From a virus (lineage: Duplodnaviria; Caudoviricetes), in the IMG/VR virus record IMGVR_UViG_3300011335_000532, positions 1 through 30,264 of that record: a stretch of 30,264 nt of DNA; one strand, given 5' to 3'. Below the pieces are notes generated by a model. It was not told where the DNA came from. It did no database searches and worked only from the letters and a program-made list of their open reading frames with translations. Positions 1 through 30,264 of the stretch are shown here, piece after piece (positions within the stretch are counted from its first letter, which is position 1; the number at the start of each line of letters is the position of its first letter). The translations under genes were made by a program, and so were the position numbers.

Positions 1-432
1 CTGATGGAGTCAGAGGGCATCCGCAACCTGCTGTCCAAGCAGTCCGATGTGCTGGGGCAGGGCTACGCCACGGCCTACGACAAAGCCATGGGGCAGTTCA
101 ACACTGAGCAAGGGCGCAACATGGATGCGCAAAAAGCCAGCGAGGCATCTCGCGTCTACAGCGCGGACTTCAGCAAGGGTCTTTTGAGCGATATGGCAAA
201 TCTTGGCAAAACTCAGCGTGACATTGAGGCCGAAGGCATCGCCGCTGACAAGACTGAGTTTGAAAAGCAGCGTGACTACGACAAAGAGATGGCCCAATAC
301 AAGATCGGGATGCTTCAGAAGCTGCCGGTGGGCTCCAGCACAACGGAAGCCAATACCAACCCAATCACTGACTATCTGAAGAACTCGGGAACAATCATTG
401 CGCTGTTTAAGCAGATGGGGCTGGTTAAATGA
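1..432 (+). CDS. Probable internal virion / DNA ejection protein, 5'-truncated
   Basis: Frame is open from base 1. Gln/Ala/Gly-rich helical protein. Its stop overlaps the next start (ATGA at 429-432). First of three consecutive helical ORFs, as in podovirus ejection-protein clusters (context inference). Confidence 0.55.
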   Translation: MMESEGIRNLLSKQSDVLGQGYATAYDKAMGQFNTEQGRNMDAQKASEASRVYSADFSKGLLSDMANLGKTQRDIEAEGIAADKTEFEKQRDYDKEMAQYKIGMLQKLPVGSSTTEANTNPITDYLKNSGTIIALFKQMGLVK

Positions 433-2312
433 ACCTCGTACAAATTCAAAGCCGTGTGCAGGAGTTGCCCAACTCCGCACAAACCATGCAGTATCTGAAC
501 GCCGCCATGAACGGTCAGGTTACTACGGTGCCCCCGTACATTGCTGCTGCTGAACTTAAGCGCCGCGAGACTGAGGGCATGATGGACCAGTTGGCCAAGG
601 GCGCAGCCCAAGCGTCCGCATCCACGGTCAAGGACCAGCTTCAGCAGAAGATGGGCATCATGGCACTCATGGGGCAGCAGCAACCCCCACAGCCTCCCCG
701 GATACCTCAGCCTGCGCCACCCGAGCAGCAGCCGGAAGCCGGGGGCATTGACTCCCTACCGGTCAAAGAAGACATGTTTGGCATGGCTGACGGTGGCATT
801 GTGGGGTTTAACGGAGATAAGCCGGTAGGGTCGGTAGTTCCCCCGGCGTACGAAACCGCGTACGACCGCATGAATCGGCAAAACCGTGAAGCGGCTGCGC
901 AACGTGCTGTGACGCAGCCTATAGACATTCGAGTACTTACCCGCCTTTACCAGCAAGACCCCAAGCTTGCTGAAGAAGCGGCCCGTAAGGCAGGTCCTGC
1001 GGGTGCGGCGCTACTTGCACGAGTGGTTCAATCAGCGCAAAGCACCGGACCGACAATAGGAACCGTACCAGCGCAACGCGAAAGTGAACGCGCAGCGCAG
1101 CGGCAAGCTGTGCTACAACCCGCACCAGCCGCCCCTGCCAATACAGGTGAAGCAAGTATAGAGGGGCAAGATGCGATCAACGCAGCATTCAAAGCTGCGG
1201 GCGCATCCACCAGCAATCTACCCGCTATGGCACAGGGCCAACGCGCATCAACGGGGGGAAAACCGCCCCCGGTGGTAAAACCAGCCCAAACCGCAGCCGC
1301 AGCAAGACCTCCCGTTGACGCGGGTATTAGCCTTGCGGATCAGGCCCCCGGTCTTAACCTTGAAGACGCCCTTGGCGCGACCGAAGAATACAAACGGATG
1401 AAGCAGCTTGCAAGCGCTCAAAACCCGTATGGCGGTCCGCAGGAAAGCCGAGAGGACTACATCAAGCGCATGACCGAGGGCATCCGCAGCCAGATACCGG
1501 GCGGTAAAATGCCATTTGAGACCTCTGAGGCCCGCCTCAAAGATATTGAAGCCCGCCGTGCCCAGGAAGACACCGATTACGCGGAGTCCAACAAAGGGCG
1601 GCAGCTCGACAACCTGCTGACTTTCATCAGTGGTATGGGCCGTGGCAGCTTCGGTAACGCCGGAGCGCAAGGCATTGAAGCCGTGCAAAAGGTCGAGCGC
1701 AGCCAGCGCGAAGAGGACTTGAAGCGCAAAGACTTGCGTGACCAGCAGAGCATGAAGCTCATGGAGATCAGGTCACTCAACGACCAAGCGCAAATGGCTC
1801 TTGCCCAAGGCAACGTACAAGCGTACGAGAAGCTCACGCAAGAAGCCAAGAAGCTCAAAATTGACTTTGATACCACGCAAGCAAGTCTGAACAAAGATGT
1901 AGCTACGCTGGGTTCTACAGCCCGTACTAAGGATGTTGACGTTGCAGAGAATCGTAAAAAGCTCACCGAGGAGTCTCGGCAGAAACAGCTTGAGCGGGAT
2001 AAGGATGTTCAGGTTGCTCGCATTCAAGCTTCTGCAACTGCTGCGGCCCGAGCTTCAGGCGCTGACGACAAGACGGTGAAAATGGCTGAGGATGCCTTTA
2101 CGAGAGACCCAGAAGCTCAAGCCATCAAAAAGCGTCTTGAGTCGTCTGTCAACCCTGCAAAGCGGCAAACCGATTTGGATCGCCTGCGCGAAATTCAAGC
2201 AGCGAAATACCGCCAGTTTGGAATTACACTTGAGGGCGCGCCCTCAACCGCACCTGCGGCTGGCGGTAATACCCGGATGCGTTTTGACGCGCAGGGGAAC
2301 CCAATCAAATAA
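429..2312 (+). CDS. Probable internal virion / ejection protein (627 aa, coiled-coil rich)
   Basis: Long ORF, Ala/Gln/Pro-rich N-half and charged helical C-half, MADGGIVGF motif, lies directly upstream of the giant protein. Confidence 0.6.
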   Translation: MNLVQIQSRVQELPNSAQTMQYLNAAMNGQVTTVPPYIAAAELKRRETEGMMDQLAKGAAQASASTVKDQLQQKMGIMALMGQQQPPQPPRIPQPAPPEQQPEAGGIDSLPVKEDMFGMADGGIVGFNGDKPVGSVVPPAYETAYDRMNRQNREAAAQRAVTQPIDIRVLTRLYQQDPKLAEEAARKAGPAGAALLARVVQSAQSTGPTIGTVPAQRESERAAQRQAVLQPAPAAPANTGEASIEGQDAINAAFKAAGASTSNLPAMAQGQRASTGGKPPPVVKPAQTAAAARPPVDAGISLADQAPGLNLEDALGATEEYKRMKQLASAQNPYGGPQESREDYIKRMTEGIRSQIPGGKMPFETSEARLKDIEARRAQEDTDYAESNKGRQLDNLLTFISGMGRGSFGNAGAQGIEAVQKVERSQREEDLKRKDLRDQQSMKLMEIRSLNDQAQMALAQGNVQAYEKLTQEAKKLKIDFDTTQASLNKDVATLGSTARTKDVDVAENRKKLTEESRQKQLERDKDVQVARIQASATAAARASGADDKTVKMAEDAFTRDPEAQAIKKRLESSVNPAKRQTDLDRLREIQAAKYRQFGITLEGAPSTAPAAGGNTRMRFDAQGNPIK

Positions 2313-2320
2313 GGTAGCGT

Positions 2321-5300
2321 ATGGCTATTGAAGCACAACTTGCCGATGGACGAATTCTAGAATTCCCAGACGGCACGGACCCGAGCGTAATTCAGGCAAC
2401 GGTTAAGCGGGTTGTAGCTTCAAGCCAGCCCACTACCTTTGGCGGGCAAGTCAAAGAGTTTGGCAAGGGTCTGCTCCCCGGTGCTGTAAACCTGCTCGAA
2501 AGCGCGGCTACCGGTGCTTCTGCCCTGTTACCTGAAGACCTTGAGAAGTCTGCCCGGGCGAAGATATCCTCAATTGCTAGCGCAGCCAAAGCTCCCTTGG
2601 CTGCCGCCCCCGGCTACGAAGACACCGTTGGCCGCAAGTTTGGTGAATCTGTGGGTTCTGTCCTACCTGTTTTGGGTATGGCGGCGCTTGGTCCTGTGGG
2701 TATTGCTGGCGCTGTGGCTACCGGCGTCGGTGCTGGTGCTGGTGAAGCGCGTACCCGGGCCGAAGAGGGGGGTGCTACAGCAGCCCAACGCGCAGAGGCT
2801 ACGGGCTATGGAGCCCTTGTGGGCTCCACTGAAGCCTTGCCCATCTTCCGAATTATTCAACGCCTTGGCGCTCCCGCAGCAAATGGGGCACTGGCATACA
2901 TACGCCGCGCTTTCGCTGCCGGTGGTGAGGAAGCCGCTCAGGAAGCTGCGTCCAATATTGCACAGAACCTGATTGCCAAAGGCGTCTACAAGCCCGATCA
3001 GGAAGTCATTGAGGGGGTAGGTGAGGCTGCGGGCTACGGCGGCGCTACGGGTGCGCTGGTGCAGGGTGTGCTTGACTTGGCTCTTGGACGCCGCGCCAAG
3101 GGCCCTACAACCCAACCGGGCGGGCCCACTGAAGCTGAGCAGCGCCTGAAAGCTGCCAAAGAGCAAGAGGCGATGGCCCGTGCGGATGCCCTTGCTAAGC
3201 AAGAGGAACAGAAAAACATACGGGATGCACAGGTCCGCCGATTTACCGGGGACCAAGGGGCGCTCTTCCCCGCTGCGGAAACTCCCAAACCCATGCTGCC
3301 CGAAAAGGATTTGCAGGGTAACGTCTTGCAACGTGCCGCGCCTGAAGCGCCTGCGCCATCACTCGCAGAGGACCGCACCGTAGCGCTGAATACGCAGGGT
3401 AAGCCTGTACCCAAACCGGGGTTTACCCGCGAAGAGGCAACAGCCAAGGGCGTTCCCGAACTCCCACTGGAGACAGCCCGCAAGGAAGAAGATGTAATCA
3501 CCGAACGTGGGGCGCTTAGCTTTGAGCTGGAGTCGCTCAGGGGTGATGCTTCCCCCGGAACCCGTGAACGCCGCGCTGAGATCAACGACCGCATATCTGA
3601 GCTTGACGTTGATCTGGCCCGCCGTCAAGAAGAGCGCGGCCCGCAGCTAGCTGCCAAGGGTGCCCCACAAGGGGAGTTGTTCGGCGCTGCGCCCCGGGCA
3701 CCTAGACCCCCAAAGGAAACTGCGCCAGAAGTTACAGCGCCTGTGGCCCAAGAAGGCCAGCTCGATATGGGTATCGATGCGCTCAAGGATTATGCAGAGC
3801 TTGTGCAAGAGCGCGAGATGCTGCGGGCGATTCCCAAAGAGCAGCTCACACCGGAGCTGCAAGCTTACATGCGCAAGATCGATCAGGATATCCGTGATCG
3901 TGTGCTGTATGACCTTGACCTTGCTCAGCAAAAGCGGGCAAAGGACATCGAAGCTGACAAAGGCAAAATCCGCGAGGAAGAGCTTGCTGCGCAGTCCGCG
4001 TTCAACCAACCACCCCCTGCTCCTGCTCCAGCACCCGCAACAGCACCCGCAACAGCACCCGCAACAGCACCCGCAACAGCACCCGCAACAGCACCAACGC
4101 CTGCGCCCGCAACAGCACCAACGCCTGCGCCTGCTCCTCAAGTTACACAGCCGCCAGTTCCTGAGCCCACGGTGCGCCAAGCACCCACGCTGCAAACCAT
4201 AGCGCCACAACTCGACCTCAACCTGCGTTCGCTGCTGGGCATTGGCCCTACGGCCAACCTATTCAAAACCGATGGGGGTATTGTTGGCAAGGACATTAGT
4301 GATCCAGCGCAGGCCGCTGAAGTCAAGACCAAACTGGAAGCGTACCTTGAGCGCCCCACGCTCAGCCCCAACATCGTCGAGCGGGTTGGTACCTTCTTGC
4401 AACGGCCCGAATTCCAAGGAGTTGAAAGTGGACGACCAGAACAACCAGCAAAAGCCCCAGCACCGCCCCCTGCCGCGCCGAGTGTGCCTAAGCAAGACAC
4501 TGAGCCCAGAGGAGGTGAGCCAAGCGTGGCAGTACCTAGTGAGCCTGCCGGAGCCCAGCCTGCTGAACCCGGAGCCGGACCTGCCCCCACCACCGGAGAA
4601 CCTCAAGGAGCTGTCGGACGGGGATTGGTTCTTGTTGAGCAACCTGCTGGCACGGGAGCAGTATCTGGCAAGCCAAAGTCTGCTCCAGTAAAGGGCCGCA
4701 AGATTGCTGGTAAGGCTGGGGCTTCGGAAGCCTCAAAGCCCATCAATAAAGCCATTGATGATCTCGAAGACTACTACCTTGACCCGGACACCAAAAAGGG
4801 GCAGGTGGTCCAGTTCGCCCGCAAGCTGCGCCGGGAGGGTTTGATTGATGCCGCATCAATGGGGGCCATTGAAGACATGTCCAAGGACCGGGACATGGGG
4901 GCCGAAGATGTTATCTCTGAGCTGCAATTCGCCCTGCAATACACCAAGGAGCAGATTGCCAAGGGTGAGCCGCTGACCATTGAGGGCGAGACCCGGATTC
5001 TGTCTGAAGGCGAGACCAAGCTTGTGGATGCGGGTCTGGCCCGACTGCCTGCGCCACAGGTTACCAAGCTTGAGCAGCACTACGGCAGCAAGCGCGATAG
5101 CGCCGAGTTCCTAACCAAGCTGCGCGAGGACGTATACAACTACGTCACCAAGGGTGCGAATGCGGTCGCCAAGTCCATCCGCAGCGCCATCAAAGCGGTT
5201 TCTGAAGGGGTGCTGGCTATCGGCATCATCTTCAACCCGGGCCTGACCGCAAGCCACTTCCAGTTCAACCTTCCCGAGACCATTCAGGCCACGCAAGAAG

Positions 5301-8300
5301 TACGAGCTGAAGTACCTGCCAATGCCAAAGGGTCAATGTCTGCCGAAGCGCAGAAGGTCTACGAGGCCATGGCCCCCGCCGCCAAGGAGTCTGGCAAGGG
5401 CTTCATCGTCGGTGACAAGCCCAACGGTAAGATGCATGCGTTCAAGGCTGATGGATCGCTGATCGTCAGTGCCAATACCCTGACCGGTAAGGATACCGGC
5501 GATGTGCTGGGCAAGTCCTCGCTGGAGGGTGGCCCCAAGATTACCCCTGCGGGTAAGTTCAAACTTGCAGTAGCTAGAAGCACAGAGTACGGTACCGTTT
5601 TCAGGCTTGTGGAGACTTACGATGGCACGGGCTATATCGCCATCCACTCGGTCTACTTGGGTGACCCAAAGGAGAAACGCGCTGAGCGTCTGGCCGCTGG
5701 TAAGGCTGAAGAAAGCCGCGTCACCTACGGCTGCTGGAACCTAGACAACGCAGTCATCAAGGACAAGCTAATACCCAACATTGCCGACCTCAATGGCGGC
5801 ATGATGTTTGTCATTCCTGACAACGACCCGAAGCTGGCGAAAGCGCTGACCACCCCCGGCACGGTCACTGTAGAGGTCAAGGTGCCCGTGGCATCGGGTG
5901 AGCCGTCCACCCGGGGGATGGAGGGTCGTGAAGAGCGTGGCGCTCCCCCTGAGAAGAAGGTCACCAAGGCCGAAGAACGCAAGTCTGTGCAACCCACCGC
6001 TGGCAAGGTTCAGCAAGACCTCGCCAGTCTTCAGGCCGATATCGCCAACGGCACCGGGCTGCTGGCTGGCCTGCTGCGCCGCCTGCTGAAGTCCGGCAAG
6101 GTCAGGCTTGAGGCCATATCACCCGATGGCGATGCCACCGTGGGGGGCGTGTACAACGGCGAGACCGTTGTGCTCTACGCTGCCGGTATCCGCAAGGGTG
6201 AGGCTATAGCCGTTGCGATCCACGAGGTGGGTGCCCACTTGGGCCTGAAGAACCTGCTGGGTGAGAAGCAGTACAAGGAACTGTCACAGCGCATCCTTGA
6301 CATGGCCGCCAGCAAGACCAGCTCCCCAGAGCGGACACTTGCACAACGTGCGCTTGGGCGCATCCCCAAAGAAGATATCGCCCGGGGTGAAGAGGTCTAT
6401 CGTGACGAGGCTCTGGCCTACTTTGCCGAAGAGCTGGTCAAAGCAGAGATATCGGGTGAGCTGGCCAAGACTGGTCCGCTGCGCCTCATGTACAACCGCA
6501 TCCGTGCGGCAGTGCAGGCTACGTTCAACCGGCTCTTCGGTACCAACTTTGGTGTGGGCACGTTCACCCCTGACCAGATCGGCTTCCTCATCAAAGGTGC
6601 GATGGGTGTCGAGGCGTTCACCGATACACGGGCCGGGTCACTGACTGAGACCCAGAAGAAGCTGAGCGTAGCTAAAGGGCAGGAGGAACCTGATCCCAAC
6701 ATCCGCTACTCCCGCACTATGCCGCAGGAGGACATTGACTACATCAACAAGCTGTCCGCTGCCTCACCTCTGCCACCTGAGCAGGAAGCCAGCGTCATCA
6801 AGCAAGGCTATGAGGGTGTCCGCAAAGCGCAAAAGGCTGCGGGGCTAGTGCCTTGGCTCAGGCAGCATCTTGCCGACAAGTACTCCACGGTTCTGTCAAA
6901 GACCAGTCAATACTTCTCGCAGGGTGTGCGTGACTCGTTTGGCAATCTCAACAACGAGGTGCTGCTGCGCCAAGCCGACGACCATGCCAAGGTGACCCAA
7001 GCCTTCTTGCACATGGGTGGCATCGAGATTGACAAAGATGGTTTGGTGAAAATCACCAAAGAGAAAGAGTCTGTAGTCAGTGTGTTCAAGGCTGTCATTG
7101 ACTTTGGCAAAACCAATAGCATGGACCCGCAGAAGTCCATGGAGTTCTTCAGCAAGCTGCTGGAGGGTAACCGCTTGTATGGGCTTGAGAAGCAAGGCTT
7201 CAAAGTGTCCATGACCCGGGAGCAGATGGCTGAGGCCAAGCGCATCCTTGACAACTCCCCTGAGGCCAAAGCCATACTTGATGACCTCAACATCATCCGG
7301 GAGCGGGCTATCAAGCTCATGGTGGCCACGGGGCGCATATCGCAGCAGCAAGCTGACGCATGGAACTCTGCCAAGGACTACGTGCCGTTCAACCGCATCT
7401 TCGATGAGGACGAAGGCACAGGCACCCCCTACGTCATCCGTGGCAAGGGTATTGCTGTGCTGCGCAACATCCCCAAGCTGGTCGGCTCGTATGGCCGCCC
7501 GGTGGAAAACGTGCTGGATGCCTTTGCCGAACGCATGGGTTACATGATCTCGGAGAGCCTGCGCAACCAAGCCTCTGTGAAAACGCTGGAGATCATGCGG
7601 CTTGGTGGGTACGCTGAGAAGGTGCCGTCACCGGACGCCACCAAAAACCCGGGTCTTGTGGTGCCTCGCCTGTACAAGAACGGTGAGCCGGTCTACTACG
7701 AGGTGCAGAACCCCTACGACCTAGCGGCGTTCCAGCAAGCCCCAGAGGTCACCAATGGGTTCATCAACGCCTTGGCGGCTGTATCCCGTGTGCTACGCCT
7801 GTCCATCACGGCCATGCCACCCTTTGCTGCCAAGCAGGTGCTCGATGACGCACAGCGGGCCATGTTCTACTCAGGCGTCGAGCGCCCTGTGGTTGTGGCA
7901 ATCAAGACCTTGTACAACTTCCCACGGATTTTCTTCGGCGAGTTGACTGGGCGCAAGTCGCCTGCGGTCCAGCAGATGGAGTCCTACGGTATCGTGGGTG
8001 ACTATGACTCCAACCTTGTGCGGCCCACTCAAGACATGCGGTATGAACTTGGTATCGACGCCCGCAGCACAGGCGCGAACATCATCCACTTCCTTGAGAA
8101 GATCACCAAGGCATCTGACCTTGCCGCTCGTTCAGCAGTGTTTGACGAAACTATGCGGGAGACAAAGGGTGATGCGCAGCTTGCACAGACCCGCGCCCGT
8201 GAGCTGATTAACTTCAGCCGCAGGGGTAGCAGCAGCACGATGCGCACCGCAACAAAGATAATCCCGTTCTTCAACGCCTATGCGCAGGGCATGGATGTGC

Positions 8301-9313
8301 TGTACCGCTCAGCCTCGGGCATCGACTCCTCCTCTGCCGCCGAGCGTAGCGCAGCCCGCAAGCTGTTCTACAGCCGCATGGGTATCATGATGGGGTTTGG
8401 GTTTATGTACGCCGCGATGATGTCGGGCGATGACGACTACGAAGGCACCATCGAAGAGGTGCGTGACAACAACTGGATATTCCCGGGCGGCTACAAGCTG
8501 CCGGTGCCAAAAGAGATTGGCTTCCTGTTCAAGTCCATCCCTGAGCGAATCATTGGGTACCTGAACCGCTACGGCACTGATGAAGAGCAAGCCGTGTCGG
8601 AAGCGTTGGGCAGCTTGCTCAAGGGTGCGCTTAGCGCGTACACCAGCCCCACTGCGGTGCCCAGCACGATCAAGCCATTCCTTGAGCACATAACCAACTA
8701 CTCGTTCTTCATGCAGCGTGAGTTGGTGCCGTCCTCCATGAAGGACCGCCCCGCAGGGCTACAGTACCTCTCAGATACCTCTGAGCTGGCCAAGCTGATG
8801 GGCAAGGCCGCTGATGTATCCCCCATCGTGGTCGACAACTACCTGCGCGGGCTGTTCGGTATGGCAGCATCTACTGGCTTGATGATGACCGACGCGGTGC
8901 TCAACCCCACCCGCCCTGACCGGCCACTCTACCAACTACCCTTTGCAAGCATTGTGCGGTACGACACCATTGGTGGGCGCGAGAAGGCTGAGTTCTATGA
9001 CCTGCGTGAGAAGGTCATGAAGGCCCGCAACGGGTACAACGCGCTACAGAAAACTGACCCTGCGGCAGCCGATGAGTTTGCTGAAAAGAACTACGCACTG
9101 ATCGACGCAGCGCCGGAAGTCAACCGCCTGCTGACTGAGCTATCCAACCTGCGCAAGGAGCGGGTGCTCTACGAGCAGGGCACTGCTGATGTGGTGGGGG
9201 AGATGAGCGGCACCGAGCGGCGGCAACTGATTGATGAAATCCGCAAGGAAGAGAAGTCAGTGCTGTCTGACGTCCGCCAGCTCAAGAAGCTCATCCGAGA
9301 CGAGCAGAAATAA
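2321..9313 (+). CDS. Giant polyvalent virion/ejection protein (2330 aa): Gly/Ala-rich N-terminus, Pro/Ala linker, YkuD-like L,D-transpeptidase domain, zincin metallopeptidase, LPD38-like C-terminus
   Basis: SD-like AAGGT upstream. FIVGDK...TPAGKF...AIHSV...RVTYGCWN (His1109, Cys1138). AIHEVGAH (His1301) followed by DEALAY. C-terminal LPVPKEIG...IKPFLEHITNYSFF...SPIVVDNYLRGLFG resembles LPD38 of polyvalent proteins (recognised from memory). Confidence 0.8.
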   Translation: MAIEAQLADGRILEFPDGTDPSVIQATVKRVVASSQPTTFGGQVKEFGKGLLPGAVNLLESAATGASALLPEDLEKSARAKISSIASAAKAPLAAAPGYEDTVGRKFGESVGSVLPVLGMAALGPVGIAGAVATGVGAGAGEARTRAEEGGATAAQRAEATGYGALVGSTEALPIFRIIQRLGAPAANGALAYIRRAFAAGGEEAAQEAASNIAQNLIAKGVYKPDQEVIEGVGEAAGYGGATGALVQGVLDLALGRRAKGPTTQPGGPTEAEQRLKAAKEQEAMARADALAKQEEQKNIRDAQVRRFTGDQGALFPAAETPKPMLPEKDLQGNVLQRAAPEAPAPSLAEDRTVALNTQGKPVPKPGFTREEATAKGVPELPLETARKEEDVITERGALSFELESLRGDASPGTRERRAEINDRISELDVDLARRQEERGPQLAAKGAPQGELFGAAPRAPRPPKETAPEVTAPVAQEGQLDMGIDALKDYAELVQEREMLRAIPKEQLTPELQAYMRKIDQDIRDRVLYDLDLAQQKRAKDIEADKGKIREEELAAQSAFNQPPPAPAPAPATAPATAPATAPATAPATAPTPAPATAPTPAPAPQVTQPPVPEPTVRQAPTLQTIAPQLDLNLRSLLGIGPTANLFKTDGGIVGKDISDPAQAAEVKTKLEAYLERPTLSPNIVERVGTFLQRPEFQGVESGRPEQPAKAPAPPPAAPSVPKQDTEPRGGEPSVAVPSEPAGAQPAEPGAGPAPTTGEPQGAVGRGLVLVEQPAGTGAVSGKPKSAPVKGRKIAGKAGASEASKPINKAIDDLEDYYLDPDTKKGQVVQFARKLRREGLIDAASMGAIEDMSKDRDMGAEDVISELQFALQYTKEQIAKGEPLTIEGETRILSEGETKLVDAGLARLPAPQVTKLEQHYGSKRDSAEFLTKLREDVYNYVTKGANAVAKSIRSAIKAVSEGVLAIGIIFNPGLTASHFQFNLPETIQATQEVRAEVPANAKGSMSAEAQKVYEAMAPAAKESGKGFIVGDKPNGKMHAFKADGSLIVSANTLTGKDTGDVLGKSSLEGGPKITPAGKFKLAVARSTEYGTVFRLVETYDGTGYIAIHSVYLGDPKEKRAERLAAGKAEESRVTYGCWNLDNAVIKDKLIPNIADLNGGMMFVIPDNDPKLAKALTTPGTVTVEVKVPVASGEPSTRGMEGREERGAPPEKKVTKAEERKSVQPTAGKVQQDLASLQADIANGTGLLAGLLRRLLKSGKVRLEAISPDGDATVGGVYNGETVVLYAAGIRKGEAIAVAIHEVGAHLGLKNLLGEKQYKELSQRILDMAASKTSSPERTLAQRALGRIPKEDIARGEEVYRDEALAYFAEELVKAEISGELAKTGPLRLMYNRIRAAVQATFNRLFGTNFGVGTFTPDQIGFLIKGAMGVEAFTDTRAGSLTETQKKLSVAKGQEEPDPNIRYSRTMPQEDIDYINKLSAASPLPPEQEASVIKQGYEGVRKAQKAAGLVPWLRQHLADKYSTVLSKTSQYFSQGVRDSFGNLNNEVLLRQADDHAKVTQAFLHMGGIEIDKDGLVKITKEKESVVSVFKAVIDFGKTNSMDPQKSMEFFSKLLEGNRLYGLEKQGFKVSMTREQMAEAKRILDNSPEAKAILDDLNIIRERAIKLMVATGRISQQQADAWNSAKDYVPFNRIFDEDEGTGTPYVIRGKGIAVLRNIPKLVGSYGRPVENVLDAFAERMGYMISESLRNQASVKTLEIMRLGGYAEKVPSPDATKNPGLVVPRLYKNGEPVYYEVQNPYDLAAFQQAPEVTNGFINALAAVSRVLRLSITAMPPFAAKQVLDDAQRAMFYSGVERPVVVAIKTLYNFPRIFFGELTGRKSPAVQQMESYGIVGDYDSNLVRPTQDMRYELGIDARSTGANIIHFLEKITKASDLAARSAVFDETMRETKGDAQLAQTRARELINFSRRGSSSTMRTATKIIPFFNAYAQGMDVLYRSASGIDSSSAAERSAARKLFYSRMGIMMGFGFMYAAMMSGDDDYEGTIEEVRDNNWIFPGGYKLPVPKEIGFLFKSIPERIIGYLNRYGTDEEQAVSEALGSLLKGALSAYTSPTAVPSTIKPFLEHITNYSFFMQRELVPSSMKDRPAGLQYLSDTSELAKLMGKAADVSPIVVDNYLRGLFGMAASTGLMMTDAVLNPTRPDRPLYQLPFASIVRYDTIGGREKAEFYDLREKVMKARNGYNALQKTDPAAADEFAEKNYALIDAAPEVNRLLTELSNLRKERVLYEQGTADVVGEMSGTERRQLIDEIRKEEKSVLSDVRQLKKLIRDEQK
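4029..4131 (+). repeat. In-frame tandem repeat: 12-bp unit CAGCACCCGCAA x~5.5, then a 24-bp unit x2 (PATA / PATAPTPA linker)
   Basis: Read directly: perfect 12-mers at 4029, 4041, 4053, 4065, 4077; CCGCAACAGCACCAACGCCTGCGC at 4083 and 4107. Confidence 0.95.
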
Positions 9314-9340
9314 AAAATCCCCCGGGGGTTGCCCGGGGGT
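9311..9340 (-). terminator. Intrinsic terminator for the - strand arm at the convergence point
   Basis: 8-bp GC stem CCCCCGGG (9319-9326) / CCCGGGGG (9332-9339) with a 5-nt loop, followed on the - strand by ATTTTTTATTT. Confidence 0.85.
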
Positions 9341-9367
9341 AAAACTCAAGGAGAAGCAGCGCAATTA

Positions 9368-9595
9368 TCACAGGATTCGCCACACCCGTATACCCCACCT
9401 ACCGTTTTCGGCGTGTGTGCGGGTCACCACCTTGAAACCCATCGTCCGTGTGGCATCGGCAAGCTGTTGTGCTATTCGCGCTGTGTCAATACAAGGGATG
9501 AAGAAGGAGGAGCCCGGTACGAACTTCTCCCACTTGATGTTTATCGTAACCCCCTCAGTCTCAATCCTGCGGGGCTTTGGCAACGATGTCATCAA
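9368..9595 (-). CDS. Small hypothetical protein downstream of primase-helicase
   Basis: 75-aa ORF overlapping the primase 3' end; SFFIPC...GIRVWR pattern; co-directional with the operon. Confidence 0.7.
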   Translation of the reverse strand: MMTSLPKPRRIETEGVTINIKWEKFVPGSSFFIPCIDTARIAQQLADATRTMGFKVVTRTHAENGRWGIRVWRIL

Positions 9596-12395
9596 TGTCG
9601 AACAGACGGTTAACTGGGTCTTCCATCATCAGCACGTTGACCGGGGTAGCTGCCATGAGCGTACCCTTGGCCATGCGCTTCTTGGTGGACTCGATCAACA
9701 CCCCCTCGTTGCGCAAGGTTGCTATCGTTTCGTGGTAGCTGACTTGGTTCTTGGCACACCACTCTTTGAACTTCTTTTGCACAAGGAACACACGCTTGGT
9801 GTCGGGCTCATACCGGATGAGTAGCTCACCTTTGGGTTCACGTATCGGTGGGGTTGGCAGCCCGTTGGCTGCGGCGTTGTCGTGGACTATCAAGATGTTA
9901 TTGATGTTGGCCGCAATGTAAGCGCCCAGATAGGTTGTGCTGTCGGTAGACCCAGCGGCTTTGACCTCGCCTTTTCCTACACGTAGGAAAGCCACCAGCC
10001 AGTTGAAGATGCGCTTGACATCAATGTCGTGCAAGCCCAGCTCAGCGGAGATCAACCCACCCGTGATCGCCAGAGCCCCGATGGCAGACCAGAATCGCTC
10101 CCGCTGCCCAAGTCCAGCAGCAGCATCCAGCCGAAGCTGTACGTCACGCAGCACATCCAGCACATCAGGCAGGTTCTCCACCACATGACGGATGAAAATA
10201 TCACCAGCAATTCCATAGTTCCCCTGCAACTTTCCGAACAATGTGTCCGTGTATTCTTTGCTGTAGTTGGTGTCCCTGCTGATCTTCAGCTCAATGATCC
10301 TCATCATCTCACCCTCAGGAAACTCCTTCAGGCTGTACAGCTTGTCATACAAGCTGCTGTTCGATGATGTGATGGCAAGGAGCCGCCAGAACGTATGGTT
10401 GACCCGCTCCTCGTTGCGCTGTGACTCCATGCGGTTCTTGCCCCGCCCTTGCGTGACGGCGTACGCCAGATGCGATACCGTCTCCTCCTTCATGTTGGTG
10501 ATCTCGTCGATGGTTGCTGGCAGGTTGTTGAGCACACCGAAGCGATGAATCGTTGCGTTGTAGGTATCCTCACTCTGCATCAGCAGGTCGAACGGGTGCC
10601 CCCAGATGCTGTTGATCGCCATCTGCACGGTGGACTTGCCTGTGCCAGAACCCGAACTCATCAGGTTGACGATGCCACCACGGATTTGTGTGAACGGCAT
10701 CAGCACGGAACCGAAGCCCAGCAAGAAGGCAAACGCCTGTGCTTCCATGCCCTTGTTGTTGTAGAAGTTGACCACCGACTTCCACTCACCCATCTCACCC
10801 TTCTTGGTCAGCAATGAGCAGGTGTGCAAAATTGAGTTTGCTGGGGGGCTGTACTTGACCCCGGTGGGGGTGATCTCGCGGTCACCCAAGATAAACGTCT
10901 TGTCGTCAGTCCAGCCAAACTGGCTGCGCACTTTTTCTGCTTGTCCCATACTCTGCAATTCCTTTACCCAGCGGGCTATGTAGACCATCAACTCATCCAA
11001 GCCCTTGTTCATCATCGGCATCCCCTTTGCTGCTACAGCATCACGGAGCCGGTCCTTTGACATCACACTTGCAAGCGGTATAGAGAACTCGCGCACACCA
11101 TCTTTTGGCAGGTGCAGCCGAGCCCACAAGACCTCGCCCAAGGACGGGTCGTCCATGCGCTTGACAATGTAGAAGTCGTTTTCATAGATCAGCTTGTCCT
11201 GATCGTCGGCCTTGTTCGGGTCAGCCCTGCGGTACACCCCACCGTACTTACCCCGGAAGAACGGGAATGGGTATGCAGGTATGTTGTATGTGCGGACATC
11301 CTTTGACTCGGAGTCCACCTGCACAACGGTGTTGTCCTCTTCAGTGGCTTCAGCTATCTCTTTGCCCAGCACAATCGGGGAGCCAAACTTGCCCTTGTGC
11401 TTGCAGTCCCCACACAGCCCGTCCCGCAGCGAGTCAAACATGGCGCAGGTGTATGGCCCCTTGGTCAGCTCAGCCTTGCGCTCAGTCTCGCCCCGGTCAT
11501 ACGCTGGGTGCTGGTTGGATATCTCATGGATAGCTTCGTCACGGTCCACGCAGTGCTGGGCAATGGACAGGCCCGCCCGCCATATCGGCTCTTCGGTTGT
11601 GGCTTGCTCTGCTGTGATCTTGTTGATCTGAGCGCACCCATCGACCTTCAGTTCAATGATCTTCTTGAACCTGTAGGTGTTGTTGTTCATCAGCGCCCGG
11701 GTGGTGCTGTCCATCTCCGCTGACTTCAGATGCTCAGGGATATCAAAGGGCAAAGCGGACGGTGCCTTCTCGGCCGCTGCCGGGGCACCAAGGGCCTGCG
11801 CGAACTCGATGAGGGTTACCTTGCCATCACCGCAGATGTATTCCACGGGCAGCGGGGCGCTGGGGTTCTTGTAGTTGGTGGTCTCTGGCACCCGCAGGAT
11901 GCGGGCAGCATCGGTTGTGCATGAGGGGTCGGCACGGAGGCCGCGCTCCACACAGACTTCCTTCAAACGCTTGGCTACAGGCTGCCATGTAGCCTTGTCA
12001 ATTGTCTCGGGCAGCACCCAGTACACATGCACCCCGTTGCCGGAGTTGATGCAGATGGGGCTTGGTAGGTTCAGGTCTGTACAGAACTGACCCAAAGAAG
12101 CCATGGCTTCGTCACGGTTGCGGTAGTCCTTGCCGGGGCCGCAATCCAGATCAAGCCAAAAGCATTTAACTCGCTGTGCGTTGTCACCCAATCTGCGCTG
12201 CGGCTGCATCGCTGGGTCAAATGAGAACATTGCAAAGTATGTATCTGCCTGAGCAGCATGGAGGCCATCGACCTCCAACATCAGTGTCGCGGTGTCATCA
12301 ACAAAGCGAGTACGTAACTTGCCTTGCTTGATGCCAACTGCGCAATAGGTCCCGCTATCTGCAAGCACCGCTTGCAGGAACTCGGTAACGGTCAT
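9561..12395 (-). CDS. Primase-helicase (N-terminal AEP-type primase, Cys cluster, DUF927-like region, P-loop helicase)
   Basis: FWLDLDCG and SGNGVHVYW AEP motifs, RILRVP, C-x9-CGDC cluster, Walker A SGSGTGKST, Walker B ATIDE. Confidence 0.85.
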   Translation of the reverse strand: MTVTEFLQAVLADSGTYCAVGIKQGKLRTRFVDDTATLMLEVDGLHAAQADTYFAMFSFDPAMQPQRRLGDNAQRVKCFWLDLDCGPGKDYRNRDEAMASLGQFCTDLNLPSPICINSGNGVHVYWVLPETIDKATWQPVAKRLKEVCVERGLRADPSCTTDAARILRVPETTNYKNPSAPLPVEYICGDGKVTLIEFAQALGAPAAAEKAPSALPFDIPEHLKSAEMDSTTRALMNNNTYRFKKIIELKVDGCAQINKITAEQATTEEPIWRAGLSIAQHCVDRDEAIHEISNQHPAYDRGETERKAELTKGPYTCAMFDSLRDGLCGDCKHKGKFGSPIVLGKEIAEATEEDNTVVQVDSESKDVRTYNIPAYPFPFFRGKYGGVYRRADPNKADDQDKLIYENDFYIVKRMDDPSLGEVLWARLHLPKDGVREFSIPLASVMSKDRLRDAVAAKGMPMMNKGLDELMVYIARWVKELQSMGQAEKVRSQFGWTDDKTFILGDREITPTGVKYSPPANSILHTCSLLTKKGEMGEWKSVVNFYNNKGMEAQAFAFLLGFGSVLMPFTQIRGGIVNLMSSGSGTGKSTVQMAINSIWGHPFDLLMQSEDTYNATIHRFGVLNNLPATIDEITNMKEETVSHLAYAVTQGRGKNRMESQRNEERVNHTFWRLLAITSSNSSLYDKLYSLKEFPEGEMMRIIELKISRDTNYSKEYTDTLFGKLQGNYGIAGDIFIRHVVENLPDVLDVLRDVQLRLDAAAGLGQRERFWSAIGALAITGGLISAELGLHDIDVKRIFNWLVAFLRVGKGEVKAAGSTDSTTYLGAYIAANINNILIVHDNAAANGLPTPPIREPKGELLIRYEPDTKRVFLVQKKFKEWCAKNQVSYHETIATLRNEGVLIESTKKRMAKGTLMAATPVNVLMMEDPVNRLFDIDDIVAKAPQD
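9973..9990. promoter_or_regulatory. Palindromic operator-like site TTTCCTAC-AC-GTAGGAAA inside the primase CDS
   Basis: Exact reverse complement of the 18-mer at 29791-29808. Confidence 0.6.
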
Positions 12396-12399
12396 GGCG

Positions 12400-12624
12400 T
12401 CAGAATTTTTCTATGTACTTAAACAACTTCTTCGCTATGGCCTCCCGGGGTGAGTACAGCCCAGCAAACCAAGAGTAAACACACACGGTGCTTACACCCC
12501 CTACATGGGCAATGTCAGAAACCGAGATTCCTTTTTTGATACACAGTGCGCCAATTTGCACACCGACTTTCTTCTGGTCGGCTGCCTTGTTCTTGGCAAC
12601 AGTGGATAACGTGTATCCGATCAT
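12400..12624 (-). CDS. Small XRE/Cro-like helix-turn-helix protein
   Basis: ISVSDIAHVGGVSTVCVYSWF HTH pattern. SD GGAGGA 6 nt before the ATG at 12624, preferred over TTG at 12630. Confidence 0.7.
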   Translation of the reverse strand: MIGYTLSTVAKNKAADQKKVGVQIGALCIKKGISVSDIAHVGGVSTVCVYSWFAGLYSPREAIAKKLFKYIEKF

Positions 12625-12649
12625 ATTCAATCCTCCAATGGTGAAAGGT

Positions 12650-12730
12650 GGGGGTACTCGCTGCGTCTGTGCCGTTGTCCGAACTCACCGTACCGAGTTC
12701 CGCGATCGTTCACAGCATCCGCTTTCCCCC
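12650..12730 (-). ncRNA. Candidate structured RNA: long interrupted hairpin with loop-E-like internal loop
   Basis: - strand reads GGGGG-AAA-GCGGAUG-CUGUG...GAACUC-loop-GAGUUC...CACAG-ACGCAGC-GAGUA-CCCCC. Nested stems fill the intergenic gap; no U-tract. Confidence 0.55.
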
Positions 12731-12739
12731 CGAAACTAC

Positions 12740-13654
12740 TTACTCATCACCATCGTCGGCCCAGTCGTCGAGCACCTTGGAAACATCCTTGGGTTCGGTC
12801 TTCTTGGTAGCGCGGACCTGCGGCTCTTCGTCCTCCTCTGCCTTGGGCTTGGCCTTGGCTTTGGGTTTGGGCAGTTCTGCCTCGGGCTCCTCCGGTGGGA
12901 GGTAAGGGCTGCCTTGCGGCTTGGCGGGAGCAGCGCCGTCGATCTGGTTGACCGTCATGGTCACAGCGTTCTGGGCATCGGGGGTGGCACCCTGCTTGCG
13001 GGCAATCACCATCTCCTCGGGGCTCAGGGGACGCACAGCGCGGAAGGTCAGCTTGGGTGTGGCACTAGCGGTATCGAAGCGCATCTCGGTGGCAACCACC
13101 GTGATAGGCAAGCCGTGACCGCCCAAGAATTTAGCATACTGCTGGAGCGGCATCTTGCTGCCCTCACCCGTGCCGAAGATCGACTGTGCAGGCAGGGTCA
13201 ACTGATACACATCACCGTCCATGTTGCCCTCAAGCACCACAGCAAGGCGATGGCTGAAGCGGCAGGCGCGGCTGTCACCCTGACCAGAACCTTTGATGTT
13301 CTGTGGGCAGTTCTGGCAGCTCTGGGCCTGACGGTTCTTGACCTTGGCATCGGGGGTGATGCCATCGTTGGACCAGCAATCGGGCTGCGAGTTCTGGCCT
13401 TCCACGTAGGTGCCACCGTAGTAGCCACGCGAGGTCTTCTCTGCGGCCTTGACGATCACCACGTTCATGGCCCGGTCGTCGTTCTGGGCGACTTCCTTGC
13501 CACCAACAATCATGCGGAACACACCGCCACGGATGGAGATGCGCTTGCCACTGCCGCCGCCCATGAGGGCGCGGGTGGTTTCATCCAGCTCAAGGTTTTG
13601 CAGGTGGGCGGGGAGGGTGTTGCCACCTTTGGAAAAGAGGGTCATTTCAGACAT
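12740..13654 (-). CDS. Probable single-stranded DNA-binding protein
   Basis: Beta-rich core (RISIRGGVF, CQNCPQN, ACRFSHRLAV), Pro/Lys linker, acidic tail ending DDWADDGDE; located in the replication module; SD AAGGAG. Confidence 0.65.
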   Translation of the reverse strand: MSEMTLFSKGGNTLPAHLQNLELDETTRALMGGGSGKRISIRGGVFRMIVGGKEVAQNDDRAMNVVIVKAAEKTSRGYYGGTYVEGQNSQPDCWSNDGITPDAKVKNRQAQSCQNCPQNIKGSGQGDSRACRFSHRLAVVLEGNMDGDVYQLTLPAQSIFGTGEGSKMPLQQYAKFLGGHGLPITVVATEMRFDTASATPKLTFRAVRPLSPEEMVIARKQGATPDAQNAVTMTVNQIDGAAPAKPQGSPYLPPEEPEAELPKPKAKAKPKAEEDEEPQVRATKKTEPKDVSKVLDDWADDGDE

Positions 13655-13657
13655 GGG

Positions 13658-13855
13658 TTACTCCTTGATGTTGAGTGTTTTGGGGTCGATTGAAAAAAAC
13701 TTGGCTATCTCGCTGGGGAAAAATCTGTAGTTCTTGCCTATGCGCACATACGGTATGCGCTTGGTTTCGTCCTTCTCCTTGATCATGTTTCTGATGGTTC
13801 CTTGGGATATTTGCAAGATTTGTGCGAGTTGCACAACAGTGATTGCGTTCTCCAC
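13658..13855 (-). CDS. Excisionase-like (HTH_17/MerR-type) DNA-binding protein
   Basis: TVVQLAQILQISQGTIRNMI...IPYVRIGKNYRF; GTG start with SD AAGGAG. Confidence 0.75.
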   Translation of the reverse strand: MENAITVVQLAQILQISQGTIRNMIKEKDETKRIPYVRIGKNYRFFPSEIAKFFSIDPKTLNIKE

Positions 13856-13856
13856 T

Positions 13857-14246
13857 TCAGCTCCTTCTTACGGTAACAGTGTATTTGTTGTCCACGTTCA
13901 GACCCACCGGCATGAGGTCCGGGTTTTCACGCAGAAACGTCTTCATGCTCAACTGGGATATGCGCCGCTCCAGCAAGTCCAGCGCATTGTTGTCCCGGAT
14001 GAACTTGTGCATGGCAGCCCAATCCCCCGTCCAGTAGCGGGTCTGCACGGAGCGGATGGCAGTGCCATGTTCGGTCTTGATGCTTTCAGCACCAGTCGAT
14101 TTGCAGACCTCTAGCAGGTGCTGCTCTACAAGCGCCATCTGCTCTTTGATCTGGTTGTCATCAGCTTCGTAGCTGGCCTTCAGTGCTGCTCTTTTGTCGC
14201 GCATCTTGATGTAAACGCGAACGAGCTTATCAGCGGTAACGTCCAT
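13857..14246 (-). CDS. Phage hypothetical protein (N-terminal coiled coil)
   Basis: 129-aa ORF, SD AGGAG, in the SSB operon. Confidence 0.75.
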   Translation of the reverse strand: MDVTADKLVRVYIKMRDKRAALKASYEADDNQIKEQMALVEQHLLEVCKSTGAESIKTEHGTAIRSVQTRYWTGDWAAMHKFIRDNNALDLLERRISQLSMKTFLRENPDLMPVGLNVDNKYTVTVRRS

Positions 14247-14270
14247 TGCTTTCTCCTGTTCAAGTGGTTG

Positions 14271-14298
14271 ATGATAGACCTTAACTTTAGCTTGTCAA
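14271..14298 (-). promoter_or_regulatory. Sigma70-type promoter TTGACA-N16-TATCAT driving the SSB/primase operon
   Basis: -35 at 14298-14293 (overlaps the helicase stop), -10 at 14276-14271, followed by SD and ATG at 14246. Confidence 0.7.
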
Positions 14299-15860
14299 GT
14301 ACCTCCTCGTGTTTCTTTTACTGTGTCTTTGTAAAGCTCCATGAGGTCAAGTTGCGCCTCCTCCTTGGAGTCCAGCGCTTTGTACAGCTTCTTCTCGACG
14401 GGGCTTCCTTGAAGCTTGACCACCAAGCATTTGTTCACCTGCCCTGCCCTGTGAACCCTAGCGTTTGCCTGTGCATAGGTCTCGTACGATGTGATGGGTG
14501 CCCACCACACAACCGTGTTGGCTGCGTGTAAGGTGACACCGTGTGACGCTGCTTGAGGCTGTATGACCAGCACCCGGGGTTCAGGTTGCTCTTGGAACTG
14601 CTTGAAGATATCGGTGCGTCTGCCTGCCGATACCCCGCCGTGGATGACTTCGGTGGCGATGCCACTCTTGCGTAGCTCGTCATAGAGGATTTCAATGGCA
14701 TGCCGGTAGGGCACGAACACCAGCACCTTATGGCTGGACTCCTCGATCACCTCCTTGAGCACCGCAGTGCGGTTGCTTGCATCGAAGGTCACCACCTCAC
14801 CGTTGTCTGAGTACACCGCCCCGCATGACACCTGCAAGAGCTTGTTGAGTTTGGCTGCGGCGTTGACCGCAGTGACCTCCTCGCCCGCTGCCTGCATGAC
14901 CATCTGCTTGCGGAGCTGCTCGTAGTACTTCTCTTGCTGCGGGGTCAGTGGTACGTCCCGCACTGTGTACAGCATGTCTGGCAGGTCAAGGCATTGGTCC
15001 TTGGTGAAGCGGATGGCAGGCTGCAACATCTGGCTTACCGTGTCGTTGGCCGTGACCTTTGGTGCCCATTTGAACTGAGTGATCTTGTGCATCACATGGT
15101 CGCGGTATGTGTTGAAGTTGCGTGGGGTGTTCGATGGGTTGACCAGCTTGGCTATGCCGTAGGCATCGAGCGGTGACTGCGATGCAGGGGTGCCAGTGAG
15201 CATCCACAGCCACATGTTTGGCCTAAGTATGCGGTTGAGCACCTTCCACCGTGTGGTGGTAGCGGTCTTGTATGCGTTGGCCTCGTCAACGATGATCATG
15301 TCGAACCCAGCGTTGGCAATCACATCCTCCACCACAGCTACACCATCAAAGTTGATGATGACAAACTCGGCATCGGAGTTGATGACCTGTGTGCGTTTTT
15401 CTTTGCTGCCGTAGGCAACGGCCACCCTGCGGTGCATTGCCCCTTTGAAGAGGTCTGCCTGCCATGCTGACTGCATGATGGACAGGGGACAGATGATGAG
15501 CACACGCTTGAGGTGCTTGAGGTGCATGAGGTAGTCGCAGGCCCAAGCTACGCTGAGCGTCTTGCCCGTGCCGGGATCGTTGAAACAAAAGGCTCTGCGG
15601 TGCAGGGTCAGGAACGCAGCGGTTTGTTTCTGGTGAGCGAACGGCTCGTAGATACCGGGCCACTTGTACTTGCCGATGATGGGGGATGGCACGTTCTTAA
15701 TGCGTAGGTTTTTCAGAACCTGCGCTTCTTCTAGCCCCCACTTGACCAGCACTGTGCTGATCGGGCCATCCTCTAGCAGGACGCTTTTTGGTATGACACT
15801 GAGCACCTTGTGCGGGTTCTTGAGCCGCAGTTTTAAAGCTTTGCCTTCTATGATTTCCAT
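14295..15860 (-). CDS. SNF2-family (SF2) helicase
   Basis: HQ Q-motif, DPGTGKT, IVDEAN, LTGTP, HGVTL, QANARVHRAGQ. Start placed at ATG 15860 after GGAGAG. Confidence 0.9.
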   Translation of the reverse strand: MEIIEGKALKLRLKNPHKVLSVIPKSVLLEDGPISTVLVKWGLEEAQVLKNLRIKNVPSPIIGKYKWPGIYEPFAHQKQTAAFLTLHRRAFCFNDPGTGKTLSVAWACDYLMHLKHLKRVLIICPLSIMQSAWQADLFKGAMHRRVAVAYGSKEKRTQVINSDAEFVIINFDGVAVVEDVIANAGFDMIIVDEANAYKTATTTRWKVLNRILRPNMWLWMLTGTPASQSPLDAYGIAKLVNPSNTPRNFNTYRDHVMHKITQFKWAPKVTANDTVSQMLQPAIRFTKDQCLDLPDMLYTVRDVPLTPQQEKYYEQLRKQMVMQAAGEEVTAVNAAAKLNKLLQVSCGAVYSDNGEVVTFDASNRTAVLKEVIEESSHKVLVFVPYRHAIEILYDELRKSGIATEVIHGGVSAGRRTDIFKQFQEQPEPRVLVIQPQAASHGVTLHAANTVVWWAPITSYETYAQANARVHRAGQVNKCLVVKLQGSPVEKKLYKALDSKEEAQLDLMELYKDTVKETRGGT

Positions 15861-15872
15861 GCTTCTCTCCAA

Positions 15873-16049
15873 TGAGGTATCGCTCCAAAGTGGAATCCAC
15901 GATGAAGTTGCGGTCCTCGTCTTTCCGAGGTGTCCGGCACCACCCGACCCAGAAAGGGGGGATCGTCAGTGCCTTGCGCGGTTAAAAGGTAGAGCTACCA
16001 GCACCTCCCACAGCCCCACTCACGCATTACGGGCTGTGTGCCTAACCAA
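15873..16049 (-). ncRNA. Candidate structured cis-regulatory RNA in the helicase leader
   Basis: Stems CACAGCCC/GGGCUGUG, GGUUAGG/UUUAACC, GGCAC/GUGCC enclosing CGAUCC/GGGUCG, and CCUCG/CGAGG. G-U wobbles occur on the - strand. Confidence 0.55.
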
Positions 16050-16331
16050 TTATTTCTTGGGTTTGTTTACCTTGACAGTGTGGTCACTGTTGCGGCTAAA
16101 CGATCTGTTGCTTGATGGCGTCTTGAGCTGCAAGTTGCTCTTGCCAGCACTGCCACCCTTGCTCAGCGGCACCTTGTGGTCAATGTCTTTGCCAGCACGG
16201 TCAATGCCTTCGCGGTCATACAGGTCACGGGCTCGTTCACGGGCACGGCGACCATCAGCTTCACCCTCACCACGGGCGATCTGCTGCTTGTATTCCTTCT
16301 TGTAAGGGCGAGGCTTGTTTACGTAGGGCAT
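16050..16331 (-). CDS. Small HNH endonuclease-like protein
   Basis: DIDHKVPLSKGG...SNL...NRS (HNN-type motif). Confidence 0.8.
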   Translation of the reverse strand: MPYVNKPRPYKKEYKQQIARGEGEADGRRARERARDLYDREGIDRAGKDIDHKVPLSKGGSAGKSNLQLKTPSSNRSFSRNSDHTVKVNKPKK

Positions 16332-16332
16332 G

Positions 16333-17010
16333 TTATTTCCTTCCGCAGTGGGTGCATTCGGTTACCCAGCAATATTGTCTACACAACCCGTTGGGGCGGG
16401 CATTCCAGATGCCAGAGCTGTACGCGCCCTCCAGCATAGTGACAGTGGGCATCCAGTTGCCCCAGTAGCGGTGCTGCTGCTCTGCCTCGTACACGGATGG
16501 TACCAACTTCTCCTCAGAAAGGAAGAGCAAGGCACCCTTGACTTTCTTGACTTCGGGGAACATCTTGAAGATGGCCAGCGCCATCAACTCAAGCTGCCCC
16601 AGATCAGCATACTTGGACTTGCCCAGCTTGTAGTCCACTACCCGGGCGGTGCCCTTCTCACGGTTGATGATGAGCAAGTCAGCCACCCCCCGGAACCAGC
16701 AATCCTTGGCGAAGAAGTCGCACGGCTCCAGCTTCTCGGTCAGTGCCATCTTGAACTCGCAAAGCTTCTCGCCCGGGATTTTCATCAGGGTATCGAGCGG
16801 CTTTTTGATGAAGATGAACTTCTGCGGGATGGGCGTTCCATCCTTGACATAGTTCTCAGCAGCGGTGTGTACCTCCTTGCCGTACAGGGCGGCTTCTCCC
16901 TCGGGCTCTTTCACATCCTTGGCTATCTTGGTGTGGTAGAACTTCTTGGGGCAGGTGGTGAACGTCTTGAGTCCGCTGAAGGACCACGCAGGGATTTTGG
17001 TTGTGACCAT
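16333..17010 (-). CDS. PD-(D/E)XK exonuclease (Cas4/RecB-like)
   Basis: WSFS...CPKKF, G...H, RGVADL, VVDYKLG, QLELMA, terminal C-x3-C-x4-C. TGATG coupling to the polymerase stop. Confidence 0.85.
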   Translation of the reverse strand: MVTTKIPAWSFSGLKTFTTCPKKFYHTKIAKDVKEPEGEAALYGKEVHTAAENYVKDGTPIPQKFIFIKKPLDTLMKIPGEKLCEFKMALTEKLEPCDFFAKDCWFRGVADLLIINREKGTARVVDYKLGKSKYADLGQLELMALAIFKMFPEVKKVKGALLFLSEEKLVPSVYEAEQQHRYWGNWMPTVTMLEGAYSSGIWNARPNGLCRQYCWVTECTHCGRK

Positions 17011-18896
17011 CAACAATCTCCGTAACTCTTACCCATACCGCTTTCGCAGTTGACTGGCAAACCTTCGGCCCATGACGGAACCCAGCGCATACAGGATTCC
17101 ACGTAGGCCCGCGCTTCTTCTGCCTCAGCCTCTCGGGCAACAATCCCGATGGCGTCATGCACGGTCAAGACAACCTTGTACCGCTTGGCAATCTTTAACA
17201 TTTGATCGCCAATGATACAGCGGGCTACGGCCTGTGTAAAGTTCTCCACCACCTTGCCACCGTAAATCTTTGTCTGGCCTGCACGGGTGTCGTACACGAA
17301 CTGCCGCTTGCCATTCTCGTCGGCCATCTCCCGCAGGCCCTTGTAGTGGATGTACAGCCCGTTGGGCAGCTTGATGCCGTTGGGCTCAATGGTCAGCAAA
17401 CCGTTGCGGCACAGCTTCATGGTCTGACCCCGCACCATGCATCTCAAGGCTTCATGGGACTTCTGCCATAGCTCAGGGATCATGGGGTACGCCGCCCGGT
17501 AGGTGGTGATGATTCGCTTGGCTTCTTCCTCAGTCACATCCGTGCCGAACGTCTTGAGCTGGGCTTTGAACTTGGGGCCACCCATGCCGTAGCCTGCGCC
17601 CAAAATTGTGGTCTTGCCAACGAACCGCTCGGGGGCTGTGATCTCTTCGGTGGGCTTGTGGTAGATGGCTGATGCCATGATCTTGTACACATCCTCACCA
17701 TTGGCAAACGCCTGCACCAGATCGTCCTGCTCTGCCTCCCATGCTAAGGTCCGCGCCTCGATCTGTGAGGAGTCAGCGTCGATGAACACGTAGCCCTCCG
17801 GGGCTATGATGGCCTTCTTGAGCTTGCCTGCGTTGGCCCCACGGCTGGGCAGGTTCTGCAAGTTGATGGAGTCCGACCCTCCCCAGCGCCCTGTGTGGGC
17901 GGCGTAGTATTTCAATGGCACGGGGAACTTGCCCCGGGCTGCCAGCCCGATGAACCGCTGGGTCCGGGTCTCCTCCAGCGTGGACTTGGTGCCTATCCTT
18001 GCGGCTGCCAGCGCCTGCACCCGGATGTCCTCATGCTCCAGCAACTTCTTGAACGCCTCATCGCTTTTGGCAAAGGCAAACGTCTGCTTGCCCGTGGTCA
18101 TGCTGATCTTCTTGGGTGGCTCTACCCCAAGCGTTTTGAGCATCTCGGCAAACTTGGGGTTGCTCATGAGCACTGTGCGCACCTCGGCCTTCATCTCTTC
18201 GTTGCCGATGATTTGCTTGACGGCCAAGTCCTTGTGCCCGATGGCTTGCAGCGCCCCGACCAGATGCGCCTGCTTGGCTGCGGATACTTCCTCCAGATGC
18301 TTTTCAAGCAACCTACTGTCCAGCTCCAGCACGGGGTGAGTGAACATCCGCAGGGTCAGGTCGATGAGCTTGAGTTCGCTCAAGGGGAAGTTCAGCGCCA
18401 TCATCTTGTTGAAGATGTAGCGGGTCAGTTGAACGTCATTGGTGCAGTAGCGCCCGTAGGCATAAAGCTGCTCAGCGGTAAATGACTCGCGTCTGTAGTT
18501 GATGAAGTTATGCACCTCGGTACCCTTCTCACCCACACCGTAGCGCTCGGCCATGGCCTTGAGTGAGCCGCCAGCTTCCACCCCATGCAGCGCCCGCCCC
18601 ATGCTCAGCGTGTCAAGCCAGCCCTTGGGGGTAACGTCATAGCGCCATGCCAAGATCGCGCCATCGAACATGGTGTTGTGGGCCAGCACAAACGATGTCT
18701 TCCAAGGCAGGCTACGCAGATGCTGCGCGATGAAATCATCAGAGCCTGTCACCCAGTTGGGAGGGCCATCGTCTATCTTGTAGGCAAACCCGATAACCTC
18801 AAACTGCTCCGAGCGAACGTACTCCTCGGTGCTGATCTTCGTCAGGCTGAAATGCGGGTCGTAGTAGGTTTCAAAGTCAATTGTGATGATGTTCAT
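17010..18896 (-). CDS. polA: Family A DNA polymerase with 3'-5' exonuclease domain (Leu at the 762-equivalent position)
   Basis: IDFET (Exo I), AHNTMFD (Exo II), YCTND (Exo III), HTGRWGG, NLQNLP, DSSQIEAR (motif A), KTTILGAGYG (motif B), TVHD (motif C). ATG 18896 overlaps the upstream stop. Confidence 0.95.
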   Translation of the reverse strand: MNIITIDFETYYDPHFSLTKISTEEYVRSEQFEVIGFAYKIDDGPPNWVTGSDDFIAQHLRSLPWKTSFVLAHNTMFDGAILAWRYDVTPKGWLDTLSMGRALHGVEAGGSLKAMAERYGVGEKGTEVHNFINYRRESFTAEQLYAYGRYCTNDVQLTRYIFNKMMALNFPLSELKLIDLTLRMFTHPVLELDSRLLEKHLEEVSAAKQAHLVGALQAIGHKDLAVKQIIGNEEMKAEVRTVLMSNPKFAEMLKTLGVEPPKKISMTTGKQTFAFAKSDEAFKKLLEHEDIRVQALAAARIGTKSTLEETRTQRFIGLAARGKFPVPLKYYAAHTGRWGGSDSINLQNLPSRGANAGKLKKAIIAPEGYVFIDADSSQIEARTLAWEAEQDDLVQAFANGEDVYKIMASAIYHKPTEEITAPERFVGKTTILGAGYGMGGPKFKAQLKTFGTDVTEEEAKRIITTYRAAYPMIPELWQKSHEALRCMVRGQTMKLCRNGLLTIEPNGIKLPNGLYIHYKGLREMADENGKRQFVYDTRAGQTKIYGGKVVENFTQAVARCIIGDQMLKIAKRYKVVLTVHDAIGIVAREAEAEEARAYVESCMRWVPSWAEGLPVNCESGMGKSYGDC

Positions 18897-19420
18897 GAGC
18901 TTGTGTTGTTTGTTGTGAAGGGTCCGGAAGGCACCGCCCCCCAATTACCTTCTCGCGCTTCCCTGTCTATGGCAGTTTGCAGTATCCGCTCTGCTTCATC
19001 CCGCATTGCGGCGGGGGTGATGATGCCTACAGGTTTATTGGTTACGGCATAGTTCTGCTGCGGTCCTAGGGTCTTGCTTGCTTTCAAAATCTGCCCTGCC
19101 CCTATGGCGCTATATCGGTACTCTGTTTCAGTACCTGCAAGGATGTGCCTCAAGTAATCTTTCTTAAGGTGGGTGCGGTACACCCCCCGGTACTTGGCAA
19201 CGATGGCATCCATCTCTTCTTTGTCAAGCGCCCACTCAAGCATTGAACGGGTTGAAGACATGGTTTCCCTAGTGAGGTACTCGCTGGCGATGTTCACATG
19301 TGTGCGCATAGCATGCAGCAGTGTGGACCACCTGAACTTTTCTGTACCCTCGATGAACTCTTCTGGGTTGGTGTCCATGCGCTCCAGCACAAGAGCCACG
19401 AATGATTTTTCTTCGGTCAT
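18893..19420 (-). CDS. Hypothetical protein
   Basis: 175-aa ORF with ATGA overlaps at both ends and SD GGAGG. Confidence 0.75.
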   Translation of the reverse strand: MTEEKSFVALVLERMDTNPEEFIEGTEKFRWSTLLHAMRTHVNIASEYLTRETMSSTRSMLEWALDKEEMDAIVAKYRGVYRTHLKKDYLRHILAGTETEYRYSAIGAGQILKASKTLGPQQNYAVTNKPVGIITPAAMRDEAERILQTAIDREAREGNWGAVPSGPFTTNNTSS

Positions 19421-19734
19421 GCTTGGTTACCTCCTATAAGGATCAGATACGCATGCAGCGTATCCACGTTGTTTTCATTGATGAGGAAGGTAAGCCCACC
19501 AGCCTCGCGGATGTGTTCTAGCTCACGGTCTTGCAGCATAGTGGTCATGCCTTTACCCGCCTTGCACTCGATGGCTACAAACCTGCCTTGGATGCAGCAG
19601 ATCACATCGGGGATGCCTTGTCTTCCGTACCCGTTAGCTGGGGGGAAGAAGTAGTAGCCCTTGTTGTTTGCACAGAACTCATCGAGGACGGCCTTTACCT
19701 GCTTCTTGACCTTAGCCTCTGGGGTCATTGCCAT
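19417..19734 (-). CDS. VRR-NUC / Holliday junction resolvase-like nuclease
   Basis: TPEAKVK, GIPDVI, FVAIECK, LQ...I...GG motifs. Confidence 0.85.
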   Translation of the reverse strand: MAMTPEAKVKKQVKAVLDEFCANNKGYYFFPPANGYGRQGIPDVICCIQGRFVAIECKAGKGMTTMLQDRELEHIREAGGLTFLINENNVDTLHAYLILIGGNQA

Positions 19735-19735
19735 G

Positions 19736-20032
19736 TCAACCCCTGACTTCTTTGAGCTTGTTTCTGTAGTGCCAGTACTTGCCACCATCAGGGCTGTCCT
19801 TCTTGCCTTGGCGCATGGCGTACTTGATCATGTTGCCCTTGAGGAACCCTTGGAACTCTTCGGGCGTGAGGATGGCCTGCATGACTTCCCACGGCTGCGG
19901 GTTCATCTCTTTGTAGTGGTTGCCGCCCACTTGCATGTCATCAGCGACCTTCTCCAAGGCGCGTAAGGCTTCCTCTTCTTCAGGGGTCCAGTCGTCTTTG
20001 AAGAGGGGGAGTTGGTTGGATGTAGGGATCAT
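19736..20032 (-). CDS. DUF3310 (SaV-like) protein
   Basis: QVGGNHY...GFLKGNMIKYAMRQGKK pattern. Confidence 0.8.
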   Translation of the reverse strand: MIPTSNQLPLFKDDWTPEEEEALRALEKVADDMQVGGNHYKEMNPQPWEVMQAILTPEEFQGFLKGNMIKYAMRQGKKDSPDGGKYWHYRNKLKEVRG

Positions 20033-20080
20033 AGGAATGTTGTGTTGAAGGTGGTTGAGGTTTGCTTTGTTAAGCTGCGG

Positions 20081-20344
20081 TTACTTTACCATCGACTCGG
20101 GCGAAGGGCCACCAGTTCTTTGCGCCGCCGCTTCTTTTCTAGCGGCGTTGGCAGCTAGGCAGTCCGCGCATATGAACTTGCACATCCCCGGATACGTTTT
20201 TATGTACCCGCCTTTACGGGACTTGTCTTTCTGGCATTGCCAGCACATCGCTTTGTGCTTTGCAAAGCGCCGCTCAGAAGCCAAGTAAGACTTCAAAGCG
20301 GATATATTTTCCGCTACCAAGTTTTTAAATCCATGACCTTTCAT
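20081..20344 (-). CDS. Small C4 zinc-finger protein
   Basis: CWQC...CADC; ATGA overlap with the upstream gene. Confidence 0.7.
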   Translation of the reverse strand: MKGHGFKNLVAENISALKSYLASERRFAKHKAMCWQCQKDKSRKGGYIKTYPGMCKFICADCLAANAARKEAAAQRTGGPSPESMVK

Positions 20345-20553
20345 GTCTGCTCCTTTGCTCTGTTTTCCCTGTCTCGCGCCAGTACAAGCGTGAGTCTGTT
20401 GGGGTAGCCATTCTTGCGCATAGCACAGCGCACGTAATTCTCGATGGCTTTGATGTCGGTGTTCATCCGTCGTGCCGCGAGGTCTGTCTGTCCAAACTCA
20501 CACAGCGCATCAAGGGCTGCTGCTTGGTTCGGGGTTAGTCTGAGTGGCTTCAT
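20341..20553 (-). CDS. LuxR/NarL-type HTH protein (stand-alone)
   Basis: LTPNQ...L...G...AARRM...KAIENYV...MRK.G..NRLTLV pattern. Confidence 0.7.
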   Translation of the reverse strand: MKPLRLTPNQAAALDALCEFGQTDLAARRMNTDIKAIENYVRCAMRKNGYPNRLTLVLARDRENRAKEQT

Positions 20554-20749
20554 TTTTTCCTGCTTTGTATCCGTCTACGAACCCGGCATTCCATGCCTTG
20601 GACCAGCACTGACACCATAGCTCGTAGTATCCACGGTCAAGCGGAAATTTAAACTCTTGTGGGAACATCTCTTTAACATGCTGGCGTTTGATGAACGCAG
20701 CCCAAGCCTTGTCACGGGCGGTGTTCTGGATTGGTATGTCATCAAGCAT
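20510..20749 (-). CDS. Hypothetical protein
   Basis: In a tightly packed operon; ATG 20749 overlaps the upstream gene end; start uncertain. Confidence 0.6.
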   Translation of the reverse strand: MLDDIPIQNTARDKAWAAFIKRQHVKEMFPQEFKFPLDRGYYELWCQCWSKAWNAGFVDGYKAGKNEATQTNPEPSSSP

Positions 20750-20972
20750 CTCGCCCCCTTGCTCTGATAGCTTCGGCAACTTGTTCATCCGTCCACGTCT
20801 CGCGCCAGTGATCTTCAAAGAACTTTGCACACGCCTCGCGCTCGTCAGCACGGGCAAGGGCGGCGAAATGGACAAGCTCAGTTACACCCCAACGCGCTGG
20901 CTCCACCCACTTGTCTCCTGTGCGTACAAGCCCAGCCTCCCGCGCCATCTTGACGATTTCATCTTGGGTCAT
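20742..20972 (-). CDS. Hypothetical phage protein (MTQDEI..MAREAG / EREACA / AIRARG type)
   Basis: Modular motif pattern common in small phage proteins; ATG 20972 directly follows the upstream stop. Confidence 0.7.
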   Translation of the reverse strand: MTQDEIVKMAREAGLVRTGDKWVEPARWGVTELVHFAALARADEREACAKFFEDHWRETWTDEQVAEAIRARGRDA

Positions 20973-20973
20973 T

Positions 20974-21111
20974 TCAATACCCCCATCGAATACGGAAGCA
21001 CACCAGGTACAGGTGCAGTACAAACTCATTGCCGCTACTAACGAACCCCACAGCAAAGCATGGCCACTTGCGCGGCAGGAACTCAGTATTCAGATGTAAG
21101 CTCTTTCTCAT
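20974..21111 (-). CDS. Small hypothetical protein, 45 aa (not in ORF track)
   Basis: Translated by hand: MRKSLHLNTEFLPRKWPCFAVGFVSSGNEFVLHLYLVCFRIRWGY. Fills the gap exactly; SD GAGG. Confidence 0.65.
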   Translation of the reverse strand: MRKSLHLNTEFLPRKWPCFAVGFVSSGNEFVLHLYLVCFRIRWGY

Positions 21112-21114
21112 GTG

Positions 21115-21357
21115 TTACCTCTGTTGGTTAAAGCCAAGCCGACGCATCCCCAACTCAATGAGCATTGCGGCGTCCTCAAGGCGGTTCTGACTGCTGCTCA
21201 TGCCAGTCTGCCATTCGCCGCCTATGCGTTTGCCGACAATAGCCACCGTGATGATTTCCCCAGACTTGGCGTCTTCCAACCACTGCTCCAGCATGTTTAC
21301 GGCATCCGAGTTGTCAGGGGTTGTGGCTTTGAGAAATGGTTTGATGTTGTCTGTCAT
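21115..21357 (-). CDS. Hypothetical protein
   Basis: 80-aa ORF with ATGA overlap. Confidence 0.7.
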
Positions 21358-21878
21358 GTGTTACCCCCGTTCTTTTCGCGCAGCTTAGCTTCGATGGCGC
21401 GGGCAATGCTTCGGTACAGGGTCTTGTTTGCTTCGTGGTATGTGGCGATAGCGGGAAACACTTGCTCAAGCTCCTCATCCGTCAGCGGCTTGCGCTGTGG
21501 TGGGGTGGTGTCATACAAGGGTTTGTATGTCCAACCTTCAAGCAATTGACCTTTGGGGTTTTCATACCAAACATCATCCTCATCGCCGTATGGCGTAAAT
21601 GTCACCCATGCGTATGGTGCAATGTCTGGCTGTGGGCTTAAATACAAAGCAGTGTTGTTGGGTTCTTGCCGTGTTCCGTATGCAGTCCACGGCTTACCTG
21701 CTTTCAATGCCTCTAAGCCTTCTGGATACACCCAAGCCACAGGCTCCTGCTCCTGCTCTGGCTGCGCCAGCCTATCGCGCAGGGCGTCATGCACGGGCAT
21801 CAGCAAATGAGTCTCACCAGTCCAGTGCCACAGGTGAATGGCATCCAGCGCCTGCTGCATCAGTTGTCGGTCAGTCAT
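21354..21878 (-). CDS. Modular hypothetical protein (EPVAW...LY..P cassettes, Ea22/Eaa-like architecture)
   Basis: QEPVAWV...ALYLSPQ and APYAWV...[17 protein letters not shown]. Confidence 0.7.
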
Positions 21879-21967
21879 TTCTCAATCCTCATGAACATGC
21901 CACAGTGGGCACACTTGTAAAGCGGCTGGCCGGGTATGGCCTGCCATTGATGTTGGCAATTATTCAT
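21875..21967 (-). CDS. 30-aa zinc-ribbon-like peptide
   Basis: MNNCQHQW...YKCAHCG; ATGA overlaps at both ends. Confidence 0.6.
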
Positions 21968-22236
21968 AGTCCCTCGTATAACGGAATCCAAATTTTGTGT
22001 GTAGATGAGTTGGGCAATATCCAGTAGACCAACCCAACGCGGTGACCGATACCGGGCACATGGCTGTGTTGATCTACCAGCTTGAGCAAGGACACATCCC
22101 TGCGAATCCACTCAGGCAACGCCTCCTCTGAGAAGAAGGTCACGGGTCCAACAACTTCATTCTTGTGGAACACCGTGACCTCCCATCCAGAGGAGGCTTC
22201 AATTACTCGGTATGCGTGATCAGAATGTTTGTCCAT
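21964..22236 (-). CDS. Hypothetical protein
   Basis: 90-aa ORF coupled (TAATG) to the vWA gene. Confidence 0.7.
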   Translation of the reverse strand: MDKHSDHAYRVIEASSGWEVTVFHKNEVVGPVTFFSEEALPEWIRRDVSLLKLVDQHSHVPGIGHRVGLVYWILPNSSTHKIWIPLYEGL

Positions 22237-23402
22237 TAAATGTGTACTGTCACCCCCGTGGGGGCGTTGATGTGTTTGCTGTTAAGGCACCACAGCGTAG
22301 GTGCGGGCCAGTCACCGCCCCAGTCATCGCCTACGTACCCATCACTGAGCACGACGATGCAGTCGGGGCGGATGTTGTTGTCCCGCATGTATTGCGTAAC
22401 ACAGCTAGGTGCGGTGCCTCCCCCGCCCCTTGGTTTGGTGCTGTTACGCATCGTCTCAATCGTTGTCCCCTCATAGACCTCGTGCGCTGCCACACTGTCC
22501 CCCCAATACATGATGTCCACGATGCTGGGCTTGACTGACTCGCACACGCCCTGCGCCTCGGCAAGGAACTCGGACAGTGTTTGATTGTCGATGGACCCTG
22601 AGGTATCCACGGCCAGCGTCACGCGGTGCAGGTGGTCACTGTACGGTGTGGCAAGGACCATGCCCTGACTGAGGAACCTGCGGTCCAAGCGGCGGAACGT
22701 GGTGTAGTCATCACCGGGCTTGCTGTTGCTGACAAACTGACGCAGTGCATCACGCCAGTCCACCTTGGGCTCCAGCATATCGGCAATGGCTCGGTCCACG
22801 TTAGCCCCTGCCTTGCTGGCAAGGATGCCGCCTTGGCGCAGTGCTTGGTCCACCTCCCGTGTGAGGTTGTCAATGTCCTCTTGCGACATACCAGAGGCGT
22901 TGCTCCAGTCATGCTCGTCGAAGCCTTGCTTGCCCAGTTGCTGCTGCGCACCCGCATCGTCACCGTACTTCTGCACAAGCAAACGATACACCTCGCCTGC
23001 ATCCATGCCACGGTACTTCTCGTCGAGGCAGCCGCCATCGGGTAGCTTGACGAAGTGGTCGTGGGCGTACCTGTCGTAGATGATGAGGTTGATCACATAG
23101 TCACACGCCATGTTGGCCAGCATGGGGTTCTCCTCATACTGGCGGTGCCATGTGGACATATGCTTGAACGCACAGTGCAGCTTCTCATGCAGCACAAGGC
23201 CCATCAGCTCAGGGTCAGTCAGCTTATCGATGAACTGCTCACCGTATGTGACGTTGACCCCATCGGTGCGGGCTGTGATGGTCGAGTCGTCGACCACCTC
23301 AGTGTTGCCATAGACAAGGATGCCTGCAAGGAACATGAAGTCACGGTCCCGCATGAGCGAGACAGCCGCCCGCTCAACTCGTTGGTGTGGTGTAAGTCTC
23401 AT
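22236..23402 (-). CDS. DUF2201-type metallopeptidase + vWA domain protein
   Basis: TARTDG, HEKLH zincin motif, NMACDYVIN, MIDAS DTSGS, GGGT, LSDG. Confidence 0.9.
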   Translation of the reverse strand: MRLTPHQRVERAAVSLMRDRDFMFLAGILVYGNTEVVDDSTITARTDGVNVTYGEQFIDKLTDPELMGLVLHEKLHCAFKHMSTWHRQYEENPMLANMACDYVINLIIYDRYAHDHFVKLPDGGCLDEKYRGMDAGEVYRLLVQKYGDDAGAQQQLGKQGFDEHDWSNASGMSQEDIDNLTREVDQALRQGGILASKAGANVDRAIADMLEPKVDWRDALRQFVSNSKPGDDYTTFRRLDRRFLSQGMVLATPYSDHLHRVTLAVDTSGSIDNQTLSEFLAEAQGVCESVKPSIVDIMYWGDSVAAHEVYEGTTIETMRNSTKPRGGGGTAPSCVTQYMRDNNIRPDCIVVLSDGYVGDDWGGDWPAPTLWCLNSKHINAPTGVTVHI

Positions 23403-23404
23403 GA

Positions 23405-24475
23405 TTATGCAAAGAGGTATTGGTTCTTGATGGCGAAGCTGGTGAACTTGTCACACTCAAGCACGAACAACTTGTTGGGCTTCTTGATGACGGTGGTGCA
23501 GAACAAAGCCTGCACTTCCTTGTTCATGCGGGCCATGTAATCCATCCACGGCTCGATGGTCGTGTCATCCACCCAATTGATCGCTTGGTATGTGAGCATG
23601 AGCTTGCCTGCCACCTGAGTGGGTACACGCGCCCCGGTGGGGTCACTGATGATCTCGGCCCGCTTGGGCAGGCTGTCACCCATGGCGATCCATGCCTGCA
23701 AGTCCACAGCCGCAGGGGCACCGACCGTACCTGCAAGGGCAGACTCAAGCGCAACAGGGCTGAAGTGGTCACGGTGGTTGATGATCTTCGATGCCTGCTC
23801 CAGTGAGCGGTGCGTCACGAACGCTGCCCGCTGTGCCTTGGGGTGGTAGATATGCACGTTGTCATTGGCGTTGTCGTAGTAGTCGTATGGGTGCAGCACA
23901 TCAGGGCGCTCACCCACCCACATGAGGATTTCAGGGGCGATGTTGTTGAACTTGGCCCATGTGTTGATCCACGTTTCAGCATCTGTCTTTGCCATCTTCA
24001 CGGTGGTCACACGGTTGCGGTGGTGTGCTTGGAATACATCACCCACGTTCTCCGCACCAAGGTTGGTCGTGGCAAGCACGATGCTGCTGGGGTGCATACG
24101 GGCGTTGCCGAACCTGCGCTCGACCAGCGCCGACATGGTTGCGTCCTTGACAGGCTTGCTGGCCTTGCCGTACTCATCGAGCATGAGGATCACAGGCACG
24201 TTGTCATGCAACCCGAACGACTCGTTGTAGTAGAACTCGGTGGTCTTGCGCTCATGGTTGATAGCAGGGATGCGGATGTCACCCTCGTGCATCACGGTCA
24301 TGTCCATGTACACCTTGCGATGTGTGGGAAAGCGCTCAGCTAGCGTGTTGATAAGGCTGGACTTGCCGGAGCCGATGTGGCCCTCGACAACTACAGATAC
24401 CTCATGGCCGATGGCTGCGATGAGGTCCACGGTCTCAGCGTACGTGGTCTGGATAGAGTAGGCTTGCTTCTTCAT
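23405..24475 (-). CDS. MoxR-like AAA+ ATPase
   Basis: Walker A GHIGSGKS, Walker B LMLDE, sensor ATTN, NR and HRS motifs; adjacent to the vWA gene. Confidence 0.85.
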   Translation of the reverse strand: MKKQAYSIQTTYAETVDLIAAIGHEVSVVVEGHIGSGKSSLINTLAERFPTHRKVYMDMTVMHEGDIRIPAINHERKTTEFYYNESFGLHDNVPVILMLDEYGKASKPVKDATMSALVERRFGNARMHPSSIVLATTNLGAENVGDVFQAHHRNRVTTVKMAKTDAETWINTWAKFNNIAPEILMWVGERPDVLHPYDYYDNANDNVHIYHPKAQRAAFVTHRSLEQASKIINHRDHFSPVALESALAGTVGAPAAVDLQAWIAMGDSLPKRAEIISDPTGARVPTQVAGKLMLTYQAINWVDDTTIEPWMDYMARMNKEVQALFCTTVIKKPNKLFVLECDKFTSFAIKNQYLFA

Positions 24476-24493
24476 GATGGCTTCTTTCTTTGA

Positions 24494-25363
24494 TTACAGT
24501 TCTAGGGAAAATTTGTCGGTCAAGTCTTGCATCTTGGCCTTGATAGCGCCACGCACCTCAGGCGATTGCCGCAGTGACTTGATATCCACGTTGGTCAGTG
24601 AAAGCTCAAGCGCACGACGAGCCGCCTCAAGGTCGGGGTCATTCATAATGTTAAGTGATTTCAAAGTCTCGCACAGAGCGAGGGCGTTGTCCAGCATGGA
24701 TTGATACAGCTTCTGTGGTTTGCCATCCTCCTTGTCGATCATCTTGTCTTTGATGTGGCTGACCTCTTTGTACAGCCGCTCCCACGGCTCTTGCATCACG
24801 GTCTGCACACGCTTGCTCACGGCCTGCTCGAAGTTGGCCTCGACCTGTGCCAATGCTTCGGCGGGCAGGTCTACGCGGAAGTCCCCGGCTTGCGGCACAG
24901 GGGTGAACACGAACGTGAACCCGAACTTGTTTTGAATCTCCCCGGCTGTCGGGTACTCGGTTGCAAGGAACAACTTGCCCAGCTTGAACGCTTGCGCCGA
25001 CACCTTGGTGCTGTAGTTGGTGAGGAACCGCTGCACCAGTTTGAAGAACTCTTGGTCGTGCTGGTTCAGCTCGTGGCTGATGTCGAAGAACTTGCTCGTG
25101 GGCACAAGCCTTGTGCCGCCGTCAGACCACGGCAGCGTGACGTCATACAGCCAGCTACGCACCTTGCCACCGTACGCAACGATGGCTTCGAGGTCAGCGT
25201 CATCTGCGAACAGGGACTTGTACACGCTCGATGCCTTCTTGCTCTTGGCATTCTTGGCGGTGTTGACCTCCTCGGCAGTGGCCTTGTCTTGCTTGCGGCC
25301 CGTGTAGGTGGAGATGTGCAGGTCCAGCAGCATGGCGGAACCGGAAAGGGTTTTTGGTTTCAT
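24494..25363 (-). CDS. DUF3150-like helical protein
   Basis: TLPWSDGGTRLVP, EYP...KFGF, LNIMNDPDL pattern recognised from memory; context next to MoxR/vWA. Confidence 0.6.
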   Translation of the reverse strand: MKPKTLSGSAMLLDLHISTYTGRKQDKATAEEVNTAKNAKSKKASSVYKSLFADDADLEAIVAYGGKVRSWLYDVTLPWSDGGTRLVPTSKFFDISHELNQHDQEFFKLVQRFLTNYSTKVSAQAFKLGKLFLATEYPTAGEIQNKFGFTFVFTPVPQAGDFRVDLPAEALAQVEANFEQAVSKRVQTVMQEPWERLYKEVSHIKDKMIDKEDGKPQKLYQSMLDNALALCETLKSLNIMNDPDLEAARRALELSLTNVDIKSLRQSPEVRGAIKAKMQDLTDKFSLEL

Positions 25364-25387
25364 GATTACCTCGTTGTGTGAAAGATG

Positions 25388-25403
25388 TTTCCTACGTGTA
25401 GGA
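25388..25403. promoter_or_regulatory. Palindromic operator-like site TTTCCTAC-GT-GTAGGA
   Basis: Intergenic, about 25 nt upstream of the 25363 start. Confidence 0.7.
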
Positions 25404-25411
25404 GAAAATTT

Positions 25412-25567
25412 TTAAGTCTTGCGGGTGATGTACTTGGCCAGCACCCACTTGTCACCCAGTATGCGCACAGAGCGCACCCACTTGCGTTGGTTGGCACGGT
25501 TGGTTTCGCGTGGCACATAGGCCACGCTCCACATCTCCCGCACATGTTTGAGCATGCGGGTATCCAT
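25412..25567 (-). CDS. Small basic hypothetical protein, 51 aa (not in ORF track)
   Basis: Translated by hand: MDTRMLKHVREMWSVAYVPRETNRANQRKWVRSVRILGDKWVLAKYITRKT. Starts 1 nt after the upstream stop. Confidence 0.7.
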   Translation of the reverse strand: MDTRMLKHVREMWSVAYVPRETNRANQRKWVRSVRILGDKWVLAKYITRKT

Positions 25568-25568
25568 C

Positions 25569-25943
25569 TCAGCCAACCCTCATGACTTCGATGCAGTTGT
25601 TGGCCACATCCTTGTGGGTGGTGCCATTGCCATTACCCCAGACACGGGCAGCGTAGCTGCTCACGGCGCTATGCAAGGACTTCAAGTTGCCGCCCTCATA
25701 CATGGGCACACAGACTACATCGCCCACTACCATCTTGCCCATGTAGGTTGCAACGTACCCGCTCAGGTCGCCGTGCGGCAGGCCGCTGCGCTTCTGGCGT
25801 TTCTTCTCTGGCGGTGCTTCTGCAAGGCAGAGGTTGCCCAGCGTATGCACTACGCCCTCACTGTCTTTGATGATGTACTCAACGCCAAGAGCGGCCAGAG
25901 TTTTGATGGTTCTGTCGAAGGTGATTTGTTTGATGTTTGACAT
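25569..25943 (-). CDS. Hypothetical protein
   Basis: ORF with SD GGAG before ATG 25943, just downstream of a promoter. Confidence 0.7.
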   Translation of the reverse strand: MSNIKQITFDRTIKTLAALGVEYIIKDSEGVVHTLGNLCLAEAPPEKKRQKRSGLPHGDLSGYVATYMGKMVVGDVVCVPMYEGGNLKSLHSAVSSYAARVWGNGNGTTHKDVANNCIEVMRVG

Positions 25944-25975
25944 GATTTGCTTCTCCAAGATTGATTGGAATACGT

Positions 25976-26004
25976 AGTTTACAAGATAAAGGTTACAAAG
26001 TCAA
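25976..26004 (-). promoter_or_regulatory. Sigma70-type promoter TTGACT-N17-TAAACT
   Basis: -35 at 26004-25999, -10 at 25981-25976, in an AT-rich intergenic gap. Confidence 0.7.
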
Positions 26005-26040
26005 GTTGGGGTAAAGGTGCGGTGTGTATCTGTTCCGATG

Positions 26041-26184
26041 CTATCCAGCCCTCCAATAAAAGGTGTCAAGAGCTACGACGATGAGCGCGATGCCCACCAC
26101 CAGCAGCTCTACGATGTACGCAGGCTTCCTGCGCTCCGTGGGTATGGGCTTGGGCAGCCCGTATCTTTGCTTGCTGCGTCTCAT
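26041..26184 (-). CDS. Small single-pass membrane protein, 47 aa (not in ORF track)
   Basis: Translated by hand: MRRSKQRYGLPKPIPTERRKPAYIVELLVVGIALIVVALDTFYWRAG. TGATG coupling to the peptidase stop. Confidence 0.65.
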   Translation of the reverse strand: MRRSKQRYGLPKPIPTERRKPAYIVELLVVGIALIVVALDTFYWRAG

Positions 26185-27278
26185 CAGGTCCCCACATAAA
26201 CTTCATCGAACAACTCGCAGCACACGGCTTCAGGGCCCATGTAGCTGAGCATCTGCTCGGCGGTGTCCAGCACATCGTCGGTGAACTTCTTGCGGTCGAT
26301 GAACCGCTCGGCAAGCTCGTAGTCTTCGGGGTACACCATGGCCGCCATGAACTGAACCAGCGGGCTAAGCCGCCCGCCCCGTGCTAGGTCGAGGCACTCG
26401 TACATCTCGTTGATCTCGGTGTCGTAATCGTCAGCGTAGTCGGCTACGTCCGTGGATAGCAGCCAGTTCTTGCCCTTGCGCTCAGGCTCAAGCGGGTCGC
26501 GCTGTGTGGGCAGCAGGTCCCACTGAACCTTGAGCACGGCGTCGGCAAGGTTGGTGAAGTGGAAGATGTCCAGCTCCTCTTTTGCTGAATGCTCGTGGTC
26601 ATACCCTACGCTGATGTTGGTGCATTCGGGGATGACGTATGTGAACTCGGCTGTGTCGGTGTACACCCCTGTGTCGTCGGGCAGGTACATCATGTTGTCG
26701 TTGCCTGCGTTGAGCGCATCGGACAGGGCTTGTGCAAACCCATCGGAGCAACAACGCCCCCACCCTTGGTGACTGATAACGCTGTCGATGCCGCGCCTGT
26801 CGAACGCGATGGCACGGCTGAACTCGCCAAGCAATGTGGGGTAGTTGTCGGACAGGAACTTGGCACCGATGCCGCCACACTCCTCGCCCTGCGTGAAGAC
26901 GTAGTAGGCAGGCACATGGTTGTGTATCAGGTGCATGAGCATGGCGCAGCCCGCACCGTCATCTGCACCCAGAGGCGCACCGTCCGCATACCACTTGCTC
27001 TTGGTCTTGCGTATCTTGTTGGGGCCAAGCTCACGATGCACCGTGTCAACGTGGGCCACGAACAGTGTGCGGTTGGTCGCGTCGATGCGGGTGTCGATGT
27101 GCAGGTTGTCCGCTGCGTCGAGCCATACGTTCTCGCTGTCCTTGAGGTGGACAGGCAGGTGGTCATACAGCCACGCTGTGAAGTACTTGGTATTGTGTGA
27201 GCCATCGGTGCTGTGTGGGCGCTTGATGGACAGGGCACGGGCAAGGGTGAGATAGAGGGGTGATTTTTTGTTAAGCAT
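26184..27278 (-). CDS. M20/M28-family Zn-dependent peptidase
   Basis: AHVDTVH, GADDGAG, GEECG, AFDRRG, YTD, NISVGYDHEH metal-ligand motifs. Confidence 0.9.
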   Translation of the reverse strand: MLNKKSPLYLTLARALSIKRPHSTDGSHNTKYFTAWLYDHLPVHLKDSENVWLDAADNLHIDTRIDATNRTLFVAHVDTVHRELGPNKIRKTKSKWYADGAPLGADDGAGCAMLMHLIHNHVPAYYVFTQGEECGGIGAKFLSDNYPTLLGEFSRAIAFDRRGIDSVISHQGWGRCCSDGFAQALSDALNAGNDNMMYLPDDTGVYTDTAEFTYVIPECTNISVGYDHEHSAKEELDIFHFTNLADAVLKVQWDLLPTQRDPLEPERKGKNWLLSTDVADYADDYDTEINEMYECLDLARGGRLSPLVQFMAAMVYPEDYELAERFIDRKKFTDDVLDTAEQMLSYMGPEAVCCELFDEVYVGT

Positions 27279-27282
27279 GGTT

Positions 27283-27297
27283 TTTCCTACGGGTAGG
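27283..27297. promoter_or_regulatory. Palindromic site TTTCCTAC-GG-GTAGG overlapping the peptidase RBS
   Basis: Fills the 21-nt gap between the stop at 27300 and the ATG at 27278; its AGGA is the SD. Confidence 0.7.
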
Positions 27298-27299
27298 GA

Positions 27300-28619
27300 T
27301 TATTCGGGTGTGGGCTCGTCGTCCTCGGACTCATCGTCCTTGGGCATCTCGTCCTCGTCGGCGTAGTACTCGCCGCTATCCTCATGGAGGTACACATCAC
27401 GTATGAGGTGGAACTCATCGTCGTCTACGCAGCGCACGATGCGGTCATCGTCAATGTGGTACCAATCACCGTCAATCTCAACGGCGTCGTCCGTGTGCTC
27501 ATACTCACCGTTGCGCAACTGCACGATATCGTTGTTGTCGAGGTAGCTCTCGTGGTAATACTCGCTCTGTGAGTCGACGTACACGGCGCAATGCCCATGG
27601 ACGTAGTACTGATTGCCGTTGCGGCCATAGGCATACACATAGCTGTTCTCGCAGCAGGATTCGCAGATATGATCTTCCTCGTATGCGCCGACCCAGTAGC
27701 CGTCACCGTCACGCACACGGTAACCGCATTCGCTGCAATCATCACCCCCACGCTCATCGGCTGAGCCATCGGTGTTGCCGCAGGTGAACTCACCGTCAGT
27801 GCGAGTGATGACTAGGTTGGCACCGTCACGAACCACATCCTTGTAGTCACCGTCAAGGTACGGTGCGATGAACCCGCAGTCGAACTCGTCGGTGGCTATG
27901 ACCTTAAGCCGCCGCCCGACCCATGAGTTAGCGCGCTGGTAGCCCTGCTCTTTCAGCCACGCTTCGAGCTGCTCGTCGGCAGGGCTGTAGCCCGATGACT
28001 TCTTGTAGGTACGCACGAATATCTTGACGCCATTGGTCTCGTTGACCAGAGCACGGCCCACGGTGTCGTTGGCCTCGATGCGCACGGCCATGGCCCAGCC
28101 AAGCGCTGGGCTGTACGCCTCATACGGGTGACGCATATCACCTGTCATGTCGGCTATGCCGTCCGCATCCCATTTCATGCAAGAGCCGGGGCCACGGGCC
28201 AAGTGGTAGATCATCTCGGCAGTGGTGTTCACGATCTTGAAATGCGCCCCATCGGATTGAGCCAGCGCAACAATGTCACGGATGGCCTCGTCGGGCAGCA
28301 CACTGAAGTGCTGCCGCAGGTACTTGCCAAGGGTGGTGACCACTTGCCTGTTGGCGATGCCTGCCCGCTCATCACGGGTGTAGGCCAGCTTGGTGTAGTC
28401 GCCCGCTGCGTTGTCGGCCATGTGCGGCCACTGAAGCATCAGGTGCTGCCAATTGTCAGGGCGGGCCATCTCGATGGCCTTGATGACGAACTTGTGTATG
28501 TTGGCGGACTTAACCTCTCGGTTGAACCACTCGCGGTGGTTGCACACGATCCAGTGCGCTTGGTCCATCACACGCTTCATGTCGTAGGGGTTGTATGCGG
28601 GGTCGGTTGTGTAAGGCAT
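27300..28619 (-). CDS. Uncharacterised protein with SCM/GRAL/RTY/PYLD core, zinc ribbon and acidic repetitive tail
   Basis: 439-aa ORF; GPGSCM, GRALV, FVRTY, APYLD, CSEC...CESCC. Confidence 0.75.
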   Translation of the reverse strand: MPYTTDPAYNPYDMKRVMDQAHWIVCNHREWFNREVKSANIHKFVIKAIEMARPDNWQHLMLQWPHMADNAAGDYTKLAYTRDERAGIANRQVVTTLGKYLRQHFSVLPDEAIRDIVALAQSDGAHFKIVNTTAEMIYHLARGPGSCMKWDADGIADMTGDMRHPYEAYSPALGWAMAVRIEANDTVGRALVNETNGVKIFVRTYKKSSGYSPADEQLEAWLKEQGYQRANSWVGRRLKVIATDEFDCGFIAPYLDGDYKDVVRDGANLVITRTDGEFTCGNTDGSADERGGDDCSECGYRVRDGDGYWVGAYEEDHICESCCENSYVYAYGRNGNQYYVHGHCAVYVDSQSEYYHESYLDNNDIVQLRNGEYEHTDDAVEIDGDWYHIDDDRIVRCVDDDEFHLIRDVYLHEDSGEYYADEDEMPKDDESEDDEPTPE

Positions 28620-28643
28620 AGCTCTTGTCTTTCAATTGCGAAT

Positions 28644-28665
28644 ACCCCCTGAGTCGGCAGGGGGT
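28644..28665. other. 8-bp GC-rich hairpin in the leader of the 28619 gene
   Basis: ACCCCCTG-AGTCGG-CAGGGGGT; no clear U-tract on the - strand. Confidence 0.55.
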
Positions 28666-28675
28666 GTACCGTGTT

Positions 28676-28691
28676 TTTCCTACGGGTAGGA
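28676..28691. promoter_or_regulatory. Palindromic operator-like site TTTCCTAC-GG-GTAGGA
   Basis: Immediately after the stop at 28693, upstream of the 28619 gene. Confidence 0.7.
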
Positions 28692-28692
28692 G

Positions 28693-28893
28693 TTACCGGG
28701 GTGGGTAGCTCAGGTTGTCTTTGATCCATGTCACCAGCAGGTGAGCATCGAGCGCGGCATCTTTGATGGGCTCAAAGTATTCGGGGTACGACTCGATGAC
28801 GCGGTCGTTCTCATGGCTTGCATCCATGGCTATGCCAGCCAGCAGGGTGTGCAGGTGCGTCAGTGCGTCATGCAGGTTGTCGGGGTTCTTCAT
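28693..28893 (-). CDS. Hypothetical protein
   Basis: ATG 28893 with SD AAGGAG and ATGA overlap. Confidence 0.7.
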   Translation of the reverse strand: MKNPDNLHDALTHLHTLLAGIAMDASHENDRVIESYPEYFEPIKDAALDAHLLVTWIKDNLSYPPR

Positions 28894-29072
28894 TTGATTT
28901 CTCCTTCGGTTAAATACAGTGCGCTCCAATCCCACATCGGGTCTTCCGTGTCTGGGCCATTGATCTCGTCGATGTACGCCTTGGCCTTGGCTTCATCGGT
29001 GAACACTACGCCCGTGGCGTGGCCCTCGTAATACGAGTCATCGCAGGGGCGGCAAACAATCCAGCATTTCAT
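28890..29072 (-). CDS. Small acidic hypothetical protein
   Basis: 60-aa ORF with ATGA overlaps and SD GAGGA. Confidence 0.7.
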   Translation of the reverse strand: MKCWIVCRPCDDSYYEGHATGVVFTDEAKAKAYIDEINGPDTEDPMWDWSALYLTEGEIK

Positions 29073-29554
29073 GTTGTCCTCTTAGGGTTGAGTTGCTTCA
29101 GGGTGTCGGGGTTGGTGATGAGCCGGTTGCGAAGGTTTTGCTGGGCTATGGCTCTACACACACGGCAGTAACGCTGCTCACGAGTACCTCCTTGCCTACG
29201 TTTGACGGTAGTTACGTATGTGTTGGTGTCATTCCACTTATGCCCAGCGCGGCAATGGGTTCGTCGCTCCCGCCCAAGGCGCATGTTTTCAGCATGGCTT
29301 ACGGCTTGTAAGTGCGCGGGGTTGATACACAGGCGGGTGTTGCATATGTGGTCAACCTCCATGTCTTGAGATAGCGCTTGGCCAGTAATTAACTGATACA
29401 TGGCCCTATGAACAGTGGTTTGTTTCCCCTTGTACACAACGACCCCATACCCAGTACCCGTGTGGGAAGCCCCTTGCCATATCCAACAATCCCCGTTTGG
29501 GGTAGTCAACTCTTTGAGGGACTCGATTGTGTGTGGCTTGTTACGTGTTCGCAT
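29069..29554 (-). mobile_element. HNH homing endonuclease (HNH_3-type with C-terminal Cys/His domain)
   Basis: CWIWQGA, GYG, VHR, VDHICNTRLCINPAHL, EN, THCRAGH...YCRVC; visibly more AT-rich than neighbours. Confidence 0.85.
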
Positions 29555-29747
29555 ACTTGTTCAGTCCTTTAAGTAACTCCGGATCGGAGACCATAATGTA
29601 ATTGGATTTTGACACGGGCACAACGGTGTGTTTGCGGGACTTGGCAAGGGCTTCACCGCAGTCCATGCAGGTGCGGTATCCGAGGGCGGCGCGTCGGTAG
29701 TCAACGTGCCCACCCCAGCAGTGGGTGCAGAGGAGTTTGTGGCTCAT
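29541..29747 (-). CDS. DksA/TraR-like C4 zinc-finger protein
   Basis: CTHC...RR..LGYRTCMDC; ATG 29747 after GAAAGG. Confidence 0.65.
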   Translation of the reverse strand: MSHKLLCTHCWGGHVDYRRAALGYRTCMDCGEALAKSRKHTVVPVSKSNYIMVSDPELLKGLNKYANT

Positions 29748-29790
29748 GGTTGCCTTTCTCAGTTGCGAGTTTTGCTTGGTGTAGTTGGTG

Positions 29791-29808
29791 TTTCCTACGT
29801 GTAGGAAA
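29791..29808. promoter_or_regulatory. Perfect palindromic site TTTCCTAC-GT-GTAGGAAA
   Basis: 8-bp arms; upstream of the first - strand gene. Confidence 0.75.
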
Positions 29809-29811
29809 GTG

Positions 29812-30264
29812 ATGCGGTATGCACCCAAAAGGGGTCTGCGATGCAGTTCCCTTCAGGCTGACTACAGCGTGTGTGCGCAGGGAGTGGCTACCCTGCGAAT
29901 GGTCTACTCGTTTATGGCCTTGCGTTTTGTCCTACGATAGCGTTCGTCGTTCGTGCATATCCCGGTTTATCCGCCTTCATTTCTTCAGGCGGCATTCGCT
30001 TTCGCTCATCCCGGTTCACGTTCCCTGCGGGTGTCGTTCATGGAATGCTTCATAGTTATCATCCGGCGTAGGGCAATGCCCTGCGTGTGTGTAGTCGCCT
30101 TATCTTCGCTATGTCATAGACCATGCCCTGTCCGCATTAGGTTTGTTGCCGGTTTCCCAGCAGAGCAAACCACGCAGTTAAGTAGGTTGTCGATACTTTG
30201 CATATGCTGTTACCACATATGCACCCGACTGGCTACGGGACGCCTATTCGCTGAGGGAGATTCT
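29812..30264 (-). ncRNA. Candidate large structured non-coding RNA (may extend past the window edge)
   Basis: No credible ORF; at least five local hairpins and several 6-8 bp long-range complementarities; GAAA tetraloop and A-rich linkers on the - strand. Confidence 0.5.

Follow-up and report, generated by a model that had tools for sequence, protein, structure and literature searches.

A gene-free stretch at the head of a phage early region

What does a phage carry in some 450 nucleotides without a gene, at the very point where its early genes begin? The window, i.e., the whole stretch of DNA analysed here (30,264 nucleotides), is an entire linear virus record, which is 48% complete. Its minus strand encodes a primase/helicase, a helicase, an exonuclease and a DNA polymerase, and its plus strand encodes large virion-type proteins. 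A protein of 2330 amino acids encoded at 2321-9313 shows a weak PHROG match to virion RNA polymerase (E 3e-4) and also matches large PHROG proteins of unknown function. Judged by the DNA polymerase, the nearest cultured phages are Pseudomonas KPP25-like and Rhizobium RHph_TM phages (35-36%). At least half of the sampled words were found in DNA runs from riverine, freshwater and sediment samples and in two further runs coded 'organism A' (8 of 24 rows in all), and four of these eight runs are possible sources of the window itself. Among the sequencing runs listed, no RNA data set contains the window phage.

The gene-free stretch forms the end of the record, upstream of the minus-strand early genes. 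The original prediction described this region (29812-30264) as a large, pseudoknotted non-coding RNA that heads the early region and is read from the minus strand. Two scanned ORFs lie over the region, neither of which has a PHROG or Pfam match, and relatives differ by insertions and deletions of arbitrary length; the stretch can thus be regarded as non-coding, as had been proposed. The preference for the minus strand was also borne out: this strand folds better than its shuffled controls (z of -2.21, 2 of 100 shuffles as good), whereas the plus strand does not (z of +0.17).

On the minus strand, the RNA is followed by a Shine-Dalgarno-like GAAAGG (29758-29753) and the first early gene (start at 29747; site and gene together 29541-29758), which encodes a Cys/His-rich protein of 68 amino acids. 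The second gene of the operon encodes a 161-amino acid HNH_3 protein. No minus-strand terminator was found in 28500-30264 and no tRNA gene in the window. No U-tract separates the RNA from the first gene, into which it continues, and it is therefore physically an early leader.

A DNA palindrome is located at 29791-29808, and its 16-bp copies occur five times in the window compared to 0.03 expected matches (9974-9989, 25389-25404, 27284-27299, 28677-28692 and 29792-29807). A repeated palindrome of its own kind is also present in 39 of 42 homolog loci, often at the tips of RNA arms, beside boxA or just past the last hairpin. These palindromes are likely operators; it is conceivable that two copies flanking the RNA could pair as RNA.

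A large RNA family absent from Rfam

Membership in the family was defined by a search pattern together with a paired 4-bp stem, which resulted in 62 records. Three records with less than 300 nucleotides downstream were dropped and the rest were collapsed at 95% identity, giving 43 non-redundant members including the window. All three matches of a 21-mer in metagenome contigs were true homologs, and further pattern searches yielded 4 of 14, 49 of 65 and, in genome contigs, one of two loci; one further pattern gave five homologs among the 120 matches listed. The stem filter removed 16 of the 65 loci and one of the two, and the eight of these failures whose loci were read completely proved to be fortuitous matches in unrelated surroundings. 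As the search patterns were taken from the 5' junction and hairpin C, members without these parts could not be found. The single member from genome contigs, L260, is full and lies on a 9-kb contig of a metagenome-assembled genome labelled Alphaproteobacteria; this contig is likely a binned phage fragment with an unreliable host call.

Other routes did not lead to homologs. An exact 24-mer had no match in viral contigs, blastn of the region and of homolog leaders against GenBank phages returned only two chance matches of 27-32 nucleotides and then none, 27 loci of the first gene contained no RNA homolog, and no relatives of the 439-amino acid neighbouring protein were found. Patterns based on group II introns and on arm E hit 4 and 25 loci, respectively, none of which was a homolog, and model R1 had no match in the cultured relatives KPP25 and RHph_TM3_14A. 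Five long member records represent phages of 60-74 kb, whose DNA polymerases are 56-60% identical to that of the window, and the RNA locus is present as a single copy in each of them.

In agreement with the earlier view that the RNA fits no known family, an Rfam search at the gathering threshold gave no match. In E-value mode, neither the window region nor 11 homolog loci matched GOLLD or ROOL. No description of the family was found in the literature searched, which comprised mostly openly readable papers and, for the motifs of the PMC5737381 supplement, Rfam only. The locus represents a well-supported large RNA family that is absent from Rfam and undescribed in the literature searched.

Promoter, boxA and the missing 5' part

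The 5' boundary originally assigned to the RNA proved to be wrong. The record ends inside the RNA, the match of model R1 being cut at its 5' end, and the RNA starts about 185 nucleotides further upstream than the record end. Contigs identical to the window extend past this point; the contig from run X1 adds 121 nucleotides, which align to the junction of the homolog L060. Aligned to L060, the window phage beyond the record end has a promoter, a boxA-like site and unchanged 5' junction strands. The boxA-like site carries one mismatch (L060 2363-2374, changes at 2364 and 2372, read off the differences to L060). The window may itself derive from runs X1 and X2, so that these contigs extend its sequence without lending independent support. 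The full leader of the window phage comprises about 700 nucleotides, of which the gene-free stretch is the rear two-thirds, and the leaders of the family are 397 to 839 nucleotides long (median 616, 36 measured). The original prediction had also named a terminal repeat or origin as an alternative to an RNA; the region is, however, internal in the complete genome G003, which has terminal repeats.

A TTGAC(A/G)-TAnnnT promoter is found upstream in 40 of 42 homologs. A boxA with at most one mismatch to GYUCUUUAAMAA is present in 36 of the 42, 29 of which match exactly, compared to 0.11 expected in shuffles, and the remaining six members have a degenerate boxA. The motif is mostly located 52-84 nucleotides behind the estimated start and is usually preceded by a hairpin, as judged by eye. 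The 5' junction and hairpin C follow in every member, 47-98 nucleotides behind boxA. In four of five near-complete member genomes, the copy in the RNA leader is the only exact boxA of the genome. The E. coli boxA consensus is given as UGCUCUUUAACA in the available part of PMC13753749. The member L254 shares 23 of 25 nucleotides with the E. coli 16S leader over boxA and its flank, counted from boxA on, and this identity ends before boxC. A search for the boxA flank in plasmids gave no host indication.

In strains of the window phage from runs X2 and X11, 122 nucleotides of the 5' part are replaced by 141 other letters, and a strain from run X7 has a flank resembling an arm of L213, L234 and L249. 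The alternative segments of X2, X7 and X11 are located between boxA and the junction (L060:2358-2481). These replacements suggest, at the level of sequence comparison, that RNA modules are exchanged between phages.

Anatomy of the fold

On the minus strand, to which all features below refer, boxA is followed by a three-way junction, hairpin C, hairpin D, a multibranch domain and two 3' hairpins, after which come the ribosome-binding site and the variable first gene. The three-way junction is built from P1 (CGCC/GGCG), a CU-stem-AG hairpin, the variable arm P2 and the junction strand GAAUA. Its 3' strands lie at 30241-30264 (R1 match of 47.5 bits, cut at 5') and comprise the end of arm P2, GAAUA (30249-30245) and the P1 strand GGCG (30244-30241). 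The 5' half of the junction is located beyond the record end, and the P1 and P2 pairs are present in 34 homologs. Arm P2 is expanded to about 260 nucleotides or more in L208, L210, L246 and L248.

Hairpin C (30223-30240) has a 4-bp stem (30239-30236 with 30227-30224) and a nearly invariant loop of eight nucleotides, UAGYCAGU. Three stem pairs are intact in 43 of 43 members with four pair types each and reach G statistics of 59-84, whereas the null does not exceed 47; both features were partly selected, as the search pattern included the loop and membership required a paired stem. The loop motif (30225-30237) recurs near the 3' end (29854-29868) as GUAGYCAG in the window and L060. Hairpin D is present in the window in a short form with a GUAA-containing loop (30199-30223), with two compensatory changes and one wobble relative to L060. 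This short form is found in 4 of 43 members and a long form in 36 of 43, which contains a UGGUGUA/GAUAG internal loop and an AGUA/GAA motif.

The multibranch domain (29931-30186) is closed by the nested long-range helices P5 (30186-30182 with 29935-29931) and P6 (30175-30172 with 29943-29940), whose strands are about 250 nucleotides apart and which flank a conserved YUAAMU/UAUC internal loop. Arm E (30140-30171) corresponds to the GAAA-loop hairpin of the original prediction, which is indeed present (30171-30140); it has an asymmetric internal loop, 74-85% of its cells are paired, and changes occur on both sides (25 sequences). The flanks of arm E, UGCUCU...AACAA, resemble a boxA interrupted by a hairpin, and this form of the arm is seen in 18 of 43 members; this likeness may be due to chance.

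Arm F (30027-30135) is variable. Its closing helix GCGG/CCGC is 100% paired, with double changes at three of four pairs, and its inner helices CAUGG/CCAUG, CAUAG/CUAUG, GGCG/CGCC and the 30070-30082 hairpin show double changes relative to L060. Arm G (29952-30020) consists of CGUG/CACG, an AA/GAUAUG loop and CCGG/CCGG, with double changes at four of four outer pairs; it contains a 40-nucleotide insert, absent from L060 in alignment A1, which forms the CCGCCU/AGGCGG hairpin. Among the six A1 sequences, the hairpin CGCAGGG/CCCUGCG (29876-29897) is shared with L060 only. The two 3' hairpins (29811-29854; 29854-29827 and 29825-29811), which have covarying pairs in the family alignment, end the folded region. 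No U-tract follows, and only 2 of 43 members have a run of five U within the last 110 nucleotides. Neither a helix closing the whole RNA nor a conserved alternative sequestering the Shine-Dalgarno sequence was found.

The arms are optional across the family, and the core is kept in the shortest members. The arms are rich in what we take to be GNRA loops as well as receptor-like and loop-E-like motifs. In L070, L201, L206, L220, L230 and L097, arms D-H are partly or entirely missing; these members are natural deletion forms, of which L070 may be an assembly artefact.

Covariation and the pseudoknot question

The large minus-strand structure is conserved, with strong covariation in homologs, and this central part of the original prediction stands. 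Pairs were scored by a G-test with average-product correction against a tree-based null (20 replicates, maximum 47.0). Four pairs lie above every null value and one ties, all of them in hairpin C and the junction hairpin; a pair of the long-range P5 and a P2 pair come next with E of about 0.1. The evidence from hairpin C is partly circular, whereas no selection was made on P5, P6, F or G. An anchored count, which covers the 31 of 43 members parsed by patterns, found P5 paired in 31 of 31 at four positions and P6 in 29-31 of 31 at three positions, with three pair types at the variable one. In alignment A3, 97% of the P5/P6 cells are paired. Independent alignments of 34 and 25 sequences have 94.1% and 86.6% of their cells paired, respectively, compared to 77.0% and 69.7% in shuffled controls (0 of 500 shuffles as good) and 28-47% in slid controls, over which the structure is favoured, having been derived from the same sequences. 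RNAalifold recovered P5 and P6 unaided from the window and L060. Whole-member folding gave modest z values of -0.5 to -3.7 in 13 of 14 members and -8.3 in one, and the minus-equivalent strand folds better in 14 of 14. Taken together, a nested fold of junction, hairpin C and multibranch domain is supported by covariation.

The complements from which a pseudoknot had been proposed were largely read correctly: checked letter by letter, seven of eight are perfect Watson-Crick as written, and the eighth, the hairpin at 30067-30085, is perfect only with a G-T pair on the plus strand and has a C-A mismatch on the minus-strand RNA. The pseudoknot topology itself was not confirmed. No crossing helix is found among the covarying pairs, and the four long-range helices, the 5' strands of which all lie in arm F, fail in homologs: in five close homologs, 3-5 of 8, 3-4 of 6, 2-5 of 7 (GACUACA/UGUAGUC) and 0-6 of 6 pairs are kept. 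For two of the four, AUAGCG/CGCUAU and CCUACG/CGUAGG, the 3' strand is also claimed by P6 and P5, respectively, and it is these covarying helices that use CGCUAU and CGUAGG; CCUACG/CGUAGG is still able to pair in L060 and L260.

The 8-bp match AUGGUCUA/UAGACCAU is completed by two 3' positions, and precisely these differ from L060; AUGGUCUA is located within an insert absent from L060. Perfect long-range complements number 16 compared to 12.0 for 6-mers (P 0.17), 8 compared to 2.8 for 7-mers (P 0.011) and 3 compared to 0.68 per shuffle for 8-mers (P 0.038). This enrichment is slight, so that little can be concluded from a single 8-mer. An 8-bp contact confined to the window is possible. No conserved complement was found for five conserved unpaired segments. 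A pseudoknot between the D loop and the YAUCG segment was considered and rejected, as P5 and P6 covary with this segment and the D loop does not. The RNA also has two perfect complements within the HNH gene (30212-30223 with 29341-29352, 12 nucleotides; 30084-30094 with 29154-29164, 11 nucleotides), which were dismissed as chance, the longer one being lost in L060 because stem D differs.

Possible functions of the leader RNA

We favour, at just short of an even chance, the reading that the leader contains an accessory RNA payload, which is protected and folded by means of host Nus antitermination in the manner of rRNA and CRISPR arrays. The RNA would be made as the first product of infection from an early σ70-type promoter, and boxA would load the host Nus/SuhB antitermination complex, thereby shielding the long untranslated RNA from Rho and helping it to fold. 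Once folded, the payload would most probably bind host proteins as a scaffold or decoy, and cleavage in the vicinity of the two 3' hairpins would release it from the early mRNA. According to the available parts of PMC10250234 and PMC13753749, assembly of the rrn antitermination complex both requires boxA and needs no more than boxA; this complex shields rRNA and CRISPR transcripts from Rho (PMC13753749, same parts) and has been proposed to be a folding chaperone (PMC8632103, available part). As boxA alone suffices, a fold of more than 500 nucleotides is not needed to build the complex, and an untranslated RNA of 600 nucleotides would itself need it. Nus loading and protection from Rho are likely by analogy with the established rrn and CRISPR biology; we further infer that the RNA may be released from the mRNA and may act in trans by binding proteins. 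A role as a scaffold or decoy for proteins is suggested by the optional, exchangeable and motif-rich arms and by the fact that the RNA would be made ahead of all phage proteins.

Sister phages provide a comparison. Twenty loci of the first gene were viewed, 15 of which have an early promoter with a leader of about 65-115 nucleotides, and none of these 15 short leaders contains a boxA (about six lineages, by eye). The family model had no match in five sister records, three of them complete; the sister DNA polymerases are 50-51% identical to that of the window. Since sisters without the long RNA also lack boxA, the presence of boxA goes with the long RNA and not with the operon, in a comparison in which the sisters form a more distant clade, perhaps with other hosts, and the co-occurrence of boxA and RNA amounts to few independent contrasts. 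Some features weigh against the payload. Without a terminator or a closing helix, a free RNA requires a processing step; the first downstream gene varies; boxA is degenerate in six of 42 members; the folding z values of whole members are modest; and the core always lies close behind boxA, an arrangement just as compatible with a cis element.

Possible as well, yet less probable, is that the whole leader is a cis antitermination platform, the junction and hairpin of which stay on the RNA polymerase in a put- or EAR-like manner. It would carry transcription through the early/replication operon of about 20 kb, and the other arms would tune or stabilise it. The position at the head of the operon, the single copy per genome, the missing terminator, the fixed spacing of 47-98 nucleotides between boxA and junction and the core kept in the shortest members all fit such a platform. 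Five member genomes contain no NusG-family gene, so no such phage protein does the antitermination there, and HK022 put demonstrates that a nascent RNA alone can antiterminate (PMC8632103, available part). However, boxA alone is enough for the rrn complex, the sisters express a similar operon without boxA or RNA, and put comprises about 65 nucleotides compared to 400-840 here. Furthermore, terminator-like sites are about as frequent as expected in the window (21 compared to 19.6 expected, with four weak ones on the early strand) and show no enrichment in the member G003 (18 compared to 15.2), and they are commoner in the RNA-less genome G010 (20 compared to 9.7). The payload reading is ranked above the cis platform because of the sufficiency of boxA, the sister comparison and the lack of enrichment of terminators.

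It is improbable that the leader is a device at the level of the mRNA, which shields the early polycistronic message from decay, times translation of the first genes or senses a host ligand, with boxA merely getting the long untranslated part transcribed. In favour of this reading, the RNA passes directly into the first gene, the last hairpin is closely followed by ribosome-binding sites, and many invariant unpaired bases could form a pocket. On the other hand, there is neither a conserved terminator nor a conserved alternative that sequesters the Shine-Dalgarno sequence, the first gene is not conserved, and a single 5' hairpin would suffice for mRNA stability.

A ribozyme or group II intron derivative, for instance a circularly permuted one, that processes the early transcript is very unlikely: a weak Rfam match to group-II-D1D4-6 (30188-30230, 19.4 bits, gathering 49, E 0.003) and the GNRA loops, receptor-like and loop-E-like motifs speak for it, but the match rests on the short hairpin D (4 of 43 members) and is absent in 11 homolog loci, no known small ribozyme model matches, and D5/D6 is found neither in the record (RF00029: 0) nor in full-length homolog loci nor upstream in homologs, where a circularly permuted intron has it (PMC8637638, available part). 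Hardly any weight falls on a DNA-level structure (origin, genome end or entry signal) or a lineage-specific pseudoknotted RNA, since the operator-like palindromes in and around the RNA and the possible window-only AUGGUCUA/UAGACCAU contact are set against a strand-specific fold with G-U pairs and GNRA loops, an upstream promoter and boxA, the internal position in G003, and unpaired segments and covarying pairs that provide no crossing helix.

Comparison with known systems and implications

Like the boxB-boxA-boxC leader of rrn operons (Nus/SuhB/S4), the phage leader has a boxA about 50-85 nucleotides behind a σ70 promoter, usually, as judged by eye, a hairpin before it and a long untranslated structured RNA after it; unlike in rrn, the payload has no Rfam match, neither a boxC at the spacing of 18-19 nucleotides nor a leader-trailer helix was seen and the transcript continues into protein genes. 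Sites of the rrn type bind NusB-S10 and confer elongation that is resistant to Rho. The boxA preceding CRISPR arrays and suhB is a related known arrangement. The T7/T3 early region may also carry a boxA, for which the literature searched offered no confirmation. In lambda nut/N and HK022 put, too, an RNA signal able to modify host RNA polymerase heads an early phage transcript; the phage boxA described here is, in contrast, rrn-like, and the RNA is about ten times longer than put.

With GOLLD and ROOL, which the original prediction had cited as precedents, the RNA shares its large size (400-840 nucleotides here), ornate structure, phage location and the combination of variable and conserved domains (PMC12286853, available part). 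The likeness does not extend much beyond size, however: neither model matches, the window contains no tRNA gene, no pseudoknot is supported, the RNA lacks a terminator of its own, and it is an early leader behind boxA. Typical GOLLD and ROOL RNAs have several conserved pseudoknots, often occur near tRNA genes and are abundant as free RNAs that assemble into homo-oligomeric cages. One hairpin resembles subdomain IC of group II intron D1, a weak local match of 43 nucleotides far below gathering; in contrast to these introns, in which D5 carries the catalytic triad and D6 the branch A, no D5/D6, splice-site boundaries or reverse transcriptase neighbour were seen. Unlike HEARO/OMEGA-type RNAs, the family has no conserved adjacent IscB-type nuclease gene, the first gene being variable.

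A gene-free stretch of about 450 nucleotides is also found in a cultured distant relative, Rhizobium phage RHph_TM3_14A (MN988472.1, about 17730-18205; L263:7730-8205). It folds with a z of -2.3, contains a boxA-like GCUCUUUGACA and two copies of GUGAAUAGG, ends at a ribosome-binding site and has no R1 match; it is possibly an analogous leader in a tractable phage.

It is conceivable, though rather doubtful, that an entire clade of abundant freshwater phages borrows the antitermination and chaperone machine of host rRNA to build, before anything else, a modular RNA with a tertiary fold, whose arms are swapped between phages in the manner of accessory early genes and which acts in trans as a protein-free agent of host takeover or anti-defence and is possibly catalytic. 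With dozens of natural variants, deletion forms and sister phages as negative controls, the family makes it testable what large phage RNAs do, and also whether the rrn antitermination complex shields or chaperones RNAs beyond rRNA and CRISPR arrays. If the RNA does act in trans, it would be a tool for phage takeover of the host that works without translation.
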